A model generated the notes under the pieces. The model was not told where the DNA came from. It ran no database searches and saw only the letters and a program-made list of their open reading frames with translations. A stretch of 64,000 nt of DNA, taken from assembly GCA_904063045.1 (NCBI GenBank), contig CAJFCJ010000010.1, forward strand, positions 1,674,001 to 1,738,000. Reading direction: 5' to 3'. Both the position numbers and the translations under genes were made by a program. The DNA is from Dimorphilus gyrociliatus (lineage: Eukaryota; Animalia; Annelida). Shown in pieces: positions 1-64,000 of the stretch. Each line of letters starts with the position of its first letter. Position 1 is the stretch's first letter.

Positions 1-479
1 TTTTTAATAAAATTGGATAGAATACTGGAAATATTATAGTATTTTAAAGCATTTTTCATATAAATCACTAAATTAAAAATATTATTCAATTTCTTAAAAA
101 TATGAACAGTAAACGTAAGCGTAATTTGTTATTAACTTTCCCGCCAGAATTACAAGCATGTTCTTTTCTATTTAGTGCTCAATATTAATTTTTAGATTTC
201 TGGAAGCAAATTAAAAACTTCCGGTTACAAAAATTTTAATTAGAATTTTTTAAATTAATTCATAATAATATTTAAATTATGAAAGATTATAAGTAAAAAG
301 AAAATCTTTTTTAGTATATTTATTGAGAACTAAATTCTAGTCGTCAATGGTTACAAAGCAAACATGCCGATTCTAAAACTAGTGCAGTGCCGGGAGCAAC
401 TCAAACAAAAGCTGCACTAGAAGCGTTTGATTTAATTTGATTTTTGGTAAAAGGTATCTAAAAACATTTTGGATAAAAG

Positions 480-3182
480 ATGACGAAGTATTGTATATGT
501 CAGATTTGTAACTGCGGGTTAGTAAGACGATTAATTCTTTGTTTTGATATTCTTTCCTATTGTTTTGGAATATGAAGACTGAATGGATTTATATCATTGC
601 ATTATTTTCTATCTTATTCATATAGGAGACATCATTGCCCACTTCATTCACGAGGGCCACTAAGAGCAAGAAGTAGTGGACCTTGTCCAATAACTGAATA
701 TGCCCAGAGATATAGAGAACACCCTCTTCAAGCTACTAAAACTGCTAAGCCGGACGCAACAGCTTTCCGTAGTGATCAACCACTGGACAATAAAACAACC
801 CATAGGTAAGACCTGTCAATCCATAGATAATTAGTTTAAACAGAAAATTTACTCTAATACGCTTGTATCATATACTATTATAGACAAATTTTTACGTAGT
901 TTATTTTAATAGTAACTGATATTATACTCTAAAGATAAGTCTTATCTATAAAAGGAAACAAATTGTGTCTATAAATCATAAACACTTGTACTGTTTTTTA
1001 TGATTATTGAAAAGTGATCTAAAAGCAACTTATCTCTAAATCTTGAATTTTATTATAAATGTTGTTGATATATATTGAGACATTCACGCGACTTTCCAAT
1101 CTTATTAGTGGAATGATGTCACTAAAACAATAAGAAAAAGGCTGAAAAATTCTTATTAATGTCTTTTTAATTGTTTTTTTTTTTGGTTGCCTATAACGTT
1201 TCATTTATTTTCTTTTTCAAATAGAGTTGACTTCATAAAGCATCCTCTTGAGAGGCCTCATGTTCACCAAAGTGAAGATTATAAACCTCCTGAAGGAGAT
1301 TTTGAAGGAATGACTAATTATCGTAAAGATTTTGATCGTAAGTTAATTTTTTATTGATCGTTCGACATAAAAAGTCATTGTATTATTGATATTTCTTAGG
1401 AAAACAAATTAATAGGGCTAAACCAATGAAACCGGCGGATTTAAAGAAATCTTTAGGACCGTTCAAAGGCGAACCAACATATAGAAGTAAGATTTTACAA
1501 CATGCTTTCATAGTCCACCTTACTGTCGATTCTTTTTTTATTCAATTATTCTAATACCTTTTATATTCTTAGCTGACTATAGGAAGTGGCCGATGGAGAG
1601 GAATCTACCAATCATGAAATCTGACTACTCACCACCAGATGCTAAGTTTGAAGGCCTTCCAACTTACAAGAAAGATTATGTCAAATACAATGAACCCCCA
1701 AGGCAGTCAATGAAGCCTCTAGATGTGGCGAAGGGCTCCGATCATCCCTTCGATGATAGAACTGGTTATAGAGATCATTACATTAAACATCCTCTACCTG
1801 AGAAAGAGATTAAAGAAAAGGAAATGTGGAAACCTAACAAAGCTCCTTTGGATGGCTTGTCTAACTATAAAAAAGATTATACAGAGAAATTTGGTGGCCC
1901 CACCGCGAGTTGTAAACCCGATGCGTCTGCTTTCCAGAGCGGAGCGCCACTGGAAGATACCACAACTCACAGGAATGATTTTAAGAAATGGGATGCTGAG
2001 AGACCATACGTTCATGAACCAGATCAATACAGAAAACCAGAAGGCGATATTGAGCTTTATACTACTCATAAGACCGACTTCACAAAGAAACCTTTAGCTA
2101 AACCTAAGTCTATGAGACCAGTAGATGCAAAGAAAGTTCCCGGAGCTTTTGATGATAAGACTAATTACCGAGAGGACTTTAAGAAATGGAATATGGAGAG
2201 AGAGAAACCAGTCATGAAGCCAGATTATAGTCCACCAGAAGCTCCATTCGAAGGTCTTCCAACCTATAAGAAAGACTATGTCAAATACAATGAACCCCCA
2301 AGGCAGTCAATGAAGCCTCTAGATGTGGCGAAGGGCTCCGATCATCCCTTCGATGATAGAACTGGTTATAGAGATCATTACATTAAACATCCTCTACCTG
2401 AGAAAGAGATTAAACATAAGGAAGCTTGGCAACCCAATAAAGCTCCTTTGGATGGCTTGTCTAATTATAAAAAAGACTACACAGAGAAATTTGGTGGCCC
2501 TACCGCGAGTTGTAAACCCGATGCGTCTGCTTTCCAGAGCGGAGCGCCACTGGAAGATACTACCACTCATAGGAACGATTTTAAGAAATGGGATGCTGAG
2601 AGACCATTCGTTCATGAACCAGATCAATACAGAAAACCAGAAGGCGATATTGAGCTTTATACTACTCATAAGACCGACTTCACAAAGAAACCTTTAGCTA
2701 AACCTAAGTCTATGAGACCAGTAGATGCAAAGAAAGTTCCCGGAGCTTTTGATGATAAGACTAATTACCGAGAGGACTTTAAGAAATGGAATATGGAGAG
2801 AGAGAAACCAGTTATGAAGCCAGATTATAGTCCACCAGAAGCTCCATTCGAAGGTCTTCCAACCTACAAGAAAGATTACGTAAAATATAATGAAGCACCA
2901 AGAAAATCTATGAGACCCTCAGAGGGTGGTATCAGAAGCGATGCTCCCTTCGACGATCAGACCATGTATAGAACCGAATACGTAAAGAAGCAGTCAGATA
3001 TATGTCCAGCAGCTATTTTGGACACAACTCAGTCTAAGTATAGCTATAGAGATCAAGATGATATAGGTCACAAATGGTACGAACCACTAAACGGAAAGAA
3101 CGCAATGACTTCTCAACAGATCGGTAGAACATACAGCGCTTCCTCCCAAATGAGAACCAACGAAGGTTTAGTTTGTGCCTAA
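480..3182 (+). CDS. SAXO: Stabilizer of axonemal microtubules (SAXO/FAM154 family), 5 exons: 480-517, 626-805, 1225-1337, 1400-1486, 1573-3182
   Basis: Spliced N-terminus MTKYCICQICNCGRHHCP matches the SAXO CxCxxCxCGRHHCP start. Repeated TT(Y/H)RxD(F/Y) Mn-type motifs follow. All junctions are GT-AG and in phase. Confidence 0.93.
1593..2900 (+). repeat. Intragenic tandem repeat, 600-bp (200-aa) period, about 2.2 copies, within the SAXO last exon
   Basis: Sequence lines 1681/2281, 1741/2341, 2041/2641 and 2101/2701 are identical. Shadow ORFs 1723-2097 and 2323-2697 are offset by exactly 600. Confidence 0.97.
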
Positions 3183-4205
3183 TTTCCAGATCTCTACGTT
3201 GCTACTACTATTAGATAATTATGTCAAAAAGAAAAAAGGGAAAAAAACAAAAATAATAACATTAAACGTCATAATAGAAAACTGCATAACTTCAGTAATA
3301 TTCAAAAAACAAAGAAGAAAACTTAAGGAAACATTGAAAGATTTTTATCTATTGTTTTAATATTTAATTTAAAATATTATCTTTATATCAGAAAGAAAAC
3401 TCAATGTTATGTTTTCTTTATGTATTATGTATCAAAAAAAGATTTGCTATACTTTAGCATGTTCTCGTCTTAATGCACTAGTTGTGAAATTATGAACTCT
3501 GTTAAATACGAAGCATGCAGAAAATACAAAAAGAATAAAAGATCTAATTTGTCAATTACTCTAACTTTAAGGTATATTATTTATTTTTTTAAGAAAATCA
3601 ATAGTTTTATATTAGAAACGAGAGATCTTTTAAATAGATTATCAATATTTTTATATTTATTTTAAAGGATTTATCGCTATTTAATCAAAATGTACTAAAT
3701 TCTTTCCCATTCCGTCTCTCTTCATACTATTCCCTTCTCTTATCTCCTTCTTACGAAGGTCTTATACTTTACAAGTATGTAGAGAAAATCAATGATACAC
3801 TTTAACAAATTAACTTCTCCAAAACACTAATTAGATAAACAAGTATCAATCATAATTTTCCAATAAACAAAATTAAAAAATTATTGATCTAAAAAAAGGT
3901 ATTATTTATTTTTAAAATATTGATTAAATGCCTAAAGGATTGGCTTATTTCTTTTTAAAATCTTTTGATTGGACTTCATAGAATATATTTACTATGTTAA
4001 AAGAAGATATTAGTTTATAGTTCGCTTATTGATTTTACCATAATATTCCTATTATTTATTAGGTTCTCTTTTAATATTAAATGTAGATTATATATTTTGA
4101 AATAACAAATTTTTATATACAAATATCTACAAGAGATAGGATATCAAATAATAGATGATTGTAAAAAAAAATATGTAAATATACATGTTTGTTGTACTGC
4201 CGTTG

Positions 4206-7200
4206 TTAGAAGAGTGTTGTACTAAATTTTGCTTTCATTTCAGGCGAATTTAGTAGTTCTTCAGATTCTTTTTCCATTGTTACCAGTTCTTCTTGAATAA
4301 AGCTGACACTCTGTTTAAATTCAACTGAATTCGTTTCTTGTCGAAATGAGAGAGTTTGCAATCCTGCCCTTTTCCGTATTTCTTCGAATCTTCCTATTAA
4401 ACCTTGAATATTACTCGAAGGACCAGGAGAATGATTTAATCTCTCCTTAGCCCTTTTGATAATACTATCGACATCTAAGTGATTCGATTCAATAGATTTG
4501 TTTGATATAGAAGAGGTGGGAGATGGACACTTTGCACCTTCTCTTGGCGTTAAGCTTGGAGTATTAGTACCAACAGCCGAATCGTCATCCAAATCCTCAG
4601 ATTCATTCAAAAGTTCATCATCTGCATCATCATCCTCATCAGCACCATCACCATCATCGTCGTCGTTCTCATTACTGTTATCTTTTTCATCACAACTGTT
4701 GTTATCGCCATCGTCGCTCTTGTTAACTTCTTCATTAAAGATAACATCATCAGAATTATACATTCGTTCATCGTCATGCATTAAATCTTCGATTTGTTCA
4801 CTATTATCTGACTCTTCATTCGAAATATAATTTTCTTTATCTGCATCGTCTTCTAAATCGACCAAACGAACATTTTCACATACTTGTTTATCTTCTAGCG
4901 AGCTTGATTTTTCGGTTTCTTCATTGAAGCTTAGTTTGCATCTGGTCTCCATTGAGAATTCATCGTCTTTAGACTCATTCATCATCCCTTCCACTAAGCT
5001 TACTGCCATTTGATCCATTTTAAGTGACGGTGAATCTTGAACAGTTTCACTAATTCCCTCTTCAACCTTTTTATCTTCAGCACAAGATGTAACTAAGCAT
5101 GCAGACTTTCCAAACTTGTTAACTTGAGGTGTAAAGCATTTATTTCTAGGTACACTAACGCCAGAAGGCTTCAATTCAGTTCGTTTCTTTAACACTGGCG
5201 CCTTATTCAATTTAGACATATCAGTTCTGCAATAGTAAAAAGAATACAGTTTAATTGCTTAAAAATAAAAGTATAACTTGATCAATTGTTTACCTTAGAG
5301 ATTTTAATTTTGGATTTATAACCGAAGTCTTTAAGTCTTTTTCCTTTTCAATTTTAATTTTACTATGTTTAGGTTTTGCCTTTGTTTCAAGTTTTCTTAG
5401 AATAGCTTCGGCCATTTCGGGTGTTTCGCCTAATTATTATAAAAATACGCTTGTTAAATACGTTAAATACTTTAAAATATTAATGTTATTATACCATTTC
5501 TATTCATATTTCCTAAACTTTTGCGTAAGAATCTAGCATCCTCAGGGGTTGGCCCCTCAAATGCTTCAAAACTTATTGGTGGAGTTGGCGGAGCAAGAGT
5601 GTATTTGGTTCGTCGCTTCTTTTAGAACAAATAATTCATTAAGATGGAAGCTTTTAGTATAAAATGAAAATTAATGGCACTTACAACATGACTTCCGCTG
5701 GGCGTGGATGAAAACCCTTCAGATAGTAATTGACTTACATTTTCCGAATGATCAGAGCATAATTTTTCTAAAGTACTTTTTAAGTCCATTAGGTTTGATA
5801 TATCGCTAAATCTTGATCTTTGAGATAATTCCAAAGTATTTAATTCCTTTGACAAACTTTGAAAGGGCACTTTTGTTGTTGATAAAAGATGAAATTAAAC
5901 ATAAGTATCACAAAAGAAGCATTGTTATTAATTATACCTTGTGATAGTTTTTTTCCTAAAAGGCACATGGAAATATTGCTCAACTTTAAGAAGTTAACAA
6001 AGTTCAATTTTCCATTTTCGAAAATTTGCTCAATTTTTGCCTAAAATTTGAATAAAAATATTAAAATATATTTGAAAGCTCTCAAGAGAGTAAACAGTAA
6101 TTAACCTTTCGTAATTCGTCTTCTGCATTATCTAATAAAACACTAGGTACTTGTATATTTAAATGATCAGCATCTATTGTATGCTCTCCTGCATTTTCAT
6201 TTGATAAATTTCTCATAGAGTTATAGCAATTAGCATTAATCTTTTCCAACCGATTCCATAATTTTCGTGCTTTTAAGCAGTTTTTATCCATATGTAAATT
6301 TCCAGTACAATCAGTTACAGATGTAAGCATCTGACGAACACCTGAATGTGCTGCTACTTGTTTAATTTGATCATGTTTTACACTTTCTAAATTTTTAATT
6401 GCTTTTTCTTTTGCTTTTAGCTCTTTAACCAATTGTCTGAAACGAGTAATTATATGAATAGATTCTTATTTACATCAAATAAACTTTTACATACGCTGCA
6501 TAAGATCTCCATTCTTTTTGTGAGTTATTTATAACTTGTGTTTGTTTCAAAAGTTTTCGTTTAGCGTCTTCACAGGCACAATAAAGTATATTTGATTGAA
6601 CTTTTGTATATTTTTGCATTTTCTTTTCAACAATAGGTGGTTGAAGAATGGCGGATGACGATTTGCCTACAGAAGAAAAAAACAGAGTTTATTTCATGAA
6701 TGAGCAGTTAAATGTGAATTTTACCTTTCATTGTGAGGATAGACCTACGAAGGACATACTCGCTAAAATAGAATAAAAACTGCAGAAATTTAGCTCCAGT
6801 TGGCGACATTAGAACGGTTTTTGATACTTGTGGTATTCTTGAATCAATATCATTCTGGAGTATTTAGTAAATTCAATATTCCATAAATTAATAAACGATT
6901 AGATAAATGATTACCTTACGAATATCTTCGATCCAATCAAAGCAGACTGTTCGAAATTCTTTGTCTTGTTTCTTATCTTCCACAGGCCAGCAGTCTTTGA
7001 ACAATTCTACAGTTCTTTCTGCCGATAACTTAGAAAAGAGAAAATGCATTATTATTTCAAATGCTGTTTTGTTCAGAACTGAGAAAAGATCCCTGAGTGA
7101 AAGTTGAGAAATTATTTTCAATAGAACAATACTATAGAAAAAAATCAACACTTACTTATTAGTAAAGGCTATTTTATACTTTTTCTCTTTAGTTTTTGCA

Positions 7201-7280
7201 TCGAATCCAAGAATATTTAACGTTGTTAAGATGCGATGATATATCATATTTGAATCGACAGGAATAAGAGATTTATTCAT
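4206..7280 (-). CDS. HAUS6: HAUS augmin-like complex subunit 6 (about 10 exons; ATG at 7280, last exon about 5227-4206)
   Basis: Spliced N-terminus ...LNILGFD...LFSVLNKTAFEIIMHFLF...FKDCWPVEDKKQDKEFRTVCFDWI...PQVSKTVLMSPTGAKFLQFLFYF matches the HAUS6 N-terminal domain (MFDKLNRDAF...FCWPPFDQKSDTEFR...LFLSPGGPKF). Long acidic C-tail. Canonical splice sites traced. Confidence 0.9.
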
Positions 7281-7329
7281 ACTGCTTTTGTCAGATTTTT
7301 CCAATAATAACTTCCAATTGAACTTTCTG

Positions 7330-7530
7330 CTTAATATTAATTAATTTCAATTAAAATGAAAAAAATTAATACAAAGTTGTAAGGAATGTAGATAGATTGA
7401 CCGCAACCCGCGTTACCGGAAGTTGTGTATCTGCTGTTTGTGTTTCCGTTTCCTGTCGCCAATGCGAGAGTAGGTTTCCTGTCGCCATTTTATTTCACGT
7501 GCAGAAATAACCATAGCCGAAAGAAACGCG
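7330..7530. promoter_or_regulatory. Bidirectional promoter of HAUS6 and SRSF2
   Basis: The two start codons are 255 bp apart head-to-head. ETS motif CCGGAAGT at 7416-7423; duplicated GTTTCCTGTCGCCA at 7448-7461 and 7474-7487, the second ending in a YY1-like CGCCATTT. Confidence 0.7.
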
Positions 7531-7534
7531 AAAA

Positions 7535-8415
7535 ATGAGTTATAACTCTAGAAGTCCCCCAGATATCAGTTCCATGACTTCTCTGAAGGTCGATAATTTA
7601 ACTTATCGAACAACGATCGAGGATTTACGTCATGCATTTGAGAAACATGGTGACGTCGGCGACGTCTATATTCCCAGGGATAGGTAAGTTTAAACTCTGC
7701 TTCTTGGAGAAGCTCCTTTAAGTGTTAGAAATAATTTAGAGAAGAACTATACGAAGCCTGGCTAAAGGGGACACCGTATTAAAGCTATTTTTTTCACAAT
7801 GCTCTTGCAGATATTCTAAAGAAAGCCGAGGTTACGCCTTTGTTCGTTTCTATGATAAAAGAGATGCAGAAGATGCTATGGATCGTTTAGATGGAACCGT
7901 ATTAGATGGTAGAGAAATCAGAATTCAACTTGCTAGATATGGAAGGCCAACTGACGGAAGAAGGGGTGACAGACGCCGTAGAAGCCGGTGAGTTTGTGCA
8001 TTCAGTGGCTATTGATGAGTTTTGAATGACATTGCTAGGTGTACTCATAATTACAAAAGTGAATTGTAAACTTGTGCACCAGCTTTCATTTACTAGGTTG
8101 TTATGTCCTAACTATTTGAAAAAGAGTACTTATAATTGAAAATATAATTAAAAAGAATAATAGGATATTTGAAACTTAAAACAAATTATTTTTTCACTTT
8201 TTAACACAATTGTACATTTGCCGTTCATCCTCAGTCGTGATGAGTATAGAAGATCGTATTCAAGATCCAGATCCAGATCAAAGGAGAGACGTCGAAGATC
8301 GAGAAGCCGAAGTCGAGAATGGGGAAAACGAAGGAAGGATAGTAGGGAACATTCAAGCAGCAGAAGCCCGAAAAGGCAATCGCATTCCGGATCAAGGTCC
8401 CCTAGAGATTATTAG
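7535..8415 (+). CDS. SRSF2: Serine/arginine-rich splicing factor 2 (SC35), exons 7535-7683, 7811-7987, 8235-8415
   Basis: [13 protein letters not shown]...[36 protein letters not shown] is the SRSF2 RRM, followed by an RS domain. Confidence 0.96.
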
Positions 8416-9222
8416 GTGGAAATAGGAGAAAAGAAGGCTGGATTCGTGTTTTTGCTAAGAGGCCAGAAAAGCTTAAAGGTTAAGTTTCTTTCTTTTGCGA
8501 CTTTCAAGCTTGAAGAGTCTTTGTTATTTTTTTTTTTTGCATGTGATTAGCATTTATTTCACCGTAAACTTCAACGTTTTTTATTTGGTAGTAAGTGTAC
8601 AGTTAGTAATGTTTACTGAAATCCAGCCTCAAATATGGAATGCTGATGAAGTAAAAATGTATTGTGTATATTTTTGATGATTATTATCCAAATAATCATA
8701 TAACCACCTTTTATCGTGTATTTCGACTATATATTTATATTTAAAAGTAAATTTATGTATGTAATATACAGACGCCGGGTAGCAGTTTTGCCGTATTGCT
8801 GTATATATCCAGTTTAGCTATTCTCGATCGTCGAGCCTGCTAACAGCTTTATTGCAGTACGTGGCGGGTTTTGCTGTCTAAAACATAATGAATACAGCTT
8901 AAGCTGAAAGTATGTGTTTTGTATAACAAACTTGGGCATTTCAACGATTTTGAAATTGACTCCATTTTTTGGCACTGTCTTGTTGTCAAATCTGTACACT
9001 GATTAAAAATAAACATTTAGCATAAAAAAACCGAAAGATAAGAGTAATTAAACATCGTAAGCTAACCAGCGCTTAGAATCAATATGCAAACATCTATCGC
9101 GTATTTATGGAGGAAAAGAAATCAATTTAGAATATGCGAAAAAAATGTTCGATTGAAACAATTTGGAGTGGCGCAGCTTTCTGTTTGGATTTTTTTTAAA
9201 TTTTATACTTTGCTGATATAAT

Positions 9223-12200
9223 ATGAGGTTTCTGTTACCTGTTTTCTTTGTGATTTTAGGTAAATCTACTTGTTTATTTTCTTATTGATTGAATTTTTAA
9301 TGATTTTCTGAACAAAATTCGTTGAACTATGCAGTTTTAACTGATGAGCAGTGTGTTGATAGAGCTTGCGTAATTTGTGAAAGAGGATATTACAAAAATG
9401 AGAGGTGTGTGAAATGTCCTGAGGATACCACAAACTTCTTTGTAGGTGCTACTTCCAGAGATGATTGTATACTTGCACCTCCACTACAAGAATATTTCAC
9501 TGTTAAAGGTACGATATAGTCAAAAATTAGGTATTAAGAATAGGTTAACGACATCTGACTTGGGGTTTATACTCGTCAATAATGACTAATGACTAAGTAG
9601 GCTTTACGTGTTGTTGAGTTTAAATAAACTATACGTATGTGTTTAGCCCCGAGTCTAATAAATATATTGTAATAACATTTCACAGATAAAAATTGCCCAC
9701 TTGGTACTGAAAATATATTGTCAAAATATTGTAAAGCCTGTTCATCTGTTTGTCCCGAATGTCCACCTAAATTTGGGACTTTAATAAGTGGTTCGAAAAA
9801 TAAAAATCAATGTTTGAAGTTGTCAGAAATTGACAAAATATTACTTCAACGGAAAGGTCACTATCTTATGGAATCTTTAATATTTATAAATGTAAAAAAT
9901 AAAATGTTGGAAATTTCTTTTCTTTAGACTATCAATGTCCAGATTTTACAGAAAGAGTAACAAACCCTGTTGAAGGGTGTAAACCTTGTTTGAACGGAAC
10001 AGTAATGTTTAACAAAAATCAAATGTTTTGCGAAAAGTGCAGACATCCGGATGGCATTTGTTCTGAAAGGGAATTTAAGGAAGAGGATTGCTTACCGGGA
10101 ACTCATTGGAACAAGAAATATTTACAATGCATACCATGCGGATATTCGTCTTTCAAGTAAAGAAATTACTTTATTTATATTAGGAAACAAATACGATACT
10201 TTTCCTATTTGAATGTATCATCTAGACTACAATATTTATATCTTTTAAAAAAGAGAGCTACAAAAATATTATAAAAGTAGAATTGTGTGATAGTTAATTG
10301 TTCAATACTTTTCTTTTTATATCCTTAATTATCATTAGCTTGGTAGACTTAGCGTGACGAGATAGTCTATTGAAGTACCATTCATTGCTATTTTTTTTCT
10401 TTTTTATGGATTTAAAGAAACGAAACTATGTCTAGCTGCATCGATTGTCCAGATAATAAATTTAACTACTTTAAAGGAGGAACAAATATCAGCGATTGTA
10501 TCCTGCCGAGTGTTAATGGAGGTCTTCCATTTTTCGTTCCAGGTGCGCATTTCGATTTTTATTCACTTTTTCCCTTTGTAGCGGCAATGTTTATTCTATT
10601 GTTTGTTTAAAAAACCTTGAATTTGTTTCCCTTTTATGACCCTTAAAAAAAGTGAATTAAACAGATGGCTTTATTTGAACAAAATTACTCATATGTTATA
10701 ATCGACGTTTGCTATGGAGTAAACAGAACAAAGAGCGCGTAAATTTTTATAATCAATGGTATGTAATTAATACGTCAAGGTTCACGACTAACGTAAAATA
10801 TGTAAAACGGCGAATAAATTATTAAAAATTTTGAAAAATCGACCGATTCATACGAGTTACCTATAAGTTCCCTTTATTTTTCTTTGCTTTAACTCGCTAA
10901 CCTTAATTTCCTTATGTTTATGTATACGGTTTATAACATTTTACAAACTTTCACCTGTGTCTATAGTGTTTTAAATGAATTTGCGGAAACGGTAATATTG
11001 ATTGCACAACATTTTCTAGATGATTGTCCTCCTGGTAGCGAGTATTCAGAGCTCAATGATGGCAATCGTCGTTGTATAGCTTGCGCTCAACACCACTATA
11101 GGGATGGAAAAACTAGATTATGCATTCAATGCCCAAAGGGTTTTGGAACTTTCCAACCGGGTTCCACGAAAATAGAGCACTGCAACAGGCCTTTGGCGTC
11201 AAATATGTCTTTACCCAAAACAGCAGAAGGCTGTCCAAAAGGATATGAAATTCAGTCAGATAAATGTGTGCCCTGTCCAAAGAATATGTTCAAAAGTAGT
11301 CAACTTGATGATTCAAATTGCCAACCTTGCCCGGAAAATACCATTGCCCTTTACGTTGGTTCTTCCTCTTGTCAGGAACTGATTCAAATTATAAGTTTCA
11401 GTCCTAACTCGACCAGAAAGGCAGATACAATTATTAATATCAAAATAAAAGGATCTTTTTCTGTCCAGTACATCTTAAATAGGATTACAATTGCAGAACA
11501 GCCATGTTTTACTAATGTTCTAAGGTAAATTACTTTTTTTAATTTATATATAATTGATAGGCTTGTTTAAGAATTGATTTCGTTTTGTTGATTTGCGAAA
11601 TATTCTTATAGGATATTCGAAAGAACAGAACTGATATGTACTGTAAGACATTCTCCTGAACCTGTAAGCGGACCGCTAAAGTTGATGTTGAATGATGAAA
11701 TTGTAGTTGAATCGAAAGACATATTTTCATTTTTAACAGTCCCAAAAATTGAATCAATTGATAGAGAAAAAACTTTCGAAAGGTAAATTCTCTCTCTCTC
11801 TCTCTCTCTTCTCTTTCTTCTTCTTCCTTGATCTAATCTAAACCTATTTTCCCCTTATCTACATAAATAACTTTTTCCTACTCAGCGGTGGTCTAATAGC
11901 CAGCGTTAAAGGATTCGATTTCAATTCAACTAATCCGTTAATGATTATTAGAATGGTTGAAGGAAACTTTACTACGGTTTGTTCTTAATATTAGATAAAC
12001 TTAGCTAGGTTGTTTTTTGTTAGTTTTCCTCTCGGTAAAAAGAAGCATTTTTGAATAATTTAAAATATTGAAAGGAGTTTTCCGAGGGAAAATTAATTAT
12101 AAAATGAATGTTTAATAAAAAATTGCTAATTTTATCTTTTCTCTTTCTTGTCTCAACGACAGAATTGTACTTTAGATTCTGACACACTTTTGGAATGTAT

Positions 12201-14783
12201 TTTACCTAGATTACCTAAGGGAAAGGGCAATATTGGTGTCTTATTCGACGAAGTCGATTACTATTCGGATTTCCAAAGTTTAACCGTATTAAATGACCCT
12301 CGGTTAAAGGTTTTTGAAAGAGATTTATATGAATTGGAAGCTTATAAAAAGTTTGCTATTTTTAATGGTACAAACTTAAATTCGGCAAAAATATCTGATT
12401 ATAAAATACAAATTGGTTCGGAAGAATGTAAAATAGGTTCTCTTTCATCTTCCAGTATAACGTGTAACGTGTTGGAGTTTGATGTAAATATTCAATATAA
12501 CGTTACAGTTAAATGCGCTGATTTCAGTTGGTCACTTGGCTTTTTGAAAAAAGTAGCAAAACCCGGTAAGTTTTTAAATAGGACACATGATATAAAAAAT
12601 TTAAAGACATTCCTAAGGGTCTTTTATGTATTTTTATACAAAAAGAGAAGTTTTTCTCTATATAAATAGCTTTCTCTTTTATTAGATGATTCTTCGGAAA
12701 ATGATGATAATGTTAACTTAATTATCATAATCTTATCAACGGTACTCGGCTTTCTATTCATCATCTTTATTATTATGGTGATATGTTTTTTGAGAAAAAA
12801 CTCGCAGTTTCGTAGGAAAAAGCAAACAAAACTTATTAAACGAGAATCGAAATGGAAATTACCATCGATTGGTACGAAACGAAAACGCAATTACGACGAC
12901 TACCTAATCGATTTCGACCAATTATCTATCCAATATGATATAGAACAAGGCTTCTTTGGTAAACTTAGCAAGGCTATTTTTTTTCCTCCACATCAGATCA
13001 AGATGGTTAATGTTCATATTAAATGCCTATACGGTGACAATGTAACACCTATAGATGTTTCGGAGTTTCTAGAAGAAGCCATGACTTTCAGCAATGTCTC
13101 AAATGATTATATATTGTCACCCATAGCTTTAACGTATGATTCCCTGAGGAAACCGTTTGTCCTGTTTCCTGCCGCAAACAATTTGAAGAACTTTTTAGTT
13201 AGATTCGGTTCAACATTAAGTCTAAATGATTTACTTTTCGTAGCAAACCAAGTTTTAGAAGGTTTGAATATTCTTTATCAGAAATACGGTATTCTTCACG
13301 GAGATATTGCTTGCCGTAATTGTGTGTTCGTATAATTATTTCTCAATAATTTCTTTTATGCTCTTTTATGAATTATTATAAAATAATTAGGATATCTCAT
13401 AACTTAACTACTCAAATTGCTGATAATTGCCTCTCTAAAGACCTCTATAGAAGTGACTACGGAATATTACCTGCCTGTGGAAATAGATCAGTACCAATCC
13501 GATGGATGGCACCCGAATTATTTGTAGATTATAAAATAACTCTTTGGTCTGAGTTGGTAAGTTGTTGTTTCATAGATTTATTCTAAAAACAGAGTAGAGA
13601 AATTTTTCGACATTCCTGTCGGCAATTTGAACTGAAAGAAAGTTCAACTAGTATACAAAAACTGGCGAGGGGCTAAATTTCATTTATGTATGACTGCGGC
13701 AGCTTTTCTCGGCTTACAGCCCTTTGGCACCGTATAAGGAAACTGCGTCTCTATCTGTCTTTTTCGCTCTCTCTGCGTAACTCATTCTCTTCTGATCTTT
13801 TTTTTTTTATTTGACCTTAAATTTTTTATGTTATTTTACTTGTTTTTTTTTCTCTTTTAGTCTAATCTATAAAAAGTTAATGTCTTCATTAATTTATGAT
13901 TAAATTGAGAAGATATTGACTCTGCTTTCAAAGAGCTCAAATGATACAAAAGTATTTCTAAGTATTAATTAAAGTTAATTGGAATTAATTTAAACTTTTT
14001 TCTTACAAAAAAAAAAAAAAACTAACTTTTGGAGTTTTGTAACGAATTTTAAGCATTAAACTTTGACCTTTTAATAGTAAAAAATAAGACGATTCATAAT
14101 TAGATAAATTTTCGCAAATTATTTACAGAAGAAATAGACAAAAGGTCGGTTTTGTTTACTTAGAATAAGGTCTATCAGTTTATATATATATAAATATATA
14201 CATATATATATATATATATAATATGTATTTAGCAAACTTAGCCTTGTTAATCCAACCTATTTAGCTCTTTTTGTGTGTATTTATTAATAGTAATTCATTT
14301 GGAGTACATGTTGCCATTCTTTAGATTTATGATGACTTTTTTTTTGCGAGAAATCAATAAATATAAAGTTATTCATTCTTACAAATAGTATTCGTCCGTT
14401 TGTAACTCGACTCAGATTGAATTTAGTCTGATAATATTGTATCTAAATTTGAGTCTGTTCTACTTTCGATCGTCGTATCCTTTTTACTTGTTATTCTTAT
14501 TATAATAAGTAATGACATTATTGTTCATTTTTTGCTTCTTTTCATTCTATAGTGGTCAGCTGCTGTTTTAATATGGGAAGTTTTAACAAATGGAGAAACT
14601 CCTTACTATAAGATTGATACACTAGACGTTCCTCATCACGTCCTTCAGGGTCAAGTGTTAGAACAGCCAGCTTTTTGCCCACGGGAAGTTTACGAATTAT
14701 TAAAGTGTTCATTTTCAAAAGAAATTACTGATAGACCAAGCTGGAAAAATCTACAAGCTACACTTACTAGATTCAGATATTAG
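9223..14783 (+). CDS. Receptor tyrosine (pseudo)kinase: signal peptide, several Cys-rich GCC2/GCC3 (ephrin-receptor-like) repeats, about 3 IPT/TIG domains, TM helix, RYK-like kinase domain; about 12 exons
   Basis: Signal peptide MRFLLPVFFVILVLT (9223). CPxGxY/CxxCP repeats in 9332-11390. IPT-like segments (SFSPNS..., GGLIASVKG, NGTNLN...IGSEECKI). TM IIIILSTVLGFLFIIFIIMVICFL near 12720-12790. Kinase motifs QGFFG, VHIK, FLEE, HGDIACRN, DNCLSKDLY, PIRWMAPE, WSAAVLIWE, DRPS; stop TAG at 14781-14783. Confidence 0.88.
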
Positions 14784-17631
14784 AAAAGATTGTCGTAAAT
14801 TATCTCATACATTGGCGCCCCCTAATCATTAAGAATTCTGATGGAGAGGAAAGGAATAATAGCATTAGACCCTAAACCACTAATGACTGCTTAACCTATT
14901 GCGTAACATAAACAAATATATTTTTGAATTTAATGCCATAACGCTTAGCTTTTTGCATGTTATTTATATTCTTTCACAATTTCACTACTCAAAAAGGCAT
15001 TATGTTGTTTTGAAAATAAAGATGAACTAAATAATTTCAGTTTTATATCAACATATATATTTCGTAATTCTCTAGACGTCTTGTATTATTTAAATAACAA
15101 AGGAAGGAATATTTTTCAGTTCCGTTTCCCAATTTCGGCTGTAAATTGATTTAGAATTAAATTACATTGTAAATTTAATCAAGATTAAAATGCAGTTAGA
15201 AATGCGAACGATGCAACCATTGAATAATCTATCAAAAAGCCATAGAGTGACAAACTGTACGTATTACTGTATATATACATCTATTTCGCTCTCTCTTTCT
15301 CTCTCTCTTTTGGTACAGTATAAATTCTATCCTCTTCGTTTTAGTTACTGTTTGATCTTTATATTCAAAGCTTTACAAACAATTGTTTCCGAAATCTAAA
15401 CGATGAGCCAAATATATATAAATGGAACAAGCCTCGGTTACTTTGAATGTTTTAGGTTACTGTATATGCATATAATTTCAGTTTTTTACTCTACCAAAGC
15501 CCCATCGAACAATATTCAAAGCAGATGTTGGGATGAGGGATAAATGCAGCTGGCTTCATTAAAATCGAAAATTTCTTCAGCAATTTTTTTATAGCTTCCA
15601 ATAAATTCCTATTAGTTGTTAAGAAGATGGTACTTTATCTTCTCCTCCTTCTCCTCCTCCTTTGTTTATTTGTCTATTCACTTTCTAAACTAAATTCGAA
15701 TAATGGATAGAAAAGGATATTTAAAAATGTATCATTTACTTTATATACTAGATAAGATAAGGCTAACGAGAAAAGTTTTTAAATGGTTCCATTGAATCCA
15801 TCTTGGAAATTGCATTAAGAAATAAAGACGAGAAAATTCCGGAAAGGTGAAAGAAATGACAATGAGATCCGATGACAGCCTTTACGAAGATAAAACGGAG
15901 GGCAGACGAATATAGGCTTAGTTAGAATTACATTATTAACATCAATTGAGGAAAATTCTATCTTACTTTTTTTTTTCTATCATTTAACGTATGAAATGTA
16001 GGTGATCCTTTGTAGTTATATCGTCTATCTCCTTTCGTTTTTGGTTTGTTAAAGAAATAGAGAGGGAGGTCCAAGATAGAAACAAAACAGCCTGTCACTC
16101 ATTGCAAATCGGGTACAAATTCTTTTTTATAGTAGTTTTGCTTCTATTTTTTTAAAACTAAAAAGGCAATGATGCAAGATAAACCGATGAAAATAGTTTT
16201 CTAAACATTCTAATTCGTTGACAGATAAATGCCTTATATTCTGCCGTCAATCAGGGTAGAGAGAATCGCGTTTTTCCTTTGCATTGTTTATTCATTTACT
16301 AAGAGATTTCTTCCCGAGGGTAAAGAGTGTTGGAAGAGAAATGTAGGAAACAACGCCTCTCTCTTCCTTCTCTCTTAAGTGTTTTTTACAGTCATCTGAC
16401 GTTCACATACTTTCTTCTTTCTCCTTCGTTTTTATTACATTTTTGCTAACTTCATTTTATCTCTCGTCCTTTTCCTAACCGTATTCTATAGATCTCCCCA
16501 TTGAAAAGACAGATAGCAACATAAAGATAAAAAAATCGACTTTATGCCTGTCTATATTTGGATAAGCAGAACTTTTAAACGATTTCTAGTAGGATAAGAT
16601 AAAAGAGGGTTAAAACGCAGTTCAGTTTGTTTTTGTTTTAGACTTTTAACCGACTTTAAGATCTATGATAATATCATTCATTGTAAACTTAAATATCTCT
16701 TAGGGATAGCGGAAGAAGAAATGGGATATTTGAAATTAAAAACAAACCGCTAAATTGAATTTCATTCATTGAATCATAGAGAAACTGAAACTAATACTGA
16801 GAAGGCAGACGATACGATTGCCTTCATTCACACTGGACTTGTTATACTGTAATAAAGAATATTTTGTTTCTCCAGATAGTTGAGTAAGACTTTTGTGTGA
16901 TTGCTGTCGTATGTTTATAAAACTTAATATAAGAAAGAGACGAGATTGATGATCTAATCTGTGGAACAACTTAGGAATACAGAAAATAATTTCTGACCAA
17001 ACGATAGATATAGTAGAAAGTGGTAATATATAAGAATTCCACTTGAGCGCCCCCTCTATTTTACTTTATTACTAGTCCGATATTATATTACGTTATAAGT
17101 ATAATGTAATCAGTTCTTCGCTAACTGACTATTATAATCCGATTCCCTTCTAGATGAAAATTTAAGAGCTTGGAAACAAATTTACCTCTTTGAGGGACTA
17201 AATCATCGATATCCCGTTAAAAATGTACTCAAAGTCCGCCCCCTTCGCCCTCCTTTTTTTTTATAGTTCTCTTAATTCTTATCTTATCCCATTGATTGTA
17301 TACTTCGTTGTTTACAATTATACATGCTATTAGTTTTCCGTAGAGCAAAAGTTTAGATCTATATTACCTAGATACGACAAAAGTTCGTAAACTAATAGTT
17401 CTTTCTCTGTTTCTTAATAATAAAGGAAAGGATGTCAACATAATTTCAGAATTGTAAAAATATATTATGTAATAAGCCAAAAAAAAGCATAAAATGATGA
17501 AGCGACCGCTAGGTGGAGCTTCATGTATTTAAATTTTCCAAGGAAAATGAATATATTTTTATGCTTCTGTTGATAAAAAAAAGTACTCTTAACTCGTTTC
17601 AGCTTTAGTCCTTGACCCAGCTTTATATATA

Positions 17632-17635
<4 letters not shown>

Positions 17636-17685
<50 letters not shown>

Positions 17686-17705
17686 ATGTGTGTGTAGGTG
17701 TGTAT
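17636..17705. repeat. Compound (TA)n/(TG)n microsatellite
   Basis: Read directly, immediately next to the WS/DGAT stop codon. Confidence 0.95.
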
Positions 17706-19693
17706 TTATTCGTTCTTTACTTTCTTCAGCTCCCTGACTTGTTCAACCAGTCTGTTAAGATGTTTAAGATACATGTTCGTTAGCATTTTAGGATTGCAGG
17801 TCAAAGTTTTATCCACGAATATTCCTAAGCGAACCTGATTGTCATATGAGTAGACTGACACTCCTAAGCCTATATATATAAAAAAAGCAAAGATCAACTT
17901 TAACTTGAATGATTGAAAGATAGAAATTAAGTTTGATAACGGCTTAATATATTATCTATAAAAAAAAACTTACCGCAGTTGGCTCTTTGTGGAGGCCAGA
18001 ATATCATTCCTTCAACTTCTTCGCCACCAATACTAATTCTCTCTGCAGGTCCAGGAACGTTGGATAGCACCATTGTACATTTTGCGGCAAGGAAATCAAA
18101 TACTTTTTGCGTTACCCATTTAGGGAATCGAGACATAGCATATCTAAGGAAAAGAGATCCTACAATTGGATCAGGTGAATTTTTAAGTTCATCCATCCTT
18201 TTCTTAACTTCTTTAACATATTCTAAATGATTTTCAACCTCTGTAAACAAAGACCAAAAAACGAAAGTTTACATCGATAGCTCCGTCTGGTGATATGATT
18301 CAATTGTCTTCCAAAAAAGAGAGTGACAATATAAAGTAAATCTACAAACCTAAATCTATAGGCATAGGGAAGATTAGGAGAGAGAATTGATTGTCCATTG
18401 CAGCACATTTATCCTTCTTTCTCAAATCCACCGGAACGTAGCATTTAATTTCCTTAGGGACTAGGTGGGAGAATCTACAATTCCATAGATAAATAGATAT
18501 ATTTAGCTGATCAGTAGCGACCCCTACGATCTAAACGTAAGACGAATTGAGATATATAATTGCTTTTTTTTACAATCAATTATTGGTTTAATACAGATAT
18601 TCTTTCATTTTAAAAGAACATCTTCGCAATTCATCGTTCGTTTATGTATTCTATTAATTATTTGTATCAATAAATAAACATGAAAAGTACCTTTCAAAAT
18701 ATTCTCGGAAAGTCAATGCCAAGCACCCCATGAGAACGTCATTAACAGTTGTTCCAGTGGCTTCTTTTACTTCTTTAATAAGGGCTAGATCAACTGGTTC
18801 ACTCCAAGCCAAGTTTTTCACTCCTGTTAATTTCGGTCCGTGTAAACAGTGACTGTCGGCGGGAAAGAATAGTTTTTCAAATATTCTAGCAGGTCCCCGG
18901 AAGATAGCTTTAACAATCTGCTCAACACTCATTGATTTAGTACCAAATCCCCCTCCTTTAGTTATCATCTTCGGTATTTTATCAGTAATTTCTTCAAAAA
19001 ATATCCTATTTGAACAAAAAGATATCAATAGCGATATATTTATAGTAACTATTAAGAAATTATTGTATTTTTATCATATCAAACTTACTGAGTGAGGCCC
19101 ACGCCGTCAGCTACGCTGTGATGAATTCGGAAGAGGCAATAGTGGTGTTTTTGATTCTCTTGGTATTGCGGCAGTACAATAAATTCCCACATAGCTCTGT
19201 TCGGTTTTAAGGGTTTAGAAGCCATATCCGCTAAAATTTGAAACGTTTCCGTTTCATTTTGCCCCTCCTTCTCTTTAGACATATACACATGTTCGTCAAC
19301 CTTGAAATCTCCTTCTTTCAGCCAAACAAATCGTCCATTTAAATTTGTCGCATACCTGACCAACTTTTCATATTTAACTGTCTTTGTGTCTTGATTAATT
19401 AATTTATTCATAAATATACTCTTATACTTTTCAACATCCGGTTTACCAAGGACTTTAATAACGCTATGAATGATTGATCGATTCTCTATCGAGTCTTGTA
19501 ACCAGATCGAATCATCAGCGGTAACAAAAATTATATCATCGTCCTTATGCTTTTCTTTGATCAAGTGCATCATTGTATGTCGGTAAATTCGTAATACGAG
19601 CAAAACAGGTAAGGCAAACGGTAAAAGTAAAATAAAGCCAATGAAGCATAATGCTTCAAAAGTTATTACTAAGGCGCTTCGTGAGCTTGACAT
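17706..19693 (-). CDS. Wax ester synthase/diacylglycerol O-acyltransferase (WS/DGAT, AtfA-type), 5 exons
   Basis: Catalytic HHxxxDG motif (RIHHSVADG). Also TVNDVLM, YVPVDLR, LSNVPGP and WPPQ..CGLGVSVYSYDNQVRLG motifs of the WS/DGAT C-terminal (DUF1298) domain. N-terminal hydrophobic helix; in-phase GT-AG junctions. Confidence 0.9.
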
Positions 19694-20107
19694 GATCCTT
19701 GTGTGTGAAGAACTCAGTCAGTAGTGAATAAATGATGAAATTTTAAGGCAGTGTTCAAATTTCAAAGATCAGCAGACTTTAATTTATCGATTTTTAGAAA
19801 GAGTCAGAAGAGTCAGATAAGCTTCTGATAAATCTTGTCTGAGATGTTCATGGGACAAAGTATAATAAGAGGACAAAGTTTCCTTTGAGAACATATTAAT
19901 GATCGTTTTCGATTGTTTTTCAGCGTTCTTCCTCATTTGACTCTGCTTCTTTGATCCTTTCGAATGATATATAAAGGTTTAATGTACTATGGCATAGACT
20001 ATTATATCGAGGGACGGTATATTATATTTCAAAAAGACACGGGCATTTTTAGGCAAAATAGTCTTCTTTGCTAAAAAATATACCAGTTTTCACTTGGAAG
20101 ATTAAAT

Positions 20108-22900
20108 ATGGATAAAACTTCTGAAGTTATCATTGAGTTGTACAAAATAGGGGCGTTTAAGTTTGGTGAATTCAAATTAAAGAGTGGAATTACCTCCCCA
20201 ATATATGTTGATTTACGAGTGTTAGTCAGCTTTCCGAAAATATTGGTAGCTATACTTAATTTCTTCACCTATTATCGCCTCACACGTGCTTATCTTGTAT
20301 TAGACAGATATATCGTGCCTTCTATACAACAAGAGTAGAGAAAACCATTGCCAGTTTGAAAATGTTTGCGGTGTTCCCTATACTGCCCTACCAATGTCAA
20401 CGGTAATTTTCTATATTTTTTCCCATGGCGTATCAATTTCTCTATAAAAAATAACTTTCAGTCTTATATAAACACTAAATAGGCATTGTATTCTAAAATT
20501 TTCTTGCAATTCGTCAATTATAGCTGCTTTATTGTTATAGAAAAAAAATAAATGTTAAAATAAAACAGGTTATCTCCACCAAATACGATATTCCATTGTT
20601 GATGAGGAGGAAAGAAGCGAAATCATATGGTACGAAACAATTGGTTGAAGGTTACTTTAAAAAAGGCGATAGATGCTTAATTATTGAGGATATTGTAACA
20701 TCCGGTGGCTCAGTTCTGGAAACTGCGCAAGTATGCTTAATCGGGATATTTCATTACGTTACGTGACACTGGCGGCATTTTAACAACGTTTCCGATTATC
20801 CTGTCTATGCGCAATAATTTTGTTGTATATACGATTCACATTTTCTAAAAGTCGGAAATGGCGTTATAAGCGCCCTAGTTAATACATAACAATGAAATAC
20901 GTGACGTTTATTCGCTAATACCGGGAATTTTTAAAGTGATATTTACTTTTTTTTCATTTACCTTTTAATATAGATACTACGAAATTTAGGATTAGAAGTA
21001 CGCGATACAGTAGTCGTCCTAGATAGAGAACAAGGAGCAATCGCTTCATTAAAAAATCACAATATTGAAGTACATTCGTTAGTTTTTGTCACTTTTCATA
21101 CAAAATAAATAAAATAATTCTTTTTTATCATATTTACAGGATATTCACATTATCTCAAGTTGTTGACTGCTTGCTTAGTGTTGGCAAACTTAACAGCTCG
21201 ATTGTTAACAATGTCAAAACGTTTATCAAAGAGAATCAAGTAACTTGTGGCAAAAAGGTTAAAGAGATTCTTTTTAAATATTTATTATATATAAGGTTAT
21301 ATGTAAGTGATTTCTTTTTCGAAGAAACTGAGAAGAGATTACAATATTGATTTCTCTCTCGAATGTAAATAACAATTGGGTCATAGTATTGGAAAAACAA
21401 TTTTTTCTCCTTTAACGCTTTTCTTTGTCTAACTGCGAAAAATACAAACAGGAAGAAGCGACTGAAACGAAAATACATCCACTAACTAGGCGAATTTGGG
21501 AAGTAATTAAAGAGAAACAAAGTAACCTATGCGTTTCCTTAGATGTCAGCGAAAGTGGAGATCTTCTAGATGTGAGTGAATATCTTGGCTAAGATTCTAG
21601 GCCTATATTAAGCTTATATAACTATGATTTAATAAAGCTGGCGGATAAGCTCGGTCCGTACGTGTGCATGATAAAAGTTCATGCTGACATCGTAAAAGGA
21701 TTCAACGTGGATGTTGGTTTGCAATTGAAAGCTCTCGCTTCTAAACATAATTACTTTATTTTTGAAGACAGGTACAGCAATTTTAGACTAATTTTTTACT
21801 TTCTTTCTTAAATTATATTAATTCTGAATTTGTTAAATTACCTTCTTTGGATTTTGGAGTTTGAGCCAAATCCAAAATAGAGTAATAAATCTTATTGTCA
21901 ATAATGTCATATGAAACGAATAACATCCATCTTTATTCAAAATGTAATGATTCTCTTCTGTAACAGAAAATTTGCCGATATTGGAAAAACCGTTAGCATG
22001 CAATTTTCAGGCGGAAATTTAGAAATAAGTAAATGGTGTGATATTGTTAATGTGCATGCTCTTCCCGGTCCTGGAGTTATTGCAGGAATACGTACTGTTC
22101 GAGTTAGTGTATAAAAATAATATTAATACGGGAGATAATGCTAATCTTTTAATTAATTTCACAGCGTGATGTCGGTATTCTTGTCTTAGCACAAATGAGC
22201 AGCGAAGGAAACTTATTAAATGAATCCTATACCAAAAGTAAGTGCAATAGAGATAATATTAAACAGATAACCTAGTTCGTTAAACAAAAGTATTTCGATG
22301 CTCCTACATTAAAAAGCGATCGTTTAAAGTTTATCTTTCGCTTATTTGCGGATTTTTAATTCATAAAAGTTATCTAAAGCCTATTGTAATACAATAAGAG
22401 TGTTGATTGAAAGGTAGTTTCAACTTTTTATAAAGGAAACCGTTTTTAATATTTCATTTTAGTATACCTTCAATTCTATCACATATTAAACATCTGCGTT
22501 CTATCTAATCAGGTGCTGTTGAACTATCTTCTGCTAATCGAGATTGCGTAATTGGATTTATAGCGCAAGAAAATTTGACGAACGATAGCTTTATTGTGGC
22601 TACGCCAGGTGAACTTTTTAGAATACGTTCTCTAAAGTTTCTTATATTATTATCTCTTTTGACATGTAATATTGTATTATAATAGGAAATTTTTTTTTTA
22701 CAGGCGTCCATCTATCCACATCATCTGGCGACTTAGGCCAAACGTATAACTCGCCGCAAAAAGCTATTGAAAAAGGGTCAGACATAATAATTGTTGGTTC
22801 GGGTATTATCAAGTCCGATAACCCTGTGGAAGCGGCTGAAAACTACCGAAAAGCGTCTTTTACTGCAAAAATCCTCGAAAAATGCGCCTTATATTCCTAG
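20108..22900 (+). CDS. UMPS: Uridine 5'-monophosphate synthase (OPRTase plus OMP decarboxylase), multi-exon
   Basis: [80 protein letters not shown] and GSDIIIVG; stop TAG at 22898-22900. Confidence 0.96.
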
Positions 22901-22904
22901 AAAT

Positions 22905-23350
22905 TTGCGTTGACCAATCAGAATCCTCGATAGTTGCCGCCATCTTTCCCTCTAATCATTGAAGAGGGATGTTTCGCGGAATAAATTCTAACACTTTTTT
23001 TTTCAATACAATATTTATCTTGATATTATTGTCTTAATTATATTTTATGATTTCGGAAAAAATTTTACGAAAAATTACCGTCTGACACGTATGTTCCTAG
23101 AATAAACTTTTTTCTAGAGCATTAATGAAACCGACCACCCCTCTGAAACGTTACCCGGATGCAGAGGTCCATCTGCTGAGAGGAGAAATTCGCTAAATTT
23201 TTACGGATTATGAGCGAATAAACTTGCAATAAGTTAAACCGCGGATTTTAATCAAACTGGCGGGTATAACTTGAAAAAACAAAATTTTATTCGGGATATG
23301 TTTGTCGAAGATGGTAAAAGGAACGTCGGGTAGAAGGTTGTTCTATTTTA
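22905..23350 (+). promoter_or_regulatory. Probable CACNB promoter and 5' UTR
   Basis: CCAAT box (GACCAATCAG, 22912-22921) and YY1 motif (GCCGCCATCTT, 22936-22946) lie about 410-440 bp upstream of the inferred first ATG at 23355. Confidence 0.5.
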
Positions 23351-23354
23351 CCCG

Positions 23355-26300
23355 ATGGATCAACATTCATCCTCCGGTCGGATTCAACTTACCGAGGCGG
23401 ACCTTTCAGGGCAATCTTCTTATACGGTAATTTTTAAGAATATTTCATACAGTTTTTAATCGAAAATATCGTGATTTGATTACATTAATATTTAAGTACG
23501 CGAGCGATAATAGGAGCAAATTAATGGAGGGTAGAAACCTACGAAATTTGACAAGTGTCTTTCTTACCTTGGAAATAGTTTTTTTCGGGTTCGGTATCAT
23601 GCGTTTGGCTCAATTGCACACAATATTGACTCGTTTTTTTTCGCAACGGCTGCGTGTTTTATTGTATTCATTCAATTGACCAAGTTTTTTTTATTTTTTA
23701 ATTTAGCTATATGTCTAAATGATGCGAAAAACCATTCTCCTTCTTTAGATTTATTCATTCTATATATTAAGATTGTATAGTATTAATAGGGAAATTTAAG
23801 GTAAAAAAAATATATCTGAACTTTTTATGCTAACTTATACGTATGCGTGGAACATTTTCCAAATGCCAACCGCAAATGGCCGGTATTCGTTTTTTTTCTC
23901 TACATCGAGAAAAGCTAATAAGATTACGGCTCGAAGGTAAAAATATTTCTCAAATAAAATTAAAAAAGTAAGAGAACGAGAACAAGAACAGGAACAAGAA
24001 TGCAACCATTCTTGAAAAAAAGCAGACAAAATCGATCAAAAGAGTGAGAGTGGAGGAGTGAGTGAGTGAGTGAGTGAGTGAGTGAGTGAGTTATTGAGTG
24101 AAGTGCTGGCTGGAAAATTTGAAAACAATGCAAAGTCAAGTATATATTGTAAAAGGCGAATAGGAGTTATTTTAGAGAAAAATTTTTTTGAATCTACCCT
24201 TTTATTATTTCAATTATTATCATTATTATTATTATTATTATCGGCTTTTCAAGTGTAATTTAACGATCGGTTTTACTTATAGTATGAGGGAATCTGCTTA
24301 ATTGACTGTTGAAATACCGTATTTTGAAGAAGCTCCAGTATTTCATTATCAATATTTGGGAGGGAGGGAGGGAGGGGGGGAGAAGAAAAAGAGATAAAAT
24401 ACAGGGCGTTTTCAGAATGGTTTGCAGTAGGCCTTCCCGTACTTTTTTCTCTTCCTCTTTGTTTTTTTCTTAGTGTTTATTAACTTTGCACCGAGAAAAA
24501 ACGTTTTAAAGCTGTCCTTCATTTTTTGTAAACCAGAGACAATTACAAGGTACCTGGAAATTAAGGTTTTAGAATATGTTCCAGCTTGAAAGTGTCTTAA
24601 TATTTTGGATACGTGTATTTTTTTTATTCACAGTTATTAGTTTCGACCAAAAAAATTATATTCAAATGTTACCACAGCGATTGTATAGTAGATATAATGC
24701 ATTTTTTTTCTTTATTGGAACATCTGTAGTATTGAAATATTATATTGCACCTGCTGCTTTTACCGGTGTTTTGAATACGGATGGCAAATGTTGGAAGTAT
24801 CCGCCATTTTTACTAGAGGATGCTATGTAATCATAATTCTACAAACGAATATTGCTACTGCAGTGTACGGAAATTTTATGTTACGTCCGGATTATTAGTA
24901 TTAATCGCGCTCATCTCTTTCCTAGCTTCCTTTCAGGTGGATAAAATATAAGATAATCTTTATTTGTCAATTCCGATATTTGAATTGATAAATAATTTTT
25001 ACAATGCAGCATACTGCGTTTATAGTGTATTCATTTACGTGTATATGTAAACCTTATTCATTGATATACGATTATATTCCATATGTATAATGATTCCTAT
25101 AAGTATATGTCCTTTTAAATACACCTACATAACTATTATGTAATAACCATTTCATTCGTCAACAGGTAGGGAAAAGTGCGCGACGGCGACCAAAAATCAA
25201 AGTGCAGCAACGATCTGAGGAATCCGCCAGTTCTGGGAGCTTTATCAGACAGGTAGATTGTTATGCTACCACATAACTTTTGCAGTAGGCTCTAGAAGTA
25301 GGTCAACGTTCTATTCCAGAACAGACTGCGCTTATTGATTTCGCGCTCTTCTAGGCCTAAATTATTGTTTATGAATCCACCTGTTTTTCTCTACGTTACC
25401 CTCTACCTTCTGTAAAAATTATTTTTACAGTAGGGCAAATAGTTTGTAGAGAAAAAATTTGATTGGTTAAGTCATGTAAGCATTTGTCACTTTCGAACGT
25501 CATCGTTAGTAAAATCAATAGACAAGATATGCGGCGGAACGCTCTTCCCGTCTAGACGCCCGTGTCCAATCGCCGTCGACTTAACATGGCAAACCGGAAG
25601 TAGATTTGTGCATGAATTATGTGATGCGTTTGTTTTTATCGGCGATATCATGAGGAGTGATGAGAGTCGGGGAGGCGATGGTCAACACCGCTTCTTCAAC
25701 TACTCCATCCTCCAGACGGCGCCTCGTATCCGATTCATCACTCTCCTCGGTAAAATATTTTTTATAATAGGCCTATATAATTTCTTTTTATCGTTTTTTC
25801 CTCTTTCTAACTCTTACACACCCCTACTTTCTCTCCATTCGTCTATTTATCAGTCTATACCTTTTTACGCTCTCTATCAGTCTACCGAGTTAGACCTTTT
25901 GATCTGAGTCGCCCCTAGTTTACAAGGCTTGTTCTTTCATTTCGTCGATAATGGATAAAGGTGCAGTTCATAAACAAATTACGGCATTGGCATCATGAAA
26001 AAGAGATCAGTCGGTTGCAACCGTATCTAATATGATTTGGCAGGTGATTATCCTTTTTTGGCAATAAATTTCCAGCGTTGATAAAGAAAAAAAAACAAGC
26101 AGAAGGATAATATGTTATTCTCTTCAATCAGGTCTCTAGCTTTCTCTCTCTCGCTCTCTCCCCCCTTTTGTTTTCACAAAGCAGGATATCTCAAAGCCAA
26201 AGATCGAAATTCACCGCCAAACTCAAGATGCTATTATCCCATTGAGTTTGTGCCCTTTCCTAACCTCTGAATCGATTGTATGTTCCCGAGCAGAGCAGAA

Positions 26301-29300
26301 TTTTTAAGCAACCATATATTTATTAACTAGTTTGCAACGTCATTACCAAAAATGTATAGACGGTTTTATTTGGAGATGAGGTCTATTTCTATGCCATCAT
26401 TAATATAATATTAATATACTAATATATAGTTCACAAAAATAAGTACTGTATATTCAATATGTACACTGCAATTTTATAGGTTTTGTTATATTTTATTGTC
26501 CTCTTTTTACTTTATCTATCTACTCCATTGCTTCAGGGATCGGCCGATTCAAATTTTAGCCAACCCTCATCTGAACTCTCAGAGGATGACAGAGACGCTT
26601 TTCGCAGGGAATCGGAACGTCAGGCTGTCAGTCAATTGGAAAAGGGCAAGGTAAAATTTTTATCTTTTACTCTCTATTCTTTTTCTCTGTCAATTATATA
26701 AACTTTTCGGCAGGCCGTCAGACAGTTAAACAAAGCAGAGGTTTGTGATATTATAGTAGAAAAACTTGATAAAATGTAGGCAAAAAACATAAAAATAAAA
26801 ACGTTAGCTGAAACTGTTTGCGGTGGCCATATTACATTTGATTCGTGTGGTTTGATAAAAATAATAACTCATTTTTATAACATTCTTTATAGGATGTTAC
26901 TTCTTTCGTATATAAAAGAATTATTTAATATTTCTCGTCAGTAAGCTGAATAAACTTAAAATATTATATACTTTACACAGCATAAATAGCTGTGAAAAAA
27001 ATTTCTTTTGGATTCTCATTTAAAGAAATATATATAACCAAAAAGTAATTTATAAATGAAAATTATTCAAGTGCCTTTTCAAAGATGTCTTGATTATTCC
27101 CAATGATCAAACCAACACTTAAAATTGATATGTAAACCCGCTGACGGTCATTAATTACCAGTTTTCTACTTTATTCTGTTGTTTCTTTTTGTGTGCATAC
27201 ATCAATATACGTATATACGACAATATACGCTATAACATACAATATATACTGTATATAATCCCCTAAACAACTAGGCGTATATAAGTATATGTGTATGCTA
27301 TGCATGACAACAGTCTTAGATAACTCTAACACACGTTTTAAACTGCAACTAAATTTATATCCTAATGTATGTTATTTTCAATTAACACACATTACTCTAG
27401 AGTGTCTGTTGATAGTTAAGTGTTTTGATCTAATTTCCTTCACCTATATCACAAGTATTTATACAATATTTCAAAAACAATTCCACCAAAATATCATCTT
27501 GTTATAAATACTAAATTTTGTTTTTTTTTGAATTATGCCTAAATAATAATGAATAATTTTTTTTTGCACTCCCCTATATTTTTACTGTAGTATTCACGTA
27601 CTTCCTTGTAAGATGTTGTAAAAAAAACAAAATAATTATTAATTACAAAACGACAGGCTTTTAATTAGGGACGTATACTAGTTACCAACTTGAACTTAAA
27701 AGACGTATAGGATAGATATAAAAAGAGATTTCAATAAAATAATAAAAAAATTTAAGATTTAAATAAATAAACTTTTTTTAACGATGCTGATGATACTTTT
27801 ATACTAGTACGTTAATTACCTAATAGTTAGCTCTTTCTGAGAGTAAGATAATACATTAATTAGCATACCCGAAAAAATATCATAAAGCAGATTTTCTTTA
27901 GTAAATATTCTTAGTCAAAAGTATTACCCTTATGCTTAATTCTGAGAAAAGAGTAAATTCGTTAGACCATCTGTGATTCTTATTATTTTTGAAACTATAA
28001 AAAAATAAAGAGAGAAAAAAAAGAAAAAAAGTTATTTTATAATGTTGATTTTATTGAAATTATTGTATCATAAAACTATATTAGAAATTTTATAAAACTA
28101 ATTTATCAATTTATCAAATAAATTTTTATATCAAAATTGATCTGTAACATATGTTAATTATTATATTAAGTTTTTAATTGCTAGTTATTCATTTTTTTAA
28201 ATTACTGATGGAATAAAATATAAAAAATTAAGATACAACTTTTTATAGTATTGATAACGTTTTCTCATTAAATGAAATTAAGTATATTTTCAAAGCAAGC
28301 ATTTATATATATATACATATATATATATCTATATTTATTTTTATATAGAAAGAGCTATGAATAAGCAGGTGCTAATTCTGTTTTTTTTATATATAATAGA
28401 TTAACTAGTTCTTAATAAAAATAAATAATTTATAAATATAGTCAGGCTAAAATAGCGAAATCGTTGTTATTACAGAAATAACAACATTTTCGTCTTTTTT
28501 ACAGTGCATTTAAGTTTGTATTAGTGTGCATTCATAGATTTTTGCGCACTTTTTGACTGATAAAACAAGTTTCAGTAAACATTAATTATATTACTTGGGA
28601 AAAAAAATAAGTCGCATATGATGTATATATACTGTATATACATATATTATTCTATAGATTGTCTAATAGCTGTATGATCTTTCTTCACAGACAAAACCGG
28701 TGGCTTTCGCAGTTCGGACGAATGTTGCATACGAACCAGGGAGCGATGATGATTCACCGGTTCATGGCCAGGCTATAGGTTTTGCGCAAAAGGATTTCTT
28801 GCATATTAAAGAGGTGTGAAATTATAAATTGATATAAAAATCATCTACGAATCTCATTCAAGATATTGATTATCAAATTAAGATATTAAATATTTAAAAT
28901 TTTAGAAAATTACTTTTTTTTTAAAAAAAATGGATTCCTACATTTAACACTTGTTTGTTTCTCTTTTATCAAATAGAAATTCAACAACGACTGGTGGATT
29001 GGTCGGCTTGTGAAAGAAGGTTGTAAAATAGGTTTTATACCGTCACCGGCTAAATTGGAACAGCTCAAATTGCAAAACGCCAATGCTGCCGCGTCGCGAA
29101 ATGTTAAATTGTATGGTCGTCAGGGTTCGAAAACGAATTCAAGTTCGAATATCGATAATATACTGAATTCGAAAAGTTCGAATTCACGGGGTTCAACTCC
29201 TCCTACTCCTGGGTTCGATTTAGAACAGAACGGTGTTGATTCAAATGTGGGAGAGGATAGCGATAGTTTGGGTAATTCAAAAACATCTAAAGCGTCAATA

Positions 29301-30838
29301 ACACCCCCCGCTAAGGAAAAACGTAAGCCGTTCTTTAAGAAAGTACGTATGCTTTATTTGTAATAAATTCTTTTTTTGCTAAATATATATAAAACCAATA
29401 CTTTTTATCCTCTTTTACAGTCGGAGCAGACTCCTCCTTACGAAGTAGTGCCTTCCATGCGCCCATTGGTCCTTATAGGGCCGTCGTTGAAGGGCTACGA
29501 AGTAACGGATATGATGCAGAAAGCGATATTCGACTTTTTGAAGCATCGGTTTGAAGGCAGGTGCGTAAACAATTTCATTATACTGTGTATGAGAGAAAGT
29601 TAACTATTCATTCATTCTACCTTTCTTTATAAATTTCATATTCATTATTCGTTTATATATGTTTATTCTATGTCATTTTAGAATCGTCATAACCCGAGTA
29701 ACCGCCGATATTTCACTCGCCAAACGCTCATTGCTCAACAATCCGAGTAAAAAGGCCATTATGGAACGTGCGAATAGTCGTTCGTCCTGTATGGCCGAGG
29801 TGCAAGCGGAAATCGAAAGGATATTCGAATTGGCTCGAACTCTGCAGATCGTTGTCCTCGATTGCGATACGATAAATCATCCTTCGCAACTCGCAAAGAC
29901 ATCCCTTGCTCCGATAGTAGTATATTTGAAAATTTCTTCGCCAAAGGTAAGCTGAATCGAAATAATATGTTTCCTATTCGTTGATCTTAATACGTTCGAG
30001 AATGTAAAGTTTTATCTTTTTTTACTTGTTTTAATAGGTGCTACAACGTCTGGTGAAATCGCGGGGTAAATCCCAAACTAGAAATATGAATGTACAATTA
30101 GTGGCCGCCGAAAAATTAAGTCAGTGCAATCCGGACATGTTCGACGTCATATTAGACGAGAACCAGTTAGACGATGCCTGTGAACACCTCGCCGAATATT
30201 TGGAAGCCTATTGGAAGGCTACTCACCCGTTACCGGTTGCAAATCCTCAAGCACATCAGCAATCTCAGCAGATGGGTCAGGCTTCTTCCTCCTCGAATAG
30301 GGATAGGGATAGGGACAGGGACAGGGATAGGGAAAGAGATAGAGATAGGGCCGCTAGTAACGAGCGACTGTGTGATAGGGACACGCGTGATCATAGGTTA
30401 AGTAGAGAGCACGATCCGAGAGAGGATTACGACCGCTTTCCTGAGAGAGAACATCGTCATGAACATCATAGAACTGGTATGGAAGATTATGACAGGGATC
30501 ACCACCAACATCACCAGCACCACCACGACAGAAATCGTCGATATAAGGAGGACAGGTATAAAGAGAGGCGACCCCCGCACTACGCTATGCGTTTTCCGGA
30601 CGAGTTTGCCGAGCCTTATAATAGACCTGACCTCCACCGTTATGATTCAATTGAAGAGGAACAGTATGAACATCCCCCTCACCGACGAAGGCATCCAATG
30701 CACCAAATAAGGCGGACTGATGAACCTCCTGAGATTGACCTCGATGACCTTGACAATGCGGAACCTCCTTACCCTCCTAGGGGGAATAGAAGGCCGGATA
30801 GGAGTAAATACCCACCACAAGGCAGTATAGCCATCTAA
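23355..30838 (+). CDS. CACNB: Voltage-gated calcium channel beta subunit (SH3-HOOK-GK), exons 23355-23426, 25166-25252, 26537-26650, 28691-28813, 28977-29342, 29421-29560, 29681-29946, 30038-30838
   Basis: SGSFIRQ|[105 protein letters not shown]. Exon 1 is inferred from its phase-0 fit. Confidence 0.95.
24056..24090 (+). repeat. (GAGT)n microsatellite in CACNB intron 1
   Basis: About 8-9 tandem GAGT units read directly. Confidence 0.9.
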
Positions 30839-33800
30839 CGCAGTGTTTTTTTCCTCTTCTTCGCTTCATGTTTTTTTTTCATCTTTTACCTCTATCTCTC
30901 TGTCTCTGGATACTGGTGCAAAGATTTTTTCTCATATCGTTTCTATTCCTCCCATTGTCGGTTGGAAAAATGAATTGAGAATCAAGTTCAAGTTGTTACA
31001 CATTTTTTTCGTCACTCGCCTTTTACCGTACTTAATTTATTTTTAAAAAATAATAATAATAATTTTTTCTGGCTTTTTGCCTGCAGTTTATTAAAAAACT
31101 GCATTAAAAAATGAAATAGTCCGCGTCGTTTATTATTATTTATCATTATTCATTATTGTTATTAATATCGACATTATCTTTTTTCTATTTCATATGAAGG
31201 GTATAGACTATTAAAGGAAAGAAAGACAAGTAATTGAGAAAGTTTGCTTATTGAATATTCATATTTCTCAGTGTTTTTGGAGAGAAAATTTACAATTAAA
31301 AAGATTTTTTTCCGAAAAGTAAACGAAATTGAAAAAGGTTGTTTTAAAGGAATTAATAAAAAAAGTTAGGGCCAAAATAATCAGTAATTAGGCAATAAAA
31401 AACTAATTAGTATGAATATTCAAATATGTATGACAAATCGTCCTTTTGAGAAAGCTAACAGAAACAAAACAAAGTTTTGAAAAAATGATGATACGACAGA
31501 AAGTTTCCTTTCAAAAATTTCTTTCCTTTGTGTCTATCTAAAAAATAAAACAAGAAAGATTTACATAGTCAAAGAATACCAGTGTACAACGTATTAAGGA
31601 AAAAAAAAGAAACAGACCTAAAGATAACATTGAAGGCTTATTTGCATATTTTTTCTGTCTCTCATCTTCGTTTTACGACGTAAACGTTTGGCATGCAGAT
31701 TTTTTCAAAAATGAAACAGTAAAAAAAGTGAAAAGAAAAAAAAAGAGAACGAGAAACGTTGCGGTGCATTTTTGCAGCGTATTCTCGTTTTTTTTTTCTT
31801 TTTTTTTGTAAATAATTATTGTACAAGAGAATTATAATGAATGTGTCTATTGTTTTTTTTTTCAGACACAAAACTATTTGCATTGACAGTTTTACTCGTT
31901 TGTAATATTTCGCATTGTTTCCAGAAATATTTCGACGTACGTCTATAATTATTCTATGATATTTGAGCACGTTTTTTCCCGTTTTTTTTCCTTTCTGATC
32001 GACTGCACAACGGTTGAGCGTGTGTTTTTTTTTATTTCTATTTTGTTTTTTTGCAGTCGGCATACTGCAAAAAAAGGAAAAAAAAACATCGTGTTTTTTT
32101 TATTTAATTTTTTTTATTTTCTCAATTCGCTCGTCGAAAGTAGTGAAAAAAAAACAAATTTTGTTCCCTTTTTTCTCCGTTTTTAAACAAAAAAGAGAAA
32201 AATTATGACTTTTATTAAATTACAAAAAAAAACTTTTTCATATATTAATTAATTTTTCCTTCATTTTGGCGCGAAAATGTTTTTTAACAATTGATTACGA
32301 AAATTCCTTTTTTTTTTCTTCCCTGATATTTTTTCCCTTTGTTTCGACTTGTTTCAAAACGTTTACGTGCCTTCTCATTATTCGGACTATTTCTTATGAT
32401 AACTTTGTTGAAAATTTGTAAATACATTTTTATCTTGAGATAAAAACGATTTTAAACAAAGGAAATTTAAGTTTAAGAGAAAAGGAAAAGAGAGAGAAAA
32501 AGGCAGAAAAGGATAAAAATACGCAAATAATTCTTTGTTTTCTTTTACTATTTTATATGTTCATTTTCAGCTTTTTTCTATTTATCTCTCTCTCTCTCAC
32601 TCTTTCTCTCTTTCTCTCTGATTCTTCACAATGAGTAATGAAAAAATTTGATCAATTTCGTTTCGCATAAAAAATTGAAAATGATATATTTTCTTTTCTA
32701 GCAGTTTGAGCATATCTTCTCGCTCTCGCGCTCTCTCCTCTTCCCATATCCCTTGCTTCCCTCTTCCCAATTTAATTATTAATAGGTAATAGAAAGCCAA
32801 AAAAACAAAATTTAATAATTGGCTTATAAATAAGCAAAATGACACTGGCAATGAAAAATAATATCGTGGATAGAGTAATTTCATTCGCTACCCATTTTAA
32901 CCTTTTCTTTTTAATATATTCTCTATTCGTACAATATGAAACATTGTTATTTAAGACTACGAACAATCGTAAAACGTTTTACTTATTCAAAAACCATTGA
33001 TCAAAATTGAAAGAAAACGTTAAGAGACAAAATATCGTCAACAGTAAAATTTATGAATAGTAATTCAATAATAATGTATTGAACTTTGGCTGCGTCTGTC
33101 AAAAGTTCAATAATAGATGAAAAATTTAAAAGTATTACTCATCTTGAATACTGCTTTCATATATTTTATATGTATCATATATACATATCTATTCACTTTG
33201 ATTATTATTGTACTAACATAATATGACCTATAGAATTTATATATTATACCGTAGTTGTTGAGAGTTGGTTATAACTATTCCATTAATTTTCCAATGAATA
33301 TTCATGAAACAGTGGAAAAAAACCCGAAAAAAAACAAGATGAATGTCATAACAATTTGTATTATCTATTAGAAAGGATAAAAACTGTATACTTTGTATAG
33401 TATGTAATTTAACAATGGAATAAAACAAAGATCATACGATAGTATGATATTAGGATATTGTTTTATTTAAAAAAATTCAATTACCTTCATTAATTAACAA
33501 TAAGATATACTAATTATAAATATATGTATATATATATATATATATATAGTTATGAGTGGGATGAATATTGAAATAATATACTTCAAAATATAAAAGACTT
33601 TAAATCAATAGAAATACTTTGTTATCTGATTAATAGCAGGAGTTTTTTTTTCACAATTAACCATTGATAATCCTCCATATGGTAGGATATATACAGTATA
33701 TATACTGTATATATATATATATATATATTACATATCTAACAATTACAATAATATATAGAGTATTTTATTAAATTATCTACTTAATATTCACTAATTACAC

Positions 33801-34103
33801 AGTATATACAAATATATTTCTACTTATACCAGTTTAAATGAAGCGAAATAGTAATATTTAAATTAGTTTTTCCATTTCTATTCTTTAATTGATATTTTCT
33901 TTAATGGAAATAAAAAAAAAATAAAAACAAATAAACTGTTTAAACAGTATGAGAAAGTAGTCAGGTGTTTATTAAATAAAAATGTACTTAAATGGGGCAA
34001 AAGTTGAGTAAAGAGATAAAAACCTTTTTATACTTTTTTATTTATTTTCTTTTAATATTCAAATTTAGAAATATAGAGGTTGTTCTCCTTCTTTCTATAT
34101 CTA

Positions 34104-34164
<61 letters not shown>

Positions 34165-34429
34165 ATCTTTAATCTTTTTATATACGAGTAGACATAGAAA
34201 ATGGCTGCTCTAATTTATTGTATAATTAGCGGAAGAGAGAGAGAGAGAGAGAAAACCTACTTAGAAATTTCGCATAATTATTATTTTGCCATATAAATAA
34301 TTTATAGTAATTGATGAATTGACCAATAAGATCTTTTACTCTTTTACTTTTAATGTATTTCATTGATAAATATCAAATTTTTAACGGAACAATTTTGAAT
34401 ATTTCATATCTCATCCTAAATACCCACAA

Positions 34430-34925
34430 AAACTTGCTCCTTCTACTATTTTCCCATAAAAACCATTAATAATTCTCCCAGATATAAAGAAGACAGATTG
34501 ATGAATTGTCTTCCTACTAAATTGATCTTTCATATTTCTTTTTTTCTTCCCATTCTTAAGACAAAAACAATTCGTATTTAAAGGATTCTTTGTACAGTTT
34601 TCTTTCCTCTTCTTTAACAAATAGCACCATCCGCTTCTCCTTCAACCTTTTAAAGGCAAGCATAAAACAATCTTTGATTTTCATTAAGGACTGTCTTGGC
34701 AAAGATTTTCGATATGAGTTTCCAATAGAAATAGCTAATTACTCGATTTCTCCAGTGCACTTTGAAGACGAACGTACTATTACTGGATTATTGAATGTTA
34801 TTTCCCCTGACTGTAACTTTTCAGGGACTGTAGATACCATAAACAACACTCTTTCTCCAATGGTCCATTGATTTTTTTCACCTTCATTTCTTATATATGT
34901 TCCTATTTCTTTCTCTGCGCCGTCT
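34430..34925 (-). pseudogene. Possible degenerate coding relic of unknown family
   Basis: One minus-strand frame reads about 120 codons with a single internal TAA (GAEKEIGTYIRNEGEKNQWTIGERVLF...GEIE*LAISIGNSYRKS...YELFLS*). No recognisable domain. Confidence 0.3.
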
Positions 34926-35778
34926 TCTCATCTCAGAATGAAGATAACAGACTAAATATAGTCGCAACCGATTAGGATACAACGATCATTTTCCTACAGC
35001 TTTCCTTAAACATGTAAATATTATATTTGTAATTGGATATTCCTAAGTTTAAATATCTTATCTTTCCATCATTGTTTACCAGTTTGTTCTTACAAGAATT
35101 ATATCTTTTATTTTTAACCAAAATTTTCAAGGTCAGAAGGAAAGATATGATAAGACTGTCTAATTTTCAAATTTGAAAGAAAACGTGAAAAAAGTAATGA
35201 ATTTCTAGGGAAAAGTGAGAGAGAGAGAGAGAGAGAGAGATCAGAATTTAGATTAAAACCACGCCCATAAAAGAAACTTAAAAGAAGCTTGTATTTAACA
35301 AATAACATCCAAGTTATGTTAACTTATTCTTTGAGATATACACTTTCTCTTTATACTAATATATATGCTAGAATGATTGAAGAAAAATGATTATTTTCCA
35401 ATAGGATAAAAGATAAAAATCATATCGTTCTTTCCTTAAAATATAACACGTTTGAAGGAAAAGAAAATGGAAACTGATTAAAATGACATCTGATGGAGAG
35501 TACCATTTCAAATTACTGTATTATGGAAAGTCGATTTGCAACCTTTTTACTTGTTTACTTCTTTAGAAGTATTAACAATCTTAAAGTTTCAATGTTTCAA
35601 CTCCATGATAAAGTACAGTTTGTTATCTAACGTAATATTTAGGTTCTTAGTTGTACACTTCATTACGCTAAGACAGTTGTTGCTCCTCTAAATCGTTTAC
35701 TAACCCGCCGACGATTATCCATCTTGGTCTTATCTTATATATCGTATATAAGATCATATATCATATATTCGACCTAAA

Positions 35779-36845
35779 GATACTCATTTCGAACTATTTC
35801 TATTCTAGTTTTATGACAATTCAATCACAGAGCATCTGATAATAATTAGACCTATTCATACAGTTTTAAGCTTGTCTTCATTCCAGGATATTTGAGACTA
35901 TGGAAACAAAACAATTTTTCTTCCCAGTTGGGAATATTTATCACTCATTCTCACCCCATTCTGCAAAGAATATTTAGGTTACCTTTTTATTAGAATCTAT
36001 AACGATAATAAAGAAAAAGTTGGCAGCTGACTTTAGATTAAAAATCAACTTGTTTGCAGTATACCTTTTGCAGTTTTTTCCAGAAATATTTTTCTCTATT
36101 TACGTAAGAAAAAAGGTAATAAAGATCTTATATGAATACAATAAAGACTGAAAATGTGATTATATCTCACATGCAAAAAATCGAAAAGTACGATTGAAAA
36201 GTCTCATTTTTCTTCCATGATTTTAAGAATATCTAATGAAATTTATGAAATTTCTAGTTCTCTAACAACGACATTCAAAATATATCATCATATTATCCTC
36301 TCAATATCAGCATCTTCCAAGGCACACAATTGACATTACATTATTCAGTCTAAATATGTTCGTGATAGAAAAAATTGATTTTCCATCTGGTTATGACGAA
36401 ATAGATAGTCATTAGAGTTTGTCTATTCTTTGGTGTAATCGGAAAATAATACAATTTTTAGTTTGTAACAGATATTTAAAACTTGTAGTTTGTCAAACCG
36501 CAACTATGTTTCACCTTTCATGAATAAGTGAAAATTGTTACTTTGTTTTTACTAATCTCAAGTATCTTTGAATGAAGACAAGAATCTTGATAGATTATAA
36601 AGAAAAAGATTCTATTTTCACAGCAATCCTATATTTGATATTCATAAGATGAACTTGATGGATTATTATTCCTTGCAATCATATTTTGGAGATATTCACC
36701 TCAAACCCTATTTATAATGAATGATTCAATGACCGAATATCTAATAGCAATTAGATCTATTCACACAGTTTTAAGCTTGTCTTCATTCCAGGCTAACTAA
36801 GACTATGAAAGCAAAGTAATTTTTGCCCCCAATTGGGAATATTTT
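35779..36845 (+). repeat. Diverged direct repeat pair of about 160 bp (35779-35940 and 36691-36845)
   Basis: Shared core CAGTTTTAAGCTTGTCTTCATTCCAGG at about 35861 and 36766, with similar flanks. Confidence 0.85.
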
Positions 36846-39474
36846 CCTCTTTTTTTAAGAAATCATTATTATTAAGTTTTGTTATATATGATAATATAAA
36901 GAGGTAATGAATCCTCTTGTCTTTTGTTTATATTGGAGATTTAGCAGATTTATATATTCTGATTATATACATTATATACTGTATAATTGCTCATTAAGAG
37001 TCCTTGTTAATGTTTTCTAAATGGGTTGGAAAGGAAATTTTTAAACTATTCCCTTTTTTCAAGGAATTTTCATTATTCTTAATAGATGAGATGAAATCAA
37101 ATTCAATTTTCTCTCTCTCTCTCTCATCTCCTGTTAACTTATTACTTAACTTAATGTTGTATGTCTATTTTTAATTATTAAGTTCAATAAGTTATTAAAT
37201 TATTAATGGCAGTTGTAATTTATCAAATATAGGTAGAAATGATATTTTTCTCAATGATATATATATATATATATATTGAAAATATCAATGAATGTTCAAA
37301 AATTGTTTGTCATGTTGAAGAACTCCTTAATTTCAAAGTCTATATGTAAATATGTTTGTAATGGATAGAATGAATTTCTCTCTCTATCTATCTCTATTTC
37401 TTCATGATAAACAAGATTGTCAACCTTCTTTCAGCTGCCAAATAATACATAAAAGTTCAGTTTAAAATCTATCACGTGACAGATTACGAAAGTGAAATCC
37501 GCATGATTTACATAACGTTTAAAAAGTTGTCATAAGATATACATCTTGGAAATATATCAAGTAGAGTTATAAAAATGTCGACTAATAACTTTTATATAAT
37601 CCTTCATATTTTGTAGATATGATTATTCTACAGTATAGTTGTTTTTCTATTTTCAGTTTGTTTATTGAACCTGACATTATCAATTCTAACGCTTGGTAGA
37701 CTTTTATCAATTCCTAGCTTTTGTCTATTATTTCGTCAAGAAAACCCTTTCAATACTGCTATATATCCTTATGACGAACCTAACAACAACATTCTCTATT
37801 CTATCATTAAAGTACTATTGCTTTACAAATAATTAGAACGATATTTTCATTTAACAACTTCACACAAACCCTCAAATAGTTCTTTTTATGTCGATTTGCG
37901 ATAATATAGGTATGATAGAATGTCATTATTCCCTTTTCTCTTTCTGTCTCTCTCTCTCTCTCTCAAAAGAACTTTTTTAGCTTACTTTCCTATACGAATT
38001 ACTATAATGAATTGATTATTTCCCCCTCCTTCCTCCCTTTAAAAGCGTTCGTCAAATATTTTATGTAAACTTTACTAAATAGAGTTAATATTTAAATTGA
38101 CATTGTCGAGAACAAGAAACTCGATTATTATATTGATATTTCTCTTTTATTGCTCTTAATGATAGATGGCGCCCATTGCACAATAATTATTTTTTTAACG
38201 CTTATTAACGACAATAGTTATTATTGCCATAAATATTTTTTTTATTGAAGTAATTGTTATTAATCAATTTTTTGCCAAATTAATATCGACTTGTCTGCTA
38301 TCTGGAACTTGTCTTTCCGTATAATCCGTCGAGTACAGATTGAATAGTTTCGCCTTTCTCATTCTCCTTTTGAACTTTTCACTCTTTTGTCTTGTCTCAA
38401 TAGAAATTGTGAAACGAATTTTGGGAATTCTAGATATTCTTCTGATTAGTTGAGTATGACGATGAGACTCTAACCATTGATAGAACACTGATATACCAAT
38501 ATTTTCAATTCCTTTCCTCCCATTTCGAGTTATCACTGAACCTTTTCGACTAATGACAATCACTTTTGGTATAAAGAAAACTTGATGGAATTCAATTAAC
38601 GATCTGATTTTTGTGAAAATTACGATTAAAAACAACAAAATCAATAAAGTTATTATATAAATATTTTCATTTTCTCTTACTCGACTATAGATTTACAGTT
38701 CAAAAATAGCCATTTTTCATGATTTTTCACATATTCCTTCCTACAACTTTCAATATCTTCATTGCAAGGAACTGCTATTATTTCCATTCTTATCTTCCTT
38801 AATTTCCCTTCCTGAAAATGCAAGGTTTAACTTTAGAATAGAAAACAAAGAGAGAAAGGTTTCGTGTCACCTTGTAGAATTCTATTAACATTGGAAGAAA
38901 TGTTTGGCAAGGTAGAGAAAATTGATCAAAGAAGAATAATAGAAAAATATCATTGTCTTCCAAATTCTTTTTATCACTAGACGTTTGAAAGTAGTCAGCT
39001 TCGATTAATTTCTCGAGAAGGCGTAATCCTTCCTCTTCGTTTTCCTTCTCTCCCTCTTCTTCCTTATTGTTTTCATTAGTATTTTTATCTTTCATAAGCT
39101 TTTCTTCAGGTCTTATTTTTAAAGCAAAGGGAAGAGAACGGCAAAATTTGTCCGCAAATTATAAATTTCTTAAACCTAATGCCATAGCTCAGGGAACGAA
39201 TTTTTTATACAAACATAATCATTTTACCATTTATTGATTTATTGAGGAATCAATGCCGTTACTATATTTTTTAACAATTGATATGAATGGAATTTATTGA
39301 GTAGTGTTGTGTATAAAACAGCTTTAGGGTAAGGTGAAAAAATCTTATAAAAAGGATATTGGACAATGGGAAACACTTCTGCTAAGTGAATAGAGATATA
39401 TACTATATAGTTATTTATTGAATACATCTTCAATGAATATTCATTAGAATGTTTATCATTGTATTTACTAGTAA

Positions 39475-40737
39475 TTATTCCAAATATATACCAAACACGG
39501 ACGCTACACATACCAAAGTTGAATTCTCAAAAACTGCAGTTGCGTAATTATCCGTTTTCTGATCGAGTAGACCCCTCGATACAATTCTTAGATCTCCCTT
39601 GTCCTTCTGACTTATAACTACCCATGTAATTATCCTGTACCTTTCCAGACGCATAGATTTAACTTTTTCCTTAAGAACTTCCGTTATCATTTTAGTTACC
39701 TTACCCATATGAATTCCATCATATGTCATGGTTCTAAGGCTCTCCTCCAGGACTGATAAAATTAATTTTTCTATCTTAAATTGTGGAAAGACAGTATCCG
39801 GTTCCATCTTGTAGGTATTCTCTAAAAGTAATTTACTCATATAGAGATCACTAGATAGAGACTTAGTTTCCTTGAATTTATGCATTTTATACGACTTGTA
39901 AGAATCGCTATACGAACCATCAGAACTCTTATACGTCCTGTAAAACTTGGGTTGTTTCTTCTTCGTCAAAGTCATCAGCGTTACGACGGTTCTCAATACT
40001 TTCTTGCCTCGATTACTGGGATACTTCCGTAAATATCTTGTTGGCTTCTTCTTTGCAGGATCATCACCTTTCACTCGTTTATTATGTACAGACTTTTTAT
40101 CTTCATCCGTATCTTCACCTTCAGATGGAGGTGAATTAGAGCTTTCGTCTACTTTTTCCTTTTCTTCATCAATTTTATCATCAGCATAATTATTTTCATC
40201 AGAACTATTAAAATTCTCGTTTTTTTCATTGTAAGCATCGGATAGTTTATTGGCTTCGGCAACTGCCGAAAGTAATTCGTTTGTTTCAGATTTTTCCGCA
40301 TCGCGCTTATCTTCCTCGTCATCTGCGGCAAGTGATGTAATTCCGAGATCCTTCAAATCGTTTAGAATTGTTTCTCGAATTTCATCTTCTCTTTCGATTC
40401 TCTCTTTTTCACCCTGGTCGATTTCCGCTTCATTTTTAATAGTCTGAGTAACAATCTCGTTTGATTCTTCCTCCTTTTTATCATCCTCTTTTGATGTATC
40501 CGACAACGGTGTCTTTAAACTTTTATCAAAAGCTAATTTGTCTTCACCTATCCTGCTCGTAGGCCTTTCTACTATTTCCGGTTCTTCTCTTTTGACAGGA
40601 GTTGACGAACTTTTTCCCTGCTCTCTAGGAGAATTAACTACGGACGATTTAACAGATCTAATAGATATTGACCTCGAAGAGAGAGTTGAGGTAGATCTAG
40701 CCGAATCCTTCCTGGGAGTTAATCTCGAATAAGACAT
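39475..40737 (-). CDS. Tctex1-domain dynein light chain-like protein with long acidic N-terminal extension, single exon (420 aa)
   Basis: The C-terminal about 110 aa (ENTYKMEP...F...VLEESL...YD...K.IT..LKEKVK.M..ERYRII..V.I.QK....L...SR.L.D..TDNYA...FEN..L..VASVFGIYLE) is a Tctex-1 fold. Confidence 0.88.
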   Translation of the reverse strand: MSYSRLTPRKDSARSTSTLSSRSISIRSVKSSVVNSPREQGKSSSTPVKREEPEIVERPTSRIGEDKLAFDKSLKTPLSDTSKEDDKKEEESNEIVTQTIKNEAEIDQGEKERIEREDEIRETILNDLKDLGITSLAADDEEDKRDAEKSETNELLSAVAEANKLSDAYNEKNENFNSSDENNYADDKIDEEKEKVDESSNSPPSEGEDTDEDKKSVHNKRVKGDDPAKKKPTRYLRKYPSNRGKKVLRTVVTLMTLTKKKQPKFYRTYKSSDGSYSDSYKSYKMHKFKETKSLSSDLYMSKLLLENTYKMEPDTVFPQFKIEKLILSVLEESLRTMTYDGIHMGKVTKMITEVLKEKVKSMRLERYRIITWVVISQKDKGDLRIVSRGLLDQKTDNYATAVFENSTLVCVASVFGIYLE

Positions 40738-42624
40738 TTCAAAACTTCTTAATCGTATAAATTATCAATTAGACAAAGAATTCACTAAATTCCTCTTAAA
40801 GGATTGGAGAAGACTGTTTTCAAGATGCATTCAAAAACAGAAAGAATCAATTAGAAAAAGAGATTGTTCGCTAGCATGCGGTACGTCAATTAAGGAGCAG
40901 GAACAAGATTGATAAATATTTAATTAAACAATGTTTGAGTGGTCCTTGGCATGCTTTTAAGGCAGTTGCATTTAATTCGCATCTCAATCAATTATATTTT
41001 TTTTCCTTTCCCCTTTCTATTCTCTCTCTTTATCCCTTAATATAAAAAAAACCCATCCCATCTTTGCTTAACAAAGTTAACAAATCGTACCTTAATTAAA
41101 AGAGATTTCCGTTATAGTTAATTAAATAATTAATTATTGGTATTTAAATTAATAGAAAAAACTTGGAAATCTTACTATTCTTACGTACAACTCTCTACGT
41201 CCTAATTTTTTAAATGATTTCAATTGAACTTTGATCGTTATTCATTGTTTTTACTGATTAAATATATTTAATTCTTAATAAATACGTTTAAAGGTTAAAA
41301 TACTAAATTCTAAAGGACTTGTATAAAATTTCCAATCGCTGTATATTCGACCTTTTTCCTTAGATTTATTCTTAAAATAGTTTTTGTAATTATTTTGATA
41401 GATATATCTATCTAGGCCTAATTAGAACTTTTATATACTTCATAGTACACAAATATCAAAGCTTACAAACAAACGAGAAATATTAGGATTAGCTAGAATA
41501 AGAGTGTCACAAACGGAGTTACGTAATTATAATCAAATTATTTCAAACGTATTAATATCTCATTTAAAAAATTGTAACTAGATCTCACACAACACATACC
41601 GGTGTGTTCTATTTTAATATTTCCGTTAAGGATTATAATCAGAGCCACCTACTGTCTGGAGGTGCAACGGCGTAAAATCCTTCCGATAGATGGAGTATAA
41701 AGACAGTAATTCTTGCCGTTAGCAAACTTTTTCTTCAAAGTTTTCAGAACTAATAGAAAAGTAAAAGATGAATATTAAAGATTTTGGATGAAAAATGATT
41801 AGAGATTTATCATAAAGTTCTTTGAACAGAAGGAAAACTTTGGCCGTAAATTTAGTTTCTGACAAAAAACTTTGAATGGTTCAATAAATTTTCCTTTTCT
41901 TCTTTCCTCTTTACAAACAAGGGTACGCTTGTATAGACCCAATTAAGTTAAAGCAATTTCCTACGGCCATTCAAATTCGCTTGCACGTAAAATCGCTACA
42001 GGTGTGCCATTACACGAACACACACACACAACAACATAACATTATACATACATACGTATTACATAGTCAGTATAGAAAAAGAGGGTGGTGGACACTCGTG
42101 CACGTGTCTAACTCACCTCAAATAAAAAAAATCCTCTTGTTAATTGGAGCTTTTAAATAAATCGTAGTGTGTACGATTAATTGTCACTATAACAAATGTT
42201 TGTTTTATATTTAACAAACTAACGAGAGATGAAGAAGAGATGTAAACTTTCTATTTTTCTTCTTCTTATTCTTCAAGTTAACGAAATTATAACGGGAGTA
42301 AAATACGTAACTTGTTGCAAAAGTTAAGGTCCTTTGAAAAAAGACCCCGTTGACACGCGGCATTCAAGCGGCATTCCTGCAGAGATTCGCTTTTCATCTA
42401 ACCGTCGCAAACTGCTATAATTTTGTAACACCCACAAGAAGAGAGAAAGAAAAGAATTGGGGGGGCGCGGAAAAAGAGCGGGGCCAAAGAAGTAATAAAA
42501 GTAGTGGATGGAGAGAAAAACTTAGGAAATTGGCGGAAGAGCATAGGAGAGGGAGACGGCGGGAGGGGGGTGGGTGTATTCAAATCCCCTCTCTCCCTAT
42601 GCTCGCCAGTCGCACACAAAGACT

Positions 42625-42690
42625 CCGCCTCAACCAATCACCGATTGGACACGCGACGGGCGCGTTCTGCGCATGCGTCTATAAGAGGCA
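42625..42690 (+). promoter_or_regulatory. Neurogenin core promoter
   Basis: Inverted double CCAAT (CCAATC-acc-GATTGG, 42634-42648), NRF1-type TGCGCATGCG (42668-42677) and TATA-like CTATAAG (42679-42685), about 35 bp before the ATG. Confidence 0.7.
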
Positions 42691-42720
42691 ACACGCGCCG
42701 GTGGTGATTTCACTTGCAGC

Positions 42721-43263
42721 ATGCTAACGGACGAAGAAACTCACAAAGAAAACTGCCCTAAAAGGAAGAGACGTCAAAAGACGCCTAAAACTCCTGCAGT
42801 TGTGCAAAACTTAAAGAGAGTGCGTAGATCTAAGGCTAACGATAGAGAAAGGAACCGAATGCACAATTTGAATGGAGCCCTGGAAGACCTCCGAGAAAGA
42901 TTACCGCAATTTGGAGAAGATAATAAACTGACAAAGATCGAAACTTTACGCTTTGCTCACAACTACATTTGGGCTTTGACGGAGACCCTACGAATGGTCC
43001 GATCGCAGCAACTGTCTCCAGACACTTCTAATCTGCAGTTAGCTGCTTCTATGGCTTTGCATGGTCCAATGAATATGAATGCAAGATCTACATCCTCCTC
43101 TTCCTCATGCTCGCCCATTAACGACGGATTTCCTTCGCCGCACAATACGCCCTCCTTCCTTCCCGCTCAAACACCTCTATCGAATGAATGGACGAATTGC
43201 GGTTGGCAACAAAATGCAGCCCTCCCTCCAAATAACTCTTGCAGTTATCAGTGTTTCTCCTAA
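42721..43263 (+). CDS. NEUROG: Neurogenin bHLH transcription factor, single exon
   Basis: [52 protein letters not shown] is the neurogenin-specific bHLH. Confidence 0.95.
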
Positions 43264-46200
43264 AAAAAAACTGCAAAAATAGAAAAGAAAAAGCAAACGT
43301 CCTTCTCTACATATCTTGGCCTTCCAAATTCACAAAAAAAGAGACTAAAAGAATCTATATTCTGTACATATATATATATATATATATATAACAAAAAATG
43401 ATTGTCTATTCTTTATCCAGCTCTTTTTTTCTCCTGTTCAACGCTATTAAGAAAGGCATACTCTTCTTCAAAAAAAAAAATCTCTTCTCTTTATTACTAA
43501 TAGCGTTGATTGTTCTTTAATTTTTGTTTGTTTGTTTGTTTGTTTATATTCTACTGATTACTACTGTTATCATTGTGATACAATAAAAATAAGCAATGAA
43601 AGAAAAAGTAATAAAACCGTTATTTCTTTGTCCGAATGAGAATTAGGCTGGCGGCGTTAATTTCTAGCAAGTCGTTAACACTTCATTTTTTGTCTTCTAA
43701 AAATAACTTGACAAGTCGTAAAACTTGATAGTTTTCCTTTATTTCTCATCTTTCTCTCCACACCTATCCAACAGAGATCTCACTTCTTCGAATCATCTTT
43801 TTTGAAAGGAAAATGAATGCATCTCCTTTCTTCTTGAATGGAAGAGGATTTTCTTTCTTTAATTTTTAAATAACCTTCTATTAGAGAGGATAAAAAAAAA
43901 CTTGACAAAATCAGTATATAATAATAAATCTTTGGCAACGATATGGAGAAAATAAGAAATGACTGGTTCATGTTTTAAAGGGAAATCATGCAGAATTCCA
44001 CTCGCGCGCTTTTTTACGGTCGATTTAACAACGACGATTTGCATATGCAAATTAATTGCTTCGGCCAGGAAATCTTACGTCAACCGCCATTTGTCAAACA
44101 GTAAAAATATAAAAAAAAGTACTATTTCCAAAACCTCATACATAAATTATATATTCATATCCTTCTCTCTTTAAAAAAGAAATTACCCTATTTCGTGAAG
44201 TAAATGGGCTTTTTTTTCAGCCTATGCGAGAGTATTAAAATAAAATAGCGACATCTTGAATAAAAAAAGAGAATCGGACACGCGACAGTTGTAACGTTAT
44301 CTCCGAATTTGAACATTGCCGGAGGGAGTGTCAGATAGAAAGATTCGTAACTGTTCAAACTTGATTGAACGGTACAAAATATTGAATTGAAGGGAAAGTA
44401 GATTAAGGTCAAATTAAAATTGGGCTTAAATTGAATTAATAATTATGCAAAAGGAAAATATTCCTTCTTTTCTTCCTCTCTATCTCTCACTTTTTTCAGT
44501 TTGACTTTACGCATCTAGATTGATAGAACGGAAAACGAGAGAAAACTTTTGAATGCATAAGCTGTTTAAGAGCTCAGTCAACACTTGTTCAACCATACAG
44601 CACCAGAGTCGCTGGTCGATTTGTGTCGCATGAATTTTTTCCCTTTCATCTCGCCCGCCGACTCGTGCGCTCGCATGTTGAACGATTTGTTTCGGGTTTC
44701 TCTCAATCTAACATTGAAATTCGGCAGCCCTTTGTAAGACTAGTATTATGCATACATATGCATATATATTAAAAAGTCACCGAAGGAGGTAGAAATAGGG
44801 AAAGTAGATTGGCAGACTATCTTTAGATTATCAACGGAGATTAAGATAATCGGCTGTCCGAATGCCACCAGATTGAGGGTTTGGACTACCTTCTTCTCCC
44901 TTGGTAATAGTTATTTTAAAATTCATTTTAGAAAATAGGGGTCAAAATAAGATGGACAAGAAAGGAAGGTTAATAAAATAAAAAGTGGCATGACATCTTA
45001 GGAAATATAGAAAAAAAGGGAAACGAAAGAGTTGAATACGATTAACCTTTTACAATTTTCAAACCCATTCTCTCCATCCATTAGACTCAATTCGGATGGA
45101 CAGGAGAAAATGACCCACGTCGTTGAATTGTGTAACGGACGTTGTGATCTTGACAACCAACCCATTTTCTCTTAACGTAAAGTTACGTTACATTTATGGA
45201 CCCTTGCTAATTTACATACTTTTACACTTTTATTCTTTTACGCATTCATTCCGAATGAGAAGAAAAGTTTAAGAAAGTCAGGTTGATTAATAACGGTCCG
45301 GTTTTTCCTTTCAAAAACTACCGGACCTTACATCTATTATTACTAAACGGAAGTGGACGCGAAGAAAGACAGGGGGTTATAATATAAGGAAAGAAATATA
45401 CATAAATTCTAAAACCTTTTGTAACTATCTGTCAGAGGCGGCCCGGTAACAAAATAGAGGTTAAGTGACCAAAGGCAAAAAAGAGAAAAGCTGAAGAAAT
45501 TATAAGGAAACTATAGAAATATTATCAATTCAACGATCTGAGCATTACGTAATATTGCAAATATAAGCTCTTTGTTAAAGACCATAGGAGCGAAAACTTT
45601 TCCTACGTTCAAACTACTTGGAGGGTTAAACGGAGATCAAATAATATAGAGTCACGTGACAAATAATCTATTCGATACATTAAAACAAAATACGCTAAAA
45701 CTCCCCAGAGACAGCTAAGGTTCGTAACGAATAGTTAAGGCCGCTGCGCGGACTGTGGCAAAAGGATTAAGACATAATTCTCCTTATATCTTCTAATTAT
45801 CTTCTTAGACGCTTTTCATCCGTTAAAAATCACTATTAAATCTATTTACGTTATACGCGTGTCGCAGGGCAGGTGTTCAGCCGCCTGATTCACTCTTCTC
45901 CTTTTTTTGTTATATTTTTTTTGTTCAAACACGTTTTCCCGTCCATTTACTCACTTCTTCCGCAAGACTAATTAACGTATTCTTCCCTCTATTATCAAAA
46001 TATATATCTTATTTACATAGCTTAAGGAAAGGATTTTCCCCGAATTTAACAAAAAAATAAAGTAGAAAGAAGAGAAAGCACTCCCTTAAAATATACAACA
46101 GAGTTATATTAAGATTTGAAAGAAGTGTACAGACCATCCTTAATTATTTGCAAATTTATGCAAAAAATACGTCGGATGTACCGTGAATGAAAAATGTCCA

Positions 46201-47389
46201 ATTTTTTTTGACCGTTATAAACGTTTTTTTAGTTAAAGAGAGAAGAGAGAAAAATTGAGAGGGAACGGAAGGGGGAAAAAAACAGTTTCGCATCTGTCGC
46301 CGTTTAGAGTGGCTTAGAAAAAGACGGAAGTGAATTATAATTTTGAAAACTCTAGTTCCCCTAAAGCCGATTTAAAGTTAATAAAGAAAGGATCAATTTA
46401 TGCTTCGATATGACACGCGACCAATTTTTTATTGTCTTCCCGTTCGCTCTTTGAATGCGATATATGACTTTATATTACAAATGTAAGGTAATTATAGCAA
46501 ACGCACTTAAGCAATTATCCACTTTATTATTGAAAAACGGGGAAAAAGTTTAATCAAAGGTGTTGGCGGAATTCGTAGCATCTCTTATGATCTCATTTTT
46601 TCACGTCATTCAAGCTTGCATGAGGTCGTTAGATAACGAAGGTAGAGGTTAATTAAGGTTGATTGTTAGGAGTAAAAGGCTAGAAAAAAATTACTAAGGA
46701 CTATGTTGTTTCCCATTGAATAGCTTCTGTCTAAAAAGTAGAGGTTCAAACCGAGTTGAAACTCGACAGATGTGCATCTACCTAAAGCTTAATGCTAAAG
46801 AACCGCAGAGACAGAAAGAGGGAGGGAAATACAGACAGCTAGATGGACAGAAAGTAGATGGATAGACGTTTGAAGAAAAAAAGAAAGAAAAGAGATTGAA
46901 AAGAATTCGATTTCTCTATTACCCATATTGCTTTTCTAAATGCATTGAAAGCGCCTAGAAGAACGTTATACAGTGTATATTATTTCTCAAATTAAACAAA
47001 ATTCAAATGTATAGAACGGAAATGGAATGATTAATGGAATTCAATACGCGTCAAGTAGACGCCGAGGCCTAAAGGTTAGAGCACGTGCTTGACGCGCGAA
47101 CGGAGGCTTTGACTATAGGCCTATATCAATCGTATTCCATTTCACAGGAAATAGGCCCTGTATTAAAATACATATAAATATAAAATACACGCGTCGTTGA
47201 ATTTTCCTATTATATTATTGTAGAAGGTAAAAGTCGAAGTAATAAATCATCTTTTTTCGTAGTTTTTCTCATTTTTATAAGAATAGCACCATGTATTTAT
47301 GAATGTATATGCGGGAATGAATAAGTGGTTTTAAGGGTAAAGAGTAGAGAGATATTAGATGGAGGTAGAATTGAATAATATACTATTTC

Positions 47390-47421
<32 letters not shown>

Positions 47422-50400
47422 CAGTATATTCCTATCAAATGGTCGTAATTTCTCTATATTACCATCGTTAATTTGTTATACTCTCTAGGTAGTCTGTCGT
47501 TTAATAGACATTAACGATTTCAGCTCCAACTTTATCTACTTAAATATCTTCAATTAAGCGATTCTCTTCTATCCGACACGCTTCTTTTCACAACCTCTTT
47601 CACTGATAAAATGTATTAATGGACTAATTTGTTCTTCTCTAAAAGCTGGGCCTATTGAGCAATCTTTCTTCCTGAATTCAATTTTCCGTCCCAGGTAATA
47701 AATAAAAAACACAACTCGTTCAATTTTCTTTAATAGGCTTATAAAAAAAGGACGCGTACCCATAAAGCTCTCGTTCATCACGGTAAAAAATGAATAAGGA
47801 CGCTTCTCAGATACTCGAACCAGACAAAAGAGACGCTTTGAAGCCGCGCCGTCACCAGGTGACGGGTTCTTACTTTGAAGTCAGCGCGCGCTCCCGCCCT
47901 GAAAAATTAGTCTAATTGGAAAAGGTTAATTGCGTAACGGCTCGCGACAAAGTTTACTTTTGGACCGGTAGTTGAAATTTTTTCATATAGTGCGCTATTT
48001 CCTTTGATCCAGACGCATTATAGGCTTACATCATTGTCGAGTGGCGTCTCCCCGCTGAGCGTGACGTGAAAAAGCATTAAATTACGGCGACTTTGGCGGC
48101 GTCTAAAGTCTATAGTTGCGTTTCAAATGACACGCGCCAATTTTTTTATAGGTGTAGAATAGAAAAGGCAAAAAAGAAAATTCCCTTTTTTAAAAGTGAG
48201 AAAAGGGAGGAGTAAAAAGGGAAAAAATTCACTATGATTAGTTACAGTTGGCAGATTAATGACACCCAGCTCCATGGTGATTTAAACGTGCTAAGAAAAG
48301 TTTCATAGGTCAATGTCAAGGTTACTAATTTTTGAATATATTTATGATTTTGAGTAGACGGGTTGAGTAGAGGGTGAAGGTGTGAGAGAAGATGGTTGAA
48401 AGACTCTTTTATTTCGTATTTCTACTATCATTTTTCATACATGGGCGACTAGGTCCTATTATAGGCGGGAAATTAATCTACTCCTTTTTCATTCATACAA
48501 TTCCCAACTGAAAAATATAAATGCTGGAGAAAACATGTGACCACCAAAATAGCTGCATAATAGCAAGTCGGAAAAAAGGTCAATTTTCGAGGTCGTCGGA
48601 AAAACGCTTTGTCGGCGAGCGTAAAATTCACGAGTAGATAAGAGCAACGGGAGGCGGAAATAATGGCTCCCATCACGCAACAGCAGAAAAAAGAGACACT
48701 CGACTAACAGAATAAAGAAAAAAAATGAGGTTCATTAGTTGATTTTGTAAGTTTAAGTTGGTGTTTATCGACTTAAAAGTAAAAAAAACCTTGTCAAAAG
48801 TTCAAAGAGTTATAATTCATAAAGAATACTGTATTTTGTCAATGCAAGAGCCCTATAAGGACTGAAAAGGAGATAGACGAAGAAAAAGGGAAAATTGAAG
48901 CAGATGATTGAAGATGGTGCACGCGCGTCCCTGCAGGCGGTGGTCATCTCTTGTATTGAATACGCTCGCGACCCTTTGTCCGATTTTGAGCGCTGACAAT
49001 TTGCTAAATTGCGCCAGATAGACCCATAGACAACAATAGGGGAGGTTCCGTGTCAACTTTCTCTCAGTAGGCCTACTATATACTCCTACTGGGTAGCTGT
49101 CATTAAATCTGACATTCCGCCGATCGTTCTATTAACTTTTCAATCTTTTTATAGGCTGTCTTTACCCTCGTTGGGATTGAATTTTAATTAGCCCTACATG
49201 ACTATTCCATTCAGAATAAATAATATATAGTTGTACTTCTATACGTTCATGAGCCTATATTCCCGCCCTTTTTTTTCAATTTTATAAAGATAAAATGATA
49301 AAGATCTCAATATACCCAACTCTCGCTAAATCATACTCCCTTCTAAACAGTTCATTTATTCTAAATAAGCACTATTAGAGAGATAGAAACAATCGTGTCT
49401 ATAAGAAGGGTAGTAAGGGATTTTACATTTCCGTTCGACATTTTCAGTGGCCATAAAACACGCCTGTAAAAATACGTAATAAAGGCGTCAATTTGATTGG
49501 GAAATGGACGAGTTTTATTCAATCATTTCATAGTTTGTTTAACGATGAAATACGTTTTTTGGTTAGACACTCGACATTTTTCCTCTTCGTTTATTCTCGG
49601 CTTAAAAAGCTAACATCAAAAGAGAAATACCCAGCCCGAAAATATTATAAAACTACTTAAAAATCAAGCCCTTCTTTTCGACTTCCAACAGTATAACCTT
49701 CCCTTGTCAAGTACCGGATAAAGTTATAATTAGTTTCCATATATTTCCCAAATCGCCATTCAATACTGCTATAACAAACATAGTCTATAAATGCTTAATA
49801 GTTCTTATTAGAAACCAAATAGATTTTTTCTTTAAAAAAAAAAGTAATAAGATTTATAATAGTAAAAGTTTTTATCCAATTCATGAACAAGTGCAATAAA
49901 CTTGTTCATTGATAACTTTCATTTAGTTGAAGGTTATTCAATCAGACATCTTCTTACAATCATTAGAAGTTTTTTGTCTATTCAATACATTTCTTTGAAG
50001 TATGAAGATTCAAGTTATAGTTGTTGAAAATAAGAAATATCTACTTTCACAAGTACGTTAATAAAAACTATAGATGGCGCCATGCGACATGGAGACAATG
50101 TTGGAAACTATTGTGAGTGAAGTCTTTAATCGTTCAATCATATTTTATAACAGCTTGAAATTGTAAAGAATAATTTCAATAGATTTAAAGAAAGAAAAAG
50201 ACAGAGTGAGAGAGAGAGAGAGAGAGACAAAGAAAAGGAAGAAATCAAAGAAAAGTAGCCATCATTAAAGATTTCTGTAATTCCTTGAACAATTACTAAG
50301 TGTTTTGGCCTTATCTACTACCCGTCGCTCCCTGTATTGAAAGACTCAGTGTTAATTTGCTTACCTTGAAAGTAATCTTACCGAGAGTCAAGTTAGCGCC

Positions 50401-52490
50401 TGCCCTGAATAGATTCAAGGGATGATAATTACGTAATTTTACGTATACAAAGCTCGTTAAGCGTCTCAAAACGCTTTTATCAAGTGCACTTCTATTTCTC
50501 CTTCCAAGTACTCAACAACAATAAAACGTAAACATTAGTCACTTTACGTAACATTTCTTGAACTCAAAAGATACTTTTTCCAAAGAATATTCAAGACTGA
50601 GAGACAATTATTTTCTTTCTTATTCAAATTAATTATTGTTATTATTATTATTATGTTATCAATCATTTTGACGAAAATTACGCAATTTTTATATCAAATT
50701 TTAAATGGAAAAGTAATTAAATTATTTATCTTAAATGAAGTTATCCTATTCGTAATAAGATCATACAATTATTTAACTTATTATTATTATATTTTCCACA
50801 GTAGCGTCATCTAGTGAGAATAATTTTATTATAATAATTCTTATTGAATATTATAATAGAATTATTTATAAGTCGGTAATTTGGTTATAAATAAATTTAT
50901 GAATATATTAGGCAAGAAAAAAACTAGTTAAAATGTAGCTTTTAATGATTATTTCAAATAATTTAAAAGTAATATCAAAAACCTTTCTAATAACTAACAA
51001 AAGTGGTTGTTTTGGGTGATAAATGTCCGCATCCTATTGCGTGTATCACAGCAGTATATTTTATTATTTAATAACGCCCGAATGCGGAAAAAAAACCACC
51101 TAAAAGACGAAAGTGATAGCTAGTATGATCAACAACCAACTCAATTTTCAAAAGATTCATCGTATGGGTTTTACAAACGATTTTAATATATTCTATTATT
51201 TATATATAATAATCTCGTATTAAATTCATTTATTGAAAGCTTGTCATAATGAAGTAATAAATTTTTAACTTTAAAATAATTTAACGCCTAAGTAGGTCAA
51301 TTAAAAAAAACCAACTTATTCAGATAAAAAATGCTCAAGCAACATAAAAAATAGTTTGACAACTCGTGAGTAGTTTGGAAAGCTGTAGTAGAGTAGTATC
51401 ACCCATAATTTGAGACTTTTTTATGTAGATTATGAGTCATTTGTTTTATAAATTTGATTAGAATATTAGCTATATTATATCACAATTTGACGCACAAAAG
51501 CAACATTTGTTCACTTTTACAATTAGAAATTCACTTTAATAATTTCATATTGGCTAGAAGAAAGCGTTATTTTGATAATAAATCCTATAAAAGCCCTGAA
51601 ATATCAGTAAACTCCGCTAATCGAGTTCCGTTACATTTCATAACTCTCTCCGCTGATAAGAAACCTATTAGACAGTCTAATTGCCCTCAATGTTAAAAAG
51701 AATTATGTAAGATCAGACGATTCGTTGATAAAGTCTCTATGGAAGCTAAAATATCACTCTCATTTCATGGGAAACATTTGATGGTGTGTGAACGTTGTTA
51801 ACTTTACTTAATTGACTGGAAGAAAGTTTTTCTTTTGAAGAGTTTTGAAGGAAAGTTTTAAAATTAAACAAAGAAATAAGGATTAAAAAAACCAGTCATC
51901 ATCCAAAAATAGGAACACCAGACATAATTTTTTATGTAGTTGACACTTCTCAGATTGAGCTTAAAAAATTCAACTTGTCTAATGAATATTAATTACTTGG
52001 GGTATATTAAAGCTAGAGCCGGATTGAGATCTGCAGTAATCGATTGACCACTTCATTAAGGTTTTGAGGTGATTAGAGAAATATTAAGTTATAATTTTTA
52101 CTTAAACTTAGTTATATATTTTTTTTTAGATTGGAAAAAAGTCTTATTTGCTCCTTCAGCGACGATCAGTGTATTAACCGGACTACTTTTCAGGTATAAT
52201 CTCGGCCATTTGCTGATAGATTTAGCATACCCCTAATAATCTGTTCTAAAACGAATAGAATCTGCCTTAAAGTAGTCGTAAGAACCTTTTGTTAACGAAT
52301 ATTTTCAGATTAGATCATAAACTTTATAACATAATTAAGAAAGTTATTGATTTTACAGAATATTCTTGAGTTAACGTAAAAAAAAACTTTTTTTTTTTAT
52401 TTCATACGGATTGGGTGCAAAGAGCCCAAAAGAATTTTTTAGCACTTTTCTCTTGTTTCAGTCATTACGTTTAGATTTATATTTGCGAAA

Positions 52491-53467
52491 ATGAAAGAAA
52501 CAAATCACTTGGCATCTCAAGTTCTTAAAGATTTAGGATCGGACACGGAAAGATTGGAAACGTTAAGTTCTATAGCGGTTGGCAATGAAACACAGCAAGG
52601 CGTCGAAGCTGCTTCTACAGCCATAATTACTCCAGACAATGCAGATTCTACGTCAAAGCAGAAGGAAAGTGGTATGTTGGTGAGATTATTTAACGAAATA
52701 AACAGTTTGACAGAAAATTCAGAAAAAGAAAATGGCGAATCTGTCGATGAGAACGGTAATGTTCAAAAATTAACCGATGAAGCAGGTAAGGAGGAAAGCG
52801 CTTCGGAACTGCCGGAAGAATCATCTAGTACTACCAGTAATACTACTACTACTACTAATACTAATACTACGAATACTACTCGTGTACGACGACGAAAGCA
52901 AGAGCACCCGTTTAAGAGTCCAGAGAAAAATGATCCAAATTTTCGAGGTGTTCATTTCTACATGCAGAACCATCTAACAAAGGACAGAACTGGAATTGAA
53001 TTTTGCATAGGGGGACGATTCGAGTACTTGAATTTTCATCTTTTTTTAACGAGTCGATTTACTTAATTTCTTTAAATGTTTTAGTTGCAGGCGACCTGGA
53101 AAAAGACGTCAAAGTGAGGTTATAGGGGCGAAGTGTTTAATAGTAGGATCGTACGAGTATCTAGAGAGAAAGCGGAAATCAAGGCGTTTGAATCGAAAAT
53201 CATTTGTGAAGGAATGCGCATCTTGTCGGTCGAGGAAAACGCCTTTATGGAGAGATGTCGAGTCGGTACCATTATGCAACGCTTGCGGTATTAGGTAAGT
53301 TAACAAATTGTTTTTTTGAATCGTTATGTTAATTATTTATACAACGTTTGTCAAACAGATTCAAGAAATACAAGTTACGATGCGAAAACTGCTGGTCCGT
53401 TCCACGCAAGGAGAAATCTAGATTTCCGTGCGAGCAATGTGGCGGATCTATTCAAGATTACAACTAA
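52491..53467 (+). CDS. ZGLP1: GATA-type zinc finger protein 1 (ZGLP1/GLP-1-like), exons 52491-53023, 53085-53294, 53359-53467
   Basis: RRRKQEHP...DPNFRGV matches the ZGLP1 RKQLNP...DPGFEGV motif. Finger CASCRSRKTPLWRD...PLCNACGIRFKKY followed by RCENCWSVPRK...CEQCG mirrors ZGLP1 CASCRTQRTPLWRD...CNACGIRYKKY..RCSSCWLVPRK...CGRCG. An upstream exon is possible. Confidence 0.85.
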
Positions 53468-56089
53468 ATATCTATGCATTTTTGTCAAGGGAATCGAAAT
53501 TGTGCCATCCTCCTGGTGCCGGCTTCGACATCTCTCTATATCGATTTTCGCTTTCTCCCCAAACACTCTAGACGATCCGACTATTTAAACATTTCGCCCT
53601 CCTCCTTTCTCTCCCCCTCCTGCTCCTTTTTTAAAATCTGGTAGACAAAATTCTGAACTTAGCTAGGTAATTTTACCGAAGAAGACGTTCTACCCCTTCA
53701 GCGACGGTGACTCTATATGTATAAATGTTTTTTCCTGTCAGTCTCCGTGTAAATTGTTTTTGTTGTTTTTGGATAATTGTTAATTTTGATACGGCTTTTG
53801 GTACTATTTACATTGACTTTGAAAACATATAAATAAATAAAAAAATATATGCTATATATATATATGTATATATATATTAGTATATATGAATATGTGTCTT
53901 GTCCTTGTCTATTATATTGTATTATACATGGTTTTTCAGTATGTTAAGTGTATGTTGATTGTGTCTGTATATAAATTTATATATCTATCTATCTATATAT
54001 ATATGAAATGTATGTTTCTATATTTTCTAAATTTTATATATTCTATGTGTCATTACGGAAATCCTTTCCGAAAGCCATTTATGTATATACAGTAAATATA
54101 TATATATACAGTATATATGTATATATATTTCATTAAATGTGTACGCTGTTTATATAACATCTTAGCTACTGGCCGAATGTGAAGGTTAACCACTCTGCTT
54201 TACTATTCTTATAAAATGAAAAAAAGTGGCCAACTCGACCTAACCTACTTGGGAAGTGGATGAGCTTATATTTTATAATCTATCACAAGAGTCATAAGAG
54301 TGTAAAACGGATAATTTTATAAAGTGAATTAACGTCAAAACCTAACAATTCATCATTTTATATACTTAGTCGTTTATTAATGAATAATCCATAAATACCG
54401 TAAAAACGTTTACTTAGGAGGAAAAAAACTCATGAAATAGGAGTCGTAAATTTGCCCAATTTTGTTTTAACTAGGCCCTCATTAACTTTGATAATTTAGA
54501 CGTTCTCGTCTAGAATTTGCAGGACTTCAAGCTTTTAGCGGGTTTACTTTTAAATTGTGACATTTGGATTTTGAAATCGTCCAAACTTCTTTCCAAACAA
54601 ATTTTGTTTACACTAAAAAATTGTGTGATCGAGTTATTGAGATGAATCAGAGTCATTAAATTCTTAATACCTTCTTTTTTGGTTGCTAAGTTTCAGAAAA
54701 CATATGCACTAAATAGATTAGGTTCCAGTCTCTTCGGTTCTTTCTTATCGAGCTAGTAACTCGACTCGAGAATCCGGTTACACATAGGGTAAAATTCGTT
54801 AATCGATAAGGAGAAAAGATGTTTGGTTTGTCAAATTTAGAATCATAATGCCATTTCAGAATTCTGGATAACAAAATTATAGTACGTTCAACCTCGGGAA
54901 ATTACGAAGAGAGAAAAGGGTAAACTACTTTAGGACTTTGGACGCCTTCTGGCGGAAAATTGAGTAACGGTGCTCATTTTTCTCTTTACGCTCGTCGTTG
55001 AGTTAAGATTTCCTCTGACTTAAAATATACTTTGTGCTGAATTTTCTCTGCTGATAAAAGTATTACGGTAATTACAGGTATTTTGATTTTTTTTCTATTA
55101 AGATAATAGTCGACATCACTATCTGTTTTTATAAGATTGCTGTTGTATTATTCTAAACGTTCAATCTCTTATTGACAAAGTACAGCATAATATGTAATTC
55201 GTATTTTGCCCCCTATTCTATCCGTCTCCTCTTTCCTTCCCTTTTTGCTTTTTATTACTCTTTCAAGTTGGATATAGCAAGTTGTATATAGTGAGAATAA
55301 TATATCATTATAGGCTTTTATACATAGCATCATGTAATAGGGAGAATATAAGAGATTTAACGATTTGTTATTTAAATACAAGTAAAACGTTTTTCATGTT
55401 CAAAGTCTATTCCCTTAATTATTATTTAATCTCTTTAAGGTTTAAATGTAGACAAAAAAGGGAGAAAATAGAAAATCCTTATTATCTCTTTTCATATTTC
55501 TTGTAAGGATAGAAAATAAAAAAATGTATTGAGAAAAAGAGAGAGAGAGAGGGGAGGGGGAAGGGAAAGATAGAAGGAAAAATCAGTACATAAATGATCA
55601 GTATTAATGATAGATTAACTAGGTTTCTCTACTCGTTAGACTACTGGTCTGTATAACAAAAAAAACCAAGTCAATATCAAGATTAAAGGTCAATTTAGAG
55701 TGGACTAAATCTTTTTTGTAATAGAAAAGAGACAACAATTATTTATAAGGCCTAACCCAGTAATGTACTTCACATAAGACATTTTTTAAATGAATAAGAA
55801 ATTGTCAAGTACGTTCGCATGAAAAGGTCTATTTAAAAAGAATTTATGCAATTATAATATCATTTAGATTAATTTTGTGTTACACAATGAACAAATAATA
55901 AGGTGTAAAAATTTTTAAGTATGTATCAGCTGTGAAGGTGATAAAGGTCATTTAATAGATAAAGTCATACTTTTCACGTGTTTGAACAAGAATTAGAACG
56001 TTACCACGTTGTTAAGTTTTCCTCGAAACGTTCTAGTTTTTACGCACTGTTTTTGGTTTGTTTTTTTTGGAAAAGAGAGTTCAATTAAT

Positions 56090-57438
56090 ATGCATATTAC
56101 TCAAAGAGCTTTTATAAGATGCTTAAAATACCTAGTCGACTATGCTGACATTGTATTTAGTTTCATTTTTGGATGGAAATTATACGAACCTAACTTGGAG
56201 GATGTTTTGAAAAGATTAACAAAACAAGAATTAGAATTAATTAGGGAGGATAATTTCTTTATGATAAATTTACAAAAAATATTCCAAGAATTACCAAAGA
56301 TACGTGAGCTGTCTCTAACCGGGCGTTTAATGTTACGAAATAATCTATTGGCGGCAATTAAGAGACGTTGCAAGTTTGATAGATATGTTAATGAACATCC
56401 TGAAATAAAAAAAGTCGAGATAAAGAATCCAGTATTTATTGTGACTTTATTTAGAACAGGTAACTCTTGTTTTTATAAAAACGTATATAAATTATGATTC
56501 TTATTAAGACGCCCAATTACTCCACAGGAAGTACGTTTTCTCATTGTCTTCTCAGACAGGATCCAAATTGGTTTGTTACTGAGATTTGGATGCAGCAATT
56601 GTTGTGTCCCTCTCCTTCTAATCCTTTATCATCGAAAGATTTAAACAAAGTAAAAGAATGCCAAAAGAAGATAGACTCCTCTCAGGCCCTTTGTGGATGG
56701 AAGAATATCAGGTCCATGCACAACTTAACGGCCAGAGATCCCGAAGATATGCATTTTAACATAAGCATTACAGGAGTTCAGTATTGGTACTCCACATTGG
56801 ACGGGGTGGAAGATTATGTAAATTATATACATAGCCTGCCTAAATGGAGATGGGTAGAAATCTATAAAAGAGTTAAAGAGACTCTGCAATGCTCCGCAAA
56901 AGATTACCAAGATGCTAGGCCTTTATTAATGAGTCACATAGGCTTAAATAACATGGAAGCTTTACTTGAAGTTTTCCCCGACGCCCAATTTATAACATTA
57001 CACCGAGATCCAGTTAAGTCATTAAATTCAGCCATATCTCTAATATCAATATTAAGAGAGGCGTGGTACGTTTACGGTAAACAAAAATTGGATATCCTCC
57101 CCGAAAAATTTTTCAATTTGTATATCAAAGAATTAAATGAATATATGAAATTAAGGAAGAGAATAGAAGACAGAGACTGCCACCAAAGAAGATTCGTAGA
57201 TATAAAATTTAAAATTCTATTGGAGAAGCCCATTGAGTGTATGCAAGAAGTATATAAGAAATTAAATATGAAATGGAGTGATCAAGTTGCTGAGAAAATG
57301 CAGTATTATATAAAGAATCAACGTCAACATAAAAAGGCTACTCATAGGTTTGAGGTTAATAAGGATAAAAGCAAACTATACTATACGGCCTTTCGATCTT
57401 ATATTGATAAGTTCCAGGTAGATTGCGATATGAAATAG
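56090..57438 (+). CDS. Sulfotransferase of the Sulfotransfer_3 (bacterial Stf-like) type, exons 56090-56459 and 56528-57438
   Basis: EI..VEIKNPVFIVTLFRTGST (PAPS 5'-phosphosulfate loop), DPED, and LLEVFPDAQFITLHRDPVKSLNS (3'-phosphate-binding motif). The intron joins the two ORF-track fragments in frame. Confidence 0.85.
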
Positions 57439-57728
57439 AGAGTGTTCTTTTAAATACCAATTAAATACAAAAGAAAACATATAATTTTCAAATATTCTTT
57501 GCAAATCTTCTCCTTAATAAAGGATTAAACACTTGGAAAGTTAATATTAAACTATATTGTATACTGAAATTACGTAGAATTTGAGTACTAGACTTAGGGA
57601 ATGGACCTTTAGTACGTGAAATATAAGCAGATGTAGCCAAATGGCCAACTGTATGAAGATTTCTTTTGTTTACATACGGAACAATAGAACGTGGTAAACT
57701 AAAGAAAACTTAGAAGGTATTTTCTCTC

Positions 57729-57767
<39 letters not shown>

Positions 57768-58143
57768 TATATTCTTTCACCTTTATGCGATAGTTCAAGT
57801 AAGTAAAAATGTAACTGACAGTCTAAGATATCTACTAAGAAACATCTCTTAAAGTTGCCTTATTTTTACGTAAACTTATAGATGCTTAAGCACGTTAATG
57901 CAATGATTAGTAATATGAACAGACAAATCGTGTTACATTATAACGAAATGAAGAGAGAGAGAGAGAGAGAGAGAAAAAAAATAAACAGATAGACAGAGTA
58001 GTATGGTAATAAATCGATGAGGAAAAATAGCCTTGACCTTGTGTTATGTTGGTAGCCGCTAGTATAGAAACGTATATTTTTTCTTCCCACCCTATTCAAT
58101 ATAATCATATCTGATCCGTAAAAAGAATAACTCCTGAGGAATC

Positions 58144-59945
58144 ATGCCACAAGATCGAGATATTAGAAAAATTAACGAGGCCAAAGAGGAGTTTGAAGGC
58201 GTTGGTTTTAGAGTTAGAAAACCGATCGGAAACTCTCCTATCGATCCATTCATCATGATGGATCATGTTGGTAAGCAAAATACGAGATTTTTCGTATTCC
58301 TTTCAAATAGATTAAAGGAAGAGAAACAATAGAATATTTCTTTCCTGACTACGCTTAAAAAACGAGAGATTCAACTATATTTTCTTCACAGATCCTGACA
58401 GATTTGAACCGGAAGAGGCATTCGGCGCCCCTGATCATCCGCATAAAGGGTTCGTTACGCTCACGTACGTTATAGAAGGTGAAGTGGAACATAAGGATTC
58501 TTTAGGCAACACTGGTTTGTACCTTGACAAACAATTCTAGCTTCTCTAAGTCTATCAAGGCATCTTAAAGTATCATTTGTATTTTCTTATTAAGAGTACA
58601 AGCAAATTACCATGGTGCTTAATTATACAGTGTTCTCTTTTTTGTGCAAAAATTTAGCCATCCTTAAATCAGGAGATGCTCAATTAATAACGGCCGGGAG
58701 TGGCATAGTGCACTCGGAAATGCCTTCCGACAATTTCTACAAAAGGGGTGGTAAAATGGAAGGTTTCCAACTATGGATAAACGTTCCAGCTTTTGTGAGT
58801 ATTTGTATATTCAGGATACAAGAAAGAGGTGTCGCTTTTATCATTAAAAGTAAAATGATTAATGTTTAAATTATTCGTTAGACGCTCCCGATATCTTGCT
58901 TTTTTCCTCTTTTTTTTTCTATTCAGTCAGCCGTCAAAATAGTAACAACAATCATAAAAAGAACAAGAAAATAAGGCTATATTTAAATGCATTAGAAATC
59001 GATAAACAAAACAAAAAAACAAACAATAAAGTAATAAAAACTGAATAAAAAAAAGAAAAAAAAAGAACAAATTGAAACTAGCAAAATCATTTGTAAGATG
59101 TCAAAATTTTCGTTCTATTCTACAGAAAAGACTGGCTCCTCCATCTTATAATTTGGCGAAAGATGTTAAAATGCGGAATTTATCGGAAAACGTTCAATTA
59201 AGAATAGTAGTTGGCAGTTTATTGAATTTTAAAGGACCTCTGGAATGCGGCGATGTTACTGTTGTAGATATTCGAATGAATCCATTTTCGGATGCAAGAT
59301 TACCCGTTCCAGAAGGATTTTGCGCTTTTCTCTACGTATGGAGAGGAGAGGGTAAATTGAAATTTTAATTATCTTATTGTACGTTCCAGCTACACTGTGT
59401 CTAGTGGTAAACTTGTGTTCACTATTTCACCTGTATAACATTAATTTTAGTTACTTTTAATTGGATTTTATTTTTATTTTTTTAATTATCTACATATTAA
59501 AAAACGCTGATTTTGTTACATCAATCAATTATTTTTGTAAATGAGGCTTTTGTTAAAAAAAATTGAGCCGATAGATGGCGTTATTATGCTTGAGAATGTT
59601 TGTACAACTTTCTTTCATTGAAATTTAATTTATTCCTTAGGTTTGGTAACTGCTGCAAAGAAAGAGATAAAATTGTACGATTCCATCTTCTTTGAGGAGA
59701 AAGGTGAAAGTATTGTATTGAAAACGGGAAGAAGTGAAATGAACATAATAGTTGGCATGGGAAAGCCTATCGGTGAGCCGTTTCTAAAACGAGGGCCGTT
59801 TGTCATGTCGAATCAGCAGGAAATCAATAAAGCTTACGAAGAATACAGGCAGGGAAAATTGGGAACAATTCCCGGTAAAGAAAGCCGATTGGAACAGGTC
59901 GAAAAAGCGGTCGAAAAACATAAAGCTAGACTGGCAATGAAATAA
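58144..59945 (+). CDS. PIR: Pirin family bicupin, exons 58144-58270, 58392-58514, 58658-58794, 59126-59351, 59641-59945
   Basis: [47 protein letters not shown] and GPFVMS; metal ligands H-x-H and H-x-E are intact. Confidence 0.92.
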
Positions 59946-61538
59946 TAAACTATTAAAGAAAAGAAAAAGAAAATAAAAACAACTTTTAAGCAAAAAATTG
60001 TATTCTTTGAAATGCTTTATTTTCAATATTTGTTTTTCAAATTGATACATACATATATATATATAATATGCATGTTTATACTGTATAATATAGACGCTAT
60101 ACATAGCACAACAACCCGAAGACACTACATAGAGAGAAGACCAGCAAATATATTTTTTCTTTCTACTTAAACATTTAAAAACAAAAATCATTTTAAAATT
60201 TTTGATCATTTTTTGATTTTAAGTCAGATATTTTGTTTTTTTTTGGTTTGTCTTTTTTTTTAAAACAACACAAAAAAAATGGTAAATCATGGGATTCTTT
60301 TTTTTGTGTTTTATATGTTTTTGTTTGTATTTTTTGCGACTTTTACATTTTTTTCTCTTTAAAGAAACAAGATTATGGGAGAGAGAGAGAGAGAGAGAGA
60401 GAGAAAAGAGAAAAAAAACAATGGGAGGAGGGGGGTTTAACATTTATGAATATGACAATAAAAATCATATTTTTCCATTTTTTTTAATTAGCAATTTTAT
60501 AAAAATATAACTTTCAAAATTCGAAAAAGGTTAATGCATTATAATTATTATTATATAGAACGATGATAGTGATGATAATGATAATAGTATAGTTAAGGTA
60601 TGAGGGAGGGAGGGAGGAAGAAAGAGAGAAGACAAAAGTAATGTTATGTATTTTTATGTATATACTGTATATTATGAAGAGACTCAAGGCAATAATGAAT
60701 GAAAAACAAAAACAAACAAAAAACTGAGGAAAACGTTAAAAGTTTCTTTCCCCCTTTATTTTTGTCTATAAAGCAAAGAAACTTTTGGATAAAGAAAACA
60801 TATTTTTCGACGCTGTCGTTTTCTTTTATTTTTTTAAAAAAAACAAAAAAATATTTATATTAAAACTATATGTTCCCCCATTTTTTTGTCCTCTTTCAAT
60901 AAAGAATTAATAAGAATATAGAACAAAAAAAAAGACTATATTTAATAAAAAAAAAAAAAAAGTATTGTATATATACCTGTATAAATTGATATACTAATGT
61001 ACACATATATGTAAGAATGAATTGACATATATCTACACATATGTACACATGAAAAATATAAATTAAGTGATGATTAAAAGCGGATATAAAATAAACCAGA
61101 AAAATTTGCCTTTTTTTGTTTTTTAGCAGAAGATAAACTCTCCTATTATGTTTAAGGAAAAGTTCTCTCTTTTGATATGTAACTCCATTTCTCTTTACTA
61201 ATAAAGAATAAAATCATTTTAGCCCTAGTAATACGTCATTTATGTGTTATTTCTATTATTTTTTCTAGAGTCATGTAATATGCTTGTTAAACGCATATTA
61301 GATGTTTTTATACGATTTTGTATTACATATCTACAAATATACATAAATACATAAATTAATTTCTTATTCTTTTTAATGGACTAGACTGAAAAAAAGTCTA
61401 ATTAAGTCTTTTGCTATTCCGGAGATACAAGGAGGAGAAAAAACCGATAAACTGGCGGAAGAAAATGGCACGCTGAACACAATAGAACTTTTTTTTTTTG
61501 CGAACCGCCAAAAAAAGAACGAACAAAAAAAAAGTACA

Positions 61539-61570
<32 letters not shown>

Positions 61571-61595
61571 CTGTATATATACTCTATACAGTGTA

Positions 61596-61636
<41 letters not shown>

Positions 61637-61746
61637 GTATAGTATATATATATCGTAATACAGCTTCTTTCTTTTTTTTTCCAAAAAAAAAAATAATCGA
61701 AGAAAAAAAGATTGAAGAGAAGAACTAGAAATTACTTTTGAATCCC

Positions 61747-63659
61747 CTAAGCCGAAACTGTTTCAACAATTGACTTTTTAATAATCTCACCGAAGTTTGA
61801 CGAAGGAGTACTGTCAACAACCCCTTCTGTTCCCTCATCTGGAGGATACGTTTCGCTATTTTCTGTACTGGCTGGCATCAATTCAGTAAATTCTCTTCCA
61901 TTGTCAACTATTTGTTGGTTGTCACCACATCTCGACCAGTATTGAGTAGGAGGTAGAAGAGCAGATATTGGTTCCAGCTTGAATGGAACCTGATTTTGGG
62001 ATACGACTGGAGGATTATTGACAATCGCTCTGTTCCAGCTATCCTGATGATTTTTCACCTCCTTCATCATTGCATTACTGAGCATTAAGTTCTGACAGTC
62101 GCAACACGAACCCCGTTCGTTTGAATTGAAGATTGTTTGCGCCGAGTCGTTTGTAGATTTTTTTTGTATTTCCAATCGCATTAGTGTATGAATAAAGTGT
62201 GATCGAACTCGAAGAGGATTAAATTCGATTCTTCCTTGCTGATTGCTGCATGATTCCACTATACAGTTACACGGAAACGTCTGTCTATCCACCTGACATT
62301 TTATACCTAAAAGTAGACAATAAAGGGAAAAAAAAAAGCCAATTTCAATAATTGTTTGCCTCAAACGGAGTAAAATTATTCGTGACTCTTAAATAATTAA
62401 AAATCAATAAAACTTTAGGATCAGAGATGAAATATGATTCTTTTCTGTTGTTTGTTGTTATTTTTTTTATAGATAAACAAACTATTTTTTGGATAATCGA
62501 ACTCAAAAGGCTTTCATCTCTATGTTTTATATATACTAATATATATATATATATATATTTCCCCGTAAATCTTTTTCATCTATTTACCTTCTAATGCGCA
62601 TTCGCAGGTTTCTGGTAGACAAATTCCACCAGGACAAGAGCAGCCACACCTTTCACGAGATTCACGAATATCTTTACATTCATCTTTTTCCTCTGAGTCT
62701 ACCTTCTTTACACCAGCATCACGTAAGAGTATTCTTCAAATGAAACAAAGAGAGAGAAAACTCTTTAATAGATTATTAAAACTTGAATAAACAGTGTAAA
62801 TAAATTTTGAATGACGTCTAAATTGGATATTTGTATCATATTTTAAAATTCTTAATGAAATATGTCGCCTCTGGGTAAGGTTGATTTTAAGGAATTTAAA
62901 GAATTTGGCATATTTAAAAATAAGATATATAAAATGTTTGAGTTTCGTTTTTGTTGCTTTTAATAGAACGTAGGGAAATCGGAGTACGGTGAACAAGTAG
63001 TTCAGAGCACGTGACCCAACCTATCCAATCAGATGTGAGCTGATGGTTTAACCCGAGTGCGTATTCTAATTTTTCTGCATCCTCTATTGAGATTTTTGAG
63101 TAAAGAAAAAAATATTGAACTAAAATTCGACTAATTACGAATTCTAGCAATGAAAAGCTCGATAAACATTGGCATTTTTTTTATAGAGAGCCTGAGGCGT
63201 CCAATTTAAGACTTCTTCTGATTTTTAGATCATCAAATTCTATTAAGGGAGGAAGATTTTTTTGCACTTTCTATAAGCTTACCTCCTTTGTCTTGTTGGA
63301 ACGGGTTGTAGAAAGTAGTAGTCTTCTAAATTATCTAATATTTTCTCTTCATCTTCCCCTTCGACAGGAGTAGGTAAATGAGCAGGCAATGTCCCTTTTG
63401 CACTTTGTTCCAACAGTATATGAAAATGAGTTTTTTTCCTCATTTCACACCAGGAGTCTATGTCTAATGTCTCTTCGTCGTGATGTTCGTTTGCCATGCC
63501 CAAAGTTGAACCGCCTTGAGATGGAACGCAAGTGAAACCTTGTTGCCTTGAAAAGTAAAATACTTGAACATGTTTAAAAGAAACGCTCTTCTTAGCCCGT
63601 TTTTCACCCTTTTCACTTTTTTTTGGGTCGTCGTCACTCTGGCTTGCTCGACGCTTCAT
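61747..63659 (-). CDS. CSRNP: Cysteine/serine-rich nuclear protein (CSRNP/Axud1), exons 63659-63283, 62733-62588, 62306-61747
   Basis: [67 protein letters not shown]....CSN..GRIEFNP.RVR.HF.HT.MRLE. A further upstream exon cannot be excluded. Confidence 0.93.
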
Positions 63660-63682
63660 AGTCACCTGCTGATATCGATTTG

Positions 63683-63710
63683 GTTACTATAGTAACATCA
63701 CATGACGTCA
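63683..63710. promoter_or_regulatory. RFX X-box palindrome plus full CRE upstream of CSRNP
   Basis: GTTACTATAGTAAC at 63683-63696 and TGACGTCA at 63703-63710. Confidence 0.6.
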
Positions 63711-64000
63711 CATATAACGATTTTTTTTATTAAAATTTTATTTCAACTTTGACCGACTAAAAGAAGTCATAGACTACACATAAGTAATATACATATAAAA
63801 ATATTGGCTCGTAATAGGCTATTTTATCACCTGAAAACTTTAATTATATGGCCTGTATAGGCCATAGCTTAGGCATAGACTTGAAAATTCAGTTTTAGCC
63901 ATCGATTTCCAGCAATCGAGAATACGGAGTGAACTAATTAAGCTTATATCTTCTATATTATATAATTTTGCTTATTATCTAAGAAATAAGATGAAAATTC

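What the first reader, a model, noticed from the sequence alone, without database searches (positions are those of the whole stretch)
9223..14783. RYK-type pseudokinase carried on a Cys-rich plus IPT ectodomain instead of WIF
Seen: the spliced receptor has several CPxGxY/CxxCP repeats, about three IPT/TIG-like domains, one TM helix and a kinase domain. The DFG motif is replaced by DNC (13422-13430; DNCLSKDLY...PIRWMAPE), the Gly-loop lacks its first Gly (EQGFFG), and it also has KPFVLFP..NLKNFL and a terminal LTRF. Established: these are RYK/Derailed signatures (QEGTFG, KPMVILP..GNLKLFL, DNALSRDLF, LTEF). RYK normally binds Wnt through a small WIF domain, while juxtamembrane IPT arrays typify MET/RON/plexins. 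Inference: a domain-shuffled RYK-lineage pseudokinase receptor with an unknown, probably non-Wnt ligand. I know of no described family with this architecture.
Basis: partly seen in the sequence, partly recalled or inferred. Interest (0 to 1): 0.8.

Follow-up and report, generated by a model that had tools for sequence, protein, structure and literature searches.

The report
Annelid receptor with RYK-like dead-looking kinase
This small marine worm makes a cell-surface receptor whose outer part matches a little-known annelid receptor family, and whose inner kinase has changed at its active site in the same way as the Wnt co-receptor RYK, but it cannot be shown to descend from RYK.

Summary
Window 9223-14783 (+) is one 12-exon gene of the annelid Dimorphilus gyrociliatus, encoding 980 aa. 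It has a signal peptide, about six Ephrin_rec_like/TNFR-type Cys modules, three IPT/TIG domains, one TM helix and a tyrosine-kinase-like domain. That domain reads EQGFFG, HGD and DNC, the last exactly at 13422-13430.

RNA-derived contigs confirm 9 of 11 introns. One 2,035-nt contig joins the Cys repeats, IPTs, TM and kinase. An ortholog in an unnamed related species keeps every odd motif, with kinase dN/dS 0.09 against 0.27-0.32 for the ectodomain.

- The genome has a separate canonical WIF-RYK and a Sema-IPT MET.
- The kinase falls in the MET+RYK supergroup (100/95).
- It sits as sister to RYK (94/90; 97/92), but AU tests do not reject other placements.
- That grouping vanishes when 40 active-site and activation-loop columns are removed.
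- RYK and MET-like profiles score it equally (202 vs 204 bits).
- The architecture is not unique. Owenia fusiformis CAH1793778 has Ephrin_rec_like + IPT + TM with an active MET-like kinase, and aligns colinearly with this protein.

Best reading: a fast-diverged member of that undescribed annelid receptor family that converged on a RYK-like pseudo-active site. This is a new variant of a known kind, of moderate interest.

The parts
9223..9259 (+). Exon 1: start codon and hydrophobic signal peptide (MRFLLPVFFVIL)
   Evidence: Model. The exon 1 to exon 2 joint is seen in an RNA-derived contig.
9335..10542 (+). Exons 2-5 (9335-9508, 9686-9856, 9928-10156, 10418-10542): about four Ephrin_rec_like/TNFR-type Cys-rich modules, aa 13-245
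   Evidence: Pfam PF07699 scores 30.8 bits on exon 2, 21.1 on exon 5 and is weak on exon 3. Joints 3-4 and 4-5 are seen. Exon 2 to exon 3 is not bridged.
11020..11524 (+). Exon 6: two clear Ephrin_rec_like modules, then the start of IPT1
   Evidence: PF07699 gives two stretches at 51.8 bits. The region aligns colinearly with Owenia P0095 residues 167-300.
11382..12549 (+). Three IPT/TIG domains across exons 6-9: IPT1 11382-11726, IPT2 11742-12282, IPT3 12358-12549 (introns included)
   Evidence: Local IPT profile i-E values are 3.7e-5, 1.7e-5 and 6.3e-11. Pfam TIG scores 37.3 bits on exon 9.
12718..12792 (+). Transmembrane helix LIIIILSTVLGFLFIIFIIMVICFL (aa 647-671), followed by a basic stop-transfer stretch
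   Evidence: Read from the sequence. Nearly identical in the relative L005: two changes in the 25 residues.
12913..14774 (+). Tyrosine-kinase-like domain, aa 712-978, in exons 10 (12686-13325), 11 (13391-13556) and 12 (14553-14783)
   Evidence: PF07714 matches all three exons. Both introns are confirmed by RNA-derived contigs. dN/dS is 0.09.
12943..12960 (+). Gly-rich loop EQGFFG, with the first Gly of GxGxxG replaced by Glu
   Evidence: Conserved in the relative.
13021..13023 (+). Beta-3 lysine retained (VHIK)
13297..13305 (+). HGD in place of HRD. The catalytic Asp is kept and the Arg is lost.
   Evidence: The same HGDIAGRNCV occurs in Tachypleus RYK.
13422..13430 (+). DNC in place of DFG. 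The Mg-binding Asp is kept.
   Evidence: Conserved in the relative.

Best explanation
This is an expressed, selectively constrained single-pass receptor of the annelid Dimorphilus gyrociliatus. It has a signal peptide, about six Ephrin_rec_like Cys-rich modules, three IPT domains, a TM helix and a kinase-fold domain with an altered active site (ExGxxG, HGD, DNC).

It most likely descends from an annelid family of Ephrin_rec_like-IPT receptor tyrosine kinases. That family's Owenia member still has an active MET-like kinase. In the dinophilid line the kinase went through a burst of change and then came back under strong constraint. It ended with active-site states like those of RYK by convergence, not by inheriting RYK's kinase.

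Inferred mechanism: the ectodomain binds an unknown, non-Wnt ligand. The cytoplasmic domain signals with little or no phosphotransfer, as a scaffold or allosteric partner of an active kinase, as the known receptor pseudokinases do.
For: Shown:
- One spliced transcript.
- Domain content.
- An ortholog in a related species with all motifs kept. Its kinase dN/dS is 0.09, against 0.27-0.32 for the ectodomain.
- Colinear homology to Owenia CAH1793776/8 from the last two Cys modules through the IPTs and TM (blastp 6e-13, phmmer 1.7e-12), and through the kinase (1e-41). That protein has GKGQFG, HRD and DFG.
- The kinase lies in the MET+RYK supergroup (100/95).
- With the 40 motif columns removed it sits among MET-like kinases.
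- Outside the activation segment it scores 9 bits better on the MET-like profile.
- It lacks the alphaD-alphaE insert of most RYKs.
- Loss of the HRD Arg and changes in the Gly-rich loop (the first Gly in RYK and STYK1) recur independently in PTK7, ROR1/2 and STYK1 (PMC13259870, Table 2).

Inferred: the convergence, the non-catalytic signalling and the non-Wnt ligand.
Against: - All-column trees put the kinase next to RYK (94/90; 97/92).
- Several shared states are specific to RYK: DN[ACS], D[IV]AxRNCV, a single activation-loop Tyr, NR before P-[IV]-[RK]-W, and C-terminal LxxF with a very short tail.
- The ML tree never joins it to the Owenia-type clade without a constraint.
- Dimorphilus already has another kinase (C21) that groups with the Owenia type (99/94). 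This gene would therefore have to be a second, much faster-evolving copy.
- The 2.6-3.0 changes-per-site stem makes any placement unsafe.
- K, D and D are all retained, so some activity is possible.
Confidence: 0.55

Rival explanations
1. True RYK-lineage kinase on a borrowed ectodomain. A duplicate of RYK's TM-kinase exons was joined to the Ephrin_rec_like-IPT exons of an Owenia-type receptor, or the lineage is an old sister of RYK that never had a WIF domain.
For: - Sister to RYK in all-column trees.
- RYK-specific motif states, including DNx, HGDIAxRNCV as in Tachypleus RYK, LxxF and a very short tail.
- The activation segment scores 6 bits better on the RYK profile.
- The exon phases would allow a join in intron 9.
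Against: - The signal is confined to 40 motif columns.
- AU tests do not favour it significantly.
- Whole-domain profile scores are equal, while the left-out Dimorphilus RYK prefers the RYK profile by 76 bits.
- It branches outside all RYKs, cnidarian ones included, and not beside the annelid or mollusc RYKs, as expected of a long-branch artefact and not of a recent shuffle.
- It has no RYK-type hydrophobic C-terminal end.
- In 1.84 billion representatives, nothing beyond the close dinophilid relative (P0001, 84% identical) lies near it.
Confidence: 0.25
2. It is still an active, atypical non-RD tyrosine kinase, not a pseudokinase.
For: - The beta-3 Lys, alphaC Glu, catalytic Asp and Asn, the Mg-binding Asp, APE and the tyrosine-kinase signature PIRWMAPE are all kept.
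- Constraint on the domain is very strong (dN/dS 0.09, and 0.04 on the exon holding DNC and the activation loop).
Against: - The DFG Phe and Gly, the first G-loop Gly and the HRD Arg are all lost together. That is the same set as in RYK, whose ATP site is occluded (PMC13259870).
- The alphaF motif DVWSFG has become ELWSAA.
Confidence: 0.2

Closest known systems
Owenia fusiformis receptor protein-tyrosine kinase CAH1793778.1 / CAH1793776.1 (UniProt A0A8J1UNS8); automatic annotation only
   Same: - Same order of parts: Ephrin_rec_like modules, IPT array, TM, tyrosine-kinase fold.
- Colinear alignment over the ectodomain and the kinase.
- Same phylum.
   Different: - The Owenia kinase is canonical (GKGQFG, HRD, DFG, twin Tyr) and groups with MET-like kinases.
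- The Owenia protein has two Cys modules. Its long isoform also carries an unrelated N-terminal segment of about 150 aa.
- The kinase domains are only 28% identical.
RYK / Derailed (WIF-domain Wnt co-receptor pseudokinase; structure 6TUA)
   Same: - Active-site pattern: first G-loop Gly lost, HRD Arg lost, DFG changed to DNx.
- A single activation-loop Tyr.
- LxxF at the end of the kinase and a very short tail.
- Sister position in all-column trees.
   Different: - It has no WIF domain. The ectodomain is Cys-rich plus IPT.
- It lacks the hydrophobic C-terminal end.
- It lacks the alphaD-alphaE insert.
- It shows no overall profile preference for RYK.
- The genome has its own canonical RYK at contig 20.
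MET / RON and the lophotrochozoan Met and Met-LP receptors (Junqueira Alves et al. 2019, PMC6374515)
   Same: - A juxtamembrane IPT array.
- The kinase is in the same supergroup.
- The best PDB sequence matches of the N-lobe exon are EGFR and then MET.
   Different: - It has no Sema or PSI domain.
- The active site is degenerate.
- It has no C-terminal docking tail.
- Dimorphilus has a separate Sema-IPT MET at contig 4.

Membership tests
RYK | Extracellular WIF domain | tested here: not met
   No WIF match in any exon. The genome's only WIF hit is at contig 20, upstream of a separate RYK kinase.
RYK | Kinase domain groups with RYK kinases | tested here: inconclusive
   - Sister to RYK at 94/90 and 97/92.
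- Alternatives are not rejected (p-AU 0.549 and 0.188).
- The grouping is lost without the motif columns.
- Profile scores are 202.4 vs 204.2 bits.
RYK | Pseudo-active site QxGxxG / HKD / DNA (PMC13259870, Table 2) | tested here: met
   ExGxxG, HGD and DNC. The pattern is the same but the residues are not identical. HGD also occurs in Tachypleus RYK.
RYK | Short tail ending in a hydrophobic residue (..YI, ..FV, ..FI in the RYKs fetched here) | tested here: not met
   The protein ends LTRFRY directly after the kinase fold.
MET/RON | Sema and PSI domains at the N-terminus | tested here: not met
   Pfam finds neither. The Sema-bearing MET is at contig 4.
MET/RON | IPT array next to the membrane | tested here: met
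   Three IPT units at aa 367-630.
MET/RON | Canonical kinase with twin activation-loop tyrosines | tested here: not met
   DNC, and DYGI instead of DYY.
Annelid Ephrin_rec_like-IPT receptor kinases (Owenia type; not named in any paper found) | Ephrin_rec_like modules, then IPT array, TM and tyrosine-kinase fold, colinear with the Owenia protein | tested here: met
   - phmmer 1.7e-12 over aa 242-523.
- blastp 6e-13 over aa 267-670.
- Kinase 1e-41.
- Pfam on both proteins.
Annelid Ephrin_rec_like-IPT receptor kinases (Owenia type; not named in any paper found) | Kinase groups with the Owenia / Paralvinella / Dimorphilus-C21 clade | tested here: inconclusive
   It is not in the free ML tree. It is not rejected when constrained.
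Pseudokinase (classical sequence definition) | Loss of at least one of the beta-3 Lys, the catalytic Asp or the DFG Asp | tested here: not met
   All three are kept (VHIK, HGD, DNC). RYK keeps them too and is still classed as a pseudokinase on structural grounds. ATP binding cannot be tested with these tools.

The most novel reading that the evidence does not exclude
Dimorphilus may have split one ancestral Owenia-type receptor kinase into two complementary genes.
- This gene keeps the ligand-binding Ephrin_rec_like-IPT ectodomain but has a dead-looking kinase.
- The contig-21 gene keeps an active Owenia-type kinase and a TM helix, but almost no ectodomain.

The two could work as an obligate heteromeric receptor, with binding on one chain and catalysis on the other, as ErbB3 works with ErbB2.
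Probability: 0.12. Interest if true: 0.7.

Novelty: new variant of a known kind. Interest (0 to 1): 0.42.

Why it matters
- It adds an invertebrate receptor pseudokinase candidate that reached RYK's unusual active-site pattern (DNx, no HRD Arg, no first G-loop Gly) on a different receptor scaffold. If this is convergence, the pattern is a preferred way of silencing this kinase fold, not a quirk of RYK.
- The domain is under stronger constraint than the ligand-binding part, so it is doing something.
- It exposes an annelid Ephrin_rec_like-IPT receptor kinase family that a survey seeded on Sema domains could not see (PMC6374515).
- It is also a caution. Motif signatures and a well-supported tree node (97/92) pointed to RYK, yet the signal came from 40 columns.

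Tried and rejected
- Intron positions as a marker. Both kinase introns of this gene (after RNCV, and before WS) are shared by the Paralvinella Owenia-type kinase gene (L039) and by Tachypleus RYK (L040). They are old and do not discriminate.
- Owenia genomic DNA, wanted for synteny and intron phases, was withheld. The Dreissena RYK gene was too long and Acropora RYK was not on record.
- A word-based homolog search with the Owenia protein found only Owenia isoforms. That is a limit of the method and does not show the family is rare.
- The ESM Atlas search of the Owenia ectodomain gave only scores below 0.8, which are leads and not evidence.
- No Ephrin_rec_like or IPT exons were found within 10 kb upstream of the Paralvinella kinase, or upstream of the Dimorphilus C21 kinase.
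- PDB sequence search alone could not assign a family. EGFR and MET scored 1e-7 to 1e-6 and RYK 2e-5 for the N-lobe exon. MuSK, InsR, ROR2 and RYK all matched the activation-loop exon.
- Paper searches found no description of this architecture or of this gene.
- It was joined only inside local scripts for alignments, trees and profiles.
- Complex prediction was not used, because binding to the C21 kinase is only a speculative reading.
Full report
**What is there**

The window is AT-rich eukaryotic DNA. I did not verify the name independently. The 77.9-Mb assembly is close to the 73.8 Mb given in the abstract of the genome paper.

On the + strand, 9223-14783 holds a 12-exon gene with GT-AG at all 11 introns and one open 980-aa frame. 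The exons are 9223-9259, 9335-9508, 9686-9856, 9928-10156, 10418-10542, 11020-11524, 11612-11782, 11886-11976, 12163-12565, 12686-13325, 13391-13556 and 14553-14783.

Pfam was run exon by exon:
- Ephrin_rec_like matches exon 2 and exon 6 (two copies) above the family cut-off, and exons 3 and 5 below it.
- TIG matches exon 9.
- PK_Tyr_Ser-Thr matches exons 10-12.

Two IPT units are split by introns, so I built a local IPT profile from 30 TIG segments of MET-like hits. It finds three units at aa 367-452, 458-541 and 567-630. The TM helix is aa 647-671.

- EQGFFG at 12943-12960.
- VHIK, with the Lys at 13021-13023.
- HGD at 13297-13305.
- DNC at 13422-13430.
- PIRWMAPE, KPFVLFP..NLKNFL and the terminal LTRFRY.

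**One transcript**

The only public run that holds the stretch (X1, kind not recorded) gave contigs that skip 9 of the 11 predicted introns, all at GT..AG. It is therefore RNA-derived.
- One 2,035-nt contig runs from the last 28 nt of exon 5 through exons 6-11 into exon 12. It links Cys-rich modules, IPTs, TM and kinase.
- Other contigs join exons 1-2 and 3-4-5.
- Exon 2 to exon 3 is not bridged.
- The intron 7 joint fell in a masked CT repeat, but the contig's length accounts for exons 7 and 8.
- One low-depth contig (10513-10978) lies mostly in intron 5 and is unspliced.

**Conservation**

The exhaustive profile search of 1.84 billion representatives found only 94 proteins at E<=0.001. Only one was close: P0001, 84% identical. 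P0001 lies on Logan contigs from an unnamed related species.

The 13.5-kb contig L005 carries the whole syntenic gene with open exons. EQGFFG, HGD and DNC are unchanged. Nei-Gojobori estimates:

| Region | dN/dS |
|---|---|
| TM to kinase | 0.09 |
| Exon 11 (holds DNC) | 0.04 |
| Cys-rich and IPT parts | 0.27-0.32 |

The kinase fold is now the most constrained part of the protein. The long stem in the trees (2.6-3.0 changes per site) therefore reflects an older burst of change.

**What else the genome has**

- A canonical RYK on contig 20. A WIF exon, a TM helix and a single-exon kinase with MEGTFG, HKD and DPA lie within 2 kb.
- A Sema-PSI-IPT MET on contig 4 with an active kinase.
- A third relative on contig 21. 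It has an active MET-like kinase and a TM helix but almost no ectodomain, and unrelated genes begin about 0.6 kb upstream.

**The architecture is not unique**

Among the 94 hits, the ectodomain of this protein matched one best: P0041. P0041 is Owenia fusiformis CAH1793778.1, named only 'receptor protein-tyrosine kinase'. Pfam gives it Ephrin_rec_like x2, TIG and PK_Tyr_Ser-Thr. Its kinase has GKGQFG, HRD, DFG and twin tyrosines.

The alignment is colinear with its long isoform P0095:
- aa 267-670 against 173-633, E 6e-13.
- aa 683-978 against 701-1005, E 1e-41.

A kinase-only Paralvinella model and the Dimorphilus contig-21 kinase group with the Owenia kinase (99/94).

I found no paper describing this architecture. 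The survey that reported Met and Met-LP receptors in Lophotrochozoa searched with Sema domains, so it could not find Sema-less relatives (PMC6374515).

**RYK or MET-like?**

Trees used IQ-TREE with LG+C20+F+G4 (PMSF). The rows were RYKs identified by their WIF domains and source names, MET-like kinases identified by Sema/IPT, and 11 further Dimorphilus tyrosine kinases as outgroups (Eph, ROR, PTK7-like, FGFR-like, ACK and others).

Support for RYK:
- The kinase lies in a MET+RYK supergroup (100/95), sister to RYK at 94/90 with 76 rows and at 97/92 with 52 rows.
- RYK-like character states are real: first G-loop Gly lost, HGD (also in Tachypleus RYK), D-I-A-x-R-N-C-V, DNx, a single activation-loop Tyr, NR before P-[IV]-[RK]-W, and LxxF at the C-terminus.

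Against robustness:
- Holding the kinase with the Owenia-type clade gave a likelihood 2.06 higher than the free search had found (p-AU 0.549).
- With the contig-21 kinase added, the constrained tree was 5.19 lower (p-AU 0.188).
- I removed the G-loop, HxD and DFG-to-activation-loop blocks, which took the kept columns from 292 to 252. The kinase then sits among MET-like kinases (64/79). RYK is then 2.5 log-likelihood units worse (p-AU 0.359).
- Family profiles score it 202.4 bits (RYK) and 204.2 bits (MET-like). Left-out true members prefer their own family by 76-125 bits.
- Only the 34-aa activation segment prefers RYK, by 6 bits. The rest prefers MET-like by 9 bits.
- It lacks the alphaD-alphaE insert of most RYKs and RYK's hydrophobic C-terminal end.
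- Intron positions do not help, because RYK and the Owenia-type kinase share them.

**Reading**

The kinase alone cannot be assigned within the MET/RYK supergroup. The ectodomain, the order of domains and the phylum point to the Owenia-type family. The RYK signal sits in exactly the columns that change when catalysis is given up.

The review table of human receptor pseudokinases shows the HRD-to-HKD change recurring in unrelated families (PTK7, ROR1/2, RYK, STYK1). First-Gly substitutions recur in RYK and STYK1 (PMC13259870).

My estimates:
- About 0.55 for descent from the Owenia-type family with convergence on RYK's pattern.
- About 0.25 for a real RYK-derived kinase.

Whether the domain is inactive is a separate question and is inferred only. 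K, D and D are all kept, as in RYK, so the classical sequence definition of a pseudokinase is not met.

**Limits**

- The joined protein was never sent to a search, family, fold or complex tool. It was joined only in local scripts.
- The 5' end rests on one contig, and exon 2 to exon 3 is unbridged.

Noticed in passing
G000:C21:455800-457010 (L053:3270-5009, minus strand): An active MET-like kinase of the Owenia type (GKGQFG, HRD, DFG, twin Tyr) with a TM helix but almost no ectodomain. Only a short remnant resembling the last IPT strand is left. An unrelated + strand gene starts about 0.6 kb upstream, and GPCR genes lie beyond it.
   Followed up: partly
G000:C20:1233446-1235340 (L001, L003, L023): The canonical Dimorphilus RYK has a WIF exon, a TM helix and a single-exon kinase. 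It reads DPA where other RYKs read DNA or DNS. It has nearly lost the alphaD-alphaE insert seen in other RYKs.
   Followed up: partly
G000:C4:343700-348200 (L004, L008, L017): A Sema-PSI-IPT MET ortholog with an intronless active kinase domain. This agrees with the report of Met receptors in Lophotrochozoa (PMC6374515).
   Followed up: partly
window 10513-10978: A low-depth RNA-derived contig (depth 7.8) covers the end of exon 5 and most of intron 5 unspliced. A loose end at 10614 runs on into unlike sequence. It could be retained intron or pre-mRNA.
   Followed up: no
window 11786-11830 and 14185-14225: A (CT)n microsatellite at the start of intron 7 and an (AT)n run in the 996-nt intron 11. 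The read tool masked both.
   Followed up: no
P0002 (2,911 aa) and P0003 (1,305 aa), ENA metagenome proteins: These were the second and third best hits of the kinase exon, but only because each carries 5 to 10 tandem kinase domains in one protein. Their origin was not examined.
   Followed up: no
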